Assembly (NCBI GenBank): GCA_963848295.1
Contig: CAWKDB010000010.1
Location: forward strand, 800,001-864,000
Origin: an uncultured delta proteobacterium
GTDB taxonomy: Bacteria; Myxococcota_A; Polyangia; Haliangiales; Haliangiaceae
Length of the DNA stretch: 64,000 nt
Direction of reading: 5' to 3'
The translations under genes were made by a program, and so were the position numbers. The notes below the pieces were generated by a model. The model was given only the letters and a program-made list of their open reading frames with translations, did no database searches and had not been told where the DNA came from. Of the stretch, positions 1-64,000 are shown piece after piece. Position 1 is the first letter of the stretch, and the number at the start of each line of letters is the position of its first letter.

Positions 1-1262
1 GCCACGGACGGACGCCGCTGATCGAAGCCGCGGAGCAAGGTCGGCCCGATCTCGTCCAGCTGCTGATCGCTCACGGTGCCGATGTCAACGCCCGCGAGAC
101 GTTCAGCGCGACGACGGCGCTGATGGAAGCGGCGGCCTCCGACCGCGCCGCGCCGTCGGTGATCGACGCGCTGCTCGCGGCCGGTGCGAAGGTCGCCGTG
201 CGCGATGACGAAGACGCGAGCGCGATCACGTGGGCGTTGCGCCGCGGCGAGCTCGGGCTCGCGACCGCGATCAAGGTGCACGATCCGGCGCACGGCCCCG
301 ATCGCAACCCGGTGTCTCGCGCGGAGGGTGCGCTCGTCGGCGCGGGCAACACGACGCGAGCCGCGCTCGATCGCGCGATCCGGTTGCTCGAGCGCAGCCA
401 GCCGGCCTTCCGCGAGCGCGCTGGATGTCCGTCGTGTCATCACGACGCGCTGCCCGCGATGGCGATCGCTCGTGCCGGCGCACGCGGCATCGCGATCGAT
501 CGCGACGCGCAGTTGACCGAGATGCGCGCGACCGCGGCGGCCCTCCGGCCGCACCGCGACGAGTACGTCGAGGGCGAGGGCTTCGCCGATATCCTCGAGC
601 CGGCGTACTTGCTCGTCGGGCTCGACGCGAGCGGTTATCCGCGCGACGACCTCACCGACGCGATGACGCGCTACCTCGAGCTCCAGCAACGCGATGACGG
701 CGGCTGGCGGACGTGGATGCAACGCATCCCGATCGATGGCAGCGACGTCACGCTCACCGCGCTCGCGATCCGCGCGATCACGCGTTACGCCCTGCCCGGC
801 CGCACCGCCGACACCACGGCGCGAGTCCTGCGCGCGCGCGACTCGCTCGTGCACTCGGTCGCGACCACGACCGAAGACCTGACGTTCAAGGCGCTCGGCC
901 TGCGCTGGACCGGCGCGATCGGCGACGACCTCGCGACCACGCTCGCGACGCTGGCCGCGACTCAGCGCGACGACGGCGGGTTCGCGCAGCGCAGCGGGCT
1001 CGCGAGCGATGCCTACGCGACCGGCGAAGCGATCATCGCGCTGCGCGACGCCGGCGGCGTTGCCGCGAACGACCCCGCGATCGTTCGCGCGGTGCGATTT
1101 TTGCTCGCGACGCAGCGAACCGACGGCAGCTGGTTCGTCGCGACGCGCGCGCTGCGGTTTCAGCCGTTCCTCGACAGCGGCTTCCCTCAGGGTCGATCGC
1201 AGTACAGCTCTGCGGCGGGCACCGCGTGGGCCGCGATGGCGCTCGCCGCCACGACCGAATAG
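1..1262 (+). CDS. Ankyrin-repeat protein fused to a prenyltransferase/squalene-hopene-cyclase-like repeat domain with a CxxCH motif (5'-truncated by window edge)
   Basis: Frame is open from the window start (HGRTPLIEAAEQGRPDLVQLLIAHGADVNA = ankyrin repeat); CPSCHH; QW-like repeats QQRDDGGW, TQRDDGGF, TQRTDGSW. Confidence 0.75.
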   Translation, partial: HGRTPLIEAAEQGRPDLVQLLIAHGADVNARETFSATTALMEAAASDRAAPSVIDALLAAGAKVAVRDDEDASAITWALRRGELGLATAIKVHDPAHGPDRNPVSRAEGALVGAGNTTRAALDRAIRLLERSQPAFRERAGCPSCHHDALPAMAIARAGARGIAIDRDAQLTEMRATAAALRPHRDEYVEGEGFADILEPAYLLVGLDASGYPRDDLTDAMTRYLELQQRDDGGWRTWMQRIPIDGSDVTLTALAIRAITRYALPGRTADTTARVLRARDSLVHSVATTTEDLTFKALGLRWTGAIGDDLATTLATLAATQRDDGGFAQRSGLASDAYATGEAIIALRDAGGVAANDPAIVRAVRFLLATQRTDGSWFVATRALRFQPFLDSGFPQGRSQYSSAAGTAWAAMALAATTE

Positions 1263-1269
1263 CCGGATC

Positions 1270-2421
1270 CTAGTGATGCTCTCTTGCCGGCGAGTTGTGT
1301 TGCGGCGCCGCGTGGCTCTCGCTGTGTGCGGGCGGCGGCGCGTGCGGCGGCGGTGCCGCTTGGTGCATCGGCTGTGCGTGCGACGGCGCCGCTTGATGCA
1401 TCGGTTGCGCGCGCGGCGGCGGTGCCGCTTGGTGCATCGGTGGTGCGTGCGGCGGCGGTGCCGCTTGGTGCATCGGCGGCGCGTGCTCGCCGTGCGCAGG
1501 CGGCGGCGTGTGGGTCTCGGCATGGGCTCCGACCGTCACGCGCGCATCGACCCTCGCGCGGATCTCGGGATGGGTCTGGACCACCTTGGTCTGCATCGTG
1601 TTGATCCTGACGTTCGCCTGCACGCGGTGCTGGTTCTCGACCTCGAACGTCGCCTTGTGCTCCTGGGCATGCGCGACCTGGGCGTGGACCTCGGTCGGCG
1701 TCCACCGGCCGACGACGTGCACATCCGCGCGGACCGGCCGCACGTTGATCTGGTGCGCGACCAGCATCGAGTGCGGCGGACCGACGACGACGCGCGCGTT
1801 GCTCACGGTCGAGTAGTGCTCGATCGGCCGCGCCTCGCGATGGATCGCGATGACGCGCTCGCGTGGCTCGTAGTAGCGGTTGACGTTGACGTCGAGGATG
1901 TGGCCGGCGCCGCAGTAGTGCCACGACTCGATCGGCGGTTGATAGCCGACGCGAACGAAGCCCTCGGGCGCGAGCGGCGCCCAGCCGAAGTGCGTGCCGG
2001 TCTGCCGCCACTCGACCCACGCCGGGCCCCACTGCGTGTCCGGCGCCCACACCCAGCGATTGTACGAATTCGAGTACGCCCAGCGACCGTAGTGCGACGT
2101 CGCCCAACCGAACGGCGAGGCCGACACCCACACGAACCCGAGGCTCGTGTATTGCCAGTGACCGTTGGTGTACGGCACGAAGCCGTCTTGTTGCGGGATG
2201 AACACGCGCCCGGCGTCGGGCTCGTCGACCCACATGCCGTACGGCGAGAGCTGGTCGTAGAACACGTCGACCGAGTCGACCGGATCGCCAGGCGCGGTCG
2301 CGTCATACGCGTCATCGCCGCCGTCGGCGACTCCAACGTTGACGTCGATCCCGGGTTGCGCGACTGCCACGGCGGGCAACGCGGTGAACAACACTCCCAA
2401 CAACAGCTTGCCAATTCGCAT
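1270..2421 (-). CDS. Secreted DUF6600-like (Trp/Gly-rich) protein with Pro/His-rich tail
   Basis: Signal peptide MRIGKLLLGVLFTALPAVAVA; FYDQLSPYGMWV, PYTNGHWQYT, PFGWATSHYGRW, WGPAWVEWR motifs. Confidence 0.75.
   Translation of the reverse strand: MRIGKLLLGVLFTALPAVAVAQPGIDVNVGVADGGDDAYDATAPGDPVDSVDVFYDQLSPYGMWVDEPDAGRVFIPQQDGFVPYTNGHWQYTSLGFVWVSASPFGWATSHYGRWAYSNSYNRWVWAPDTQWGPAWVEWRQTGTHFGWAPLAPEGFVRVGYQPPIESWHYCGAGHILDVNVNRYYEPRERVIAIHREARPIEHYSTVSNARVVVGPPHSMLVAHQINVRPVRADVHVVGRWTPTEVHAQVAHAQEHKATFEVENQHRVQANVRINTMQTKVVQTHPEIRARVDARVTVGAHAETHTPPPAHGEHAPPMHQAAPPPHAPPMHQAAPPPRAQPMHQAAPSHAQPMHQAAPPPHAPPPAHSESHAAPQHNSPAREHH
1329..1510 (-). repeat. Coding tandem repeat, ~33-36 bp, 4 copies (PMHQAAPPPHAP)
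   Basis: Repeated gccgcttg(g/a)tgcatcgg on the + strand. Confidence 0.85.
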
Positions 2422-2433
2422 GGCCGGATCATC

Positions 2434-2449
2434 AGCAAGTGCCACGCCA
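2434..2449 (-). promoter_or_regulatory. Putative sigma54 -24/-12 promoter
   Basis: TGGCGTGGCACTTGCT (GG-N10-GC); 13 nt between GC and the ATG at 2421. Confidence 0.6.
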
Positions 2450-2516
2450 CTGCAAGCCGCAGCGCGCGCAGATCGCTAACCGTGCGAACTGACTACGCCG
2501 GCCCGGTCGCGGAGAT

Positions 2517-4598
2517 CTACGGTCTGCCAACCGACGCGAAGTAGTTGCGCAGGATCGTCGTCTCGGTGTTCACGGCCGCGAGCGAGCTCTTGCCCTCGCC
2601 CGCGTTGATCGCGACGTCGAGCTTCGTGATGCACTGCGGGCAAGGCAGCTTCGCGATGTGCGGCAGCGCGAGCAGGATGCTCTGGCGAGTGGTCGGATCC
2701 GTGGTCGCGGCCGCGTCGAGCAGCGCGTCGGTATACGAGCTCGCGCTCGCGCCTTGCTTGCCGAGCTCGAGCATCGCGCGCTCGATCGCAGCGGCGACGA
2801 GGCCGCGCTTGTCGTCGTCGGACCAGGTCGCCGCGTCGGGGATGTACTTCGCGACGTTCGCGATCTCCTCGTCGGGCTGGAGCGCGAGGCTCGCCGCGTA
2901 GCACGCGCCATCGTCCTTGCAGCGCAGCGCGATCTCGATGCGCGCGATGTGGCTCTCCAGCATCCGGGCGTACGACAGGTACGCCTTGGCCGCGTCATCG
3001 GCACGCTTGAACGGTGCAACCAGGACCTGTTGCTGCTTCCTCGCCGCTTTGAAATCGTCCTGGAGCTTCTCGAGCGTCGCGTGGTCCGGGCTCTTGGCCT
3101 TCGCCGCGTCGAAGGCCGCTCGCTTAGCGGCGAACGTAGCGTCCGCGGCGTCGGCCGCGTGCTTCGCGGCGGCCGCTCGAGTCGCTTGCTTTGCCGATGC
3201 GTCGAGCTGGGGCTGCGCGAGCTTGTGAAACGTCGCGATGTCTTTCGCATCGCGCGAGATCCGCGCGAGCGCGGTCGCCGCTTCCATCCGGAGGTCATCA
3301 TCGCCGGCGCTGCCGAGCGCGAGCGCGGCGAGCTTGTCGGTGCCGGTGGCGTCACGCGTCACGAACGGGTAGACACTGAGCGCCAGGATCGTATCCGGAT
3401 CGGCCGGCTTGCCCTTGACCCAGTGCTCGCGCACCGGCACCGCAGCCAAGGGCGAGCCGATCTTGCGAAGCGCATCGAACAGCGCGGTGTGCTGGGTCGT
3501 GCCACTCGGCTGATCATCAGCGTAGTACTGCGGCTCGGCCGGACGCTTCAGCGCAGCGAGCAGATCCGGCACGCTCGCCGGGTCGCGAAGATCGCCGAGC
3601 ACGACCGCGGGGTAGAAGTCCTTGGCCGAGACCGGCAGGCAGCTCGCCCCGGTATACTCGCCGTGGTCGCCGCAATATCGGTCGAGGTGCTGGGTCGCAA
3701 ACAGCGCGTTGACGTCGGCGTCGGTGCCGCGCAGCGCCGCGACTAGCACGGCTTGCGCAGCCGGCCCGATCGCGACCAGTGCGCGCCGGCTCATCATCAT
3801 CAGCTCCGGCGACCGATACATCGCGAGCACGAGCGGCTTCGCGGCGCTCGCGGCACGCAGCTCACCCAGCGCGTTGATCGCGGCGCCCGTCGTCTGCAGG
3901 AACATCATGTAACCGTCGACGGAGCCGCGGGCCATCGCCGGGTCCTTCACGGTCCTCGGATCGGGCGGCGGCTCGCGCGAGATCACTCCGACCAGCGCCG
4001 CCGTCGCCCGATCCGCGCCGTCGGCGGAGAACTTGCCGAGCGCACGCAGCGCGGTGACGTGAAGCGCGATCAGGTGCTTGGTCGGAGCCTTGCCGACGAC
4101 GGCGAGCAACGCATCGAGCCCGGCGGGCAGCCTCGCCTCGCCGAGCGCTTTGGCCGCTTCCGTCGCGCTGTCGATCGAGCGCGGGTTCCCGTCGTCGGCG
4201 TCGGCGATCACCTTGGCAAGGAACGGCACTGCCTGGTCCCAGCTCGCCGGCCGGCCCTCGGTCTCGTAGGTGACGAAGTAGCCCTGCTTCGCCTGCTCGG
4301 GCGTCAGCGGGCGCGCCAGCGCGGTGACGAGCTCGACGACCCGCGCCGGCCTGCCGAGCTCGACCCAGGCATCGGCGAGCGGCTGGATCGCCGCCGGATC
4401 GCCGATCTGTTCGAGCACGGAGACCGCGCGCTCCGACATCCGCGGATCCTTGAGCTTCGGAATCCAGGTCTTCGCGGCGAACGGGTCCTCGCCGCCCGAG
4501 CCAGAGCCACGAGCCGCGCTCCCGGTCGTGGCCGGCGCCGCCGACTCCTTCGTTCCACAAGACGCAATGACGAGAGCGAGAGCGAGCACGTCGCGCAT
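2517..4598 (-). CDS. HEAT-repeat (alpha-solenoid) lipoprotein
   Basis: Lipobox LVIASC; repeated AAxALG/ALRALG/AINALG helical motifs. Confidence 0.7.
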   Translation of the reverse strand: MRDVLALALVIASCGTKESAAPATTGSAARGSGSGGEDPFAAKTWIPKLKDPRMSERAVSVLEQIGDPAAIQPLADAWVELGRPARVVELVTALARPLTPEQAKQGYFVTYETEGRPASWDQAVPFLAKVIADADDGNPRSIDSATEAAKALGEARLPAGLDALLAVVGKAPTKHLIALHVTALRALGKFSADGADRATAALVGVISREPPPDPRTVKDPAMARGSVDGYMMFLQTTGAAINALGELRAASAAKPLVLAMYRSPELMMMSRRALVAIGPAAQAVLVAALRGTDADVNALFATQHLDRYCGDHGEYTGASCLPVSAKDFYPAVVLGDLRDPASVPDLLAALKRPAEPQYYADDQPSGTTQHTALFDALRKIGSPLAAVPVREHWVKGKPADPDTILALSVYPFVTRDATGTDKLAALALGSAGDDDLRMEAATALARISRDAKDIATFHKLAQPQLDASAKQATRAAAAKHAADAADATFAAKRAAFDAAKAKSPDHATLEKLQDDFKAARKQQQVLVAPFKRADDAAKAYLSYARMLESHIARIEIALRCKDDGACYAASLALQPDEEIANVAKYIPDAATWSDDDKRGLVAAAIERAMLELGKQGASASSYTDALLDAAATTDPTTRQSILLALPHIAKLPCPQCITKLDVAINAGEGKSSLAAVNTETTILRNYFASVGRP

Positions 4599-4645
4599 CG
4601 CGCGAAGCTACTACGTGTTACGACACGCGGGATGAGCTGGTCGCG

Positions 4646-5308
4646 ATGAAGAAGCTCGCGTTCCATCCCCTCGATCCGCGCAGCGCGCGCGCCCGCCTCG
4701 TGCTCGCGGCGGCGCTCGGCGTCGTGGCGTGGTTCGTCGAGCCGGCGCGGTTCGCCGCATCGACGCGCGCGGTGATGGCGTGGGACGCCTCGGGCCTGAC
4801 GCTGCTCGTGCTCGGCGTCTTGATCTCGCGGACGACGCCGGAAGGCACGCGCCGCCGCGCCGCCGCACGCGATCCTGGCCGCACGGTCGTCTGGCTCGTC
4901 GTACTCGCGGCGAGCGTGGTCAGCTTGTTCGCCGCCACCGTCGTCGTGCGCGGGTCGAACGACCTGCCTGCTGCCGAGGGACGCCTCGTGCTCGTGCTGA
5001 GCGTCGCGACCGTGTTGATCTCGTGGCTGCTCACCCACACCGCGTTCACGCTGCGCTACGCCCACTTGTACTACCGCGGCGGTCTCGACGACGAAGGCGG
5101 GCTCGATTTCCCCGGCGGTGCCAAGCCGGACGACTACGACTTCGCGTACTTCGCGTTCACGATCGGCATGTGCTTCCAGGTCTCGGACATCACGATCTCG
5201 AATCGCATCGTGCGCCGCACCGTGCTCGCCCACGCGTTCCTGTCGTTCCTCTACAATACGGTCGTGCTCGCGCTCGTCGTCAACCTGATCGTCGGCCACG
5301 CGAGCTAG
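4646..5308 (+). CDS. DUF1345 family membrane protein
   Basis: TM helices; HTAFTLRYAHLYY, GLDFPG, PDDYDFAYFAFTIGMCFQVSD signature. Confidence 0.85.
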   Translation: MKKLAFHPLDPRSARARLVLAAALGVVAWFVEPARFAASTRAVMAWDASGLTLLVLGVLISRTTPEGTRRRAAARDPGRTVVWLVVLAASVVSLFAATVVVRGSNDLPAAEGRLVLVLSVATVLISWLLTHTAFTLRYAHLYYRGGLDDEGGLDFPGGAKPDDYDFAYFAFTIGMCFQVSDITISNRIVRRTVLAHAFLSFLYNTVVLALVVNLIVGHAS

Positions 5309-5316
5309 GCAACTCG

Positions 5317-6372
5317 ATGATCTTTCGCCAGCTCTTCGATCAGGGTTCGAGCACGTACACGTACCTGCTCGCCGACGAGCAGACCCGCGACGCGGTGCTG
5401 ATCGATCCGGTGTTCGAACAGCACCTGCGCGACGCGGCGTTGCTGCGCGAGCTCGGGCTCGCCCTGCGCTACACGCTCGATACGCACTGCCATGCCGATC
5501 ATGTCACCGGTGCGTGGCTGATGAAGGCGGCGATGGGTAGCGAGATCGCGCTGTCGGCGGTGTACGCCGCCGAGCACGTCGACCGCCCGCTCGGCCACGG
5601 CGACACGATCCGCTTCGGCGACTGTTCGCTCGAGGTTCGCGCGACGCCGGGCCACACCGCCGGATGCCTGACGTTCGTCACCGCCGATCACACGACCGCG
5701 TTCACCGGCGATGCGCTGCTCGTGCGCGGTGCCGGCCGCACCGATTTCCAGCAGGGCGACGCCCGCACGTTGTTCCGCTCGATTCACGACCAGCTGTTCA
5801 CGCTCGATGACACTTGCGCGGTCTATCCAGGTCACGATTACGAAGGCCGCACCGCGACGACGATCGGCGAGGAGCGCCGCCACAATCCGCGGATCGGCGG
5901 CGGCGCGCGCGAAGAGGACTTCGTCGGCTACATGACGAACCTCGGCCTGCCTCATCCGAAGCAACTCGCGATCGCGTTGCCGGCGAACCTGCGCGCCGGA
6001 CAGCCCGAGGGCGGCGGCGGCCCGCTGGTCGCGAGCTGGGGCCCGGTGGTCGTGACGTACGCCGGGATGCGAGACATCGCGGCGGAGTGGGTCGCGACCC
6101 ATCGCGACGAGGTGCACGTCCTCGATGTCCGCAGCGGTCCGGAATTCTCCGGCGACCTCGGTCACGTCCATGGCTCGCAATTGATCCCGCTCGACGAGCT
6201 GCGCACGCGCCTCGCCGAGGTCCCGACTGATCGGCCGGTCGTCGTCGTGTGCCAGACCGGCGCGCGCTCGGCGATGGGCGCGACGATCCTCGCGAAGGCC
6301 GGAGTGGACCGCGTCGCGAGCCTCGCCGGCGGGATGATCCGGTGGCGCGAGCTCGGGCTGCCTCGCGAGTAG
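5317..6372 (+). CDS. Persulfide dioxygenase (ETHE1-like MBL fold) fused to a C-terminal rhodanese domain
   Basis: MIFRQLFD..SSTYTYLL, THCHADHVTG, TPGHT, FTGDALL.RG.GRTDFQ, YPGHDY; rhodanese VLDVRS and CQTGARS. Confidence 0.9.
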   Translation: MIFRQLFDQGSSTYTYLLADEQTRDAVLIDPVFEQHLRDAALLRELGLALRYTLDTHCHADHVTGAWLMKAAMGSEIALSAVYAAEHVDRPLGHGDTIRFGDCSLEVRATPGHTAGCLTFVTADHTTAFTGDALLVRGAGRTDFQQGDARTLFRSIHDQLFTLDDTCAVYPGHDYEGRTATTIGEERRHNPRIGGGAREEDFVGYMTNLGLPHPKQLAIALPANLRAGQPEGGGGPLVASWGPVVVTYAGMRDIAAEWVATHRDEVHVLDVRSGPEFSGDLGHVHGSQLIPLDELRTRLAEVPTDRPVVVVCQTGARSAMGATILAKAGVDRVASLAGGMIRWRELGLPRE

Positions 6373-7356
6373 TCAGCGCAGTCGGATCAAGCGCGCGACG
6401 CCGAGCGTCGCCGATAGCTCGAGCCGCGAGTCCGAGTCGCCGAGGCGATGCTCGCCGGCCGCGAGGTCGAACGTGAACGCCCAGCGCGGGCTCATCGCGA
6501 ACCAGATCCCGGCGCGCCCCGTCGCGGTCCAGCCGGTCGCGTCCCACGGCGTGTAGCCCGCGAGCGCGGTCAGCTGCACTGCGGCGAGGCCACCCGCGAA
6601 CGGCTGTCGCAACACGACCGCGGCGTCGAGATCGAGCGGTGCCTGCCGCGGCTCGAAGCCGAGCCACGGTCCGACGAGGACGTGGTCGCCGAGCGGAAAC
6701 AACGCGCCGAGCGCCGCGATGCCGGTGCCGTGGCTCACGCCGCTTTCGCGGATCGCGCCGCCGCCGAGCTCGAGCCGGATCTGCGCGCGATCGACGGCCG
6801 CGAACCCGGGCGCTGCGGCGGCCTCGCCCGCGGTGCCGAGGGTGCGATCGAGGATCGCGAGCAGCTCGGGCGCGCCGACGCGATCATCTTTGACCGACGC
6901 GATCTTGCGATAGGCGATCCGACCGTCGCGGCCGATCACGGTGACACCGGGCAGCGCCGCCGAATCCGACGACATCCCGGCGTACGCTCGCGACACCGCG
7001 CCATCGGCGTCCGATAGCAGCGGAAACCAGATCCCGAGGTCGGCCGCGAACGCGCGCGAATCCTCGGGAGCGTCGAGGCTGATCGCGAGCAGCGTCACGC
7101 CGCGCGTGCGGAACGCCGCTTGGTTACGAGCCAGCTCGCCGAGCTGGTACTTGCACCACGGTCACCAATAGCCGCGATAGAACACGAGCGCGACCGGACC
7201 GTGCGCGAGCTCGTCGCCGAGCGTCACCGTGTGGCCATCCTGCGCCGGCAGGGCGAACGGCGGCGCGACCGAGCCGACCGTGACGGTCGCGGTCGACACG
7301 ACGTGCAAGGACGTCACACAACCGGAGGCGGCAAGAGCGTAAAGGGCGGTGCGCAC
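6373..7356 (-). CDS. Putative selenoprotein: lipoprotein AhpC/TSA (peroxiredoxin-like) domain with UxxC plus a C-terminal beta-barrel-like domain
   Basis: ORFs 7162-7356 and 6373-7098 share a frame; reading through TGA at 7164-7162 gives VALVFYRGYW-U-PWCKYQLGEL; hairpin 14 nt downstream; lipobox LAASGC. Confidence 0.85.
7131..7147 (-). promoter_or_regulatory. Putative bacterial SECIS hairpin
   Basis: CCAGCUC-GGC-GAGCUGG perfect 7-bp stem; G-initial apical loop begins 21 nt after the UGA. Confidence 0.7.
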
Positions 7357-7386
7357 GCGATCAGTGTCTCACGTGATCGACGCCGG

Positions 7387-9279
7387 CTAACGCGCGAGCG
7401 CGGTGCGGATCAGATCCTTCGGTACGGTCGTCGCCGGCGCGCCTTGCGGGAACCAGCTCGCGAGATCGGCGTCGAGCCCGAGGCCGTGCATGTAGTTGTA
7501 GAGCGCCTTGCGCAGGCCCTCGCCGAGCTGCTCGTGGTTCGTGCCGGTCGGGTCGTCGAACGCGAGGTCGTTGCGCGCGAACGTGATCGCGGGCTCGCGA
7601 TGCAAGCGGATGCCATAGAGCTCGGGCTGCTTGCCGATCGGGCTGTGCGCGGTCGCGGCGAAGCGATGCCAGAACGCCGATTGCACGCAGCCGGCTTCGA
7701 ACAGCTGGCGGACGCGTTCGAGCGAGTCGATCGTCTCCTGCGTGGTCTCGGTCGGAAAGCCGTACATCAAGTACGCGTGGACCATCACGCCGGCGTCGCT
7801 GAACGCGCGCGTGACCCGCGCGACCTGTTCGACCGTGACGCCCTTATCGATCAGGGCGAGCAGGCGATCCGAGGCGACCTCGAGGCCGCCGCTCACCGCG
7901 ACGCAGCCGGAGCGCGCGAGCAACGCCGCGAGCTCGGGCGTGAACGTCTTCTCGAACCGGATGTTGCCCCACCACGTGATCACGACGCCGCGCGCGATCA
8001 GCCGCTCGGCGAGCGAGCGCAACCCGGCGGGCGGCGCCGCTTCGTCGACGAAGTGAAACCCGGTCTGCCCGGTCTCCGCGACGATCGCCTCGATCCGATC
8101 GACGAGCAGGTCGGCGTGCACCGGATCGTAGCGCGCGATGTAATCGAGCGTGACGTCGCAGAACGTGCACTTCTTCCAGTAACAGCCGTGCGCGATCGTG
8201 AGCTTGTTCCACCGGCCGTCGGACCACAGCCGATGCATCGGGTTCAGCATCTCGAATAAGTTCAGGTAGCGGTCAAGCTGTAGCCCAGCGTAGGTCGGCG
8301 TTCCGGCGTCGCGCAGCGGCACGTCGTGAGCGGCGTCGTCGGTGCGTAGCTCGACGCGATCGCCGGCGCGCACGAACGTGCGAAACAACGGCTTGGCTGG
8401 ATCGCGCAGGTGATCGATCAACGCGAGCAGCGGCCGCTCCCCGTCGTCGAGCGTGATGTAGTCGACGTAGTCGAACACGCGCGGATCGGAGAGCTCGCGT
8501 AGCTCGGTGTTCACGAACCCGCCGCCGATCGCGATCCGGACGTGCGACGCCACCGCCTTGATCGCGCGCGCGATGCGGAACGCTCCGTAGACGTTGCCGG
8601 GAAACGGCACGGTCAGGCCGACGAGCTCCGGCTCGTGCTCGGCGTAGAGCTCGCGCGCGATCTCGTCGAGCGTTCCGTCGACGATCGTCGGCTCGCCTTC
8701 GAGCTCGTCGTGCAGCGCGTCGAACGTCGGCGCGCTCGCGGCCAGGTGCTCGCCGTAACGCGACAGCTCGAAGTGCGGCTGGATCCCTTCGCGCACGACG
8801 TCGGCGAGATCGTCGATGTACAGGCTCGCGAGGTGCTTCGCGCGGTCCGCGACGCCGAGCGCGCCGAACGCCCAGCCGAGCGGATCCGCGGCGCCGCGCG
8901 CGATCGCCGCGAACCGCGGGCCTTCGGGCAAGAACGCTCGCGTCGCGATCCGCATCGCGATCGCCGGGTCGCGCCCCTGCAAGAACGCGACGACCGCGTC
9001 GATCGTCTCGACGTAGCGCGCGGCATTCGGCAAGAAGCTCGCGATCGATTGCGGCGGCGCTTCGTCGACGTCGTCGGCGCGCTCCGCGAGCTCGGCCGCG
9101 ATCGCTTCGATCCCTTCGCGCGAGAACACGCGCAGGAACAGCTCGATCGCCGGATCGGCCTGGCGGACGTCGAGCCCGCGCGCCTCGGCGTGCTGGCGCA
9201 GGAACCCGGTCAAGTACGCCGTCGCGGGATACGGCGTGTTGAGCTGCGTCATCGGCGGCGTGAGGAGAAGGATGCGCAA
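7387..9279 (-). CDS. B12-binding-domain radical SAM protein
   Basis: RILLLTPPMTQLNTPYPATAYL N-terminus; GCYWKKCTFC cluster motif; FHFVDEA; probable TTG start at 9279. Confidence 0.85.
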   Translation of the reverse strand: MRILLLTPPMTQLNTPYPATAYLTGFLRQHAEARGLDVRQADPAIELFLRVFSREGIEAIAAELAERADDVDEAPPQSIASFLPNAARYVETIDAVVAFLQGRDPAIAMRIATRAFLPEGPRFAAIARGAADPLGWAFGALGVADRAKHLASLYIDDLADVVREGIQPHFELSRYGEHLAASAPTFDALHDELEGEPTIVDGTLDEIARELYAEHEPELVGLTVPFPGNVYGAFRIARAIKAVASHVRIAIGGGFVNTELRELSDPRVFDYVDYITLDDGERPLLALIDHLRDPAKPLFRTFVRAGDRVELRTDDAAHDVPLRDAGTPTYAGLQLDRYLNLFEMLNPMHRLWSDGRWNKLTIAHGCYWKKCTFCDVTLDYIARYDPVHADLLVDRIEAIVAETGQTGFHFVDEAAPPAGLRSLAERLIARGVVITWWGNIRFEKTFTPELAALLARSGCVAVSGGLEVASDRLLALIDKGVTVEQVARVTRAFSDAGVMVHAYLMYGFPTETTQETIDSLERVRQLFEAGCVQSAFWHRFAATAHSPIGKQPELYGIRLHREPAITFARNDLAFDDPTGTNHEQLGEGLRKALYNYMHGLGLDADLASWFPQGAPATTVPKDLIRTALAR

Positions 9280-9319
9280 CGCGGGTCCATCGTAGCTGGC
9301 TGAGGTACGGTCGGCCACG

Positions 9320-10153
9320 ATGCGGCTCAACAAGTACCTCGGCGAGAGCGGCCGATGGTCGCGGCGCGAGGCCGACACCCTGATCGAACAAGGCCGGGTC
9401 ACGCTCAACGGTGCACCGGCCCCGCTCGGCGCTCAGGTCAACCCCGGTGACGAGGTCAAGGTCGACGGCGACCTCGTCGGCGGCGCGCGCAAGCTCGAGC
9501 GCCCGGTCTACATCGTGCTCAACAAACCGGTCGGCGTGACCTGCACGACCGAGCGTCACGTCGAAGGCAACATCATCGACTTCGTCGACCACCCCGAGCG
9601 GATCTTCCCGATCGGCCGGCTCGACAAGGACTCCGAAGGCCTGATCCTGCTGACGAACGACGGCGACATCGTCAACGAGGTCCTGCGGTCCGAGCACGAC
9701 CACGACAAGGAGTACGTCGTCGCGGTCGATCGCGGACTCGACGCAGACTTTGCCTCGAAGATGGCCAACGGCGTGCGGCTGTCGGAGGGCACGACGAAGC
9801 GCTGCAAGGTCGTGGTCCACGGCCCCAAGACGTTCACGATCGTGCTGACCCAAGGATGGAATCGTCAGATCCGCCGGATGTGCGAAGCGTTCGGCTATCA
9901 GGTCGTGGCGCTCGAGCGCGTGCGGTTCATGAACGTCGTGCTCGGCAACCTCGCGATCGGCCGATGGCGCAACCTCACGCCGCAAGAGCTCGCAGGGCTG
10001 AAATCCGCGGCGCCGCCTCGCAAGCCCGGAGCACAGCCTCCGAATCCCGGACACGCTCGTCCGAATCCCGGACACGCTCGTCCGAATCCCGGACACGCTC
10101 GTCCGAGTCCCGGCAGTCATCGCGGTCGCAGCGGGCGGCGCGGCGGGCGCTGA
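9320..10153 (+). CDS. rluF: 23S rRNA pseudouridine synthase, RluF/RluB/RsuA family
   Basis: S4 domain MRLNKYL..SRREAD; LNKPVG; IFPIGRLDKDSEGLILLTNDG; LTQGWNRQIRRMCE. Confidence 0.8.
   Translation: MRLNKYLGESGRWSRREADTLIEQGRVTLNGAPAPLGAQVNPGDEVKVDGDLVGGARKLERPVYIVLNKPVGVTCTTERHVEGNIIDFVDHPERIFPIGRLDKDSEGLILLTNDGDIVNEVLRSEHDHDKEYVVAVDRGLDADFASKMANGVRLSEGTTKRCKVVVHGPKTFTIVLTQGWNRQIRRMCEAFGYQVVALERVRFMNVVLGNLAIGRWRNLTPQELAGLKSAAPPRKPGAQPPNPGHARPNPGHARPNPGHARPSPGSHRGRSGRRGGR
10040..10114 (+). repeat. 21-bp coding tandem repeat, 3 exact copies plus a partial one (PNPGHAR)
   Basis: ccgaatcccggacacgctcgt at 10040, 10061, 10082; degenerate ccgagtcccggc at 10103. Confidence 0.95.
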
Positions 10154-10372
10154 GTACGCGTTCGCGGCAAGCCTACACCGGCCGACACGACAGGCCGGCG
10201 GTTACGATCGGGGTAACCAGTTTCTGCGATTCTTTACCCCGCTTCGGATAGCGATCGGGTGTTCTCGACGAGGAATCGCGGATGGTCATCGACGTTCATC
10301 GTTCGCGATGTGCGACGTGCGCCGCTCGTGGCGCACCTAGCTTCGCCGTCCCAGATCAGTACATTGGATCCA

Positions 10373-12172
10373 GTGAAGCTTCACGCTGTAATCGTTGTCG
10401 CTGCGTCGTGCATCCTCGGCTGTGGCAGTCACCAAGCCGACAATTCTTCTCCGGATGCCGGCATCGTGCTCGACGACGCCGCGGTCGATGCGCCCGGTGG
10501 CCCGACGTGCGGCAACGGCAAGCTCGATCCGGGCGAGACCTGCGACGACGGCAACACCACGTCGGGCGACGGCTGCTCGTCCAATTGCTCGATCGAGACC
10601 GGCTTCGCATGCGGTGAGCCCGGCACGTTGTGCTTGTCGACCCACACCTGCGGCAACGGCATCGTCGAGGATCTCGAGGGCTGCGACGATCACAACACGA
10701 CGAGCGGTGACGGCTGCAGCTCGAGCTGCCAGCTCGAAGCCGGTTGGACGTGTCCGGTCCCCGGCATTCGGTGCTCGGCCGCGAGCTGCGGCGATGGCAT
10801 CGTCGCCGGGTTCGAAGAGTGCGACTTGGGCGCGGCCAACGGCACGGGCGCCGGCTGCACCGCCGACTGCAAGATCCAACAAGGCTGGGACTGCCCGCCG
10901 ATGACGACGTGCTCGCAGACCACGTGCGGCGACGGGGTGGTGCAGGGCTTCCCGTACGGCACCGAAGAGTGCGACGACGGCAACGACGACCTCGGCGACG
11001 GCTGCGACCCGCTGTGTCAGCGCGAGCCGATCTGCGCGACCGACGGCACGTGCACCGCGGTGTGCGGCGACGGCGTGCTGCAAGCCGGCGAGCTGTGCGA
11101 CGACGGCAACCTCGAAAACTTCGACGGCTGCTCGAGCACGTGCATGCCGGAGACCGGCTTCACGTGCACGCCGGTCACCGATGGCGAGCCGGCGACGTTG
11201 GCGGTCACGATCGTCTACCGCGACTTCATCGGCGACGACATCGCAGGTGGCTTTGTCGACTTCGAGAACAAGAACGGCGCGGAGAGCGGCCTGCTCGGCC
11301 CGCTGTACACGTCGACGCTGGATAGCGATGGCAAGCCGGTCCTGACGAAGGCGAACCCGAGCACGGTGAGCAGCTCCGCGACGTTCGCCGAATGGTATCG
11401 CGACGAGCCGGGCACGAACCTCACGATCCCGTCGACCCTCACGCTGACCGATCAGGGCTCGAACACGTACCTGTTCGATAGCCAGGCGTTCTTCCCGCTC
11501 GACAACCTCGGCTGGGTCGCGCTCGGCGACGAGCCCGCGCGCGACGGCGGCCACAACTTCAGCTTCACCTCGGAGCTCGCGTACTGGTTCACCTGGAGCG
11601 GCACGGCGAACGAGAAGCTGACGTTCCGCGGCGACGACGACGTCTTCGTGTTCATCAACGGCCGGCTCGCCGTCGACCTCGGCGGCGTGCACAGCGCGGA
11701 GACCGGCTCGGTCACGCTCGACGCCGCGACCGGCGCGAAGCTCGGGATGGTCGCGGGCGGCACCTACCAGGTCGATGTGTTCCAGGCCGAGCGCCACACG
11801 AGCGGGTCGTCGTATCAGCTCACGCTGGAGGGCTTCAACGCGCCACATAGCCAGTGCGTGTCGACGTGCGGCGATGGCATCACCTCGTCGCAAGAGGCGT
11901 GCGACGACGGCACGAACGACGGTAGCTACGGCTCGTGCACGCCGGATTGCCTCGGCTTCGGCCCGCGTTGCGGCGACGGCATCGTGCAGCCCGATCACGA
12001 ACAATGCGACGACGGCACGAACACCGGCGGTTACAACCACTGCAATCCGAACTGCACGCTCGGCCCGCGCTGTGGCGACGGCATCGTCCAGACCGCCGAT
12101 GGCGAGGCCTGCGACGACGGCAACGACGATCCGAACGACGGCTGCGACAACTGCCAGGTCGTGATCCAGTAG
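10373..12172 (+). CDS. Cys-rich DUF4215 (myxobacterial disulfide repeat) lipoprotein with a fibro-slime (PA14-like) domain
   Basis: Lipobox ILGC; many CG(N/D)G..E.CDDGN...GDGC repeats; YRDF, FFPLD, HNFSFTSE, FRGDDDVFVFING.LAVDLGGVH, FQAERH. Confidence 0.9.
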   Translation: MKLHAVIVVAASCILGCGSHQADNSSPDAGIVLDDAAVDAPGGPTCGNGKLDPGETCDDGNTTSGDGCSSNCSIETGFACGEPGTLCLSTHTCGNGIVEDLEGCDDHNTTSGDGCSSSCQLEAGWTCPVPGIRCSAASCGDGIVAGFEECDLGAANGTGAGCTADCKIQQGWDCPPMTTCSQTTCGDGVVQGFPYGTEECDDGNDDLGDGCDPLCQREPICATDGTCTAVCGDGVLQAGELCDDGNLENFDGCSSTCMPETGFTCTPVTDGEPATLAVTIVYRDFIGDDIAGGFVDFENKNGAESGLLGPLYTSTLDSDGKPVLTKANPSTVSSSATFAEWYRDEPGTNLTIPSTLTLTDQGSNTYLFDSQAFFPLDNLGWVALGDEPARDGGHNFSFTSELAYWFTWSGTANEKLTFRGDDDVFVFINGRLAVDLGGVHSAETGSVTLDAATGAKLGMVAGGTYQVDVFQAERHTSGSSYQLTLEGFNAPHSQCVSTCGDGITSSQEACDDGTNDGSYGSCTPDCLGFGPRCGDGIVQPDHEQCDDGTNTGGYNHCNPNCTLGPRCGDGIVQTADGEACDDGNDDPNDGCDNCQVVIQ

Positions 12173-12207
12173 CTCGCCAGATCCCCGCTTCTCGGCGGTG
12201 TGCGGTC

Positions 12208-12486
12208 CTACACCGCCGGGCGCCCACGCCCCGGTCCGTACGAGCGGTGCAGGAGGTGGATCACGACGAGCAAGATCACCGCGCCGATGAAGGCGACGAA
12301 GATCGTCCCGCCCAAACCACCGAACGGCACGCTCCAGCCGGCGCGCTGGAACACATACCCGCCGATAAACGCCCCGGCGACGCCTACGACGAGGTCACCG
12401 AGTAGCCCGTAGCCGGCTCCTCCGACGACGAGCGACGCGAGAACTCCCGATACTAATCCGACGACGAGCCATGTGATGAGGTCCAT
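12208..12486 (-). CDS. GlsB/YeaQ/YmgE (transglycosylase-associated) stress membrane protein
   Basis: WLVVGLVSGVLA..GYGLLGDLVVGVAGAFIGG..AFIGAVILL. Confidence 0.9.
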   Translation of the reverse strand: MDLITWLVVGLVSGVLASLVVGGAGYGLLGDLVVGVAGAFIGGYVFQRAGWSVPFGGLGGTIFVAFIGAVILLVVIHLLHRSYGPGRGRPAV

Positions 12487-12498
12487 GACCCGTTCAAA

Positions 12499-12514
12499 AG
12501 CACGTCACGTGCCA
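12499..12514 (-). promoter_or_regulatory. Putative sigma54 -24/-12 promoter
   Basis: TGGCACGTGACGTGCT (GG-N10-GC); 13 nt between GC and the ATG at 12486. Confidence 0.65.
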
Positions 12515-12521
12515 GGTCTTG

Positions 12522-13913
12522 CTAGTGCTTGACGGGAACGCGCGCCGCGCCGAGGTGCTGCCACGTATCGCGGCTTGGCAGCTTGCGCGAGATGACCGAC
12601 AGGGTCGGTGGCGCGACCGCGATGCCACCGACGTGCGACTGCTCGGCGATCTGCGCCGGCAGCTCGAACAGCGGCGAGACGATCGGGTCGCCGGCCGGGT
12701 CGATCAACGCGAGTTGCTCGCCGACGAGGCCGTCGGCGTTGATTTCACCGTACGTGCCGTTGTCGACGACGGCGAGCAGGTTCGTACCGAAGTACGCCAT
12801 CGACTCGACCGGTGCGCCAATCGGCCAGTCGAGCGTGGCGACCGAGGTGAGCGCGCCGGTGCCGGTGTCGACGCTGTCGAGCGCGCCCGTTGTGGTGAAT
12901 ACCGAGTCCGTATCTGCACCCGCGCCATTCGCCGCGACGAACACGTTGCCGCCGCCGTCGACTGCGAGGGCGCCCCAAGGGAACGCATCCGTTTGCGCCG
13001 TACCCGCCAGCGTGAGTGCGCCGCTGCCCTGGTCGATCGTGACGAGTGATTGCTTCGTCAAGGTCGTGGTCTGTGCCCAGCCGTAGAGCGTCGTGCCGCT
13101 GAACGACAGACCGCTCACGACATAGTTCGTCGCGCCGTGCTTGGTGTTACCGAGGACCGTGACCGAGCCGTCGACCAAGCTGATCGTGACGAGCTGCGAT
13201 ACTCCCGTCTCGGGGTCGTCGGCGGGCGAAGTGCCGGTCGTGACCGCGAACAACGTGCCGTCCGCCGCGAACGCGAGGCCGGCGATGCCGTAGCCGGTCA
13301 TGCCGTCATCCTCGAGCAGCGGGCCGAGATCGAGCGAGAGCTCGGCGAGCGGGTCGATGACATAGAGATCGCCGCCGGCGCCGAACGAGCCGCCGCCATC
13401 GCCATCGGCCGCGAAGATCGCGTCGTACACGAACGGTGTGCTCGCGGAGCCGAGGTTCGTGGTGACCGTGACGTCGACGCCGACGCTCAGCGAGCAGTCG
13501 GGCGGAATCTCGCCCGCGATCGTCGTGGCCGTCGCCGCGCCCACGGTCGCTTGGCAGTCCATGTCCGTGGTGTCGCCGAAGTAGACGGTGAGGCCCGTGA
13601 CGTCGGCGCCCGCGAACCCGGTCCCGGTGATCGTGAACAGATCGAACCCGGTGAAGCCGGCGTCCGTCGGGTCCATCATCGTGATCGTCGGCGCGGCCGA
13701 AGCCGCCGGTCCGTCCGGCACGCAGGTCATCCCGTCGGTGTCGAGGTGCGTGCCGGTGCCGCAGACATCGCCGCTGCCGCCGCTGCCGCTGCCGGCTTCG
13801 CAGGTGTCGCCGACGAGCGTCGTGCCGGTACCGCAGGTGACGTCAGAGCCATTGCCGCTACTTCCGCAGCCGGTGGCCGCGACGATTCCAGTGAGGACGA
13901 GCCAATTGCGCAT
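12522..13913 (-). CDS. Lipoprotein with an IPT/TIG domain and a probable beta-propeller
   Basis: Lipobox AATGC; CGTGT repeats; PTITMMDP..FTITGTGF (IPT/TIG); repeated GLAF..DGTLF / LVTID blades. Confidence 0.7.
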   Translation of the reverse strand: MRNWLVLTGIVAATGCGSSGNGSDVTCGTGTTLVGDTCEAGSGSGGSGDVCGTGTHLDTDGMTCVPDGPAASAAPTITMMDPTDAGFTGFDLFTITGTGFAGADVTGLTVYFGDTTDMDCQATVGAATATTIAGEIPPDCSLSVGVDVTVTTNLGSASTPFVYDAIFAADGDGGGSFGAGGDLYVIDPLAELSLDLGPLLEDDGMTGYGIAGLAFAADGTLFAVTTGTSPADDPETGVSQLVTISLVDGSVTVLGNTKHGATNYVVSGLSFSGTTLYGWAQTTTLTKQSLVTIDQGSGALTLAGTAQTDAFPWGALAVDGGGNVFVAANGAGADTDSVFTTTGALDSVDTGTGALTSVATLDWPIGAPVESMAYFGTNLLAVVDNGTYGEINADGLVGEQLALIDPAGDPIVSPLFELPAQIAEQSHVGGIAVAPPTLSVISRKLPSRDTWQHLGAARVPVKH

Positions 13914-14044
13914 TTGCGCGATGTGTTGCACGAATGGCCGGTGGACTGCAAGAGGACATCTTGTCCTCCGCCGTCGACGAATCACGACCCGCCCGAAGTG
14001 GCGCCGGCTCGTCGTCTGGCCGGCAGGCGCGCTAAGGTCCGCGC

Positions 14045-14749
14045 ATGACGAAACGACCGGTTTGTGTCGTAGTAGGCGTCGGCCCCGGCAACGGCGCGGC
14101 GTTCGCGCGGCGGTTCGACCGCGACGGCTATGCGGTAGCCCTGCTCGCCCGCAACGATGCGTTCGGCAAAGAGCTCGCGGCCAGCCTCACCCAGGGGAAG
14201 GCGTGGGCGTGCGATGTCGGCGACGCCGCCGCGGTGGAGCGCGTGTTCGGCGCGATCCGCGGCGAGCTCGGCGATCCGGCGGTCGTCGTCTACAACGCCG
14301 GCTCGGGCACGTTCGGCACGTTCGACGACGTCTCGGCCGCCGATCTCGAGGCGAGCTGGCGGGTCAACACGCTCGGCGCGTTCCTCGTCGCGAAGCAAGT
14401 GACGCCGGCGATGAAGCGCGCCGGCACCGGGAGCTTCCTCATCATCGGGGCGACCGCATCGCGGCGCGGCGGCGCGAAGACCGCGGCGTTCGCTCAGGCG
14501 AAGGCGGCGCAACGCTCGCTCGCGGAGTCGCTCGCGCGCCATCTCTGGCCCGCCGGCGTGCACGTCGCGGTGATCGTGATCGACGGCGTCGTCGATCTAC
14601 CGCGGACGCGCGCTCGCATGCCGGATAAGCCGGCGACGTTCTTCGTCGAGCCCGAAGCGGTCGCCGCGACGGCGGCGTTTCTCGCGGCACAACCGCGGTC
14701 GGCGTGGACGTTCGAGCTCGAAGCGCGCCCGTTCGGCGAGACCTGGTAG
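14045..14749 (+). CDS. Short-chain dehydrogenase/reductase
   Basis: VVGVGPGNG Rossmann motif; YNAG; GATASRRG; FAQAK; GVHVAVIVIDG. Confidence 0.9.
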   Translation: MTKRPVCVVVGVGPGNGAAFARRFDRDGYAVALLARNDAFGKELAASLTQGKAWACDVGDAAAVERVFGAIRGELGDPAVVVYNAGSGTFGTFDDVSAADLEASWRVNTLGAFLVAKQVTPAMKRAGTGSFLIIGATASRRGGAKTAAFAQAKAAQRSLAESLARHLWPAGVHVAVIVIDGVVDLPRTRARMPDKPATFFVEPEAVAATAAFLAAQPRSAWTFELEARPFGETW

Positions 14750-14824
14750 GCAGCGGCGCACCACCGAGCGCGAGCGCGCAGGCGCGAGGCTGCGATCTGC
14801 GCGAATTGCCCCCGTCCATCCGCA

Positions 14825-14840
14825 TGGTCCGGTGCTTGCT
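14825..14840 (+). promoter_or_regulatory. Putative sigma54 -24/-12 promoter
   Basis: TGGTCCGGTGCTTGCT (GG-N10-GC); 14 nt between GC and the ATG at 14854. Confidence 0.5.
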
Positions 14841-14853
14841 GATGGATCGCGGC

Positions 14854-15604
14854 ATGAAGAGCTTAGCCTTGTTAGGTCTGTCTCTCGTCCCGTCGGTCGC
14901 GTGCTCGACTACCGGCGATCACACCGCGACCCAAGCCGAGTACGACGACGTCGCACAGCAGCTAGCTAGCGAGCACGACGGCACCGGGCGCCGGCGGCGG
15001 CGAGATCGGATCGATGTCCGACGCGATGACGCTCGCGCTCGGTGGCTCGCTCCCGGGCTTCACGCTCGACGGCAGCGGCATGCTCACCGGCATGCACGGC
15101 GGCTTGACGTACAGCTACGGCATCACGTGCAAGGACGCGAGCGGCGCGATGCTCCCGGCGTGCACCTCGCTGACCGACTCCGCGGATCTCGACCTGATGT
15201 GGTCCGGCACGCTCGCGCTGCCGAACTTCACCGCGTCGGTCGCGCGCGGCGGCGACTGGTCGCTCACCGGGTTGCAGACGAGCCAGGCCAGGATCGCGGG
15301 GAGCGGTAACTTCACGTTCGACGCGAGCGTGACCTCGATCTTCCGCGCGAGCACGTCGAGCTATCACCTCAGCTACGACGCGATGTACGACGCCGTGCTG
15401 ATCGACACCGCGACCAAGCTCGCGGTCGGCGGCGACGTGATGTACGCGATCGATGGCCAGCACACGAGCGGGGGCTCGAGCTCGCAGCTCTCGATCGATG
15501 CCGAGCTCGCGTTCCACGCCGACGGCACGGCGACGCTGACCCTCGACGGCAGCCACGAGTACGCGCTCGATCTCGCGACCGGCGTGGTCGTCAAAGTGAA
15601 GTAG
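14854..15604 (+). pseudogene. Beta-rich lipoprotein interrupted by a frameshift at a tandem CTAG duplication
   Basis: MKSLALLGLSLVPSVAC lipoprotein start in one frame and the body (15014-15604) in the next; CTAGCTAG at 14962-14969; removing one CTAG joins them. Confidence 0.7.
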
Positions 15605-15757
15605 CGGTACGGGTCAGAGGTCCGCTGGATCATTTCTTTTTTCGCCGGGATCGCAGGGTCGGCAGACCCCCAGGACCGGGGTGAGTTGTCTCAGGTATCT
15701 GGATCCAGTTCCCCCTGATCTCGGGTGGTTGCGCACATGGTGGGGAGGCGTGGGCGG

Positions 15758-15773
15758 CGGCACACCCGTTGCT
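15758..15773 (+). promoter_or_regulatory. Putative sigma54 -24/-12 promoter
   Basis: CGGCACACCCGTTGCT (GG-N10-GC); 13 nt between GC and the ATG at 15786. Confidence 0.65.
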
Positions 15774-15785
15774 TTACTCCAGGCC

Positions 15786-16994
15786 ATGGCTCGCCACGTT
15801 ACCCCGATGCTGTTGTCGCTAGGGTTCGCGATCGCCTGCGCCGGTTGCACCGGGTTCATCACGGGCGAGTCGTTCGGCAGCGGTAGTGGCAGCGGCAGCG
15901 ACGACCCGGTCCAAGAGGCCGCCGATCAGTGGAACAACAACGCGTACCCGCTGTTCAACAGCCTGTGCGTGGGTTGCCATAACAACGCGGCGATGATGGC
16001 AACGACCCCGCAGTTCCTCGCCGGGACCGACGCCGCCAGCATGCGCACGACGTTGCTGGGCTTCCCCGGGGGATTCGTCAACCTCACCTCGCCGGCCGAC
16101 AGCTTGGTCGTGACCGAGGGCCCGGCGCACCCCGGCACCACGTGGCCGACCGGCGATCCCGCGATCATCCAGACGTGGGTCGAGGCCGAGCAGGCCGCGG
16201 CGGCGACGACGATGCCCGGCGACGGCACGCTCGAGACCGATCCGATGCCGCTGCAGCTCTGCGTGGTGCCGAGCGGCGGTGACGACTCGGCCTGCCCCAA
16301 GACGACGTTCGACCTGAGCGGGCTCGGTCTGCCGGGCGCGTCGATCACGCTCGTCGCGCAGCAGCTGACACCGACGAGCGGCATCTACATCGACTTCCTC
16401 AGCCTCAACGGCGCCGCGGCAGGCGCGTACATCGAGCATCCGCTGTTCATCGACTCGCCCACCGGCGAGCAAGCCCTCGAGGACGAGTTCGATCAGTTCG
16501 AGACCGTGAAGACCGACGTCGCGCCGTCGACCGCGGCCGCGATCGGGGCCGGTGCGGCCGCGTTCACCGAGTTCGTCCCGACCGACCCGATCGTCATCTC
16601 GTTCAAGGTCGTCATGCCGTACCAGCCTGCGGTGGACATGCCCCCGACCGGCGGCTGCAACGACGTCGCGGACTTCATCACCGACGCGCAGCCGCTGATG
16701 AACTCGGATTGCGCGAGCTGCCATGCCGGCAGCAATGCGAGCGCGACGAACGCCATGAACCTGACCGGGATCAACACCCCGAACAACGCGACCGCGATCG
16801 CGGCGGCGTGTGCACAAGCGCTCAACCACGCGAGCATCACGGCGGGCTCGATCCCCACGAGCCTGATCCTCGTCGAGCCCGATCCGGCGCAGGCCGCGGG
16901 TCACCCGTTCAAGATCACGAACGCCGGCAACCTCACCACGTTCAAGACCGACCTAACGAACTGGCTGACCAAAGAAGCTGCCGCGGCGCCGTGA
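15786..16994 (+). CDS. Putative diheme c-type cytochrome lipoprotein
   Basis: Lipobox ACAGC; CVGCH and CASCH heme-binding motifs in two similar domains flanking a beta-rich middle. Confidence 0.7.
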   Translation: MARHVTPMLLSLGFAIACAGCTGFITGESFGSGSGSGSDDPVQEAADQWNNNAYPLFNSLCVGCHNNAAMMATTPQFLAGTDAASMRTTLLGFPGGFVNLTSPADSLVVTEGPAHPGTTWPTGDPAIIQTWVEAEQAAAATTMPGDGTLETDPMPLQLCVVPSGGDDSACPKTTFDLSGLGLPGASITLVAQQLTPTSGIYIDFLSLNGAAAGAYIEHPLFIDSPTGEQALEDEFDQFETVKTDVAPSTAAAIGAGAAAFTEFVPTDPIVISFKVVMPYQPAVDMPPTGGCNDVADFITDAQPLMNSDCASCHAGSNASATNAMNLTGINTPNNATAIAAACAQALNHASITAGSIPTSLILVEPDPAQAAGHPFKITNAGNLTTFKTDLTNWLTKEAAAAP

Positions 16995-17149
16995 TCACCG
17001 CCGCGGGGCGTGGTTGCGAGTCTCCGCGCCCAAAGGCCGCGACTGGCGCGATCGTGCGTTCGCGGTGCACATCCTGCGACGGCTCCGCTCGATGCGGCGA
17101 ATGCCGGGGCTGTGAAGCGCGAGCCGGCTCGCTGGAGTAGGCTGCGCCC

Positions 17150-18088
17150 ATGATCTACGACAACATCACCGAAACGATCGGACGCACTCCGATCGTGCGC
17201 ATCCACAAGCTCGCGCCGGCGAACATCGCGATGTACGTCAAGGTCGAGTCGTTCAATCCCGGCGGTTCGGTCAAGGACCGGCTCGCGCTCGGCATCATCG
17301 AGGACGCCGAACGCCGCGGCACGCTCAAGCCCGGCCAGACCGTGGTCGAGTCGACCTCCGGCAACACCGGCATCGCGCTCGCCATGGTGTGCGCGCAGCG
17401 TGGCTATCCGTTCGTCGCGGTGATGGCGGAGCCGTTCTCGGTCGAGCGTCGCCAGATCATGCGCGCGTACGGCGCGAAGGTCGTGCTCACACCCGCGGCG
17501 TTGCGTGGCACCGGCATGGTCAAGAAGGCCGAGGAGCTCGCCCGCGAGCACGGCTGGTTCCTCGCACGCCAGTTCGAGAACGAAGCAAATCCGGCGTACC
17601 ACCGGCAGACGACCGGACCGGAGATCTTGCAGGACTTCGCCGGCAAACGACTCGACTACTTCGTCACCGGCTGGGGCACCGGCGGCACGATGACCGGCGC
17701 GGGCCAGATCCTCAAGGCCGCGCGACCCGATCTCAAGGTCGTCGCCGCGGAGCCGTCGGACGCGCAGCTGCTCGGCAACGAAGAGTGGAAGCCGCACAAG
17801 ATCCAAGGCTGGGTGCCCGACTTCGTGCCGGCGGTGCTCGATCGCACGGTGTTCGACCAACGCGTGGCGGTCACCGATGCCGACGCCGTGAAGACCGCGC
17901 GCGCCCTCGCGCGGGACGAAGGCATCTTCGTCGGGATCTCGGCCGGCGCGACGTTCAGCGCCGCACTTCACGTCGCCGCGACCGCGCCCGGTGGCAGCGC
18001 GATCCTCGCGATGTTGCCGGACACCGGCGAGCGCTATCTCTCGACCGTGTTGTTCGAAGGGATCAACACCGGCTCCGACGACGTGTGA
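17150..18088 (+). CDS. cysK: Cysteine synthase A (O-acetylserine sulfhydrylase)
   Basis: IGRTPIV, KVESFNPGGSVKDR (PLP Lys), STSGNTGIALA, GWGTGGT, PHKIQG, LPDTGERYLS. Confidence 0.92.
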   Translation: MIYDNITETIGRTPIVRIHKLAPANIAMYVKVESFNPGGSVKDRLALGIIEDAERRGTLKPGQTVVESTSGNTGIALAMVCAQRGYPFVAVMAEPFSVERRQIMRAYGAKVVLTPAALRGTGMVKKAEELAREHGWFLARQFENEANPAYHRQTTGPEILQDFAGKRLDYFVTGWGTGGTMTGAGQILKAARPDLKVVAAEPSDAQLLGNEEWKPHKIQGWVPDFVPAVLDRTVFDQRVAVTDADAVKTARALARDEGIFVGISAGATFSAALHVAATAPGGSAILAMLPDTGERYLSTVLFEGINTGSDDV

Positions 18089-18095
18089 AACCGCT

Positions 18096-18653
18096 CTACT
18101 TCTTCTTCGCGTACATCCCGGTGAGCGTCGCTTTGCCGAGCATGTTGGCGTTCGCGTTGAAGCCGACGAACGACGCGGTCGCTCCGGCGGGAAGCTCGAG
18201 CTTGTCGGTCTTCAGCGCGTAGAGCGTGAAGTTGTAGTGATGGTTGCCGCTCGGCGGGCACGGACCGCCGTAGCCGGGGCTACCGAAGTCGGTCGTGGCC
18301 TGCGTCGCGCCCTTCGGGATCGCGCTGTTGTCGGCCTTGCCGGCGCCTTGCGGCAGGCTCTTCGTGTCGGCCGGGATGTTGTAGACGACCCAGTGCCAGA
18401 AGCCGGCGCCGCCTGTCGGTGCGTCGGGGTCGTGGACCATCAGCACGAAGCTCTTCGTTCCGGCCGGCGGGTTCGACCACTCGAGCTCGGGCGACACGTT
18501 GTCGCCGGTGCAGCCGAAGCTGTTGAACGCGAACTTGTCGGGGATCGCGCCGCGGGACTTGAAATCGGTGCTCTTGAGCGTGAACGGAGCGGCCGCGGCG
18601 GTGGCCGCAAACGCGATCATGGACCAGCAAGCTGCGAGAGACATCTTCGACAT
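18096..18653 (-). CDS. YbhB/YbcL family (PEBP/Raf kinase inhibitor-like) secreted protein
   Basis: Signal peptide; NVSPELEW, DPDAP, FWHWVVYNIP, YGGPCPP, HHYNFTLYAL. Confidence 0.92.
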   Translation of the reverse strand: MSKMSLAACWSMIAFAATAAAAPFTLKSTDFKSRGAIPDKFAFNSFGCTGDNVSPELEWSNPPAGTKSFVLMVHDPDAPTGGAGFWHWVVYNIPADTKSLPQGAGKADNSAIPKGATQATTDFGSPGYGGPCPPSGNHHYNFTLYALKTDKLELPAGATASFVGFNANANMLGKATLTGMYAKKK

Positions 18654-18714
18654 GAGCTAGCTCCTCGGTTGATGGCCCGCACGATAGACCAGATCGCGCG
18701 GCGACGGCTCGTCG

Positions 18715-21516
18715 TTAACGCGAACCGTGCGTGCGCTCGGCGAGCCAGGTCGTCGCATCGCCGCGCCGGCCCGCGTCGACGTACCCATCGCGCGCCTGCG
18801 CGACGAGGGCGAGCGCACGGTCGCGGTCGCGGCCGGAGTCCCACAGCGCCACTCCGAGCGCGAAGCGCGACTCCGCGAGCGCATCGGGATCGGCATCGGC
18901 CGGACGCGCGCTCGCGACCGAGACCGCGCGCTCCGCGAGTGGCAGCGCGACCGCCGGCTCGTGCGCGTCGATGTGAAGGTCCGCGAGCTCGGCGAGCACG
19001 CCGGCGAGCCGCGATTCGGCGCCCGAGCCGAGCCGCTCGATCGTCGCGAGCGCGCGCTCGTCTTCGGCGATCGCATCCGGGAGATGGCCTGACTGCGCGA
19101 GCACGCGGGCGATGTCGCGGTCCGCACCCGCTTGGCCGCCGAGGTCACCGATGTGCTCGAGCACCTTGGCCGCGCCGCGATAATCGGCGAGCGCCGCGTC
19201 GAAGTGCTCCTGCGCCTGCTCGACCTCGCCGAGGTTGCCGTAGATCGCGGCGCGCGGCGCGGAGTCCGGGCCATACACCGCCAGCAACACCGCGTCGGCG
19301 CGCTGCAACAGTGGCCGAGCCTCGTCGTAGCGATGGAGCACGATCAACGCGCTCGCGAGGTTCAGCTCCGAGCCCGCGACGTCCGGGTGGCCTTCACCGA
19401 GCGTGCGCTCGAAGATCGCGAGCGTCCGCTGCGAGGTCTCGAGCGCCTTGTCGAGCTTGCCCTCGGCGCGCTCGATCTGACTCTGCGTGCCGAGCGCGGC
19501 GGCGACGCGCGGGTGGTCCGGGCCGAACACCTGCTCGAGCGCGGCGACCGCACCGACGATCGCGGTCTCGGCTTCGCCGGCGCGATTCTCGTCCATCAAG
19601 AGCTGCGCGTTCGTCGCGAGCAGCGAAGCGCGCAGCAGCGAGTTGTGGCCACCGAGCCGGTCGAGCTTCGCGAACGCGAGGTCGAGGTCGCGATGCGCAC
19701 TCGCGTGATCGTGCTGCGTGACACCGACGACGCTCGCGAGCCCGCCGAGCAGCAGCGCCGCGTCGAGGTCGCGACCGTGCGTTTCGGCGAGCGCGAGTGC
19801 GCGATCGAACGTCGCCGCCGCCTTCGCCGGAGGATCGACCTCGGCCTGGAGCTGGCCGAGCGTGTCGAGCACCGCGAGCTCGGCGTCGGCATCGCCCTGA
19901 GCGTGCGCGAGCTCCGCGAGCGGCTCGGCGACGGCGATCGCCTCGCGATAACGGCCGGCGTCGAAGAGCGCGCGGACCTTACCGAGCTCGGCCGAGTGCA
20001 CGGAGCGCGGGGCGGTCGCGAGCAACGTGCTCGGATCGTCGCACGGCGCGGGATCGAACATCGCCCACGCGGCGTCGCCGGCGCCCTCGACGGTCTGCAC
20101 GTCCGCGTGCTCGAACACGTCGACGAGCGACGCGAGCTCGTTGCGGCGATCGGTGAGACAGCTGCGGCGCAGCACCGCGAGATGGTCGTCACTCGCTTCC
20201 TGGCACGTCGCGGTCGTGCGCACCGCGAGCAACTCGCGATAGAGATCGAGCGCCTGCGTCGCGTGATCGAACGCGCTCGCCGCATACGGCGCACCACTCG
20301 CCGCAAACGCCTGCGCCGCGGCCGCGCGCTGCAAGCCGCCGAAGCTCTCGCGCACGTCGTCGCCCGCCGCCTCGCACTCCGCCGCGTGCCGGTGCGTGCG
20401 GATCGCCGACGCCGCAGCGAGCCCGCCACCGGCGAGGACCACGATCGCCGCCGCTGCGAACGCGGACCGCCGGCGGGTGCGCGGTCTCGCCGCCGCGCGC
20501 AACGCCGCGAGCAAGGCGTCGAGGTCGGCGAACCGCTCCGCCGGCTCGGCCGCGAGCCCGCGCTCGATCACGCGGCGCACGCGGTCCGGAACGACGGTGC
20601 GACCCGGTGGCGTCAGCTCGTGCGCCTCGATCGCGAGCTGGATCGCGGTGAGCGTCGTGCCGGCGAACGGCCGGCGACCGTAGAGGCTCTCCCACGCGAC
20701 GACGCAGAACGAGAATTGATCGCTGCGCACGTCGACCGCGTCCCCCGCGAGTTGCTCCGGCGCCATGTACGCCGGCGTGCCGAGCAGAGAGCCGGTGATC
20801 GTCAACGGCGTGTCGAGCGATTGCGACACCGCGGTTGGCTTCGTCGTCGCTCGCGGCGGGGGTGACGGCGTGGCATGCGCGCCGACGCGTGCGAGCCCGA
20901 AGTCGCTCACCCGCGGCCGACCGTCGTCGCCGACCAGCACGTTCTCGGGCTTGAAGTCGCGATGGACGAGCCCCGCGGCGTGGGCGGCCGCGAGCCCGGT
21001 GCCGGCGTCGATCAGCATCGCGACGATGTCGCGCCAGCCGCGCTTGGTCTTCGCGAGCCAGCCGCGCAGCGTATCGCCGCGCACGTACTCCATCGCGACA
21101 CACAACTGGTCGTCGATGCTCGTCACCTCGAACACCGTGACGACGTTCGGGTGCGCGAGCTTCGCCATCGCGATCGCTTCGCGCTGGAGTCGGTCGTCGC
21201 CCGAGCCGACGCGATGCAGCTTGAGCGCGACTTCGCGGCCGAGCTGTAGGTCGCGCGCGAGATACACGCTGCCCATGCCGCCGCGGCCGAGCAGCGCGTC
21301 GATCACGTAGCGGTCGCCGATCTCGACATCGACCATCGGCTCGCCGAGCGAGCTCGGCTGCGGCGTGCCCATCGCGAACGTATCGGCGCGAGCGGCGGCG
21401 GCGACCACCTGGCGACAGCTCTCGCACGAGCCGAGGTGGTCTTCGAGATCCGCGAACCCGCCGGGCTCGGCGCGCTCGAGCATCGCGACCAACACGTTCT
21501 CGTCCGGGCACGCCAC
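18715..21516 (-). CDS. Ser/Thr protein kinase with an N-terminal zf-HC2-like motif, a TM helix and TPR repeats
   Basis: HLGSCESC; LGRGGMGSVY, VALK, HRDFKPEN, DFGLA, GTPAYMAPE; TPR-like LEQVFGPDHPRVA repeats. Confidence 0.92.
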   Translation of the reverse strand: MACPDENVLVAMLERAEPGGFADLEDHLGSCESCRQVVAAAARADTFAMGTPQPSSLGEPMVDVEIGDRYVIDALLGRGGMGSVYLARDLQLGREVALKLHRVGSGDDRLQREAIAMAKLAHPNVVTVFEVTSIDDQLCVAMEYVRGDTLRGWLAKTKRGWRDIVAMLIDAGTGLAAAHAAGLVHRDFKPENVLVGDDGRPRVSDFGLARVGAHATPSPPPRATTKPTAVSQSLDTPLTITGSLLGTPAYMAPEQLAGDAVDVRSDQFSFCVVAWESLYGRRPFAGTTLTAIQLAIEAHELTPPGRTVVPDRVRRVIERGLAAEPAERFADLDALLAALRAAARPRTRRRSAFAAAAIVVLAGGGLAAASAIRTHRHAAECEAAGDDVRESFGGLQRAAAAQAFAASGAPYAASAFDHATQALDLYRELLAVRTTATCQEASDDHLAVLRRSCLTDRRNELASLVDVFEHADVQTVEGAGDAAWAMFDPAPCDDPSTLLATAPRSVHSAELGKVRALFDAGRYREAIAVAEPLAELAHAQGDADAELAVLDTLGQLQAEVDPPAKAAATFDRALALAETHGRDLDAALLLGGLASVVGVTQHDHASAHRDLDLAFAKLDRLGGHNSLLRASLLATNAQLLMDENRAGEAETAIVGAVAALEQVFGPDHPRVAAALGTQSQIERAEGKLDKALETSQRTLAIFERTLGEGHPDVAGSELNLASALIVLHRYDEARPLLQRADAVLLAVYGPDSAPRAAIYGNLGEVEQAQEHFDAALADYRGAAKVLEHIGDLGGQAGADRDIARVLAQSGHLPDAIAEDERALATIERLGSGAESRLAGVLAELADLHIDAHEPAVALPLAERAVSVASARPADADPDALAESRFALGVALWDSGRDRDRALALVAQARDGYVDAGRRGDATTWLAERTHGSR

Positions 21517-21593
21517 GGCAGGGGGTTACACCAACCCGGAGCGCGGTTCACGTGAAAATCGGAGGACCTGATTAACGTTGTAGGGCCGGCGAG

Positions 21594-23345
21594 TTACATC
21601 GCGGTGCACGCGCCAGAGGTGTCGACCTTGCAGCGCGGATCCGGGCCCGCGAACAACCCGGTCATCGCGCAGCCGGTGATCGTCAGCGGCACCGAAGTGG
21701 CCGACGCCCAGCACACCGGCGAGGTCGATTCTTGATCGGCGAGCCACATCTGGGGCCCGGTCGCGTCGTGCTGCGCCTCGTCGTCGCCGCTCGAGCTGCC
21801 GGTGCACGCGACGCCTTCGACCGTCGTGGCGCCGAACGAGCCGGGCGGCAGCCGATCGTCGGCCGTGCCATCGCCGGTCTCGATCGCGGTGTCACAGTTG
21901 GTCGAGCTCACGTGCTGGACGTCGACCGTCTCGTTGACTTGATTGTGCGGCACGAACGACACCGCCGAGTGACCGGCGACGCAGCTGATCGTGTCGGCGT
22001 GCGCATCCGCGATCTCGGAGTAATAGAGCAGTGGGCACGGCGCGGCGGCGGAGCACTGGCAGTCGGTTCCACCGCCGCCCTGCGCGAGGCTGTTGCAGCC
22101 GTTCTGGTGCAGCGTGTAGTCGCCGACGCGATCGGTCTCGAACCGCAGCGCGATGCCACCGCTGCTGAAGATCTGCGTGAACGCGAGCGTGCGGCCGGCT
22201 TGGACCTGGACCGCGCCGCCACCGAGGCAGCCATGCACGTGATAGTGGTTCGTGTACGTGATCTGGCTCGGGCCGTAGAAGTGGTCGGCGTCCGGCGAGT
22301 CGTCGTGGCCGTACAGCTTCGTGACCGGGTTGAGGAACGTCGGCGGCGTCGCGTCCGCGTTCGTGTCGTTCGCGATCGAGAACAGGTTCTGCACGAGCAC
22401 GCCTTGCGCGTATTCGATCAGCAACGGCTCGAGGTCGGGATCGGCGCCGGTCGTCGCCGGATCGACGTCGACGGTAAAGCTGTGGCTGACATCCCAGCCG
22501 GCGACGATGCCTTGCTTGAGCGAGGTGTCGGCGCCGGTGCCGACGCCGATCAGCGTGACGTTCTGGACCGGCCCGGCCCCGCTCGGCGAGTCGATCGCGA
22601 ACAGCGAGCTCGCCATCGCGGCGCTCGTGGTGGATTCTCGAAACACCGCATCGGCGGAGATCTCGATCCGGACGTCGCCGTACGTGCCGAGCGCGTCGCT
22701 GGTCGTCACGCCCTTGACCTGGTACGTGCCGGCCGGCACGTAGACGATTGCCTGCGGCGTGGCGAGCGGACCGCTGGGAAAATCGCGCGGCAACGTCGTC
22801 GATGCGTAGACGATCGCGGCATCGAGGCTCGCGGTGTCGTCCGCGATGCCGTCGCCGATCGCCTGCGGGACGCTCGCGAGCTGGGTCGTCCGGATGTTGA
22901 TCGCGTTGTAGACCATCAAGCCGAGCCGCGTGACCGCGACCTGATCGGAGTAGGCCGCGACGTTCGTCGCCCCGGGTGCGCTCGCGATCAGATAGAACAT
23001 CGCGGTCGTCGTCATCTGCCCCGCGGGCAGCGTGAGGTGGGTCAGCCGCGTCGTGCAGGTCGCATCGGCGAACACCTCGAGCGGAGCGCCACCTGCGTCC
23101 AGGCCGGCGATCGCGATCGTGGTGTCGTTAGCGCTCGGGGCGACGTTGTCGCCGAGTGCTACGGTCGCGACGAACGGGTCGTAGCTGCACGCGGTCTGGG
23201 TCAGCGCGACCGGTCCGGTGATCGTCGCGACAATCGAGAACGGCTCGGTGTTGCCATCCGGGCTCGGCGCGTCGTGCGAGCCCGAGCAGGCGACGAGCAT
23301 GCAGCTCGCCGCGATCGCGTGACACCAGCGCATCGTGGCCACCAT
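21594..23345 (-). CDS. Lipoprotein with a pectate-lyase-3/beta-helix-like domain
   Basis: ATG overlaps the upstream TGA (TGATG); lipobox LVAC; AIGDGIADDTASLDAAI..IVYVPAGTY motif. Confidence 0.65.
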   Translation of the reverse strand: MVATMRWCHAIAASCMLVACSGSHDAPSPDGNTEPFSIVATITGPVALTQTACSYDPFVATVALGDNVAPSANDTTIAIAGLDAGGAPLEVFADATCTTRLTHLTLPAGQMTTTAMFYLIASAPGATNVAAYSDQVAVTRLGLMVYNAINIRTTQLASVPQAIGDGIADDTASLDAAIVYASTTLPRDFPSGPLATPQAIVYVPAGTYQVKGVTTSDALGTYGDVRIEISADAVFRESTTSAAMASSLFAIDSPSGAGPVQNVTLIGVGTGADTSLKQGIVAGWDVSHSFTVDVDPATTGADPDLEPLLIEYAQGVLVQNLFSIANDTNADATPPTFLNPVTKLYGHDDSPDADHFYGPSQITYTNHYHVHGCLGGGAVQVQAGRTLAFTQIFSSGGIALRFETDRVGDYTLHQNGCNSLAQGGGGTDCQCSAAAPCPLLYYSEIADAHADTISCVAGHSAVSFVPHNQVNETVDVQHVSSTNCDTAIETGDGTADDRLPPGSFGATTVEGVACTGSSSGDDEAQHDATGPQMWLADQESTSPVCWASATSVPLTITGCAMTGLFAGPDPRCKVDTSGACTAM

Positions 23346-25264
23346 CACAACGGCAGCGGACAGGTGCGCGCGCCGAGGTACGTCAGCGTGTCTTGTGGAT
23401 AGCCCGCCCATTGCGCGGCGGGATCGAACGCGTCGGAGCCGTCCGGATCGCCGGCGAACACGTCGCAGTCGCGGAGCAGCGTGTGACCGACCGACGACGT
23501 CGCGCCCGTGCCCCACCCTCCGGCCCCCGGATCGGTGCCGATCTGACCGAACACGTCGTAGACCGTCGAGCCGCAAACGAGCTCGACCGCGTCGTTGCCG
23601 TTCCACAAGCCGGAGCCGGTCGTCTGATCGCAGGTCGGGCCGACGATGCCGGTCTTGCAGAACGTGTAGACGCCGCCCGGGTCGATCGACGCCGTGGTCG
23701 TCAACGCGGTCGTCGTGCCCGTCGCGCTGCCGTTCGAGAACACCTTCACGCCGCAGCCGTTCAGCGAGAACGGCAGCGAGCCCGGGTTGTAGATCTCGAC
23801 CGCCTTGTTGTCGGTGACATCGGTGCTCTCGACGTATTCGGTGAAGTACGGCCCCGCGATCTCGACGACGCCCGGCGTCGTGAAGCCGTCGCTCGAGCCC
23901 GCGTCGCCGGTGTCGCCGTAGACCCACGTCGCGCCGCCGTCGTCCGACAAGCGAAACGCATAGCTCTGGGTCGTGCCGACCGTGCCGGCGATCGTGAACA
24001 TCCCGAGGTACTCGTCGTTGTTCGGTTCGTAGTCGGCGCTCGTCGGCCCGTACGCGGCGTTCGGGTTCGCGGCGGTGTACGTGTACGTCGTGGGATCGGT
24101 GCCGGTGCCGAGGCCGAGCTCGACGAGCACGTTCGCCGGCAGCGGATCGTCGACGCCGCTCTGATCGGTCACGCCCTGCACGTAGATCCGGCCGTACACC
24201 GTCTGCGTCGTCCCCGGTACGTCGATGATCGTCGCCGGGAACTGGACGCGCGCGAACACCGCGGTGCCGATGCACGTCGCGGCGCTGCACGTCTGGCCAG
24301 TCCACGCGCAATCGACGTCGGTCTCGGCATAGCTGCATGCGGGCACACCCGCGGTCGCCGAGCACGTGCCCGCGGCGGCAAAGCTCGCGATCACCGTGCC
24401 GACGCACGTCGTCGCCGGTGGCGTATCGCACGTGAAGCCGACGCACGGATCGACGCACGCGCCGGCCGAGCACGCTTGGTCCGACGCGCTGCAATCGACA
24501 TCGGTGACCGGGTAATCACAAGACACGACGCCGCCCGGCGACGTGCACGTGCCGGGGTTCGCGTGCTGCGCTCGGGTCTCGCCGTCGACGCACGTGTCTG
24601 CCGGAGGCGCATCGCACGGGTTCGGCATGCATGGATCGACGCACGCGCCGCCGGAGCAGATCTGGTCGGTCGCGGTGCAGTCGGTCTGCGTCGGCGTATA
24701 GCTGCACACCGGATCGCCCGTGCTGCCATCGCACGTGCCGGCCGTCGCGTACGTGGTCAGCGTATTGTCCGCGCACGTCGCATCCGGTGGCGTGTCGCAC
24801 GTCGCGCCTGCGCACGCGTCGTAGCACGCGCCGTTCTGGCAGACCTGTCCCGCGTCGGCGCAGTCATTCGTCGTCGGCGCGTAGCTGCACACCGCGGTCC
24901 CCGAGCTGCCATCGCACGTGCCGGTAGATGCGTAGGTCGTGAGCACGGTGTCGGCGCACGACGGATCGGGCGGCGTGTTGCACGTCGCGGTCGCACACGG
25001 ATCGTCGGGCGCGACGCACGCACCCATCGCACACACCATGCCGGTCGCCGAGCAATCGGTCATCTCGGTCGGGTAATCGCAGCTCGCCGCGCCGTTGTCG
25101 TCGGTGCACGTCGCCGTGTCGGTGACGACGAGCGTCGTGCCGTTGCACGTCGGTGCGACCGGCGCGGGACACGCGTTGTCGGTGCACACGGTGTCCATCG
25201 CGGTTGGACCGCAAGCGGCAAACGCCAACACCACCATCGAGACCACGAACCGTTGACCCGTCAT
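23345..25264 (-). CDS. Cys-rich repeat lipoprotein with a C-terminal lamin-tail (LTD) domain
   Basis: Lipobox FAAC; about five repeats of the type C.TPP...C....LTTY...GTC.......C.Y; FTEYVE..NKAVEIYN, WNGNDAVEL, DVFGQIG. Confidence 0.8.
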   Translation of the reverse strand: MTGQRFVVSMVVLAFAACGPTAMDTVCTDNACPAPVAPTCNGTTLVVTDTATCTDDNGAASCDYPTEMTDCSATGMVCAMGACVAPDDPCATATCNTPPDPSCADTVLTTYASTGTCDGSSGTAVCSYAPTTNDCADAGQVCQNGACYDACAGATCDTPPDATCADNTLTTYATAGTCDGSTGDPVCSYTPTQTDCTATDQICSGGACVDPCMPNPCDAPPADTCVDGETRAQHANPGTCTSPGGVVSCDYPVTDVDCSASDQACSAGACVDPCVGFTCDTPPATTCVGTVIASFAAAGTCSATAGVPACSYAETDVDCAWTGQTCSAATCIGTAVFARVQFPATIIDVPGTTQTVYGRIYVQGVTDQSGVDDPLPANVLVELGLGTGTDPTTYTYTAANPNAAYGPTSADYEPNNDEYLGMFTIAGTVGTTQSYAFRLSDDGGATWVYGDTGDAGSSDGFTTPGVVEIAGPYFTEYVESTDVTDNKAVEIYNPGSLPFSLNGCGVKVFSNGSATGTTTALTTTASIDPGGVYTFCKTGIVGPTCDQTTGSGLWNGNDAVELVCGSTVYDVFGQIGTDPGAGGWGTGATSSVGHTLLRDCDVFAGDPDGSDAFDPAAQWAGYPQDTLTYLGARTCPLPL

Positions 25265-25340
25265 CCGGCGGAGACTAACGAAACCCGAGCGCGAGCGCAC
25301 GTCTGTTCTCACGGTTCCGGCGTACGTGTGCGCGTCGGGA

Positions 25341-26024
25341 TCACGCGAGCTGCGGCGTCGCTCGCGCGAGCCGGTTGATCTCGCGCGTGCTGACCACCGA
25401 GCTCGGCGCGCCCGAGCGCACGAGGTTGAGCATCGCCAAGCCCACGCGCTCGGTCGTCGTCATCGCGCTCGGCAGCATCACCCGGAGCAGCGGCAGCACC
25501 GGCCACAACGCGTAGTAGAAGATGCGATAGCTGCGGGTCTTCGACTTGATGCCGTGCAGCGGCTGGATCCCGGCGGGCCGGAACATGTACGCCGCCTTGA
25601 ACGGCATCGCGAGCAGCGCGTTCTCGGTCTTGCCTTTGACCCGCGCCCACATCCCGCGCGCCTTCTCGCCGGTATCGGTGCCGGCGCCCGAGACGTAGCT
25701 GAACACCGACGCCGGCGACACCGACAACAACGTCTTCGCCGCGGCGATCGTCATGTCGTACGTGATCCGCGTGTACGCCGCCTCCGACATCCCCGCGGAC
25801 GACACCCCGAGGCAGAACAAGCACGCGTCGAGACCGGCGAGCCGCGGCGCGATCGCCGTGAAGTCGGTAAAGTCCGGGTGCACGACCTCGGTGACCTTCG
25901 AGTCGAGGTTTCCCAGCGCGGTGCGACCGACGACGATGACGCTCTCGACGTCGCGCGCGAGCACGCACTCGCGCAGCACGCCCTGCCCGACCATGCCGCT
26001 CGCCCCGAAGATCACGACCTTCAT
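25341..26024 (-). CDS. NAD(P)-binding Rossmann protein (epimerase/HTATIP2-like)
   Basis: MKVVIFGASGMVG, CLFCLG, YVSGAG, WARVKGKTENALL, FRPA. Confidence 0.85.
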   Translation of the reverse strand: MKVVIFGASGMVGQGVLRECVLARDVESVIVVGRTALGNLDSKVTEVVHPDFTDFTAIAPRLAGLDACLFCLGVSSAGMSEAAYTRITYDMTIAAAKTLLSVSPASVFSYVSGAGTDTGEKARGMWARVKGKTENALLAMPFKAAYMFRPAGIQPLHGIKSKTRSYRIFYYALWPVLPLLRVMLPSAMTTTERVGLAMLNLVRSGAPSSVVSTREINRLARATPQLA

Positions 26025-26053
26025 CGTGCGCAGTGTATGCGGTATCCGCGGCG

Positions 26054-26782
26054 CTACGGCGACAGCACGGCCGTGAACCGCACCATCACGGTCGGCGAGC
26101 CGAACTCGCCTTCGCGATGGCGCACCGCGAGCTCGACCGCGCCCCACCGGAACGTCTGGTAGCGCACACCCCAGTCGAACACGTACTCGGTCGTCGGCTT
26201 GCCGAGCTCGAGCTCGGGCATCCACGCGAAGTCCGCGATCAGCGACGACTTCGGATACGGCGGCGGCACGACCTCGAGGCCAAGGCTCGGCCGCACGACC
26301 GGCGCAGACTTGATCCCCTCGTCGAGCGCGCGCAGCTCGCCGACCCCGGCGTGCAGCGTCGCCGGTCCGATTCGCCGGCTCGCGACGACGTACGCGTCGG
26401 CCGCGCGCAGCTCGCTGCCGATCGTCGCGCGCACGCCGAGCACGAGCGCCGGCTGGCCTGCGAACCAAGCATCTTGCCGCGCGCCGACCCGAAACTGCGC
26501 ACGCGCGAGGTAGATCTCCGGCGCCGGTGAGCCCGAGCACGAAGCCAGGCTGCACCGGCGGACGTCGCTATCGGTGCCGACCTCGACCTCCGCGATCCCG
26601 CCGAGACCATAGGCGAGCTCGGCGAGCGCCTTCGCGTGGCTGTCGACGCCGGCGGTCGCGACGATCGTCCCCGCCGCCGGCAACCACGCGGTCGGCGCGG
26701 CGACGACGCGATCGGTCGCCGGGTCCGCCGCCGCGATGCGCGCGACGAGCCCGACGCTCGCTATGATCGCGAACCGGAGCAC
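26054..26782 (-). CDS. Outer-membrane beta-barrel protein, YjbH-like (paralog 3)
   Basis: Signal peptide; APTAWL..G motif; YGLGGIAEVEV; amphipathic strands; WGVRY. Confidence 0.55.
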   Translation of the reverse strand: MLRFAIIASVGLVARIAAADPATDRVVAAPTAWLPAAGTIVATAGVDSHAKALAELAYGLGGIAEVEVGTDSDVRRCSLASCSGSPAPEIYLARAQFRVGARQDAWFAGQPALVLGVRATIGSELRAADAYVVASRRIGPATLHAGVGELRALDEGIKSAPVVRPSLGLEVVPPPYPKSSLIADFAWMPELELGKPTTEYVFDWGVRYQTFRWGAVELAVRHREGEFGSPTVMVRFTAVLSP

Positions 26783-26784
26783 GT

Positions 26785-27850
26785 TCAGTCGCCGTGGACC
26801 GCGCGGGCGAGCGCGAACGACGTGAACGTGATCTGCCCGTAGATCTGCGCGTCGAGCAGGTTCGCGGAGCCGATGTCCGGAACCCGGACACCCGACTCGA
26901 GCCGCATCCACGGCGCGACCTCGTAGCGCACGCCCCACGACAGCTGAGGTCGCAGCTCGATCCGCTGGTCGTTCGTGCACTGGTAACAGAACAGCGGTGC
27001 CCAGCTGACGTCGACGAGGATCTCGGCTTTATCGAGAGGGCGGACCTGGATGCCGCCGAACGGCCGGATCTGCTCGCCGACGCCGCTCGCTTCGCCGTGA
27101 AGGTCGAACGTCGTACCGCCCCGCTCGAGCGACGCATCCCAGAACGAGCCACCGAGGTGGAGCGCGACGCGATCGCCGAGGCGCTCGCTGGCGACTAACG
27201 TCAGCTCTGCGACCTTCGTCGTCGCGTCGTTTTGACTGCGATCGAACGACTTGAAGAACCCGAGCACGAGCCCGGGCTGATGGTCGAACAGCCGGTTCTC
27301 ACCGACACCCATCCGAAACGTCGCGCCGACGTACGGCTGGATCGCGGACGGCGAGTCGGTCGACAGCGCCTTCGCGCGAATCTGATCGGTGCTCGACACG
27401 CCGAACTCTGCGACGTCACCGAGACCGACGCGGTTGTCACTGATGAAGCCGCCGCCGGTGTCGACGCCGGTGCGCGAATACAACACTCCGGCCGGCAGCA
27501 ACCATCCGGTCGGCGCCGCGATCACGGTCGGCATCGACACCGCTGGATCCGGCTGGCGCGGCTTCGCGGGCGGCTTCGGCTTGCGCTCCGGCTCGCCCAT
27601 CGGGTTGTCGGGGATCACCTCGTCGCGGATCGGCATCGGAGTCGGCGGCACTCCCCGCGCTGCCACTCCCCGCGCTCGCGCTGCCGCTTCCCGCGCTCGC
27701 CGTGCCGCTCCCCGCGCCCGCACTGCCGCTCCCCGCGGCCGAGCCCGGGTTCGGAATGGGTGGCGCCGGATCCGGCCCGGGTTGCGCGTTCGCGACCGCC
27801 GCCGCAACGCAGATCGTCAGAGTCACTCGGGTCCACTGGTGCTTCGTCAT
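26785..27850 (-). CDS. Outer-membrane beta-barrel protein, YjbH-like (paralog 2), frameshifted near 27650
   Basis: Signal peptide and GSG linker in the frame of ORF 27437-27850; barrel (APTGWLLPAG, VGLGDVAEFGV, WGVRY) in the frame of ORF 26785-27807. Confidence 0.55.
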
Positions 27851-27867
27851 AGGGCTCCTGGTTGCGG

Positions 27868-28809
27868 CTAGTCACAAAACGCGTGCACGGTGCGGCAAGC
27901 CAGCGCACCCCACGGCACGAACACCTCGGCACCGAGCCGGATGTCCCACTGCGAAACGAGATCGCTCAGGCCATCGCTGGCCATCGGATCGGAAGACTCG
28001 AGCTGGTAGCCGAGGCTCGCATCGAACACGACGCTCGGCGCGAGTCGCCAACGCAGCCCGAGCCGCGCTTGCAACCCGTACGTGATCTTCGGCGGATCGG
28101 CGGTGTTGACCGTCCAGCGGAACTGCGGGACCTCCGCCACTTCGCCGACGATCATCGCGTCGCGATTCATCACGAGCTCGATGCCGGCAGTCGGCAGCGC
28201 CAGCGTGCGGTGCAGCGTCGCGTCGGGCAGCGCCGAGTCGCCGGTGATCGCGAGCGTCGCGGGCGACACGCGGACCCCGCCGTGCAACACGAGCCACGGC
28301 GTGATCCGCTCGCGCGCGACGACATAGAAGTCCGTGACCTTCTCGCCGACCTTCGTCGTCCCGAACGTCTCGTCACGCTCGACGCCGACGCGCACCGCGA
28401 CTCCGATCGCGGGCATGTAGTGCCAACGCGGCAGCGGCAGCTTGAGCTGAACACCGAGCGCGGGCAGCGGCGCATCGACGCCTGTGACGCTGATCGCACC
28501 GGTCTCGCGATATTCGAGCTGCGCGAGATCGCCAAAGCCGATCGCGACCACCGCCGCCGAGGTCAGCCGCCCGGGATCTTGGAGCAAGCTGCCGTCGCCC
28601 GAGAGGCTCAGCATGTACGCGCCGATGACGTCGGCGGTCGGCATCGTGAATAGCCGCGACGACGGGAACGGTCCGGCAAACATCTGCCCGAAGCTCGCGT
28701 CGGGATCGCGCTTCGCCGTCGGCGCCGTCGGATCGTCTGCGGTCGCGGTGCCGGCGACGCACGCGAGCGCGAGCCCGACGAGCGCAGATGGGTGACCGAG
28801 GAACCGCAT
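27868..28809 (-). CDS. Outer-membrane beta-barrel protein, YjbH-like (paralog 1)
   Basis: Signal peptide; MPTADVIG, IGFGDLAQLEY, LGLRW, WDIRLGAEVF. Confidence 0.55.
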   Translation of the reverse strand: MRFLGHPSALVGLALACVAGTATADDPTAPTAKRDPDASFGQMFAGPFPSSRLFTMPTADVIGAYMLSLSGDGSLLQDPGRLTSAAVVAIGFGDLAQLEYRETGAISVTGVDAPLPALGVQLKLPLPRWHYMPAIGVAVRVGVERDETFGTTKVGEKVTDFYVVARERITPWLVLHGGVRVSPATLAITGDSALPDATLHRTLALPTAGIELVMNRDAMIVGEVAEVPQFRWTVNTADPPKITYGLQARLGLRWRLAPSVVFDASLGYQLESSDPMASDGLSDLVSQWDIRLGAEVFVPWGALACRTVHAFCD

Positions 28810-28901
28810 GCTCTGTTGTTGCGGTTTGTCGCGTGAAGCCACCATCGCGAACGCGTGAGATCCGCGTGATCGGGCGGAAGGTCTGGCAGACTCGAGCGAA
28901 C

Positions 28902-30515
28902 GTGACCGACGTGGAACCCGCTGCGAGCTCTCGCCGCACCGTGAGAGCGCTCCTCGGCGGCGCGACGAGCGAGGCCGAAGCGCGCGCGTATCTACAGTCG
29001 CGGCTCGGCGTGTTGCTGCGCTACATGTTCTGGGCGTTCATCGCGCTGCTGCTGTTCCTGCAGCTGTTGTATCGCCGCTATCCCGAGATCGAGCCGCGCC
29101 ACGACGGCTGGGTCGTTTCGATCGCGACCGCAGCGCTGATGCTCGCCGCGTTGCTGTGGCGCGGCTTGCTCGCGCGCAAGCCTCTCGAGCTGCGCGCGCT
29201 GCACGCGATCGATCTGACGTTCACGATCGGCTCCGGCGTCGTGTTCGCGCTCGCCGCGGGCATCGCCTACGATCGGCGACCGTCGGCGTACACGTGCCTG
29301 ATCTACCAGTGCTTCACGTTGCTGACGCGCGCGTTGATCGTGCCGAGCACCGGCCGACGCACCGCGGTCGTCAGCGCGCTCGCATTTCTGCCGATGACGG
29401 TCGCCGCGCTCGCGCTCGCGTTCGAGACCGAGCAAGAGCTCGCCGGCCCCGCGTACTTCGCCGGCTACTCGGTCGCGGTGGCGGTCACCGTGCTGCTCGC
29501 GGCTTCGGGCTCGCGCATCATCTACGGTCTGCGCCGGCAAGTCAGCGCGGCACGCCAACTCGGTCAGTACACGCTCGAGCGCAAGATCGGCGAAGGCGGC
29601 CTCGGCGCGGTCTACCTCGCGCACCACGTGATGTTGCGCCGCCCCACCGCGATCAAGCTACTGCTCCCCGATCGCGTCGGCGCCGACAACCTCGCGCGGT
29701 TCGAGCGCGAGGTGCAGCACATGGCCGAGCTCACGCATCCGAATACGGTCGCGGTGTTCGACTACGGGCGCAGCCCGGACGGAGTCTTCTACTACGCGAT
29801 GGAGTACCTCGGCGGCGGCATCGATCTCGAGCAACTCGTGCGAGCGCATGGCCAGCAGCCCGCGGGCCGCGTCGTGCCGATCCTCGTCCAAGTGTGCGGC
29901 GCCCTGCAGGAAGCGCACGACAACGGCATCATCCATCGCGACATCAAGCCCGCGAACATCATGCTGTGCGAACGCGGCGGCATGCCCGACGTCGCGAAGG
30001 TCGTCGACTTCGGGCTCGTGAAGGAGATGACGGCGGACACCGGCGCGTCGACTCAGATGATCTTCGGCACGCCGGCGTATCTCGCACCGGAGGCGATCAA
30101 CGAGCCCGCGACGGTCGGGCCACCGGCTGATCTCTATGCGCTCGGCTGCGTCGGCTATTTCTTGCTGACCGGGCGCCGCGTGTTCGAAGGCAAGACCTCG
30201 GTCGACGTCTGCATCCAGCATGTCACGCAACCGGCGAAGCCGCTGTCGCAGCTCCTCCCCGGCGGCGTAGCGCCAGATCTCGAGGCCGTGGTGATGCGAT
30301 GCCTCGCGAAGGCGCCTGACGATCGGTTCGCGAGCGCCGCCGCTCTCGCCGAAGCGTTGCTCGCGCTGGCACCAACGGCCGACTGGACCGATGCCGACGC
30401 CGCCGCCTGGTGGCGCTCGTTCCGGCCGGTCACGGCCGCTCAGACCGAGCGCGAGTCGACGCTCTCGGTCACGATGACCGTCGACTTCGTCCGCCGGGAG
30501 ATCGCACCGCAGTGA
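28902..30515 (+). CDS. Ser/Thr protein kinase with an N-terminal multi-TM sensor domain (copy A)
   Basis: About 6 TM helices; IGEGGLGAVY, TAIK, HRDIKPAN, DFGLVK, GTPAYLAPE. Confidence 0.92.
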   Translation: MTDVEPAASSRRTVRALLGGATSEAEARAYLQSRLGVLLRYMFWAFIALLLFLQLLYRRYPEIEPRHDGWVVSIATAALMLAALLWRGLLARKPLELRALHAIDLTFTIGSGVVFALAAGIAYDRRPSAYTCLIYQCFTLLTRALIVPSTGRRTAVVSALAFLPMTVAALALAFETEQELAGPAYFAGYSVAVAVTVLLAASGSRIIYGLRRQVSAARQLGQYTLERKIGEGGLGAVYLAHHVMLRRPTAIKLLLPDRVGADNLARFEREVQHMAELTHPNTVAVFDYGRSPDGVFYYAMEYLGGGIDLEQLVRAHGQQPAGRVVPILVQVCGALQEAHDNGIIHRDIKPANIMLCERGGMPDVAKVVDFGLVKEMTADTGASTQMIFGTPAYLAPEAINEPATVGPPADLYALGCVGYFLLTGRRVFEGKTSVDVCIQHVTQPAKPLSQLLPGGVAPDLEAVVMRCLAKAPDDRFASAAALAEALLALAPTADWTDADAAAWWRSFRPVTAAQTERESTLSVTMTVDFVRREIAPQ

Positions 30516-32053
30516 CCGAAGCGCGCGAGTACCTCCAGGAACGGCTCGCGCTGCTGTTCCAGCTGATGTTCTGGAGCTTGGTCGCGCTCGTCGCGTACGT
30601 CTGGGTGCAATACGTCGCGTACTCCGAGCACGCGCCGGTCCATCGCAACATCGTCTATGCGGGCTCGTTCGTCGGGCTCGCCACGATGGCGTTCGTGTGG
30701 CGCGGGCTGCTCGTACGGCGCGAGCTGTCGGTCGCGGCGCTGTACCGGATCGACGCGACCTATTCGCTCGGCGTCGGCGCCGCGTTCGGTGCGAGTGCCG
30801 CGTTGCAATCCGACCTGCGGCCGGCCGGTTACATGGCGCTCGTGTACAGCGCGTTCACCGTGTTCGCACGCGCGCTGATCGTACCGAGCAGCGCCCGGCG
30901 CACCGCGGTCGCGAGCTCGCTGACGTTCTTGCCGATGACCGGCGCCGCGCTCCTGCTCGCGACCACGACGACCCAGGAGATGCCGGGCCCGGCGTACTTC
31001 ACCGGTTACCTGATGCTCGGCGTCGTCGCGATCGCGCTGTCGACCGCAGGCTCGCACATCATCTACGGCTTGCGCCGAGAGGTCAGCGCGGCGCAGCAGC
31101 TCGGTCAGTACACGCTCGATCGCAAGATCGGCGAGGGCGGGATGGGGGCGGTCTATCGCGCGCATCACATCATGTTGCGCCGGCCGACCGCGGTGAAGCT
31201 CCTGCTGCCCGATCGGATCGGCACCGACCACCTCGCGCGGTTCGAACGCGAGGTGCAGCACATGAGCCAGTTGACGCATCCGAACACCGTCGCGGTGTTC
31301 GACTACGGCCGCAGCCCGGACGGCGTCTTCTACTACGCGATGGAATATCTGGGAGGCGGCGTCGATCTCCAGAAGCTCGTCCAGCGCCACGGCCCGCAAC
31401 CGTACGGGCGCGTCGCGCGCATCCTCGCGCAGGTGTGCGGTGCGCTCCAAGAGGCGCACGATCGCCAGATCATCCATCGCGACATCAAGCCCGCGAACAT
31501 CATCTTGTGCGAGCGCGGTGGCATGCCCGACGTCGCGAAGGTCGTCGACTTCGGCCTGGTCAAAGAGATCACCGCGGATCCGACGACGTCGCACAGTCAA
31601 GTCGTGCTCGGAACGCCGGCGTACGTCGCGCCCGAGGCCTTCACCGATCCGGACCGCGTCGGACCCGCGGCCGATCTCTACGCGCTCGGCTGCGTCGGCT
31701 ACTTCCTGCTCACCGGCCGGCTCGTGTTCGAAGGCGCGACCGCGGTCGAGCTATGCACCAAGCACGTCATCCAGGCGCCGACCCCACCGTCGCGCGTTGT
31801 CGCGAGCATCCCGGCCGAGCTCGACGCGATCATCTTGCGCTGCCTCGCCAAACAGCCCGCCGACCGCTTCGAGTCGGCGTCCGCGCTCGCGACCGCGTTG
31901 CGGGCGCTGCCTCGAGACCCCAGCTGGAGCGACGCGCGCGCACGCGAGTGGTGGCGCGCGCTCGAGCGCAGCGAGCTGCATGCGGCGACCGAGAGCGTGC
32001 TCCCCACGAAGACCATCACCGTCGACCTCGGCTATCTCGATCCGGCCACATGA
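30512..32053 (+). CDS. Ser/Thr protein kinase with an N-terminal multi-TM sensor domain (copy B, tandem paralog)
   Basis: GTGA overlap with copy A; IGEGGMGAVY, HRDIKPAN, DFGLVK, GTPAYVAPE. Confidence 0.92.
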   Translation: MTEAREYLQERLALLFQLMFWSLVALVAYVWVQYVAYSEHAPVHRNIVYAGSFVGLATMAFVWRGLLVRRELSVAALYRIDATYSLGVGAAFGASAALQSDLRPAGYMALVYSAFTVFARALIVPSSARRTAVASSLTFLPMTGAALLLATTTTQEMPGPAYFTGYLMLGVVAIALSTAGSHIIYGLRREVSAAQQLGQYTLDRKIGEGGMGAVYRAHHIMLRRPTAVKLLLPDRIGTDHLARFEREVQHMSQLTHPNTVAVFDYGRSPDGVFYYAMEYLGGGVDLQKLVQRHGPQPYGRVARILAQVCGALQEAHDRQIIHRDIKPANIILCERGGMPDVAKVVDFGLVKEITADPTTSHSQVVLGTPAYVAPEAFTDPDRVGPAADLYALGCVGYFLLTGRLVFEGATAVELCTKHVIQAPTPPSRVVASIPAELDAIILRCLAKQPADRFESASALATALRALPRDPSWSDARAREWWRALERSELHAATESVLPTKTITVDLGYLDPAT

Positions 32054-32060
32054 CGGTGGC

Positions 32061-32924
32061 TCACCGGCGATCGGAGCCGGCGACGCTCACCGGACACGCG
32101 AGGTAGTAGCCGCGGCCGGGAGCGACTGCGAGCACGGCGGCGATGCCGAGCTCGTCGAGCGCGGCGCGCAACCGGCGCACGACCTGGCGCACGTTCTCTT
32201 CGTTCGCGTACTTCGATTGGAACGGTAGGTCGCGCGCGAGCTGCTTGGTCGGCACGCAACCCCGCACCGTGGACGGCGAGGTCGCCTCTTCGGCGGCGCG
32301 GGCGCACAGCGCGCGCAACAGTTGAAACTCGAGTGGCGCGAGGCCGCGCTCCGACCACTCGGCCGCTCCGGCGGCGCGCGACAGCAGCGAGCCACCGGCG
32401 ACGAGATCGTTGCTGCCGACGACGCATAGCTCGAGCGGTTGGGCTGCGAGGTTGTAGCGAACGAGCGCTGCCCCCGCGCTGCCGGTTGCCATCGACGGCG
32501 CCGCGACCGGCTCGTGGACGACCTCGGCGAGAAACCACAACGCGACCTCGCCGATCTTGATCGCCGACCGGTTCGACAGCACGAGTCTGCCCTGCCCGCG
32601 CGCGCCATCGACGAACGTGCCATTGCGGCTGCCGAGGTCGCGCAGCGTCCAGCCGGCATCGCCCACCTTGAGCTCCGCGTGCTCGCGCGACACCGAGCTC
32701 GCGAGCACGACGAGCTCGCCGTCCTGGCTGCGCCCGATCATGGTCTTTTGCGCGATCGCGTGGGGAGCGCCGAAGCCATCGACGACCCACGCCGCCGCAT
32801 CGGTCGGCTCGACATTCGATCGGACGTGATCGGGAATGAGTCCTTCGCACGGCGCGACTTCGAGCGCGCACGGCCTACACAAGCTCCCAACCTCCGCCGC
32901 AGCACCACAGCACAGACAGGCCAT
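32061..32924 (-). CDS. FHA-domain transcriptional regulator with an N-terminal Zn-ribbon and a C-terminal OmpR-like winged helix
   Basis: CLCC..CRPC; IGRS, SVSREHA, DLGSRNGTFVDG; LAPLEFQLLRAL..NVRQVVRRLRAAL..GRGYYL. Confidence 0.8.
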   Translation of the reverse strand: MACLCCGAAAEVGSLCRPCALEVAPCEGLIPDHVRSNVEPTDAAAWVVDGFGAPHAIAQKTMIGRSQDGELVVLASSVSREHAELKVGDAGWTLRDLGSRNGTFVDGARGQGRLVLSNRSAIKIGEVALWFLAEVVHEPVAAPSMATGSAGAALVRYNLAAQPLELCVVGSNDLVAGGSLLSRAAGAAEWSERGLAPLEFQLLRALCARAAEEATSPSTVRGCVPTKQLARDLPFQSKYANEENVRQVVRRLRAALDELGIAAVLAVAPGRGYYLACPVSVAGSDRR

Positions 32925-33063
32925 GTTCCGGACATCGTACCGCGGCTACGGCGCCGTGCGGGCGCGGCGCACACGTTGTCAGGCCGCGCACGCCGGCCAG
33001 AACGAAAAACGCACGTGGGGCGGCATGCCTCGCACCTCATCTCGTTCTAGCCTCGCTGCGCGA

Positions 33064-33648
33064 TCACTCGTTCGGTTCGGTGACGACTTTCTCGATCCGC
33101 CGGTCGGGCAACAACCACACCGCCGCCGCGCCGACGTAGAGCGCGATCGACACCCAGTGCTCGATCCATGAAAACCCGATGCCGAGCGCGTACGCCACCG
33201 GCGACAGCTTGCCTTTGAGATCGCGCCCGACCGCACGCGCGAGCTCGGCGTCGGTACCGTCGTGGGCGATGATCGCGGTCTGCAGCAAGTAGTAGGCGCA
33301 CGCGGCGAGCAGCAGCACCGCGCCGTACAACGCGGTCGGCAGCGCCGCGCGCGGGTTCTCGCCGAGCCACGATGTCGTCACCGGGATCAGCGACAGGAAG
33401 AACAGCAACGCCAGGTTCGCCCACATGATCCTGCCGTCGACTTGCTTCGCGGCGTGCAGCATGTGGTGGTGGTTGTTCCAGTAGATCCCGACGTAAACGA
33501 AGCTCAGGACGTAGCCGAGGAACACCGGTACGACCGGCGTAAGCGCATGGAGGTCGGCGCCGTGCGGAACTTTGATCTCCAGCACCATGATCGTGATGAT
33601 CACCGCCATGACGCCGTCGGAGAACGCTTCGAGCCGAGCCGTGCCCAC
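33064..33648 (-). CDS. TMEM175 family potassium channel (DUF1211)
   Basis: RLEAFSDGVMAVIITIMVLEI; YVLSFVYVGIYWNNHH. Confidence 0.92.
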   Translation of the reverse strand: MGTARLEAFSDGVMAVIITIMVLEIKVPHGADLHALTPVVPVFLGYVLSFVYVGIYWNNHHHMLHAAKQVDGRIMWANLALLFFLSLIPVTTSWLGENPRAALPTALYGAVLLLAACAYYLLQTAIIAHDGTDAELARAVGRDLKGKLSPVAYALGIGFSWIEHWVSIALYVGAAAVWLLPDRRIEKVVTEPNE

Positions 33649-33739
33649 GCGGCATCCTACCTCGACCGTGGCATGTTAACGTTTCGGCGCCCGCCGACGC
33701 CCGGGCCCGGCGGTCGGGATCGAGAGACAGGATCTGTTC

Positions 33740-34774
33740 ATGGTGCCTCGCCGACGCGACATCACGCTTCACCGCCGGCTGTTGCCGTTCGCGGTAGGCG
33801 CGGTCGTGTGCGTCGCGGCGCTCGCATCGGCGGCCAAGCCAGCACACACGTTCGATGTCGTGACATACACGCCGCCGGACGGCTTCGCGGTCGACGAGAG
33901 CCAGAAGGATCACGTCCTGATCTCGAAGATGGCCGCGAAGACCTACTGCCTGATCGGCATCTACGAATCGACGCCGGCGAGCGTCGATCTCGACGCGAGC
34001 TTCGCTGCGGAGTGGTCGAATGTCGTCACCCACACGATCGATCCGGTCGACGCCCCGAAACCGAATCACACCGATGTCGGCAAGGCGCACGCGGCGGTCG
34101 GCAGCGCGACCAGCACGGCCAGCGGCCGTCCGGTGTTCGGTCAGCTCACGACGATCGACGCCGGGACACGCGTCGTCTCGATCCTCGCGCTCGCGCCGAC
34201 CTCGACAGAGTTCGAGCGGTGCTCGCCGCACCTCGCGACGTTGCTGAAGAGTCTCGTGATCAAGCGAGTCGAGGCGGGATCGGGCTCCGCGCCGGCTAGC
34301 GACGCGGTCGAGATCGACAACCTGCCCGCGCCCGCGCACCCGCTGACGCTCGACGATGTCGTCGGTGATTGGAAGCGCGGCGTCGACGCGACGACACACC
34401 TCGCCGAGATCAAGGCCGGTGCGTACACCGGGTTCGATGCGATGGTCGCGAACCAGAAGTGGTCGATCAGCGGCAAGGGCGTCGTCGATACCGAGTTTCG
34501 CGGGACGAACGCCACCGGCACCAAGCCGGTGATCGAGAAACACACCGCGCTGTTCAGCGTCACCGACGACGGCGAGATCTCGATCCAGTTCAAGCGCGGC
34601 GAAGGCACCGAGGAGCACTACCTGATCCGGGGTTGGCTCGTCACGCGCGACCTCACCGTGCTCCAGGTCGACGGCCCGTACGGTAAGGGCGGCATCCCCG
34701 ACGACGTGCGCAAGCATCCGAGCGCTGTCACGAACGAGTACTGGCTGCGCAAGACCCCGGCAAAGTCGAACTGA
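33740..34774 (+). CDS. Secreted hypothetical protein
   Basis: Signal-peptide-like N-terminus; normal globular composition; ends 1 nt before the kinase start. Confidence 0.6.
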   Translation: MVPRRRDITLHRRLLPFAVGAVVCVAALASAAKPAHTFDVVTYTPPDGFAVDESQKDHVLISKMAAKTYCLIGIYESTPASVDLDASFAAEWSNVVTHTIDPVDAPKPNHTDVGKAHAAVGSATSTASGRPVFGQLTTIDAGTRVVSILALAPTSTEFERCSPHLATLLKSLVIKRVEAGSGSAPASDAVEIDNLPAPAHPLTLDDVVGDWKRGVDATTHLAEIKAGAYTGFDAMVANQKWSISGKGVVDTEFRGTNATGTKPVIEKHTALFSVTDDGEISIQFKRGEGTEEHYLIRGWLVTRDLTVLQVDGPYGKGGIPDDVRKHPSAVTNEYWLRKTPAKSN

Positions 34775-34775
34775 C

Positions 34776-36347
34776 GTGGTCGGCGTCGGCGACCTCATCG
34801 GCGGCAAGTTTCGGGTCGATGCCGTGCTCGGCGCCGGTGGCATGGGCATCGTCGTCGCGGCGAGTCACCTGGAGCTCGGTCACCGCGTCGCGATCAAGTT
34901 CCTGCGCGACGAGATGCTGCAAAACCATACCGTCGTCGAGCGGTTCCTGCGCGAGGCGCGATCGGTGGTCAACCTCAAGACCGAGCACGTGTGTCGCGTC
35001 ACCGATGTCGGTCGCTTCGACAGCGGCGCGCCGTACATCGTGATGGAGCTGCTCGAAGGTGCGGATCTCGCGCGCGTGGTCGCGACGAAGCCGCTGCCGA
35101 TGACGACCGCGGTCGAGTACGTCTTGCAAGCGCTGGTCGCGCTCGCCGAGGCGCACACCGCCGGCATCGTGCATCGCGATCTCAAGCCGGCGAACCTGTT
35201 CGTGACTCGCCGGCTCGACGGAGGCCCGCTGATCAAGGTGCTCGACTTCGGCATCGCGAAGGCGATGGCCGAGACCGGCGCGCAGCTCACGCTCGGTCAA
35301 GGCGCGATGGGCTCCCCGGGGTTCATGTCGCCGGAGCAGTTGCAGTCGCCGCGCGATGTCGACCTCCGGACCGACATCTGGGCGATCGGCGCGACGCTGT
35401 ACCAGCTGTTGTCGGCGCGCATGCCGTATCCGGCCGCGACGCTGACCGAGATCGCGATCCGGATCGCGTCGGAGCCACCCGATCCGCTCGACGTGCCGCC
35501 CGAGTTGCGCTCGATCGTGTTTCGCTGCCTCGACAAGACGCCAGACCAGCGCTACCCGGACGTCGCCGCGCTCGCCGCCGCGCTCGTGCCGTTCGGTGGC
35601 CCGTCGGCGCGTCGGATCGCGACGACCGTGGGCCAGCTCGCGAATCGCCCGCTGGTCCTGCCTCCGATCCCGGCGACGCCATCGCACGTCCGGCGCGATG
35701 CCCCGACCGCGGCTTCGAGGATCGCCGAGACCGTCCCGCAGCCGCGCAAGACCGGTCGCGGTTGGCTCGTCGTGCTCGCGGTGCTCCTCGCTGCGGGAGC
35801 CGGCGCACTCGCCGTCGCGCTCGCGACTCGGACCGCGACGTCGCATCCCGACGGTGGGCTCGTCGCGATCGCGGTCGAGCGCGACGCGCCGCCGCCGCAA
35901 GTCGACGCCACGACCGGCGCGAAGATGACCGCCGGACCGACCGACGCCGCTACAGACCTCCCCGACCTCGGCGACGACGACCTGCTCGACCAGACGGTCG
36001 CCGGTCAGATCGACCAGGCGCTGTCCGGTGAAGCGCCCGCCGACGCAGGCAAGCCCGGCGTCCCTGCGACCCCGCAGATGGACGCGAAACAGATGAAAGC
36101 GTTCGCAGCCTCGGCTCAACGCTCGGCGATCGAGATGGCGAAGATCCAATGCGCGCAGATCCAGACGCCGCAATTCGCGCAGATGATGAAGTCGTACGGC
36201 AAGCAGTTGCTGCAGATCCAAGGGATGTGCGCATGCGTCTCCGGCAATGCCACCACCGCGCGGACGCTGTACGCGAAGATGACGAGAGCAAGCGACAAGC
36301 AGTCGCTGGCCACCTTGTGCAAACAGACCGGGATCACGCTGCCATGA
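34776..36347 (+). CDS. Ser/Thr protein kinase with a TM helix and a small Cys-containing extracytoplasmic domain
   Basis: LGAGGMGIV, VAIK, HRDLKPANLF, DFGIAK, GSPGFMSPE. Confidence 0.92.
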   Translation: MVGVGDLIGGKFRVDAVLGAGGMGIVVAASHLELGHRVAIKFLRDEMLQNHTVVERFLREARSVVNLKTEHVCRVTDVGRFDSGAPYIVMELLEGADLARVVATKPLPMTTAVEYVLQALVALAEAHTAGIVHRDLKPANLFVTRRLDGGPLIKVLDFGIAKAMAETGAQLTLGQGAMGSPGFMSPEQLQSPRDVDLRTDIWAIGATLYQLLSARMPYPAATLTEIAIRIASEPPDPLDVPPELRSIVFRCLDKTPDQRYPDVAALAAALVPFGGPSARRIATTVGQLANRPLVLPPIPATPSHVRRDAPTAASRIAETVPQPRKTGRGWLVVLAVLLAAGAGALAVALATRTATSHPDGGLVAIAVERDAPPPQVDATTGAKMTAGPTDAATDLPDLGDDDLLDQTVAGQIDQALSGEAPADAGKPGVPATPQMDAKQMKAFAASAQRSAIEMAKIQCAQIQTPQFAQMMKSYGKQLLQIQGMCACVSGNATTARTLYAKMTRASDKQSLATLCKQTGITLP

Positions 36348-36502
36348 TCAAGAACCTGATGGTCGCGCTAGCAGTCGCTGCCGCTGCGTGTCACTCGAGC
36401 TCGAGCTCGCCGCCGGGACCTCCGACGATCGACCTCCCCGGCGCGGCGAACGCCGGCAAAGGTGCGCCCGATCGGCTGCACGTCATCCCGCTCGCTATTT
36501 GA
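36344..36502 (+). CDS. Small lipoprotein or truncated lipoprotein remnant (52 aa)
   Basis: ATGA overlap with the kinase; MIKNLMVALAVAAAAC lipobox; stop overlaps the convergent gene end. Confidence 0.4.
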   Translation: MIKNLMVALAVAAAACHSSSSSPPGPPTIDLPGAANAGKGAPDRLHVIPLAI

Positions 36503-38117
36503 CCCTCGCGCCGAGCACCCACGATGGCAGCGCGGCCGACTTGTTCGGCCAGATCGCGAGCACGTCGGCCCCTTTGCCTCGGTCCTTGTCGCGCTTGGTC
36601 GCCCGTTGGTTCTGGCTGTCCGTCGACGTGAACACGACGCCGGGCTTGAGCTCCTTCGCGTAGTCCTTGCTGATCTTGAAGTCGGTCCACGTCGTGTCGT
36701 GCGTGACGACGGCCCACTTGTCACAGATCAGCTCGTACTGGACGCTACCGCTCGACGTGATCGACTCGACGTGCGAGCCGTGATGCTCCTTGACGCAATC
36801 GTTCTGCTTCATCGTCGTCTTCTGGAGCGCGACGATGATCTCGCCGTCCTTGCCCGGCTTGACCGACTTGACCACGCCGCCCGCGGTCGATACCGCGCCG
36901 CCCGAGAAAACGTACGGCCGCGCTCCGAACGACGGGAAGTGCAGCTTGCCGGCATCGAGGTCGTCGAACTTGAAGTCCGCCTTCATCAGCGCCGCCATCG
37001 AAGCGTTACGCGGTCCGCGCTGGCCGGGGACGTTTTGCAAGAACGAGGCGAGAAACGAGCCCGACGGGCGATCGTAGTTGCACAGCACGTACGCGATCGC
37101 CGAGAGGTTGACTTTAGGAATCGAGACCAGCGTCGGACCGGCCTTGGAGCCGAAGCCCTTGAACGGATCGTCGCGCACGTCGTGCATGTCGGCAAACGCC
37201 TTCGCGGGCAACGTCGCGATCGCGTCGGCGAGCGCCGCCTGCGTCTGGTCCTCGCAGCCATCGAGCAGCTTGCGCGAGTGGAACACGGTGCCCGAATCCA
37301 TCTGGAGCGTCAGATCGAGCAGCTTGCCACTCGTGCCGATCGTCTTCTCCCACTCATCCCGCGCCTTCGCGGTGATGGCGAACATCTTCTTGTACTCGTC
37401 GTCGGCCTTGATCAGCTTGAACTTCGCGTCGGTCCACGCCTTGAGCAGCTCGGGATACTCCATCACGGCACGCCAGCGCAGCATCATCTTGATCTCGCCG
37501 GTGTGCTGGGAATCCGCCCGCACCTCCTCGCTGAGCTTCGCCGGGTCGAACGCGTCGACGTCGCCTTGGCAGATCGCCATCTTCGTGGCGTCGTCCTGAA
37601 CGTGCGCGACGTTCTCGCCTTGGAAGCAGTAACTGGTGAGCAGCGCGAGCCGACCGGTCTGCGACAGGCGCGCGCCAAACGCATCGGCGAGGTAGAGCGG
37701 GTCGATCGCACCCGACGAGCCGTTGACACCCGGGAACCCGTCGACGATCGCCTTGTACTGGTCGATCGGGGTGAAGTCCTTGAGGTTCTTCGTCGAGAAA
37801 TCGGCCTTGCCCTCCTGATGACCGTTGACCCACGCCGGCGTATCCGCCCAGTCGGCATCGGTCATGAACAGCTTCTTGCCCCAGGCCTGGCGCGCCTTCT
37901 CGACATCCGCTCGGTGCGGCTCGATGTCAGGATTGTTCGAGCACAGCACGGTGACGATCGCGTGCACCACATCCTCTTGACGATCCGAGCTGAGCCGGCG
38001 CAGATCCTCGCCGTTCGCATCGAACTTCGCGCCGCCGCACCATGCCGGTCCCGCGACCGCAGGCCGAGCCGCTCCGAATAACGCCAGCGCACCTGTGACT
38101 ACAACGACGAGCTTCAT
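36495..38117 (-). CDS. Secreted hypothetical protein
   Basis: RBS GGGGAGG; signal peptide MKLVVVVTGALALFGAARPAVA; strong GC3 codon bias. Confidence 0.75.
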   Translation of the reverse strand: MKLVVVVTGALALFGAARPAVAGPAWCGGAKFDANGEDLRRLSSDRQEDVVHAIVTVLCSNNPDIEPHRADVEKARQAWGKKLFMTDADWADTPAWVNGHQEGKADFSTKNLKDFTPIDQYKAIVDGFPGVNGSSGAIDPLYLADAFGARLSQTGRLALLTSYCFQGENVAHVQDDATKMAICQGDVDAFDPAKLSEEVRADSQHTGEIKMMLRWRAVMEYPELLKAWTDAKFKLIKADDEYKKMFAITAKARDEWEKTIGTSGKLLDLTLQMDSGTVFHSRKLLDGCEDQTQAALADAIATLPAKAFADMHDVRDDPFKGFGSKAGPTLVSIPKVNLSAIAYVLCNYDRPSGSFLASFLQNVPGQRGPRNASMAALMKADFKFDDLDAGKLHFPSFGARPYVFSGGAVSTAGGVVKSVKPGKDGEIIVALQKTTMKQNDCVKEHHGSHVESITSSGSVQYELICDKWAVVTHDTTWTDFKISKDYAKELKPGVVFTSTDSQNQRATKRDKDRGKGADVLAIWPNKSAALPSWVLGARVK

Positions 38118-38144
38118 CAACGCAGACCTCCCCAATGAAGCGCT

Positions 38145-38174
38145 ACGCTACCGAATCCCGACGAGCAAAGTCAA
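38145..38174 (-). promoter_or_regulatory. Putative sigma70 promoter
   Basis: TTGACT-N18-TAGCGT upstream of the RBS of the gene starting at 38117. Confidence 0.5.
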
Positions 38175-38231
38175 CGCGACGAACCGCAGCGCTTGTACGC
38201 GGGCGACAGGCGCGAGACGCTAGCGCACGCA

Positions 38232-39146
38232 ATGGTCCCGGATCCGACTGGGGGCGATCCACTCGATACCGAGGGCGGTCGGGCCGTCGCGGTCGATGTC
38301 GTCGATCTGCTCGAATCCGAGCTCGTGCGGTTCTGTCATCGCGTCCGCCACGACTACGCGATCTCGCTCGATCGCGCGCGCGCCGCGCTTGTCTTGCTGA
38401 CGAAGCTCGTCGCCGCCGGCGTGCAGTGGAACGCGAGCGCGGACTCCGCACCGCGCCAGATCTTCGATCGATTCATCGAGCTCATCACGCGCGCGGAGGC
38501 GACGTGGCCGCCGGGCCTCGCCGAGGCGCTGCACGCGGAGCTCGCCGAGTTCATCGCGGTCACCTCGAGCGTCGCGGTCGCCGCGCCACCCGAGCGGCCT
38601 TCGTTCTCCGAGCTCGTGCGCGATTCCGGGGCCGCGCCCGATGCTTGGTGGTGGGCGAGCCAGTTCGACGATCTCGGCGCGGCGTGGCAGGCGGCATCGC
38701 CTTCGAGTGAACGCTTGATCGAGATCGCGTTCGCGCTCGGCGTCTCCGGGGATGCGGTCGGCCGCTCGCTCGCCGGTGCTCTCGCCGTAGGAGCCGGGCG
38801 CGCGAAGACCAAGCGCACGGCACAGCGCAAGGATCTGGTCACGCTGCTCGGCCGGCTGCAGACCGCGGGCGTCGACGCGCTGGTCAGCGACGGCGGATCG
38901 ATCTCCAAGGTCACCGCGCTCGCGTTCGAGATGATGGCGACCCAAGAGCGCGACGGCATCGCGGAGCTCGCATTGCTGGCGTTTCAACTGATCGAGCTGT
39001 TCCGGATCACGAACCAAACGCCCGATCCCGAACGCTACTGCGACCTCGCTTCGCGCGCGCAGCGGATCCTGATCGGCCAGGGCGTCCAGCTCGCCGGCTG
39101 TCTCAAACGCGATCTCGAGCCCGCGGTCGTCGAGGCGGCGCGATAA
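38232..39146 (+). CDS. Hypothetical alpha-helical protein upstream of the DUF58 operon
   Basis: Long ORF with coding-like codon usage; no motif recognised. Confidence 0.6.
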   Translation: MVPDPTGGDPLDTEGGRAVAVDVVDLLESELVRFCHRVRHDYAISLDRARAALVLLTKLVAAGVQWNASADSAPRQIFDRFIELITRAEATWPPGLAEALHAELAEFIAVTSSVAVAAPPERPSFSELVRDSGAAPDAWWWASQFDDLGAAWQAASPSSERLIEIAFALGVSGDAVGRSLAGALAVGAGRAKTKRTAQRKDLVTLLGRLQTAGVDALVSDGGSISKVTALAFEMMATQERDGIAELALLAFQLIELFRITNQTPDPERYCDLASRAQRILIGQGVQLAGCLKRDLEPAVVEAAR

Positions 39147-39198
39147 CATCGTCGGGGAGGTTTGCGCTTTCGCCAGCTCGTGCGAAAACTTACGGCTG

Positions 39199-40476
39199 AT
39201 GCGTCCTCGGCTCCGCGCCGTGGTTACTCGGGTCGGCTCGCTGCTTCGCAGGGTCGCGCGCCGGCTCGCGATCGTGCCGCTTCGGCTGCGCGGCATCGCG
39301 TTGCTCGGCGCGGGAGCGATCGTGACGTTCTGGATCGGCCGGAGCGAGGCCGACTACGTGTTGTACCCGGCCGGGATCACGGCGATGGCGCTCGTCGCCG
39401 TGTGCGCGGTGTGCGTCACCGCCGGGGCGATTCGCGTCCGGATCGCGCTGCGCGGGCTCCAGGCGAAGATGCCACCGGAGCTCGAGACCCGCGCGGCGAT
39501 GCACACCGGCTTCCAGTTCCCGCGGCTCGCGCTGTGGCCGATGGTCGACATCTCGCTCGCGTGGGACGCGCCCGCGAACATCGACGTCACGCTCGAGCCG
39601 GCCCGCGGCAAATGGCAAGAGGTCATCACCGCGCGCGGTCGCGGCCGCTACACCCAGGTCGTCCGCCGGTTCACGATCGAGGACATCCTCGGGCTCACGG
39701 CGATCAGCTTTTCGATGACGTGGAACGAGCCGCTGCGGATCGCGCCGCAGAGCGCCGCGTCGGGCGCCGAGCTCGCGCTCGCCTACGGCCAAGGCGATGC
39801 GTTCTCGCACCCGTCGGGCCGGCTCGAAGGCGACCTCGTCGAGATGCGGCAATACGGCCACGGCGATCCGATGCGCCACATCTTGTGGAAGACGTTCGCG
39901 CGATCGCGTCGCCTGCTCGTGCGCATGCCCGAGCGCGCCGTCGCGCCGCGGCCGACGACGGTCGCGTTCTTGATCGCCGGCCCGGGTGACGAGCCGACGT
40001 GCGCGACCGCGCGGCTCTACCTCGAGCGCGACGTGTTCGGCCGCGACGTCGAGTTCTGGGCCGACGGCGCGACGACGCCAGCGCGCAACGCGCCCGCCGC
40101 GATCGAGCAGATCATCGATTCGGCCGCCGCCGCGACGGACAGCGGCGCGGTGCTCGAGACTCAAGCCGCGCAAGCCGATCGCGCTCGGCTCGGCGCCTGC
40201 GTCGTGTTCGCACCCGCGGTCGATGGCCCGTGGCGCGAGCGCGTCGTCGCGTTCTCGACCCAGCTACCCGCGCCGCCCACCGTGATCATCGGCGTCGACG
40301 GCGAGCCGCCGCCGAGCGTGCGGCGGTTGATCTACCGCGTCCTCATCGGCGATCGCCGCATCATCGATCCCGATTCGCGCGCGCTCGCCGGCGTGCCGAA
40401 GCTGCGGGCCGCGCTCGAAGAGAATGGGATGCGCGTCCACGTCATCCATCGCTCGTCGGGAGCGCAGCTGCCATGA
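39199..40476 (+). CDS. DUF58 domain protein
   Basis: N-terminal TM helices; RGRY, EDILGL, EMRQYGHGDPMRHILWKTFAR. Confidence 0.88.
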   Translation: MRPRLRAVVTRVGSLLRRVARRLAIVPLRLRGIALLGAGAIVTFWIGRSEADYVLYPAGITAMALVAVCAVCVTAGAIRVRIALRGLQAKMPPELETRAAMHTGFQFPRLALWPMVDISLAWDAPANIDVTLEPARGKWQEVITARGRGRYTQVVRRFTIEDILGLTAISFSMTWNEPLRIAPQSAASGAELALAYGQGDAFSHPSGRLEGDLVEMRQYGHGDPMRHILWKTFARSRRLLVRMPERAVAPRPTTVAFLIAGPGDEPTCATARLYLERDVFGRDVEFWADGATTPARNAPAAIEQIIDSAAAATDSGAVLETQAAQADRARLGACVVFAPAVDGPWRERVVAFSTQLPAPPTVIIGVDGEPPPSVRRLIYRVLIGDRRIIDPDSRALAGVPKLRAALEENGMRVHVIHRSSGAQLP

Positions 40477-42539
40477 CCAGCACCGTGCGCGAGTCGCTGA
40501 CGCTCGTGATCGTGAAGTCGCTCGTCGCGGCGGCCGGCGTGTGCCTGTTCGCCTATCCGCTCGCGACGCGCGCGGGCTTGATCGCGGGTGCTCTCGGCAC
40601 GGTCGCCGGCTACCTCGCGGCGCGCTACGCACACCTGCGCGGGGTGCGCGTCCCGGTCGGGCTCGCGATCGCCGGCCTGCTCGGGTTGATCGCCCGGTTC
40701 GGCGGTCAGTTGCTGCTCGACCATCCGCTCGGCGAGCTGGCGAACGGGCTGTCGATCGCGGACGCGGTGTTCTACGGCATCGGCGCGCTCGCGCTGTTCG
40801 TCGGCATTCGCACGTTGTCGCAACGCTGGCGCGGGTTCGCGGTGCTCGAGCTCGCGGTCGTCGTCGGTGCGGTCGCGCGGACGTTCGCGGCGCATCGTCA
40901 TCATCACATCACCGAGCCGCGGTTCCTCACCGACTGGGCGTGGTCGCACGGCATCGATCCTTCGCTCGTGCTGCAAGGCGCGGGCATCGCCGGCGTCGTC
41001 GTCGCATCGGTCCTGCTGCTCGATCTGCGGCGCGCGTCGAAGCTCGCGGTATCGCTGTTGTTCCTCGCGGTCGCCGGCATCGGCGCGTACTTCTTGCTCG
41101 AGAACGTCCGGATCGACAGCGAGCCCGATACGAACGGCATCGGCCTCGGCAAGAACAACAAGAACGACAAGGACAACAACAATAAGGACAAGTCGAAGGC
41201 CGGCGGCAAGCCTGATCCGGTCGCGGTCGTGGTGCTGCGCGACGAGCTGCCCGACGCCGACATCCTGTACTTCCGCCAGACCGCGCTGTCCACGTTCGCG
41301 GTCGACCGGCTCGAAGAGGACACGACCGGCAGGTACGACAAGGATCTGATTCGCTCGTTCCCCTCGACCGCGCCGATCAAGGTCGAGTCGCCGCAGGATC
41401 CGTTGCTGCATCGCGTGCTCCACACGTCGGTGTATCTGCTCGTCGATCACGCTCAGCCGTTCGGCTTGGGCCATCCGTTCGAGGTCCGCTCGCTCGATAA
41501 CCCGAGCCCGCGTCAGTTCGTCGCCGCGTACGACGTCGATTCGTACTTCCTCGATCAAGACATCGGCCGGTTCGCCGGGCGGACCGCTGGCTCGGCGAAG
41601 TGGACCGAGGACGAGCGCGCGCACTACCTCGCGATGCCGAGCGATCCGCGCTACCGCAAGCTGTCGAACGACATCGTGCGCGACATGGATCCGCGGTTCG
41701 TCGGCGACGATCTGATGAAGGCGCTCGCGCTCAAGCGCTATCTCGAGAAGAACGGGTTTTACTCGTTGTCGCAGAAGACGTTGGTCGGCAAGGATCCGAC
41801 CGCGAAGTTCCTGTTCGGCGACATGAAGGGCTATTGCGTGCACTTCGCGCATGCGATGGTGTTCCTGCTGCGCAGTCAAGGCATCCCGGCTCGGGTCGCG
41901 CTCGGCTATGCCGTTCAGACGCGCCAGCACGGCGCCGGCTCGTCGGTGTTGATCCTCGGCAACGACGCGCACGCGTGGCCCGAGCTCTACCTCGACGGCG
42001 TCGGCTGGGTGACGTTCGACGTCTACCCCGAGCACTCCGACGAGCCACCCGCGGCGCCGATCGACGGCGACCTCGAGAGCATGCTCGGCGAGCTCGCGCG
42101 CAAGGACAAGACCGGCGGCAAGGCCGGCGATCCGAACACGCGGCTCGTGATCCCGTGGCTCCTGATGCTCGGATCGCTCGCGAGCTTCGCCGGCGGCGCG
42201 CTGATCGCGGCGTATGCGATGAAGCTCGGGCGACGGATGCGGCGGTCGTCGCATCGCCTCGTCTACCGCGGCTTGCTCGACCGGCTGAGCGACCTCGGCC
42301 TCGGGCGCGAGACCGGCGAGACGCGCGAGAAACATGCGGCTCGCATCGCCGAGATCGCCCCGAGCTTCGTGCCGCTCACGAATTCGCACCTGCGGACCGC
42401 GCTCGGCAACCACGAAGAGCCGCTCCCGCGCGTGATCGAGCTCGCCGCCAAGACGCGGGGCGAGCTTCGCCACAACACGTCGTTGCTGCGGCGCCTGCGG
42501 GCCGCGATCCACCCGCTCGGGTGGTGGTTCACCCGGTAA
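40473..42539 (+). CDS. Membrane transglutaminase-like (TgpA-type) protein
   Basis: ATGA overlap; multi-TM N-terminus; catalytic triad GYCVHFA / AHAWPE / TFD; LLRSQGIPARVALGY. Confidence 0.88.
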   Translation: MTSTVRESLTLVIVKSLVAAAGVCLFAYPLATRAGLIAGALGTVAGYLAARYAHLRGVRVPVGLAIAGLLGLIARFGGQLLLDHPLGELANGLSIADAVFYGIGALALFVGIRTLSQRWRGFAVLELAVVVGAVARTFAAHRHHHITEPRFLTDWAWSHGIDPSLVLQGAGIAGVVVASVLLLDLRRASKLAVSLLFLAVAGIGAYFLLENVRIDSEPDTNGIGLGKNNKNDKDNNNKDKSKAGGKPDPVAVVVLRDELPDADILYFRQTALSTFAVDRLEEDTTGRYDKDLIRSFPSTAPIKVESPQDPLLHRVLHTSVYLLVDHAQPFGLGHPFEVRSLDNPSPRQFVAAYDVDSYFLDQDIGRFAGRTAGSAKWTEDERAHYLAMPSDPRYRKLSNDIVRDMDPRFVGDDLMKALALKRYLEKNGFYSLSQKTLVGKDPTAKFLFGDMKGYCVHFAHAMVFLLRSQGIPARVALGYAVQTRQHGAGSSVLILGNDAHAWPELYLDGVGWVTFDVYPEHSDEPPAAPIDGDLESMLGELARKDKTGGKAGDPNTRLVIPWLLMLGSLASFAGGALIAAYAMKLGRRMRRSSHRLVYRGLLDRLSDLGLGRETGETREKHAARIAEIAPSFVPLTNSHLRTALGNHEEPLPRVIELAAKTRGELRHNTSLLRRLRAAIHPLGWWFTR

Positions 42540-42560
42540 GCTACGCTTAGGAGAGTCAGC

Positions 42561-43577
42561 ATGGTCAGCGTTCCCGAATCCCACCTCACCCCAGTCGGCG
42601 CGGGCGTCCGCACGCTCGATGACGCGCGCGGTGTCGCCGAGAAGGTGCGCGCGTGGATGCGCGACGCCGTGATCGGTCGCGACGATGTGGTCGAGCTGAT
42701 CCTGGTCGCGATGTTTGCCGACGGTCACTGCTTGCTCGAGGACTACCCGGGCTCGGGCAAGACCACGCTCGCGAAGTCGCTCGGCCACGCGATCATCGAC
42801 GATCTGCCCGACGACGATATCCCGAGCTTTCGCCGCATCCAGTTCACGCCGGATCTCTTGCCGTCGGACGTCACCGGGGTGACGATCTTCGACACCGCGA
42901 CCAGCACGTTCCAGTTCCGCCGCGGCCCGGTGTTCGCGTACGTCGTCCTGGTCGACGAGATCAACCGGACCTCGCCGAAGGTGCAGTCCGCGCTGCTCGA
43001 GGCGATGGCCGAGAAGCAGGTCACGGTCGACAACGTGTCGTACCCGCTCAACGATGTGTTCTTCGTGATGGCGACGCAGAACCCACTCGACGCGATCGGC
43101 ACGTATCCGCTGCCGCTCGCCCAGCTCGATCGGTTCCTGTTCAAGCTCGTGATGAAGCACATCAACCGCGAGTCCGAGCTCGAGGTGCTGCGCCAATGGG
43201 GCAAGCCTCGCGTGCCGCGCGAGCTGCCGCGGGTCAATCGCGGCGACGTCGCGCTCGCACGCAACGTGCTGCGCGAGCAGGTCTCGGTCGCAACGGCGGT
43301 GCACGAATGTCTCGTCGACGTCGCGCAGATCCTGCGCGCCGACAAGCGGACGCGCCAGGGCGTGTCGACGCGCTGCCTCGTGCAAGCGATCCCCGCGCTG
43401 CAGACGCTCGCGATGTTGCGAGGCCGCGACTTCGTCTCGAGCGACGACGTCGAGTACCTCGCGACCCCGCTGTTCGCGCACCGCCTCGATCTCGCACCGG
43501 GGGCGCGCTCGGACCAGGTGATCAGCGATGCGCTCGGCAAGCCGCTCGAGCGCCTGTCGAAGGGCACGCTGAAATGA
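42561..43577 (+). CDS. MoxR family AAA+ ATPase
   Basis: RBS AGGAG; LLEDYPGSGKT, RIQFTPDLLPSDVTG, DEINRTSPKVQSALLEAM, ATQNP, GTYPLPLAQLDRF. Confidence 0.95.
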   Translation: MVSVPESHLTPVGAGVRTLDDARGVAEKVRAWMRDAVIGRDDVVELILVAMFADGHCLLEDYPGSGKTTLAKSLGHAIIDDLPDDDIPSFRRIQFTPDLLPSDVTGVTIFDTATSTFQFRRGPVFAYVVLVDEINRTSPKVQSALLEAMAEKQVTVDNVSYPLNDVFFVMATQNPLDAIGTYPLPLAQLDRFLFKLVMKHINRESELEVLRQWGKPRVPRELPRVNRGDVALARNVLREQVSVATAVHECLVDVAQILRADKRTRQGVSTRCLVQAIPALQTLAMLRGRDFVSSDDVEYLATPLFAHRLDLAPGARSDQVISDALGKPLERLSKGTLK

Positions 43578-43748
43578 GGGTCAGCGAGCGCAGCGAGCGG
43601 CGGCGGCGACATTGCATACGGCTTGCGCCGCAGGCCGAGCGCAGCGAGGTCCTGCGGTGAGGGTCAGCGAGCGCAGCGAGCGGCGGCGGCAGGGGCAGGG
43701 CGGGCTTGCGCCGCAGGCCGAGCGCAGCGAGGTACTGCGGTGAGGGTC
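43575..43748 (+). repeat. Two tandem 83-bp REP/MITE-like units, each an NTGA-coupled 28-codon mini-ORF
   Basis: TGAGGGTC at 43575, 43658, 43741; CGAGCGCAGCGAG twice per unit; hairpin CCGCAGG...CCTGCGG; 12-nt variable segment. Confidence 0.85.
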
Positions 43749-45653
43749 GGCGTCGCGGCGATCGTGATCGCCAGCTTGGCCGCGGCTTCGCTCGCGCATG
43801 CCGACGGCGCCGATCCGGTCACCGCGCATGCGACCGCCGCCGAGCTCGGCGTGCTCCAACACATCGACCGCGAGGAGTACATCAAGGCGCGCACCGACGC
43901 CGAGGCGATCCTCGATCACGATCCGAAGTCGTTCATCGCGAACTGGGCGATGGCGCGGATCCAGCACGACGAAGAGGGCAACCACGCGCGCGCTCTCTAC
44001 TACGTCCACATCGCGGAGGAGTCGCTGCACACCCAGTTTGGCGACGACCCGAGCTGGGACAAGAAGCTGCTGCTCGAAGAGTTCTGGATCAACCACGAGA
44101 TGGATCGGATGGCCGATGCGCTCGAGGTCCTCGATCGCTACGAGAGCCGCTACGGTAAGGGTCAGGCGTGGCTGCGGATCTGGCCGACGTTCAAGCTCGG
44201 CCGGATGGACGAGGCGCGTGCGATCGGCAAGAAGCTCACGACCTCCGACGATCCGAACGAGCGGCGCGAGGCGTACAACGGCCTGCTCTCGATCGAGTTC
44301 GAAGCCCACGACCGGAAGGCCGCGTACAAGTGGGCCGAGCTCGGGCTCGACGCGACGCAGGGCAAGAGCTGCACGCTCGTGCGCAACGCGGCGGGCACGG
44401 CGTACACGATGTTCCGGCTGCGCGAAGCCGAGGAGCTCGGCCTCAAGGCGCACGAAGCCGAGGAGCAAGACTGCGACGGCGCCGGCTACGATCAGCTCGC
44501 CGGGCTCTATCTGATCGAAGGCGAGTTCCAGAAGGCGATCGCCGCGCTCAAGTCGCTCAAAGAAGTCCCGATCCCGAAGCGCTATCGCCCGCACTACGCG
44601 CTCGAGCGCCGCGCGATCCTCGCCGACATCCTCTACACGCTCGGCAAGGTCGACGACGCCGAGCGGCTCGCGAGCGAGGTCTACGGCCTACCCGAGCGCA
44701 CCGGCATGACCTCGGGCAGCAAGCGCGCGGCCGACATCGTGCGCAGCATTCGCTACTGGATGGCGCTCGACGCGAAGTTGAACCGCCAGGCGGAGAAGGC
44801 CGCGTATGGGCCGCTGTTCACCGGCGTCTCGCTCGAGAACGTCCAGCTCGCGTTCGTGCGCTGGGCGCTGCGCCGCGAGATCATCCAGCTCGTCGACGAC
44901 GACACGCTGCTCGTCACGCTGATCCGGCCGAACCTCGGCGAGCTCTACGAGGATGCCTCGTGGCGGCGGATGCAGATGATCGACATCCTCGGCACCGGCG
45001 TCGTGCGCGACGCGGTCGCGGCGGCGCGCAAGGCCGACGAGGGCACGCCCGAGGCGACGCCGTACCTCGATCTGTTCGATGCCGAGATCTCGTATCGCGA
45101 GGGCAACCTCGCCGGCGCGCTGCATCAAGCGAGCGCCGCGCTCGACCACCTGCCGAAAGAAGAAGCGACGCTGCGTTGGCGCACGCTCGCGTGGGAGGCC
45201 GACGCTCGACGCCAGCTCGGCGACGCCGACGCTGCGGCTCAGCTCGATCACGAGGTGCTTCAGAAGTTCCCTTCGGTGCTGCGCATCCTCGACCTGTCGC
45301 TGCCGATCTCGACGAAGAGCGACGGCTCGGAGCTCGCCGACGATGCGGTGCGCCGGGTCGGCAAGTCGCCGCGGTTCACGACCGAGAGCAACGCGCCGTT
45401 CGTGGTGAGCGCTTCGACCCGCGCCGGCGTGGTCGAGCTGTGCCTGACCGACGCGAGCGGGTTTTCGTTCGCGTGCGCGAGCGGCGACAAGCACATGACC
45501 GGCGACGACGAGGTGATCTCCGCGCTCGATGCGTTCCACGACGCGGCGTTTTCGCCGAAGATCTCGCTCGATCAGAGCGACCTCAACAGCCTCGACGGCA
45601 GTCCGGTGCGCGCGAGCTCCGATCAGGTGCTGAAGGGCATCCTCGGACCATGA
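43740..45653 (+). CDS. Secreted TPR-like alpha-solenoid protein
   Basis: GTG start; signal peptide MRVGVAAIVIASLAAASLAHA; TPR-like helical repeats. Confidence 0.7.
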   Translation: MRVGVAAIVIASLAAASLAHADGADPVTAHATAAELGVLQHIDREEYIKARTDAEAILDHDPKSFIANWAMARIQHDEEGNHARALYYVHIAEESLHTQFGDDPSWDKKLLLEEFWINHEMDRMADALEVLDRYESRYGKGQAWLRIWPTFKLGRMDEARAIGKKLTTSDDPNERREAYNGLLSIEFEAHDRKAAYKWAELGLDATQGKSCTLVRNAAGTAYTMFRLREAEELGLKAHEAEEQDCDGAGYDQLAGLYLIEGEFQKAIAALKSLKEVPIPKRYRPHYALERRAILADILYTLGKVDDAERLASEVYGLPERTGMTSGSKRAADIVRSIRYWMALDAKLNRQAEKAAYGPLFTGVSLENVQLAFVRWALRREIIQLVDDDTLLVTLIRPNLGELYEDASWRRMQMIDILGTGVVRDAVAAARKADEGTPEATPYLDLFDAEISYREGNLAGALHQASAALDHLPKEEATLRWRTLAWEADARRQLGDADAAAQLDHEVLQKFPSVLRILDLSLPISTKSDGSELADDAVRRVGKSPRFTTESNAPFVVSASTRAGVVELCLTDASGFSFACASGDKHMTGDDEVISALDAFHDAAFSPKISLDQSDLNSLDGSPVRASSDQVLKGILGP

Positions 45654-47416
45654 GGCTCGGCTTCACGCTTGGTGTGTTGCTAGCGGTCACCTCGGTCGCG
45701 TCCGCAGATCCGGGCTCGGGCTCGGGCTCGGATGCCGTCAAGGCTCCCGATCCGAACGCGCCGAAGCCCAAGCTTCGCAACTGGCCGAGCGGCGCGACCG
45801 CCGAGCTCGCCGAGCAGACCAACGGCCAGAACGACGGTCTGTACGAGCGCTGGGCGCAGAACTGCCAGATCGTCGTGCGCGGCCACTTCAAGGCCGGCAA
45901 GCGCGATGGCGCGTGGATCGATTGGACGCCGAAGGGCCAGAAGCGCGACGAGGGGACCTACACCGCGAACCTCCGCAACGGGCCATGGACGCTGTACGGC
46001 CGCAACGGCGAGAAACAAATGCAGGGGCCGTTCGTCGACAATGTCGCCAACGGCAAGTTCACCGAGTGGTTCGCCGCCGGCGCGAAGTGGCGCGAGTTCG
46101 ACATGAAAGCCGGCGAGCGCGACACGCCGGAGGCGATCGCGTGTCGCGCGAAGGCCGGCGATTGGGTCGTCGACTACGAACAAGCCGAAGAGGGCTGCAC
46201 GATCGCCGGGTCACGCCAGGGCCCGTGGACCCGCTACTACCTCGGCGGCACGGTGCGCACGGTGACGCCGTATGTCGACAATCAGATCGAGGGCACGGTC
46301 CGCGACCTCCATCCGACCGGCGAGCTGTTGCATCAGGGGACGTATCACCACGGCGTGCCCGACGGCGTGCACACCTGGCAGGACGCGACCGGCCGACCGT
46401 ACGGCACGTCCACGATCACGAACGGCACCGGCGATTGGACGACGTACTTCCCCGACGGCAAGGTCTCCGCGAGCGGCCGGTTCGTGCAAGGCCGGATGAA
46501 GGGCGTGTGGACGACGTACTTCGACAACGGCGCGAAGCAAGAAGAAGCGACCTACGACGGCATGCCGAACGGTCCCTATCGCAAGTGGTACAAGACCGGC
46601 GAGCTCGGGGTCACCGGCCAGATGCGCGAGGGTGCGCGCGACGGGATGTGGGTCGCGTACTGGGCGAACGGCAACGTCGAGTGGTCCGGGCAATACGATC
46701 AGGACGCGCGCACCGGCATCTGGGTGATGTTCGCGTACACCGGCACGCTCCAGTCGATCGGCCAGATGGAGGCCGACACGGCGACCGGCGCGTGGATGTA
46801 CTTCCACGACAACGGCAAGCCCCAGGACATCGGCATCATGGTCGCCGACAAGCGGATCGGCTCGTGGCAGGAGTTCTGGGCCGACGGCACGCCGTGGCGC
46901 ACCGCGACCTACGAGGACGGGATCGAGGTCGGTCCCGCGTCGCAACAGTGCGCGACGATCGGTGGCACGTGGGTCGGCGATGCGACCAAGCGGATGCTCG
47001 GCTGCCAAGTGTGCCGCGCGAAGCCGGACGACTCGATCGACCAGATCCAGACCGGGACGTGGACATGGTGGCACGCGAACGGCGAGATCGAGAAGCAGGG
47101 TGCGCTCGACGACGGCAAGCAGATCGGCCACTGGGCGTTCTTCTACGACAACGGCAAGCCGATGCTGAGCGGCGACTACGCCGCGGGCGCCGAGCGCGGG
47201 CCATGGACCGGCGCGTACCGCAACGGCCAACGCCGGTTCGAAGGCAACTATGCCGACGGCAACCCGGTCGGCGAATGGACGAGCTGGCAAGATAACGGGG
47301 CGGTCCTGTCGCACGGGAGTTACGGCAGCGACGGCCAGAAGATCGGCACCTGGACCTACTACGACACCAACCCCGCGGGCGAACAGGTATCCTATAAGGA
47401 GGGGAAACCTCAGTAA
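45650..47416 (+). CDS. Secreted MORN-variant repeat protein (YwqK-like)
   Basis: ATGA overlap; signal peptide; many G.W..(Y/W)..NG.....G.Y repeats. Confidence 0.85.
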   Translation: MRLGFTLGVLLAVTSVASADPGSGSGSDAVKAPDPNAPKPKLRNWPSGATAELAEQTNGQNDGLYERWAQNCQIVVRGHFKAGKRDGAWIDWTPKGQKRDEGTYTANLRNGPWTLYGRNGEKQMQGPFVDNVANGKFTEWFAAGAKWREFDMKAGERDTPEAIACRAKAGDWVVDYEQAEEGCTIAGSRQGPWTRYYLGGTVRTVTPYVDNQIEGTVRDLHPTGELLHQGTYHHGVPDGVHTWQDATGRPYGTSTITNGTGDWTTYFPDGKVSASGRFVQGRMKGVWTTYFDNGAKQEEATYDGMPNGPYRKWYKTGELGVTGQMREGARDGMWVAYWANGNVEWSGQYDQDARTGIWVMFAYTGTLQSIGQMEADTATGAWMYFHDNGKPQDIGIMVADKRIGSWQEFWADGTPWRTATYEDGIEVGPASQQCATIGGTWVGDATKRMLGCQVCRAKPDDSIDQIQTGTWTWWHANGEIEKQGALDDGKQIGHWAFFYDNGKPMLSGDYAAGAERGPWTGAYRNGQRRFEGNYADGNPVGEWTSWQDNGAVLSHGSYGSDGQKIGTWTYYDTNPAGEQVSYKEGKPQ

Positions 47417-47449
47417 CTCGAGTCGCGGGTGAGACGTAGCACGATGGGC

Positions 47450-48412
47450 ATGAGCGACAAGATTCCGGACAGCGAGATCACTCCGCGCTCGGTCTACTTC
47501 AACCGCCGCACGTTCATGCGCGGCGGCATCGTCGCGGCGAGCGCAGCGGGCACGGCCCTGCTCTATCGCAAGCTCAACGGCGTCAACCTCTCGGTCGACG
47601 AGCGCCCGGCACTGCCCGATCTCGTTCCGGCGCCGCACGCGAACGGGTTCTGGACCGACGAAGCGATGACGCCGCGCGCCTCGATCCTCAATTACAACAA
47701 CTTCTACGAGTTCACCACGAACAAGGACGGGGTCGCGGCGGCGGCGAAGGACTTCAAGACCGACGGCTGGAAGATCGACGTCGGCGGGCTGTGCAACAAG
47801 CCGCACGTGTTCGACCTCGACGAGTTTCGCAAGATCGCGCCACCCGAGGAGCGGGTCTATCGCCATCGCTGCGTCGAGGCGTGGTCGATGGTCGTGCCGT
47901 GGGCCGGCATCCCGCTGTACAAGCTACTCGAGAAGGTCGAACCGACGAGCGCGGCGAAGTACGTCGCGTTCGAAACGCTACTCGATCCGAAGCGGATGCC
48001 GGGTCAGAACGGCGATGCCCTCGCGTGGCCGTACATCGAGGGCCTGCGGATCGACGAAGCGATGCACCCGCTCGCGCTGCTCGCAACGGGACTCTACGGC
48101 CAGGAGTTGCCGCCGCAGGACGGCGCGCCGGTCAAGCTCGTGCTGCCGTGGAAGTACGGGTTCAAGGGCATCAAGTCGATCGTCAAGGTCACGCTCGTCG
48201 CGACCCAGCCGCCGACGTCGTGGAATCGTTATGCACCGAAGGAGTACGGGTTCTACGGCAACGTCAACCCGCACCACGATCACCCGCGGTGGAGCCAGGC
48301 GACCGAGCAGCGGATCGGTGACATCGGCCGGCGCATGACGCTGATGTTCAACGGCTACGGCGACCAGGTCGCGAGTCTCTACACCGGGATGAACCTCGAT
48401 GTCGACTTCTAG
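47450..48412 (+). CDS. msrP: Periplasmic protein-methionine-sulfoxide reductase, catalytic molybdo-subunit
   Basis: SEITP, Tat motif NRRTF, YNNFYEF, HRCVEAWSMV, QDGAPVKLVLPWKYGFKGIKSI, HPRWSQATE. Confidence 0.95.
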   Translation: MSDKIPDSEITPRSVYFNRRTFMRGGIVAASAAGTALLYRKLNGVNLSVDERPALPDLVPAPHANGFWTDEAMTPRASILNYNNFYEFTTNKDGVAAAAKDFKTDGWKIDVGGLCNKPHVFDLDEFRKIAPPEERVYRHRCVEAWSMVVPWAGIPLYKLLEKVEPTSAAKYVAFETLLDPKRMPGQNGDALAWPYIEGLRIDEAMHPLALLATGLYGQELPPQDGAPVKLVLPWKYGFKGIKSIVKVTLVATQPPTSWNRYAPKEYGFYGNVNPHHDHPRWSQATEQRIGDIGRRMTLMFNGYGDQVASLYTGMNLDVDF

Positions 48413-50174
48413 CGCGGCGCCGCTTCGCGCCGTGGGCCCGGTCGGCAAGTTGATCGACACCCACTTCGCGAAGTGGCTGATGATCTTGAACGGCCTCGTC
48501 CCCGCCGCGCTGCTCGTGTGGGATGCCGAGCACCATCAACTCGGCGTCAACGAGGTCAACTTCGCGATCCGCACGACCGGGCTCGTCGGCCTCGTCTGCC
48601 TGATGCTGTCGCTCGCGATCACGCCGGTGCGCAAGCTCACCGGATGGAACGGCTTGATCGCGGTCCGGCGCAACCTCGGCGTGCTCGGGTTCTTCTACAT
48701 CTCGCTCCACTTCGTGATCTTTTTCTGGTGGGATCGCGAGGGCAGCGTCCGCTCCACCGTCGACGAGATCATCAAGCGCGAGTACCTGTGGTACGGGTTC
48801 GGCGCGCTCGTCGCGATGATCCCGCTCGCGATCACGTCGACCGACGGCATGGTCACCCGGCTCGGAGCGAAGCGCTGGAAGCTGCTCCACAAGCTCGCGT
48901 ACCTCGTCGTGATCGCCGGAGTCATTCACTACTACAAGCTCGTCAAGTCGGACACGACCCAGCCGAAGGCGTTCGCGTACGTTCTGGCCGCGCTGCTGTC
49001 GTATCGCGTCGTCATGCACTACGTCGACGTGCGCCGAGAGCTCGCCGCGACCCACGCGAAGCTGCTCGCGGCGAAGAGCGCGGCGCCGAAGAAAAAGAGG
49101 TTCTGGCAGGGCGAGCTCAAGATCGCGCGGATCTTCGACGAGACGCCCGACGTCAAGACGATCCGGTTCGTCGCGCCCGCCGGCGGCCCGTTGCCGTTCG
49201 AGCACATCGCCGGTCAGTACATCAACCTCCAGCTCACGATCGACGGCAAGCGCGTCAACCGGTCGTACACGATGTCGTCGTCGCCGACCCGCAACGCGTA
49301 CGTCGAGATCTCGGTGAAGAAGGCCGCGAACGGCTACGGCTCCAAGCACGTGCACGAGACGTTCAAAGAAGGTCAGCTCGTCAAGGTCGCCGCACCTTCC
49401 GGCAAGTTCTACTTCGCCGGCACGGAGGCGCCGCGGGTCGTGCTCGTTGCAGGAGGCATCGGCATCACGCCGATGATGTCGGTCGTGCGCAGCCTCACCG
49501 ATCGCGGCTGGGCCGGCGACATGTACCTGTTGTTCTCGGTGCGCACGCAGCGAGACATCGTGTTCCGCGAGGAGCTCGACTATCTGCAAAAGCGCTACCC
49601 GAACCTCCACGTGTGCGTGACCCTGAGCAAGGAGACCGATCCGGCGTGGACCGGCGCGCGCGGCAACATCACGAAGCAACTGATCACCAGCCTCGTGCCC
49701 GACCTCGCGCATGGCCCGGTGATGCTGTGCGGCCCGGATCCGATGATGACCGCGATGCGCGCGCTGTTCGTCGAGCTCGGCGTGCCGGATGCCGAGATCC
49801 ATCAAGAGGCGTTCGTGTCTCCTCCGACACCGACCGAGGCCGATCCGGCCGCCGACGGCGCCGCGATGGTCGATGCGCTCGCCGCGATGACCGGTGAAGC
49901 CGGCGACGGTGCGCCTGCGAACGTCACGTTCAAGCGCGACGGCAAGACCGCCGAGATCACGCCCGAGCTGAGCCTGCTCGAGTGCGCCGAAGAAGCGGGC
50001 GTCGAGATTCCGTTCGAGTGCCGGTCCGGCATCTGCGGCCAGTGCAAGACCAAGCTGCTGTCCGGCCGCGTGCGGATGGAGGTCCAAGACGCGCTGACCG
50101 CGGCCGACAAGTCACGCGGGCTGGTGCTCGCGTGCCAGGCGCACGCGGTTGGCGATATCGTGGTGGACGCTTAG
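48399..50174 (+). CDS. msrQ: MsrQ heme-b membrane subunit fused to a FAD/NAD(P)-binding reductase and a [2Fe-2S] ferredoxin
   Basis: SLAITP, RRNLG, YISLHF, PLAITS, WKLLHKLAY, IHY; then RSYTMSS, AGGIGITPMMS, LCGPDPMM, HQEAF; CRSGICGQC...LAC. Confidence 0.9.
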   Translation: MSTSSAAPLRAVGPVGKLIDTHFAKWLMILNGLVPAALLVWDAEHHQLGVNEVNFAIRTTGLVGLVCLMLSLAITPVRKLTGWNGLIAVRRNLGVLGFFYISLHFVIFFWWDREGSVRSTVDEIIKREYLWYGFGALVAMIPLAITSTDGMVTRLGAKRWKLLHKLAYLVVIAGVIHYYKLVKSDTTQPKAFAYVLAALLSYRVVMHYVDVRRELAATHAKLLAAKSAAPKKKRFWQGELKIARIFDETPDVKTIRFVAPAGGPLPFEHIAGQYINLQLTIDGKRVNRSYTMSSSPTRNAYVEISVKKAANGYGSKHVHETFKEGQLVKVAAPSGKFYFAGTEAPRVVLVAGGIGITPMMSVVRSLTDRGWAGDMYLLFSVRTQRDIVFREELDYLQKRYPNLHVCVTLSKETDPAWTGARGNITKQLITSLVPDLAHGPVMLCGPDPMMTAMRALFVELGVPDAEIHQEAFVSPPTPTEADPAADGAAMVDALAAMTGEAGDGAPANVTFKRDGKTAEITPELSLLECAEEAGVEIPFECRSGICGQCKTKLLSGRVRMEVQDALTAADKSRGLVLACQAHAVGDIVVDA

Positions 50175-50177
50175 CGC

Positions 50178-51374
50178 GTGACCGAGCTCGACGTCGTGAT
50201 CGTCGGCGGTGGCCCGGCCGGGCTGTCCACCGCGCTGCACGTCCACGCGCTCGCGCCGCACGCGCGCATCATCGTGCTCGAGGCTGCGACCTACCCGCGC
50301 GAGAAGATCTGCGCCGGCGGCATCGGCGCGCGCGGTCTGACGATCCTCGGGGAGCTCGGCATCGAGCTCGACTGCCCGATGGTCAACATCGATGCGCTCG
50401 CCGTTCGCGTCGGTGGCGAGACGATCGTGACCCGCGAGCGCGACCTCGGCGTCGTCGTCCGCCGCGTCGAGTTCGACCACTCGCTCGCCCGCGCCGCGAT
50501 CGCGCGGGGCATCGCGGTCCGGGACGGCTGCGCGGTCACGGCAATCGCGATCGACGACGCCGGCGCGACCGTCGAGACTTCCCTCGGCGAAGCGTACCGA
50601 GCGCGCGCGATCATCGGCGCCGATGGCGTCTCGGGCATCGTCCGGCGCGCATGCGGCTTTCCGCGCGGAGCGCTGCGTGCGCAGGTGCTCGAGCTCGACA
50701 CCGAGGCCGTCGCCGCCGACCAGCCACGCGACACGCTCGTGTTCGACTTCACGCTGCGCGATCTCCGCGGCTACGCGTGGGACTTCCCGACGTTCGTCGG
50801 CGGTGAAGCGAAGGTCTGTCGCGGCACCTACGCGCTGCTCGATGGCGGCGAGCGCGGGATCACGCCGCGCGCGGCGATCGAGCGCTACCTCGCGGACCGC
50901 GGGCTCGCGATCGGCGACTACCGGATCAAGCAGTTCGCCGAGCGCGGCTTCGAGCCGGGCGCCGCGATCTCGGCGCCGCGGGTCTTGCTCGTCGGAGAGG
51001 CTGCCGGCATCGACATCGCGACCGGCGAAGGCATCGCGCAGGCGATCGAGTACGGCAAGGCCGCCGGTGGCTATCTCGTGCGCGCGCTAGAGCGCGATGA
51101 CCTGCGCTTCTCGAGCTGGCGTGGCCACGTCGATCGCCGTCACGTCGGCTGGCAGCTGCGGATCCGCCACGCGTGCTATCGCGCGTTCTACGGCTCCCAT
51201 CGCGACGCGGTCGAGCGCATCATGCCGCGCATCGGCAAGCTGTTCCGCGTCGGGGTCCAGGACTTCGCAGGCCGCCCGCTGAGCAAGCTCGCGATCGCGC
51301 AAGGGGCCGCGCAGTTTCTCGCCGCACTCGCGCGCGAGGGCATCAGTTCGTCACGAGGCCCCACCACAGTGTGA
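50178..51374 (+). CDS. FAD-dependent oxidoreductase, geranylgeranyl-reductase-like
   Basis: DVVIVGGGPAG, YPREKICAGGI, IGADG, GYAWDFP, LVGEAAG, TGEGIAQA. Confidence 0.85.
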   Translation: MTELDVVIVGGGPAGLSTALHVHALAPHARIIVLEAATYPREKICAGGIGARGLTILGELGIELDCPMVNIDALAVRVGGETIVTRERDLGVVVRRVEFDHSLARAAIARGIAVRDGCAVTAIAIDDAGATVETSLGEAYRARAIIGADGVSGIVRRACGFPRGALRAQVLELDTEAVAADQPRDTLVFDFTLRDLRGYAWDFPTFVGGEAKVCRGTYALLDGGERGITPRAAIERYLADRGLAIGDYRIKQFAERGFEPGAAISAPRVLLVGEAAGIDIATGEGIAQAIEYGKAAGGYLVRALERDDLRFSSWRGHVDRRHVGWQLRIRHACYRAFYGSHRDAVERIMPRIGKLFRVGVQDFAGRPLSKLAIAQGAAQFLAALAREGISSSRGPTTV

Positions 51375-52530
51375 CCGTCTCGTTGTTGACCTTCGACACC
51401 ACGACGAACTCGCTGCCGCCTCCCGCGCCGTCTTTCACGCGCTTGATCGTCAAGTGGATCCGATCGCCGTCGTTGCCCGTCGTCTTGTCGAGCGTGAACG
51501 ACAGCTCGGCCGGCATCATCTGGACGACCACCGCGACGTCGTCGACGCCGACCGTCCAGTCATCGGTCGGGGCGTCGCTGAACAAGTCGAGATCGATCGT
51601 CGCCGAGCTGCCGTTCGAGATCTGAACGCCGCGGGTCGTCGCCGAGCCTCCTGGATAGGCGAGCTGGACGTCGCCGAGGTTCGGCGCCGCGGCGACGTAC
51701 GGTTGCGCGAGCACCGGCACGCACGGGTCGTGGCCGGCCGCGGCCGATGCGTTCGACCAGGTGCGCTGCACGACGTACGTGCCGATCAGCGGCTGAAACG
51801 CCGCCGCGACGTACTCGCACATGTCGCCGACCTCGCCGCCAGGCGTGAAGTCCCAGATCAGATCCTCGTCGTCGACGCCGGCCCAGCCCGGTGCGGTCCC
51901 CGGATGCGGATCGGTCGCCGCCTCGATCAGCTCGTGGCTGAGCGCCGGCGTGATCGCGTTGATCGGCACGCCGGTCGTCGGACAGCGCGGTAACAACGCG
52001 TAGACGATGCCGCTCTGGGTCGTCTCGCTGTGATATCCGCCAAACGTCTTGCAGCTGACGTCGGACCCGGCGGTCAGCGTCACGCCGGCCGGCAGGAACA
52101 CCACGTACACCGTGTTCGCGTCGGGCGCGGGCCAGCCGAGCTGACCGCGGGCATGCATCGACTCGGCTTCGAGCGGTCCGGCGTGCTCTTCGAGGAACGC
52201 CTGGAGCGCGTCGTCGGTCGTCGGCGGCGGATCGGGCGACACGATGCTCGGCAGCACGGTCGGATCGCCGACGCCATACTCGGCGCCGACCGCCTTCCAG
52301 TAATCCGAACCCGGGATCGCCCGCAGGAACGCTTCGAGCTGAGCCTGCATGTCGTCATCGCCGGTGAAAAAGATCGGCACGATCTCGGGCGCGGCAAGCA
52401 CCGGGCCGCCGTTCGATCCCATCTCGGGCGCACTCGGGTGCGTCGGTGTCCCGGGCGCGTCGGGAGCCGGCGTCGAATCACCGCACCCGGCGAGCGCGCA
52501 CGCGAACAGCGACAACATCCGGCGCGACAC
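51343..52530 (-). CDS. Lipoprotein with an HExxE-type motif (EXORDIUM/Phi-1-like metal-binding fold)
   Basis: Lipobox LAGC; GGPVL, GGYHS, SHELIEAATDP, GEVGDMC, VQRTWSN. Confidence 0.6.
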   Translation of the reverse strand: MSRRMLSLFACALAGCGDSTPAPDAPGTPTHPSAPEMGSNGGPVLAAPEIVPIFFTGDDDMQAQLEAFLRAIPGSDYWKAVGAEYGVGDPTVLPSIVSPDPPPTTDDALQAFLEEHAGPLEAESMHARGQLGWPAPDANTVYVVFLPAGVTLTAGSDVSCKTFGGYHSETTQSGIVYALLPRCPTTGVPINAITPALSHELIEAATDPHPGTAPGWAGVDDEDLIWDFTPGGEVGDMCEYVAAAFQPLIGTYVVQRTWSNASAAAGHDPCVPVLAQPYVAAAPNLGDVQLAYPGGSATTRGVQISNGSSATIDLDLFSDAPTDDWTVGVDDVAVVVQMMPAELSFTLDKTTGNDGDRIHLTIKRVKDGAGGGSEFVVVSKVNNETVTLWWGLVTN

Positions 52531-52587
52531 CCCGAGAGCATGCCACCGGGCCCTCGCCCGCGGTGTAGCGAATGACACGGCGGCGCG

Positions 52588-53325
52588 CTATTCGAGCGTC
52601 GCGCTCATCAGCATCGAGAACCCGCCCGTTATATCGCCGGTGTCGGTCCACGACACGTTCAGCGTCTGATCGGTCGCCGCGGCGTTGAAGACGATCGTGA
52701 ACTCGACGTGATACGGGTTCGCGCTGCCGAAGGTGTTGTTCGTGTAGTCCGGCGCAGAGCCATCGGACAGCGAGACGTGCATCGTGCTCGTCGAGCCGTG
52801 GCCACCGCAGTAGACGTGCAGGGTCTGCGCCGTCGTCCCGGCGGGTGCGGTGAACACGAGCGCATCCGGAAACTCGATGCCCGTACCGGTCGCGGTCTGG
52901 GACGCCGTCGCGTGCGGCGTGCCGCCGGTCCACGATGCCGAGACGGACACGCTCCCGATCTGGTACTGCACGAGGCCGGCGCTCGCGACGTCGCTGATCA
53001 GGTTCGCGTTCGCCTTGTGGTCGAAGCTGGTCGCGCTGGTGTAGGCCCAGTGCGCCCAGTCGGCCGTGCCCTCGCCGCTGAGGTCGAGATCCCCGTCGGG
53101 CACGAGCGTCGCGGTCACCGCGAGCGAGCCGACGACCGGCGCCGCATCCTCGTAGATCTTCGCGTCTTCGTACGGCTTCGCGTCGAGGAACAGCTTCGCG
53201 TCGTCGCCGCTGCCGTGCGTGCTGCCGTCGATCGCTTGCGATCCAGCCGGCGCCGTGAACGAGCAGGCGCCCAGCAACGCGATCACGACGAGCTCGCGCA
53301 TCACCAACGGTAACATGCGAGCCAT
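52588..53325 (-). CDS. Hypothetical lipoprotein (beta-rich)
   Basis: Lipobox LGAC; DAKxxx repeats; DLSGEGTADWAHW. Confidence 0.65.
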   Translation of the reverse strand: MARMLPLVMRELVVIALLGACSFTAPAGSQAIDGSTHGSGDDAKLFLDAKPYEDAKIYEDAAPVVGSLAVTATLVPDGDLDLSGEGTADWAHWAYTSATSFDHKANANLISDVASAGLVQYQIGSVSVSASWTGGTPHATASQTATGTGIEFPDALVFTAPAGTTAQTLHVYCGGHGSTSTMHVSLSDGSAPDYTNNTFGSANPYHVEFTIVFNAAATDQTLNVSWTDTGDITGGFSMLMSATLE

Positions 53326-53403
53326 GGTCGCCAGGGTTCAAAGATCGGCGCGCGGAGTAGATCACGTTCGGCGACACGGAACTACAGGACCTAGAACCGC
53401 GAG

Positions 53404-55683
53404 TCAGTTCAGGGAGTCGTCAGAGGCCGTCAAGAACTTCGCGATCACGGTCTTGCGGCCGGCGGCTGGGAAATCGACGATCACCTTGGTGTCCTTGCCT
53501 TCGCCGGTCGTCGCGATCACGCGGCCGACGCCGAGCTGCGGGTGGCTGACCTGGTCGCCGCTGCGAAACGCCGCGCGCGACGGCACATCGCCGCCGACGC
53601 GAAACACCGGCTCTTCGTCGTCAGGTCGGCGCTGATCGAGCTCGTCGCGCCCCGAGGCGCGCGGCGAGCGCCGCCGGCCCGCCCAGTCGCCGTCGATGAT
53701 GACCGGACCGCGCGGCCCGATCGTCTTCGGTCGCGCCGGCTCCGCGAGCACGCCCGGCGGCAAGTCGTCGAGGAACCGCGACGGCCCTTGCAGCCGGATC
53801 TCGCCCCACACCCGCCGCGTTCGCGCGTGGCTGATCACGAGCTTCTCCCGCGCGCGCGTGATCGCGACGTACGCGAGCCGGCGCTCTTCTTCGAGCTGGC
53901 TGTCTTCGCTCTGCCCTTCGCCCCCCCGGCCGCTCGCGGCCGGGTTATTGATCGACCTCAGTGACGGGAACAGGCCGTCTTCGACGCCGGTGATGAACAC
54001 GACCGGCCACTCGAGGCCTTTCGCGATGTGGATCGTCATCAGCACGACCGACTCGGCCGGCACCGCTTGGTCGGCCGGCGCCGACAACGCGATCCGCTCG
54101 AGAAAACCATCGATCGACTGCGGCTGATCGCTCTCGTCGTCGAAATCCGACGCGAGCGTGACGAGCTCGGCGAGGTTATCGAGCCGATCGCGCGACTCCG
54201 AGCTGTCGTCGGCCTCGAGCTTCGCGCGCAAGCCGCTGCGATCGACGACCTGGATGATCGTCTCGGCGACCGAGGCGCCTTGCGCGATGACGTCGGCCAA
54301 GCCGTCGATCAGCTCGACGAACGCCTTGAGCTTCTTGCGCGGCCCCGGCCCGAGCCCCGCGACGTCGCCGCGCGCGGCGAGCCGGGTCGCCTCGAGCAAG
54401 CTGCCGGTGCCGGCGCGTGACGCGGCACGTAGCCGATCGACCGTCGTGTCGCCGATGCCTCGGGCCGGGACATTGACGACGCGCTCGAGCGCGGAGTCGG
54501 CCGCCGGGTTGCCGAGCAAACGCAGGTACGCGACGACGTCTTTGACCTCCTTGCGCTCGAAGAACGACTGCGCGCCGACGACCTTCGCCGGGATCCGAGC
54601 TGCCCGCAGGTGCTCCTCCAGTACCCGCGATTGTGCGTTCGTGCGGTACAGGATCGCGAAGTCCTTCGGCGAGTACGGCCCTTCGTCGATCGCACGGCGG
54701 ATCGATTGCGCGACGAAGTATGCCTCGCCGCGCTCGTCGCCGGCCTGATAGACCTCGATCGGCTCGCCCCCGGTCTCCTCGGTCCACAGCGCCTTGACGT
54801 GGCGATCGCGATTATGGCGAATGATCCCGTTCGCGGCGTCGAGGATCATCTGGGTCGAGCGGTAGTTCTGCTCGAGCTTGACGACCTGCGCATCGGGAAA
54901 GTCGCGATCGAAGTCGAGCAGGTTGCGCGGCTCGGCCCCGCGCCAGCCGTAGATCGATTGATCGTCGTCGCCGACGACCGTGAGGTTGCGCGTCGCATCG
55001 GCGAGCTGGCGCACCAGGTTGTACTGGACCGGGTTCGTGTCCTGGAACTCGTCGACCAGCACGTGGCGGAACCGGACGCGCAGCTGTCTCGCCGCGTCCT
55101 CGTTCTCGAACAAGGCCAACGTCTTCAACAACAGATCGTTGAAGTCGACCGCGTTCTCCTTCGCGAGCTGGGCCTGGTACATCGGATAGATGCGCTCGAC
55201 CACATCATCGAATGCACCGGTCTTGACGGTGCGCGGGTCGACGCCCTTGTTCTTCGCGCGATCGAAGCGTGACAGCACGGTGCGCGCCGAGATCTGGTCG
55301 TCGAGCCCGGTCTCCTTGAGCATGCGCTCGACCATCTTCATCTGGTCGTCGTCGTCGAAGATCACGAAGCTCTTGGTCAGCCCGACCGCCTCGCCGTGGC
55401 GCCGCAACAGGCGCGCGCAGGTCGAGTGGAACGTGCCGACCCACATCGAGTCGGCCGCGCCACCGAGCTCGTTGCGCAGCCGAGCCTTCATCTCGCCCGC
55501 CGCCTTGTTCGTGAACGTCACCGCGAGGATCGACCACGGCTCGGCGCCGGTCTCGACCAGCCGCACGATGCGTTGGACCAACACGCGAGTCTTGCCGGTA
55601 CCGGCACCCGCGAGCACGAGCAGCGGGCCATCGCCGTGCTCGACGGCGGCTCGCTGCTCGGGATTTAGCCCGATGCGCTCCAC
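53404..55683 (-). CDS. pcrA: ATP-dependent DNA helicase PcrA/UvrD
   Basis: LAGAGTGKT, TFTNKAA, VDEFQDTN, VGDDDQSIYGWRGA, LEQNYRST, MTIHIAKGLEW, EERRLAYVAITRA, C-terminal Tudor-like domain. Confidence 0.93.
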   Translation of the reverse strand: MERIGLNPEQRAAVEHGDGPLLVLAGAGTGKTRVLVQRIVRLVETGAEPWSILAVTFTNKAAGEMKARLRNELGGAADSMWVGTFHSTCARLLRRHGEAVGLTKSFVIFDDDDQMKMVERMLKETGLDDQISARTVLSRFDRAKNKGVDPRTVKTGAFDDVVERIYPMYQAQLAKENAVDFNDLLLKTLALFENEDAARQLRVRFRHVLVDEFQDTNPVQYNLVRQLADATRNLTVVGDDDQSIYGWRGAEPRNLLDFDRDFPDAQVVKLEQNYRSTQMILDAANGIIRHNRDRHVKALWTEETGGEPIEVYQAGDERGEAYFVAQSIRRAIDEGPYSPKDFAILYRTNAQSRVLEEHLRAARIPAKVVGAQSFFERKEVKDVVAYLRLLGNPAADSALERVVNVPARGIGDTTVDRLRAASRAGTGSLLEATRLAARGDVAGLGPGPRKKLKAFVELIDGLADVIAQGASVAETIIQVVDRSGLRAKLEADDSSESRDRLDNLAELVTLASDFDDESDQPQSIDGFLERIALSAPADQAVPAESVVLMTIHIAKGLEWPVVFITGVEDGLFPSLRSINNPAASGRGGEGQSEDSQLEEERRLAYVAITRAREKLVISHARTRRVWGEIRLQGPSRFLDDLPPGVLAEPARPKTIGPRGPVIIDGDWAGRRRSPRASGRDELDQRRPDDEEPVFRVGGDVPSRAAFRSGDQVSHPQLGVGRVIATTGEGKDTKVIVDFPAAGRKTVIAKFLTASDDSLN

Positions 55684-55751
55684 CCCGACGGCTTACCACG
55701 CCGGGCTGACAAGGACGTGAGCCCGTGAGCCAGCGTAGATCGTGTACGAGT

Positions 55752-55780
55752 ACGTGCACGTGACACGTGGCGCGTGCACG
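55752..55780 (-). terminator. Hairpin directly downstream of the TonB-dependent receptor gene
   Basis: CGTGCACG...CGTGCACG inverted arms just after the stop; no clear U-tract. Confidence 0.35.
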
Positions 55781-55787
55781 ACGAATT

Positions 55788-58700
55788 TTAGAACGTCAGA
55801 CGGACGCCGAGGCGGGCGCTGAGCGGCGAGTACAGAGCGGTCGGGTTGTGGAAGTTCGGATTGCGACCGATCGGCGTGCCGTTCTCGACGCCGGTCGTGT
55901 CGACCGTCTTCAACCAGATCAGATCGGAGTACGTGCCGCCGGCGATCGGGTTCGCGTTCTGCTGCACGCCCGGCATGCCGGCAGCCGACAGCTTGTAGTA
56001 GGGTGCGTAGTTGTTATCGACGTCCGCCGTGCCCTGGTCGTTGTAGACGTTGTAGATGTCCGCGAACACCTCGAGCCTCATGTTCTTCCGCAGCTTGCGT
56101 CCGTAGCCGACGTGGACGTCGAGGCCGTGGTCGAAGTCGCTGCGACCGAGCTCGCCGCGCGGCAACAGGAACGACTCGTTCGGGCCGTACAGCCAGTGAC
56201 CGGCGAGCGCATTCTCCGGGATACCCGACAGCGCGCGGAACCGGACGCCGACCGTGAGGTCGCCGTACTGCTTGAGGTCGAACGTGTAGTAACCGTCGAT
56301 CTTGATGTAGTGAGGGCGATCGGTCGGCAGCGGGCCGGCGTGGTTCGCGAGCAGCTCGATCAAGTCGAACTGCGACGAGATGTTCGGATCGAGCTGGCCG
56401 TTGTCGTACGACACGAGGCCGGGGTAGTTGCCCTCGGTCCGCGAGTACGTGTAGCTCGCCTGTAGATAAAGCTTCTTCGAGAACCGGCGGGTCAGCGTGA
56501 ACTGCAGCGCGTTGTACACCCGGGTCGGGTGATCGAAGATGTTGATACCGTTGAACAGCTGGAGCTGGTGGGTGAGCCGGGCCTTTTCGGCCGGGTCATC
56601 CGTCATGTTGATCCGCTGCTGGAACGCGGCGGCCTCGGACTGCGAGAACTCGCCCGGGTTCGAGATGATGTACGTGTTCGCGCCGTCGGTCGACACGTCC
56701 TCGATCACGCGACCGAGCGTGCGGTTCTGGTACGACACGCCGAGCTTGAGGTCGTCGATGACCTCGTACTCGAAGCCGGCGACGATCTCGTCCATGTACT
56801 GCGCCTTGATGCCCGGGGCGACGAGATCACCGCTCGCGCCGACCAGCGCTGCTTCAGTCCGCCGCCCACCGGGGCTCCGGTCTGGGTCGTCGGAGTGATG
56901 CACGAGTTGCCGTTGACGCCGCCGATCTTCGGATCGACAGCCGGCGCCATGCCCATGTTCGTGCAGGTCGACGCGGTGTACAGCTGCTCGTACTCGACTT
57001 CGCCGCCGAACGAGCGGTCGTTGATGTCGAGCGGAATCGACTCGTAGAACCGACCCCAGTTCGCGTAGATCTTCGAGCGACCTTCCTTCGTCCAGTCGTA
57101 GAGCAGGCCGATGCGCGGCGCGTAGTTGCCGGTCAGCGTCATCGCGTCCTTGCCCAGCAGATTTCCGGTCAGCGGATCGACCGTGCCCTGCAGGAAGCTC
57201 GCGTAGCGCAGCCGCTGCTCTTCGTAGCGCAGGCCGGCGTTGAGCGTCAGGTTCGGCTGGATCTGCCACGAATCGCGGAGGTAAGCGGCCCAGTTGAACG
57301 TCTCGCCTTGGATCTGGGTCGCCCGCGAGCCCGGCGTGCCGCCGAGGTACGCGCAGTCGAAGTGCTGGGTCTTGTCCTTGGCGTTCGTCGGGTTCGGGTT
57401 CGCGGTGTTGCACTGCTGGTTGAAGAAGCCGGGGTCGGTGTTGGTCGGCGAGCTACCCTGAACGCCGTTGATCTCCTGGCCGGCGAGCTGCGCGTAGCGG
57501 ATCGTGTCGATGACGTTCGCGCCGATGTCGTTGAACTCGATCGCGGCGCCGCCGGACAGCAAGCGCGCCTTGTTCGTCGTGTTGTCCTCGGCGTCGATGC
57601 CGGCCTTGATCTCGTGGCTGCCTGCCGCCTTGACGCGCTCGGTGATCTGAGCGCCGCGCTCTTGCGCTCCTCGGTGTCGCGCTGGAGGCGCGCCCGGGAC
57701 CGCCGATGGAGTACGCTGGCCGCCGTCATCGGGCAGTTCGTGATGTACGGATAGACGTCGTTCGAGCCGGGCGGGCCGTCGGTGCAGCCCTTCGCCACGT
57801 TGATGTTGCTCGGCTCGTAGCCCGCCGACCATAACCCGAGGCTGCCGTCGGTCAGGACCTGCGCCGGCTGCTGCTCGAGCGCGGGATCGAGCGCGTCGCC
57901 CGTGGTGTACTCGTGGTGCCAACCGACGATCGCCTCGACCTCGGTCTTGTTGTCGTTGAACTTCGAGGTCCACTTGCCGGACAGGTCGATGACCGTGTCG
58001 GTCGTCTTGTAGCCGTTGTCGGCGGGGCCGAAGATCGCCGGGCGTGGCTCGACGCACTCGGCATGCGCCTGGAACGAGATCTGGCCCTGGTGCTCCGGGG
58101 TCGCCGCGTAGTTGAGCTTGCCGAGGATGTTGTAGGTGTGCGCGGTCGGGCTGCGCATCTGGCTGTCGACCGTGTCGGTGATGTAGAAGCCGGTCTTCGG
58201 ATCGACGTCGGCGACGCCATCGGCGATAGCCGCCTTGGGCGACGAGCTTCGGGTTACACACGGTCTGCGTACCGTCGGACTTCGTCATCCGGCAGTCGGT
58301 CTGACTCTTGACCGTGCGCGTGATGTCGTTCTGCACGAACGTCGGGTCGAAGCCGATGAAGAACCACAGCTTGTCCTTGATGATCGGACCGCCGAGCTCG
58401 AATCCGAAGTCGCCGTTGTAGTTGACGTTGTTGACCGCGTCGATCGACGGACGCGTTGACCGGCGCGAGGTGCTGCGCGGCGGTCAAGAACCCGGGCTGG
58501 TAGTAGCCCCACACCGAGCCCTTGAACTCGTTCGAGCCGGTCTTCGTGACGACGTTGACGACGCCGCCGGTCGCGCGACCGTACTCGGCGTTGTAGCCAC
58601 CGGTGATGACCTCGATCTCTTCGATGAAGTCGTTGACGACCGGGGAGCCGACCGTGCCGAGCGTCAGGCCCGTCGTGTTGACGCCGTCGACGATGTACTG

Positions 58701-59292
58701 GTTCTCGAGCGACGAGCTGCCGGAGAACGACACGCCGACGCCGTCGCTCTGCGAACCGGCGGCGGCACCGAGCGCCGCGTCGAACGTGCGGCCCGGGACC
58801 GGGATGTTCTGGAGATACTGCTTGTCGAGCGTGATGCCCTGATTCGTGCTCGTCGGTGTCGACGAGCGGGGCCTTCGCGCTGACGTGAATCGTCTCGCCC
58901 TTGTTCGAGACCGCCGCGAGATCGAACTTCTGATAGACGTTCGACGCCTTGTTGACGCCGACGTGGACGCCGCTCTGCTCGACCTTGAAGTCCAGGTAGA
59001 AGAACGTGACCAGGTAGTCGCCGGGGGGCAGCTCGTTGACGATGTAGAAGCCATCGCTGTCGGTCAACGTGCTCTGCGTCTGCGACAGCGCAGGCGACGT
59101 GACGAGCACGGTGACGGCGGCGAGCTTCTCGCCCGTGGCCTTGTCGGTGACGACGCCGCGGATCGCGCCGGTCGTGCTCGACTGTGCGCGTGCGGTGCTC
59201 GGCTGGACGACGGAGAAGCCGACGAGGCTGGTGAAGCCCAACGCGGCCGCGACCAATAGCTTGTGTGCGTTCATTGCCATCGCTCCGTTCAC
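55788..59292 (-). CDS. Oar-like TonB-dependent outer-membrane receptor with an N-terminal carboxypeptidase-regulatory domain; multiple frameshifts
   Basis: TTGAIRGVVTD, ENQYIVDGVNT, GGYNAEYGRATGGVVNVVTKTGSNEFKG, GGPIIKDKLWFF, NLTLNAGLRYE, C-terminal RLGVRLTF; pieces in three frames. Confidence 0.88.
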
Positions 59293-60531
59293 GGTCCCGT
59301 CATGAAGTCGAGGGTGACCGCTTGCGACAGCGGCTGGTCATAGGCGTCGGTGACCGTGACCGGGATGGTCAGCGTGTAGGACGTGTTCGCGGCCAGACCC
59401 CCGACGTCGGTCGGCAGGATCTTGATCTGGGTGCCGACCGGCTGTGCGCTGCCGTCGATCATGGTCATCAGCCCGGCCGGCGGCGTGAGCGTGATGTTCG
59501 CGAGGCTCGCTGCCGACGACCGGCGCGTTGAAGTCGATAACGAGCACGTTGGTGCGACGTGACTCCGACGTCGCCTTCCTGCGGCGTCGAGTTGGTCTCG
59601 ACGAGCGGCGCGACGCCGAACGTGAACTCGCTGACATCGCCGGGCGTGCACGTCTGCGGACAGTCGAACAGGTTGCCGACGCAAGTCGATCGGGCGACCG
59701 CCATCGGTGCCGGTGCCGGTGCCGGGCGTGCAGACCTGGAGGTGATCGTTCTTGTCGATGACCGACGGGTCGAACGTCAGGTGACACGTCGTGCTCGTCG
59801 GCATCGCGCCGGACGGGACGAGCACGATCGCCGGGCCGAGCTCGTCGAAGCCATTCTCGACGCCGCCGGTGACCGCGGGCACTTGCTGGTCGCCGGACGG
59901 CTGCCAGTAGCTATTGTCGTCATCGATCGGGACGTCGACGTCGCCGCCGGCACCGGTGCAAGTGATGCCGACCGCGCCTGGGGTGAAGCGTTGGGTATCC
60001 GCCGCGCCGTCTTGGTTGACGTCGAGCACGCCGACCGGTTGGCCCATCGCGATGCCGTTGCAGCCGGCCGCGTTGTGGCAGATGCACACCGCATTCGGGC
60101 CGGTGCAGGTCTGCGGCAGCAGGTCGTCGCGCCTCGCTGCACTTCGCGATGTCGTCGGGCGTCGCCCCGAGCGGGACGTTGTCGAAGACGTCGGTACCGA
60201 CCACGCCGCGGCACTCGATCTGCTCGAGGTAGTTGCCGAGCAACAGCTCGCTCATGATGATGCGAATCGGGCCGATCGCTTTCGGGTCCGCGGTGGTTAC
60301 CGCGTGCTCGTCGTCGCTGCCTTCCGACTGCGGGTGCGAGCCGAATGCGAACACGCGGCGCGGCGCCTGCGCGGCTCCGGTCGCGTCGGTCCAGTCCTCG
60401 AACATGCGGACCTGCTCGATCTTCGGCGGCCCTGCGGGATCCAGATCAGTGGCGCTCGTGGGGTCGAAACAGGCCGAGCCGGCGATCATGTAGATCGCTG
60501 CGAACACGAAGCTTAGTCGAGTCGAACCCAT
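59289..60531 (-). CDS. Cys-rich lipoprotein with Ig-like domains upstream of the receptor; multiple frameshifts
   Basis: Lipobox AGSAC; pieces in ORFs 59920-60612, 59289-60089, 59468-59704; LAANTSYTLTI..VTDAYDQPL (Big_5-like); GTGA overlap with the receptor. Confidence 0.7.
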
Positions 60532-60582
60532 GACGATTTTGCCCCTTGTGAGACAGCTGCTAGATGGCCGTAGAGCCGCCCG

Positions 60583-60612
60583 CTTGTAACGAGAGAACGT
60601 GAAAGCTGTCAA
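60583..60612 (-). promoter_or_regulatory. Putative sigma70 promoter for the lipoprotein-receptor pair
   Basis: TTGACA-N18-TACAAG. Confidence 0.45.
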
Positions 60613-60713
60613 GGTGTTCCCCGCCTTGTATCAGCTCCAGCCGGGGCGCAGAACTCACGCTGCGTGACAGCGCATCGGCCCAGGTCGCATCGGGTGTCGC
60701 AGGCAGCGCGGGG

Positions 60714-61199
60714 TCATCGGGGCAGCCTGCCGCTGGCGTGTGGATTCGCGTCCTCGTCCCGGATCTTCAGCGCGACTTTGATCTCGTCGTGCTCGGCATC
60801 GTTCGCGAGCGAACGAATCGAGTCCATCGTCTGGACTACCAGCCGCCACGGCACCGGGTCCTCGAAGTCGACGAATACGACCTTGTCGGTGCCGTGCATC
60901 GCGTCGAGCTTGGGACGGAGTGTTCGCGCGACCTCGGTCGGCTCGATCGCCAGCGGGGTCCCACCCAGGCCGTCGTCGAAGTCGATCGTCAGGTCGCTCC
61001 GGACGGTGAGCGAGATCTGCGGCCCAGGCACCCCAGTCGGGTCGACCTTCGGCGGGATCACCATCGGCTCGACCCGAAGCACGTTCGGCATCACGACGAG
61101 AAAGATGATGAGCAGCACGAGCATGACGTCGATCAGCGGCGTCACGTTGATGTCTCGCTGGATGCCGCGCTCGCCAGCCGAATGGATCGAGAGGCTCAT
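60714..61199 (-). CDS. exbD: Biopolymer transporter ExbD/TolR (copy 3)
   Basis: DINVTPLIDVMLVLLIIFLV. Confidence 0.88.
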   Translation of the reverse strand: MSLSIHSAGERGIQRDINVTPLIDVMLVLLIIFLVVMPNVLRVEPMVIPPKVDPTGVPGPQISLTVRSDLTIDFDDGLGGTPLAIEPTEVARTLRPKLDAMHGTDKVVFVDFEDPVPWRLVVQTMDSIRSLANDAEHDEIKVALKIRDEDANPHASGRLPR

Positions 61200-61300
61200 C
61201 CCCGGTCGTATCAGCGGCGATCCGCCCTGGCTACGCCCGGCACGTCACGCCTGGTGACGCGCCGAGCCCGCGGTTCGCTGTCGCTGTCGCAGCTCGGAGA

Positions 61301-61777
61301 CTAAGGCGCCGCCGCGGCGGGGGTCTTCGGCTCGCGAATCTTGAGCGCGACCTTGACATCATCGTGGTCACCGTCGGTCGCGATCCCGCGGATCGTGTCC
61401 ATCGTGGACACCACGAGGTTCCAAGGCACGGCATCGTCGAAGTCGACGAACACGACCTTGTCGGTGCCGTGCATCGCGGCGAGCTTCGGCTCGATCTTGC
61501 CGCGGATGTCGTTGACCTGGATCGTCACGGGGTCGGCCGTCCCGTCGGTGTACGTGTACGTCAGGTCCTTGGTGATCGTGATCGTCAGCGTGCTCGCGTT
61601 CGGATCCGGCATCTCCTGCGTCTGATCGAGCTTGCGCGGGACGGTCAGCGCCTCCGCCTTCAAGATGATCGGCATCACGACGAGGAAGATGATCAGCAGC
61701 ACGAGCAAGACGTCGATCAACGGCGTGACGTTGATCTCGCTCTGGACGCTGCCGGGCTTGCCGCCCCCTGTTGACAT
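61301..61777 (-). CDS. exbD: Biopolymer transporter ExbD/TolR (copy 2)
   Basis: EINVTPLIDVLLVLLIIFLV; start MSTGGG. Confidence 0.9.
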   Translation of the reverse strand: MSTGGGKPGSVQSEINVTPLIDVLLVLLIIFLVVMPIILKAEALTVPRKLDQTQEMPDPNASTLTITITKDLTYTYTDGTADPVTIQVNDIRGKIEPKLAAMHGTDKVVFVDFDDAVPWNLVVSTMDTIRGIATDGDHDDVKVALKIREPKTPAAAAP

Positions 61778-61785
61778 CCCCACGG

Positions 61786-62277
<492 letters not shown>

Positions 62278-62281
62278 CAGC

Positions 62282-62968
62282 TTAGCCTCGGCCCTCGCGC
62301 AGCACGTAGTCGATGAACTCGCTCGAGACGTCGTTCATGTCGATCACGAACTGCTCGACGCGCGACGTGAAGTAGTTGAACGACATCGCGCCGATGATCG
62401 CGATCGCGAGGCCGAGTGCGGTCGACACGAGCGCCTCGGAGATCTTCGGGCCGATGTCCTGGATGCTCACGCTGCCGCCCTTGAGCAGCTGGAACGTGCC
62501 GAGGATCCCGACGACCGTGCCGAGCAGGCCGATGAACGGCGTCGCCGAGGCGACCGTGCCGAGGTACGCCAGGCCGCGGCGCAGGTTCGAGGTCTCGCGC
62601 TCCTTGACGCGCTCGAGCGCGCGGTTGACCGAGTCGACCAGGTCGAAGTCACCGACGTCGTCCGGGCCCTCGGTCTTCAACGCCTCGCGGCCTTGTTGCA
62701 GCGCGGCGAGGCCGGACTCCATGACCTTCGCGACCGGGCTCTTGGCCGACTCCTTCGCGCTGTTCAAGGCCTCGGCGACCTTGTGCTGGCGCAGGAACTC
62801 GCCGAGCGCCTGGACGTAGCGAATGCTCTGCTCGCTCGCCGCCCGGAACGTCAGCAGGCGCTCCGTGATCACGTAGAACATGAACACGGACATCAGCAGC
62901 ATCATCACCGTGATGATCTGAACGATGATGCTGGCGTCCTTGAAGATCTGTACTAGGTCGAGTCCCAT
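62282..62968 (-). CDS. exbB: MotA/TolQ/ExbB proton channel
   Basis: LGTVASATPFIGLLGTVVGI, ISEALVSTALGL. Confidence 0.92.
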   Translation of the reverse strand: MGLDLVQIFKDASIIVQIITVMMLLMSVFMFYVITERLLTFRAASEQSIRYVQALGEFLRQHKVAEALNSAKESAKSPVAKVMESGLAALQQGREALKTEGPDDVGDFDLVDSVNRALERVKERETSNLRRGLAYLGTVASATPFIGLLGTVVGILGTFQLLKGGSVSIQDIGPKISEALVSTALGLAIAIIGAMSFNYFTSRVEQFVIDMNDVSSEFIDYVLREGRG

Positions 62969-62993
62969 GGCACGTTCCTGTGGCTGAGTGTTC

Positions 62994-63776
62994 CTACGTC
63001 TGCGTGTAGATGAACGTCACGGCGGTGCACACCGGAACGGCCTTCCCGTTCACGGCAAACGGCTTGTACTTCCACTGCGTCCGCATCGTGTTGAGGATCT
63101 TGGAGTCATAGGCGCCAAACCCCGTCGACTTGATCTGGGTGACGCTCGTGATATCGCCGCCCGCGTTGAGGCACAGCTTGTACGACCCGACGACGCGGCT
63201 CTTGCCGGAGCGCTGGATGTCGGTCTTCGTGACTTCCTCCGGGAGGATGTTCTTGTCGCCCGCGATCCGCGACGCCTCGAGCATCGTCGGTGCGACGATC
63301 TGGGGAGCGGCGGGCGGCGGCGGCGGCGGCAGCGGGATAGCCGGCGCGGGCGGCGCACCTACGACACCGTCGTCGACACCGTCTTTGTCGCCGTTGATGT
63401 CGCCGTTCTCGGAGCCGGTCTCGACGCCTTGCTCGACCTTGGCCTCTTGCTTCTCGATCTTGATGTTCGGCTGGACGATGTCTTTGACCATCCGCTTATG
63501 CGGGATGATGATGTCTTGCGGCTTCGCGCCACCCTTGGGCAGCGGCGGCGGCGGCGGCGGCGGCGCGGCGGTCGCGAGGTCGGTCGCGATGTTCGGCTTC
63601 TCGAGCCGGTCGATGTGCCAGATCGTCTTGATCCACATCGCGAGGAAGATCCCGAGGTGGATCGCGATGGCGCCGATCAGGACGGGCGCCGCCCATGGCG
63701 GCAGCTTGCGCTTCTTCGCGGCGGCGTAACCACCAAACATGGGTCCGGGCTCGGCGACGGGCGTTTGATTCGACAT
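62994..63776 (-). CDS. tonB: Energy transducer TonB
   Basis: RBS AAGGAG; TM helix with His (IAIHL); poly-Pro tracts; C-terminal WKYKPFAVNGKAVPVCTAVTFIY. Confidence 0.88.
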   Translation of the reverse strand: MSNQTPVAEPGPMFGGYAAAKKRKLPPWAAPVLIGAIAIHLGIFLAMWIKTIWHIDRLEKPNIATDLATAAPPPPPPPLPKGGAKPQDIIIPHKRMVKDIVQPNIKIEKQEAKVEQGVETGSENGDINGDKDGVDDGVVGAPPAPAIPLPPPPPPAAPQIVAPTMLEASRIAGDKNILPEEVTKTDIQRSGKSRVVGSYKLCLNAGGDITSVTQIKSTGFGAYDSKILNTMRTQWKYKPFAVNGKAVPVCTAVTFIYTQT

Positions 63777-63799
63777 CGGCAGCTTTGCTCCTTTGGCGA

Positions 63800-64000
63800 T
63801 CAGCCGCCGGTCTTGACCGGGCTAGGGTTGACCGGCGCAGCGCCATTGACGGTCGCTGGCGCCGGTGTCGGAGCCGCGGGTTGACCTTGTAGCGCCTTCG
63901 CCTTGTCTCTAAGGACGCCCGACTGGCGCTTTAGATCTTCTGCGCTCGCGCGATCTAGCGCGCCCGCCCACGACACGCCATGAGTCAGCGCGCGCAAGAA
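63800..64000 (-). CDS. C-terminal end of an upstream gene in the tonB operon (partial)
   Basis: Open frame from the window edge ending just before the tonB RBS. Confidence 0.5.
   Translation of the reverse strand, partial: FLRALTHGVSWAGALDRASAEDLKRQSGVLRDKAKALQGQPAAPTPAPATVNGAAPVNPSPVKTGG

Follow-up and report, generated by a model that had tools for sequence, protein, structure and literature searches.

A myxobacterial gene split at an in-frame UGA most likely encodes one selenium redox enzyme fused to a small outer-membrane barrel

The thiol oxidoreductases of the bacterial envelope described so far are, to our knowledge, mostly inner-membrane proteins or proteins free in the periplasm. 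Among selenoproteins, the closest described relatives of the protein considered here are the Prx-like thiol:disulfide oxidoreductases (PF00578, UxxC/UxxU), whose AhpC-TSA domain, UxxC motif, and SECIS element after the UGA also occur at this locus. For this family, neither a lipoprotein signal nor a C-terminal barrel appears in the tables of PMC13188914 and PMC9312934, where its function is given as predicted only. Table 1 of PMC13188914 covers 119 selenoprotein families. Seleno-lipoproteins are already known, as in the case of SaoX described in the accessible text of bioRxiv 10.1101/2022.07.06.499078. The PRX_like2 proteins (CDD cd02970), as described in the accessible part of PMC3514251, resemble the present protein in having the second Cys of CxxC at the peroxidatic position with the triad otherwise missing. 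Compared by description, what sets the present protein apart from these CxxC proteins is that Sec takes the first position and that a lipid anchor and a fused barrel are added. TlpA/ResA and Caulobacter PrxL share with it an exported thioredoxin fold, a WCxxC-type site, a Pro at the cis-Pro position, and a plausible electron donor of the DsbD/CcdA/ScsB type.

The locus lies in a stretch of 64,000 nucleotides, here called the window (contig CAWKDB010000010.1, positions 800,001 to 864,000), from an uncultured delta proteobacterium of the Haliangiaceae. The gene occupies positions 6373..7356 of the minus strand and encodes 327 amino acids when its internal UGA is read as selenocysteine. The original prediction held that the open reading frame track had split one gene at the TGA at 7164-7162, and frame reading confirms a single 327-codon frame from the GTG at 7356 to the TGA at 6375-6373 with no other internal stop. 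This TGA (7162..7164, minus strand) is codon 65, and reading through it gives FYRGYW-U65-PW-C68, with Sec65 at the first position of U-P-W-C. Under the standard code, only the downstream 241-aa ORF from the GTG at 7098 is called, and the databases hold just that piece, which has neither a signal peptide nor an active site. Standard annotation had been expected to break the gene in two, and it does so: in the first protein search, 76/76 close matches begin downstream of the UGA and miss the active site, so the enzyme is invisible in protein databases. Most likely, the gene cut in two in this way encodes a single protein, in which a selenium redox enzyme is joined to a small barrel of the outer membrane.

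The redox half is a thioredoxin-fold AhpC/TSA (PF00578) domain at about residues 22-175 (6832..7293, minus strand). The Pfam AhpC-TSA match runs over the TGA, from residue 27 to residue 149 (E=2.7e-28; 98.9 bits against a cut-off of 26), and the AlphaFold model consists of a thioredoxin-fold domain and an eight-stranded barrel (whole-model pTM 0.84). When FFPLAFTGIC of AhpE is aligned to FYRGYWUPWC, the triad Pro corresponds to Arg61 and the triad Thr to Sec65. Cys68 (7153..7155, minus strand), the predicted resolving cysteine, is invariant in 18/18 sequences and aligns to the peroxidatic Cys of AhpE. The catalytic Arg of peroxiredoxins (AhpE Arg116) is replaced by Pro136 (6949..6951, minus strand), which stands at the thioredoxin-type cis-Pro position in 87/87 sequences and whose geometry we take to be cis. 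The domain had been called a UxxC peroxiredoxin-like domain; the fold resemblance and the UxxC motif stand, but the peroxiredoxin identity does not, given the missing catalytic triad and the invariant thioredoxin-type Pro. Judged from its sequence, the domain matches peroxiredoxins in fold only. Peroxiredoxins proper (AhpE, BCP, and PrxU) were rejected on the absence of the PxxxTxxC motif and catalytic Arg and on the invariant Pro. The PrxU model scored 29 bits against a cut-off of 270, and the SelL-related NF040769 scored 52 bits against a curated cut-off of 120.

The reading favored, with moderate confidence, is a selenol/thiol oxidoreductase of the TlpA/thioredoxin type that faces the periplasm and is anchored both by a lipid and by the barrel. 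The same selenoprotein at the same location could instead reduce peroxides or small oxidants, such as lipid hydroperoxides, by selenol chemistry. This is unlikely, even though its top structural and sequence matches are the AhpE and BCP peroxiredoxins and the one Cys left in the Ser-x-x-Cys variant P0138 is that of the peroxidatic position. Periplasmic peroxiredoxins are indeed known, PprX being an example in the accessible text of PMC3322552, but the same text reports a related periplasmic protein, PrxL (PRX_like1, a different subfamily), without detectable peroxidase activity. The replacement of the triad Pro, Thr, and Arg by Arg61, Sec65, and Pro136 likewise argues against a peroxidase.

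The C-terminal part of the protein, residues 191-324 (6385..6786, minus strand), is very likely an eight-stranded outer-membrane-type beta-barrel according to the AlphaFold model, which bears out a barrel proposed earlier from the strand pattern. Superposed on solved barrels, the model finds its best structural matches in NspA, OprF, OmpA, and OmpW. Hydrophobic/polar alternation is clear in 6-7 of the eight strands and is irregular in strand 2 and partly in strand 3. The turns are short and fixed, the extracellular loops are short and variable, and the conserved residues R190, Q192, R250, P252, W285, and A287 gather at the turn end. No Pfam or NCBIfam family matched the barrel at cut-off; 0/18 barrels reach E 0.01 in Pfam, the best being MipA at E=0.012 for one sequence, and the barrel is not among the 12 PF13505 (OMP_b-brl) matches of the genome.

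A profile of the barrel gave 65 matches among 1.84 billion representatives, 54 of which carry the redox half. The remaining 11 comprise nine short pieces (49-156 aa), one divergent 99-aa fragment, and one unrelated repeat protein. Four full-length fused matches have Cys (P0143, P0148, and P0151) or Ser (P0138) and N-terminal signals that end in Cys; P0148 is annotated as 'peroxiredoxin family protein [Myxococcales]'. L075, a Polyangiaceae relative of P0148, has TGC at the Sec position and keeps QLGEL with a broken stem, and its genome gave no match above cut-off for selA, selB, or tRNA-Sec. The Cys/UGA interchange that had been anticipated is thus seen inside the same fused architecture, and the natural Cys versions permit biochemistry without Sec engineering. 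A quick tree built from 72 redox domains groups all of the 49 fused forms on a single branch (SH-aLRT 99) that excludes the 23 stand-alone relatives, a topology consistent with one fusion event behind all of them. All 44 distinct UGA-type fused sequences of the tree set have TGA, and Trp67 is found in 48/49 fused sequences against 0/23 stand-alone ones.

The barrel may do more than hold the enzyme. It is improbable that it admits or binds an external oxidized sulfur, selenium, or other molecule and hands it to the docked Sec site; somewhat less probable still is the version in which the external molecule is a polysulfide, disulfide, metalloid oxyanion, or quinone, which the barrel takes in or binds and offers to the Sec site docked at its periplasmic mouth. 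Such a role would suit a barrel that, apart mostly from fragments, is seen only with this redox domain, as well as the conserved turn end, the Trp67 of the fused forms, and the presence of OmpW among the fold matches; the pTM of the model also suggests a fixed domain arrangement. On the other hand, the extracellular loops are short and variable, and polar networks usually close barrels of eight strands, as in OmpA and NspA. If the hand-over were true, the protein would be a single-chain outer-membrane redox device that couples uptake or sensing to reduction. In the favored anchored oxidoreductase, the barrel would be mainly an anchor and scaffold.

Residues 1-12 form a putative short lipoprotein signal peptide followed by Cys13, the predicted lipid-attachment site (7318..7356, minus strand), with Val at +2. 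The putative lipobox A-S-G-C13 has Ala at -3 and lacks the canonical Leu, Arg2 and a short apolar stretch precede it, and Cys13 is invariant in 18/18 aligned orthologues. Signals of this length are common in the genome: at least 399 lipoprotein-like ORFs were found genome-wide, with signals of mostly just 12-16 residues, and 136/399 have signals of 12-13 residues, shorter ones being outside the scan. According to the accessible text of PMC3222651, the inner-membrane lipoprotein signal is Asp in E. coli and Lys in M. xanthus, and the Val at +2 is neither. The protein is probably lipidated and facing the periplasm. Display of the redox domain on the cell surface, where it would act on extracellular or prey proteins, is very unlikely: myxobacteria do send some lipoproteins to the extracellular matrix (PMC3222651, accessible text), but no electron donor would be obvious outside. 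In addition, barrels of this class have their N-terminus in the periplasm and are too narrow for a chain to pass.

The original prediction had also placed a perfect hairpin 3' of the UGA, and a bacterial SECIS upper stem-loop, CCAGCUC-GGC-GAGCUGG, is found there (7131..7147, minus strand), overlapping the codons for Y-Q-L-G-E-L-A. It has a 7-bp stem and a 3-nt GGC loop whose G lies 21 nt after the UGA. The bSECIS model given in the accessible text of PMC13188914 has a 3-9 nt loop, a 4-16 bp stem, G in the first two loop positions, 16-37 nt spacing, and an MFE of at most -7.5 kcal/mol, and the hairpin lies within these ranges. L049 has the identical hairpin, with an MFE of -11.1 kcal/mol; the 42 nt that follow the UGA fold at -16.3 kcal/mol. 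The folding z-score is -2.0 for these 42 nt and -0.3 and -0.4 for stretches of 65 and 86 nt. An equally good hairpin at 18-24 nt follows 547/156,896 genomic TGA trinucleotides (0.35%), and, given the codon usage of the genome, QLGEL would be encoded by a perfect 6-bp stem with probability 0.12. Folding energy by itself is weak evidence for a SECIS, whereas conservation is strong evidence. In an alignment of 26 UGA sequences picked for Gln-Leu-Gly codons (24 distinct; UGA paralogues L039, L041, L043, and L064-L067 left out), 100% of cells are paired, and two pairs show double changes. One compensatory pair, G-C to A-U, arises from two synonymous changes in four sequences from the fused and stand-alone subfamilies. 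The second, C-G to G-C in seven sequences, comes alongside amino-acid changes and is weaker evidence. The loop codon is GGT in 11/18 sequences against 11-13% usage. The relatives are not independent, and hence these figures are not to be read as p-values.

Several relatives vary on this arrangement. Stand-alone UxxC AhpC/TSA proteins (L037, L038, L040, and L060-L063) have no barrel and the same QLGEL-encoded SECIS, several of them with lipoprotein-like starts. L064-L066 form a further UGA subfamily (FYRGHW-U-PFC) with no obvious signal peptide and a shifted hairpin, CUCCGCC-AGUU-GGCGGAG. The UGA paralogue L067 has an imperfect hairpin, and the Cys paralogues L042, L044, and L050-L054 are without a perfect stem. 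L041 is a UxxU double-Sec form (FYRGFW-TGA-PF-TGA) with N-terminal membrane helices before the motif.

Full-length orthologues occur in 17/36 same-genus genomes at 35-63% identity, all 17 with TGA at codon 65. The closest named orthologue, 86-88% identical, is in a Kofleriaceae (Myxococcota) assembly. At E<=1e-45, a profile search matches 49/138 family genomes, and the in-frame TGA is present in 49/49; roughly one genome in three of this uncultured soil myxobacterial family thus has the gene. In one set of 46 loci, which collapse to 34 distinct proteins, 33 have TGA with 7/7 Watson-Crick pairs each, and one has TGC with 5/7. Sixteen further loci, some repeating earlier sequences, contain the motif in 15, all with TGA; 11 of these have 7/7 pairs, three use G-U pairs, and L105 has one mismatch, while the remaining locus (L112) was missed by the motif pattern. 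Genome G010 is in the same-genus, selA, SelD, family, and rhodanese-homologue tallies and G480 in the last two, and neither is among the 49 carriers. The SECIS alignment and the tree each include L040, from G010, as a single row, and the conclusions hinge on neither genome. Both UGA and hairpin are kept in the orthologues, as the original prediction implied, and a simple nonsense mutation does not account for them.

The genome (7.8 Mb, 85% complete) has the machinery that the prediction called for, with selA, selB, selD, and tRNA-Sec all above cut-off; the anticodon of the tRNA-Sec is UCA, its variable arm is long, and its discriminator is G. Its SelD has Cys; the lineage uses Sec, since 15/35 SelD matches of the genus contain an in-frame TGA. 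selA is matched in 47/49 carrier genomes, one match being a contig-end fragment below cut-off, and the two genomes without a match have tRNA-Sec and selB. Judged from these sequences, Sec is almost certainly inserted at residue 65 of the 327-aa protein. That the UGA truly terminates translation (in a pseudogene, through a sequencing error, or between two proteins) or is read as Cys or Trp is scarcely credible, for although all 76 close database matches start after it and the GTG at 7098 could initiate a 241-aa product, the same TGA is kept in orthologues down to 36% identity with both halves intact, the downstream piece has neither signal peptide nor active site, the tRNA with anticodon UCA is scored as tRNA-Sec and has discriminator G, and TGA is not generally reassigned because it also ends this gene.

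Non-exhaustive scans of the genome gave only one other convincing selenoprotein candidate, a likely exported 135-aa rhodanese-domain lipoprotein (G000:C2:299164-299568, minus strand; L070:862-1269). It has the motif FYCHNES-U-HAC and a hairpin, CCGCCGC-GGUC-GCGGCGG, 20 nt after the UGA, with homologues in 53/61 genus genomes, most matches having one TGA. In the window, a metallo-beta-lactamase-fold and rhodanese fusion, probably a persulfide dioxygenase/sulfurtransferase (5305-6372, plus strand), ends one base from the selenoprotein stop on the opposite strand and is not seen beside orthologues. A B12-binding radical SAM gene (7387-9408, minus strand) ends 30 nt upstream on the same strand and is possibly co-transcribed here; it is not a conserved neighbor, and no conserved neighbors were seen beside the orthologues. 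A very cysteine-rich repeat lipoprotein-like ORF (10259-12172, plus strand) might, speculatively, exemplify disulfide-rich exported proteins as clients of an envelope oxidoreductase.

In the anchored selenol/thiol oxidoreductase that is favored, SelB would bind the GGC/GGU-loop hairpin after the UGA and deliver Sec-tRNA, and translation would run on into the barrel. The short signal peptide would export the protein, Cys13 would be lipidated, the barrel would insert in the outer membrane, and both anchors would keep the thioredoxin-fold domain at its periplasmic face. The Sec65 selenolate would attack oxidized sulfur; the likeliest targets would be proteins of the outer membrane or periplasm that carry a wrong disulfide or a sulfenic acid. 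Cys68 would resolve the intermediate to form an Se-S bond. Electrons would return from a DsbD/CcdA-type inner-membrane carrier via a soluble shuttle. For the protein-disulfide substrate and this electron path, the chances appear even. The enzyme appears to use selenium and to have an outer-membrane anchor at either end. It offers a concrete test case for two questions: whether the outer membrane is a site of organized redox repair, and whether an enzyme can make use of a small barrel.

The barrel is 9-14% identical to the eight-stranded barrels of NspA, OprF, OmpA, OmpW, PagL, and Legionella porin III. OmpA and OprF carry a peptidoglycan-binding domain at the C-terminus; in contrast, the soluble domain here is N-terminal and predicted to be lipidated. 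Outer-membrane barrel selenoproteins are also represented by the GSU2204-family MtrB/PioB barrel and the FCYXU TonB-dependent receptor (Table 1, PMC13188914), which belong to other, larger barrel families. These are the two such proteins in Table 1 of PMC13188914 and the tables of PMC9312934, and neither is listed there as a thioredoxin-fold domain on a small barrel. The architecture was unfamiliar when first predicted, and a search of the openly accessible literature found no description of a UxxC domain-barrel fusion. The combination of lipoprotein, UxxC thioredoxin-fold domain, and eight-stranded barrel is apparently previously undescribed: the PF00578 UxxC Sec family is known already, and what is apparently new is its fusion to a barrel.

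What the first reader, a model, noticed from the sequence alone, without database searches (positions are those of the whole stretch)
47450..50174. MsrPQ system with MsrQ fused to its own flavin reductase and [2Fe-2S] ferredoxin
Seen: the gene after msrP is 591 aa in one frame: an MsrQ ferric-reductase-like TM domain with heme His ligands, then an FNR-type FAD/NAD module (RSYTMSS, AGGIGITP, CGP) and a plant-type CX4CX2C..C ferredoxin. Known: canonical MsrQ is only the ~200-aa membrane domain, fed by quinones, and the soluble flavin reductase Fre has been proposed as its partner in an NADPH-oxidase-like two-component system. Inference: a single-chain NAD(P)H -> FAD -> [2Fe-2S] -> heme b -> MsrP wire that repairs periplasmic methionines independently of the respiratory chain; a Rosetta-stone fusion supporting the NOX-like model.
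Basis: partly seen in the sequence, partly recalled or inferred. Interest (0 to 1): 0.72.

Follow-up and report, generated by a model that had tools for sequence, protein, structure and literature searches.

The report
MsrQ with built-in NAD(P)H reductase
In this bacterium and many relatives, the membrane protein that powers repair of oxidised methionines outside the cell (MsrQ) is fused in one chain to a cytoplasmic flavin and iron-sulfur reductase, which likely feeds it electrons straight from NAD(P)H, so it offers a natural test of the disputed question of where MsrQ gets its electrons.

Summary
After msrP (47450-48412) lies one 591-aa frame: an MsrQ membrane domain, FAD- and NAD-binding domains, and a [2Fe-2S] ferredoxin. 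It is conserved, not an assembly error: open in 52 of 53 related loci, with msrP directly upstream in all 49 that have upstream DNA. It is the usual MsrQ form in this family and recurs in Planctomycetota.

The membrane domain keeps all eight E. coli residues for one haem plus one FMN, so the likely chain is NAD(P)H, FAD, [2Fe-2S], FMN, haem b, MsrP; FMN was omitted. The reductase is not a Fre orthologue (25% identical) but a phthalate-dioxygenase-reductase-type module whose nearest kin sit on other membrane proteins.

It is not a four-histidine bacterial NOX. Some lineages lost the module, so it is not indispensable, and independence from quinones is untested. Eight literature searches found no discussion of it, though a member was in a 2013 survey's dataset. 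This scan noted the same fusion twice before on other genomes. Verdict: new variant of a known system; interest 0.58.

The parts
47450..48412 (+). msrP, periplasmic molybdoenzyme methionine-sulfoxide reductase, 320 aa (an in-frame ATG at 47444 is an alternative start)
   Evidence: NF003767 439.4 bits, cut-off 207; 50% identical to E. coli MsrP
47504..47518 (+). twin-arginine motif RRTFM of MsrP (predicted Tat export)
   Evidence: seen in the translation, aligns with the E. coli RR; motif meaning recalled
47870..47872 (+). MsrP Cys141, aligned to E. coli Cys146 (molybdenum ligand, role recalled)
48399..50174 (+). fused gene MsrQ-FNR-[2Fe-2S], 591 aa; start overlaps the msrP end by 14 nt
   Evidence: same N-terminus in the 90% relative P0004
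48450..49034 (+). MsrQ membrane domain, six predicted helices; haem ligands H104 and H177; FMN-pocket residues R90, R91, L143, S147, W160, H164
   Evidence: NF003831 133 bits, cut-off 130; alignment to E. coli MsrQ; conservation; model
49035..49103 (+). basic cytoplasmic stalk; predicted continuation of the last membrane helix to residue 228
   Evidence: 9 K+R against 2 D+E in residues 202-236; R203-W236 spacing 15-53, median 33, in 172 rows
49104..49418 (+). flavin-binding beta-barrel (RSYT motif at 49260)
   Evidence: PF00970; R288, S289, Y290, T291 in 173 of 173 rows
49419..49820 (+). NAD(P)-binding domain (GGIGITP, CGP)
   Evidence: PF00175; C444, G445, P446 in 173 of 173 rows
49821..49913 (+). 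flexible Ala/Pro-rich linker
   Evidence: pLDDT under 50 at 473-502; F472-F511 spacing 17-51 in 173 rows
49914..50171 (+). plant-type [2Fe-2S] ferredoxin domain, C541, C546, C549, C579
   Evidence: PF00111; first three Cys in 173 of 173 rows, C579 in 171 of 171

Best explanation
The gene encodes an MsrQ fused to a cytoplasmic FNR-type flavin/NAD(P) module and a [2Fe-2S] ferredoxin, directly behind msrP, and the protein likely carries electrons from NAD(P)H through the flavin and the iron-sulfur cluster to an FMN and a single haem b in the membrane and on to periplasmic MsrP, which would repair oxidised methionines. Shown: the domains, the cofactor-binding residues, their conservation and the gene pairing. 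Inferred: cofactor binding, cytoplasmic location of the module, direction of flow, and the order FAD, [2Fe-2S], FMN. I put about 0.8 on NAD(P)H feeding MsrQ through this module by some route, and about 0.55 on the [2Fe-2S] being the hand-over point. By analogy with phthalate dioxygenase reductase (recalled), the flavin would take a hydride and pass single electrons to the cluster, whose domain hangs on a flexible linker and could swing to the FMN pocket. FAD rather than FMN in the module, and NADH rather than NADPH, are weak guesses.
For: msrP is directly upstream in 49 of 49 loci with upstream DNA (4 of 53 start at a contig edge), in 24 of 25 further loci with the MsrQ domain (L189 at a contig edge) and in 29 of 29 more (these sets share some genomes). 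No third gene is conserved beyond close relatives. It is the only PF01794 gene found in G000 (85% complete). E. coli R77, R78, H91, L131, S135, W147, H151, H164 align to R90, R91, H104, L143, S147, W160, H164, H177, kept in 82-84 of 84 fused loci; R77A, R78A and H151A lose FMN in E. coli (PMC12525009). That paper measures haem near -250 mV and FMN near -340 mV and argues quinones are too positive to be donors. Six hydropathy peaks with basic loops after helices 2, 4 and 6 put the C-terminus inside. Top fold matches are 7ylr and phthalate dioxygenase reductase 2pia. Of 106 distinct loci with MsrQ and FNR motifs in frame, 104 also hold the ferredoxin motif; one is cut by a contig end and one (L236) has the ferredoxin DNA in another frame. 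A second MsrQ (P0311) carries a reductase from another clade (AU p 0.0016).
Against: No biochemistry exists. The model does not fix the domain arrangement (pTM 0.51). The module has been lost: L090 (G357) is a stand-alone MsrQ nested among fused ones, and 67 of 80 metagenome loci fetched with a stand-alone relative lack it, against 8 fused and 5 unclear. Clusters of this reductase class are recalled near -170 to -210 mV, which would be uphill to an FMN at -340 mV. Joint retention of FNR and ferredoxin may only reflect inheritance as a block. E. coli MsrQ binds ubiquinone and quinone-synthesis mutants lose MsrPQ activity (PMC12525009), so quinones may still matter. The AU test on the membrane domain does not reject one origin for P0311 (p 0.40) or P0364 (p 0.22), nor on the reductase for P0364 (p 0.17); the groups were named after a first tree was seen.
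Confidence: 0.55

Rival explanations
1. The FNR part works like a tethered Fre: it reduces the MsrQ FMN directly, by contact or flavin exchange, and the [2Fe-2S] is a side buffer or a passenger inherited with the module.
For: Fre reduces MsrQ through its FMN with no iron-sulfur cluster (PMC12525009). The FAD domain is the one next to the membrane stalk, as in NOX. A cluster near -200 mV (recalled) would sit uphill of FMN.
Against: The four Cys are invariant and no intact fusion lacking only the ferredoxin was found in 106 loci or among 7 short or odd representatives read, which looked frameshifted, truncated or complete.
Confidence: 0.27
2. Quinol still feeds the haem, and the fused module serves something else, such as re-reducing MsrQ-bound quinone or a cytoplasmic partner.
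For: Genetic link of MsrPQ to quinone synthesis and a bound ubiquinone in E. coli (PMC12525009). Repeated loss of the module leaves an MsrQ with an intact residue set (57-58 of 58 in-clade stand-alone loci).
Against: Published potentials make quinol a poor donor. No partner oxygenase or other conserved neighbour. The FMN pocket, the cytoplasmic entry site, is fully kept.
Confidence: 0.11
3. The protein acts mainly as a NOX-like oxidase or ferric reductase, passing electrons to oxygen or metal rather than to MsrP.
For: Domain order FRD-FAD-NAD matches NOX, and SpNOX chains appear among the fold matches. Autoxidation of reduced MsrQ is considered in PMC12525009.
Against: Arg replaces the first haem His (R90 in 84 of 84 fused loci), unlike long forms, which have four His (PMC3591440). 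msrP is upstream wherever upstream DNA is held.
Confidence: 0.06
4. The fusion is an assembly artefact joining msrQ to a separate reductase gene.
For: Other loci do show frameshifts (L053, L236).
Against: Same fusion in 120 listed proteins and 52 of 53 loci; junction covered without difference in run X1.
Confidence: 0.01

Closest known systems
E. coli MsrPQ (YedYZ) with the separate flavin reductase Fre
   Same: msrP-msrQ gene order; MsrP 50% identical; all eight haem and FMN residues kept; proposed NAD(P)H-to-FMN-to-haem flow (PMC12525009).
   Different: The donor is fused, has an extra [2Fe-2S] domain and is only 25% identical to Fre. PMC12525009 states that MsrQ lacks a cytosolic dehydrogenase domain.
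[quoted passage not shown]
   Same: Membrane FRD followed by FAD- and NAD-binding domains in one chain.
   Different: Those have four His or two haems; this has Arg at the first position, an added ferredoxin, and msrP as neighbour.
STEAP2-4 ferric reductases
   Same: One haem plus a flavin in the membrane domain, with a dehydrogenase in the same chain (PMC12525009).
   Different: STEAP's dehydrogenase is N-terminal and of family PF03807 (PMC3591440), not found here; here it is C-terminal, FNR-type, with [2Fe-2S]. Likely convergent.
Phthalate dioxygenase reductase class (PDR, Hcr, PaaE, GbcB)
   Same: Flavin, NAD, [2Fe-2S] order and fold; 29-31% identity to E. coli PaaE and Hcr.
   Different: Below every such NCBIfam cut-off; fused to a membrane cytochrome; no conserved oxygenase neighbour.
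Architecture M8 of Zhang et al. 2013 (PMC3591440, Fig. 3)
   Same: The legend lists a ferredoxin (Fer2) domain in model M8, and the dataset holds D2QW70_PIRSD, whose listed stretch reads the same as the membrane domain of fused locus L207 (compared by eye).
   Different: The figure is not held, so M8's exact layout is unseen. The sections read say long forms have four His and do not link such a fusion to YedY/MsrP.

Membership tests
MsrQ (YedZ) | Scores above the curated MsrQ model | tested here: met
   NF003831 133 bits, cut-off 130; a narrow pass
MsrQ (YedZ) | Six membrane helices | tested here: met
   six hydropathy peaks in residues 23-209; helices in the model
MsrQ (YedZ) | Periplasm-side haem ligands (E. 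coli H91, H164) | tested here: met
   H104 and H177, 84 of 84 fused loci
MsrQ (YedZ) | FMN pocket R77, R78, L131, S135, W147, H151 | tested here: met
   R90, R91, L143, W160 in 84 of 84; S147 in 83; H164 in 82, Gln in 2
MsrQ (YedZ) | Encoded behind msrP | tested here: met
   49 of 49, 24 of 25 and 29 of 29 loci
MsrQ (YedZ) | Membrane domain only, no dehydrogenase | tested here: not met
   about 380 extra residues with three domains
MsrQ (YedZ) | Binds haem b and FMN and reduces MsrP | not testable with these tools
   needs purified protein
Bacterial NOX / long-form FRD | FRD, FAD and NAD(P) domains in one chain | tested here: met
Bacterial NOX / long-form FRD | Four haem histidines (two haems) | tested here: not met
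   Arg90 at the first position; criterion from PMC3591440 and PMC5676040
Bacterial NOX / long-form FRD | Superoxide production | not testable with these tools
   needs assay
[quoted passage not shown] | Scores above the curated Fre model; no iron-sulfur domain | tested here: not met
   NF005963 79 bits, cut-off 230; 25% identity; Fer2 present
PDR-class reductases (PDR, Hcr, PaaE, GbcB) | Flavin, NAD(P), C-terminal [2Fe-2S] order and fold | tested here: met
PDR-class reductases (PDR, Hcr, PaaE, GbcB) | Orthology to a named member | tested here: not met
   GbcB 239.5/500, PRK10684 206.4/383, PaaE 200.3/420.8 bits
PDR-class reductases (PDR, Hcr, PaaE, GbcB) | Flavin type and NADH or NADPH preference | tested here: inconclusive
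   no conserved basic residue at 411 and Asp or Glu at 412 in 161 of 173 rows hint at NADH by a recalled rule
STEAP2-4 | N-terminal PF03807 oxidoreductase domain | tested here: not met
   no such Pfam match
MamZ | Curated MamZ model (transporter fused to a YedZ-like domain) | tested here: not met
   NF040998 98.5 bits, cut-off 650, match to the membrane domain only

The most novel reading that the evidence does not exclude
A third, independently evolved single-chain design for moving NAD(P)H electrons across a membrane, beside NOX and STEAP: four cofactors in series (FAD, [2Fe-2S], FMN, haem b) ending on MsrP, built by plugging a mobile reductase module onto MsrQ at least twice. It would show that NAD(P)H, not quinol, is the natural donor of MsrPQ, and that the same module powers a wider unstudied set of membrane wires (to a multihaem cytochrome c, a four-His FRD, a dihaem cytochrome c).
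Probability: 0.4. Interest if true: 0.75.

Novelty: new variant of a known kind. Interest (0 to 1): 0.58.

Why it matters
The electron source of MsrPQ is contested: genetics pointed to quinones, while biochemistry points to NAD(P)H and Fre (PMC12525009). A conserved natural fusion of true one-haem/FMN MsrQ to an NAD(P)H reductase, kept behind msrP across several phyla, is independent evolutionary evidence for a cytoplasmic donor. It also gives one polypeptide in which the whole path can be assayed or solved; no experimental MsrQ structure was available as of that paper. Members are on record in named planctomycete species (P0255; D2QW70 in the 2013 dataset), so genetics may be feasible. The limits: FRD-FNR fusions are well known in general, automated annotation already names this fusion, and its loss in some lineages shows it is optional.

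Tried and rejected
Complex prediction of the membrane domain with the ferredoxin domain (FMN and 2Fe-2S riding along): no answer, score 0.27 against a mark of 0.32, controls not folded; not used as evidence. Expression: no RNA holder listed among 7 runs. Runs X2-X5 hold small shares; no habitat is claimed, and no contig spans the whole stretch. Promoter scan: 0 sigma-70-like sites; the one terminator-like hit lies inside the gene and is below the shuffle mean. Conserved third gene: none; the downstream geranylgeranyl-reductase-like gene was found in 1 of 53 loci, L001. A split form (stand-alone msrQ beside a separate FNR-ferredoxin gene): not seen in 27 stand-alone phylum loci with about 1.5 kb flanks; among 38 metagenome loci with at least 1300 nt downstream, 6 had reductase hits, five fused and L137 a stop followed by a partial FNR remnant. 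Context of P0311 and P0364: not obtained; a search of 301 genomes with P0311 gave only two loci of the main family, so msrP adjacency of these is unknown. Fusion-specific surface residues: 15 positions typical of fused forms are mostly shared by in-clade stand-alone forms, so no docking signature was isolated. The careful tree did not finish; all trees are quick searches with SH-aLRT only. L053 was mislabelled stand-alone (it is a frameshifted fusion) and left out. Papers not held: von Rozycki 2004 and Juillan-Binard 2017; the first is titled as covering YedZ fusions to electron carriers and may bear on novelty.
Full report
Observation. The window holds msrP at 47450-48412 (NCBIfam MsrP 439 bits, cut-off 207) with a twin-arginine motif and the conserved Cys. 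It is followed by one 591-codon frame, 48399-50174, whose start overlaps the msrP end by 14 nt. Pfam finds Ferric_reduct, FAD_binding_6, NAD_binding_1 and Fer2 in that order, each above cut-off. Codon bias is even across the junction, and a contig of run X1 covers 49011-49361 without difference, at low depth and possibly from the same source.

Conservation. The best 120 of 1021 protein hits all have the four domains at 62-92% identity. A genome scan gave 53 loci, mostly labelled Kofleriaceae or other Myxococcota, with 10 Planctomycetota, 2 Acidobacteriota and 1 Beijerinckiaceae labels. Of these, 52 are open through the ferredoxin and L053 is frameshifted; 49 have msrP upstream and the other four begin at a contig edge. 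In the window's own family, 71 of 137 other genomes match the membrane domain. By my count, 70 of those are fused in frame (some cut by contig ends; one, G336, is unpublished, 69 without it) and one, G357, is stand-alone. Across the phylum the fusion is the exception: 68 of 301 genomes have MsrP over cut-off, 47 of the 67 others match MsrQ, and of the 30 loci fetched 3 were fused and 27 stand-alone; 17 were not fetched. Around a planctomycete genome, 32 of 301 genomes of its class match strongly, and all 29 new loci have msrP plus all modules. L179 (G494) encodes a protein identical to P0255, on record under Alienimonas californiensis, with msrP upstream. Alignment rows overlap and are kin, so the counts show conservation, not independent events.

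The membrane domain. Aligned to E. coli MsrQ (33% identity), R77, R78, H91, L131, S135, W147, H151 and H164 correspond to R90, R91, H104, L143, S147, W160, H164 and H177, kept in 82-84 of 84 fused loci and in distant representatives, one with Lys for R91. PMC12525009 (read: parts 1-4 of 7, abstract through discussion) shows that E. coli MsrQ holds one haem and one FMN, that R77A and R78A lose FMN, that the haem lies near -250 mV and FMN near -340 mV, and that ubiquinone binds but is more likely an acceptor. Six hydrophobic segments and basic loops after helices 2, 4 and 6 place the C-terminus in the cytoplasm by the positive-inside rule (rule recalled). A seventh hydropathy peak at 347-365 is the NAD-domain core, a known false signal (PMC3591440). 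The model is confident by domain (pLDDT 87.7) but not in domain arrangement (pTM 0.51), shows the last helix running on to residue 228, and a disordered linker before the ferredoxin.

The reductase. It has the flavin-NAD-[2Fe-2S] order of phthalate dioxygenase reductase, among the top fold matches, but passes no named NCBIfam cut-off. Identity is 25% to Fre, 31% to Hcr, 29% to PaaE, and 44% to reductases in L086-L088. In those three loci the reductase gene precedes a His-bearing membrane gene and a multihaem cytochrome c gene. Among the best 150 representatives, 22 join MsrQ to both FNR and ferredoxin, and 72 join the module to another N-terminal region of 100 residues or more: 49 Met/His-rich with mostly one or two hydrophobic segments, 5 a different Ferric_reduct domain (four His seen in P0280), 5 a multi-helix domain with or without a dihaem cytochrome c. 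The module therefore looks like a mobile feeder of membrane redox proteins (inference).

History. Fused MsrQ domains form one branch (SH-aLRT 95-100; weak) that also holds stand-alone forms. L090 is nested among fused Kofleriaceae. In a clade whose named members are Verrucomicrobiota (labels), 67 of 80 loci are stand-alone and 8 fused. One gain and several losses is the simplest reading. FNR and ferredoxin go together: 104 of 106. P0311 joins an MsrQ to a reductase from the cytochrome-fused clade (AU p 0.0016), a second fusion or a module swap; tests for P0364, and on the membrane domain, do not reject one origin.

Mechanism. Most likely NAD(P)H reduces the module's flavin, single electrons pass through the [2Fe-2S] to the membrane FMN, then to the haem and MsrP. 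Shown are domains, residues and gene pairing; every transfer step is inferred. The main rival has the FNR domain reduce FMN directly, as Fre does. Recalled potentials of such clusters (about -170 to -210 mV) are a real difficulty for the serial path. The losses show that MsrQ of this lineage can persist without the module.

Literature. Eight searches found no paper that discusses an MsrQ-FNR-ferredoxin fusion behind msrP. Seen as passages only: PMC11031084, PMC5676040, PMC11564096, PMC8228183, PMC8238504, PMC10979944. PMC3591440: passages, sections 11 and 12, searches of the supplements and one part of file 1. Its Fig. 3 legend lists a Fer2-bearing model M8, and its dataset holds D2QW70_PIRSD, whose stretch reads the same as L207, so the architecture was probably drawn in 2013; the figure and one supplementary file are not held. 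Gennaris 2015, Juillan-Binard 2017, Caux 2021 and von Rozycki 2004 were seen only as cited by others. JGI's automatic names already describe the fusion. Two earlier notes of this scan report the same fusion on other genomes; they are not counted as evidence.

Verdict. Real and conserved; a new variant of MsrPQ that works like the proposed MsrQ-Fre pair in one chain, but is neither a Fre fusion nor a bacterial NOX. Interest 0.58.

Noticed in passing
L086 3826-8377; L087 1-2872; L088 3596-8084: Gene run: the same FNR-[2Fe-2S] module (fused to or preceded by a Met/His-rich membrane-anchored protein), a His-bearing membrane protein with no Pfam match over cut-off, and a multihaem cytochrome c; in L088 beside heavy-metal ATPase-like and CusA-like genes (named from sequence). 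It may be an undescribed NAD(P)H-to-periplasm wire; 49 of 150 representatives share the N-terminal region.
   Followed up: partly
P0280, P0322, P0331, P0343, P0347; P0354, P0357, P0370, P0382, P0385: The same reductase fused to a different Ferric_reduct domain (four His in P0280), or to a multi-helix domain with or without a dihaem cytochrome c.
   Followed up: partly
P0311, P0364: MsrQ domains of the ordinary type fused to more distant FNR-[2Fe-2S] modules: possible independent fusions; gene context unknown.
   Followed up: partly
20 of the 67 handles (e.g. G220, G240, G292, G181, G106): Genomes with MsrP over the cut-off but no match to this MsrQ query at 1e-8; their MsrP may use a divergent or different membrane partner.
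   Followed up: no
L090 4602-5246 (G357); L137 3013-4083: Loss of the module: a clean stand-alone MsrQ inside the fused clade, and an MsrQ with a stop followed by a partial FNR remnant.
   Followed up: partly
L041; L019, L020, L204: Myxococcota-type fused msrPQ in genomes labelled Beijerinckiaceae or Acidobacteriota; transfer or mis-binning. The genomes of L019 and L041 hold further PF01794 genes.
   Followed up: no
window 50178-51374 (+): Geranylgeranyl-reductase-family gene 3 nt after the fusion's stop (TIGR02032 129.5 bits, under cut-off 158.8); found in only 1 of 53 related loci.
   Followed up: partly
window about 45650-47416 (+): Gene upstream of msrP with a signal-like N-terminus and many short Gly/Trp repeats (MORN-like, name recalled); not scanned against families, and not found in the 53 related loci.
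   Followed up: no
window 55788-58336 (-): Two overlapping ORFs that look like halves of one outer-membrane receptor gene, suggesting a frameshift in this assembly (by eye).
   Followed up: no
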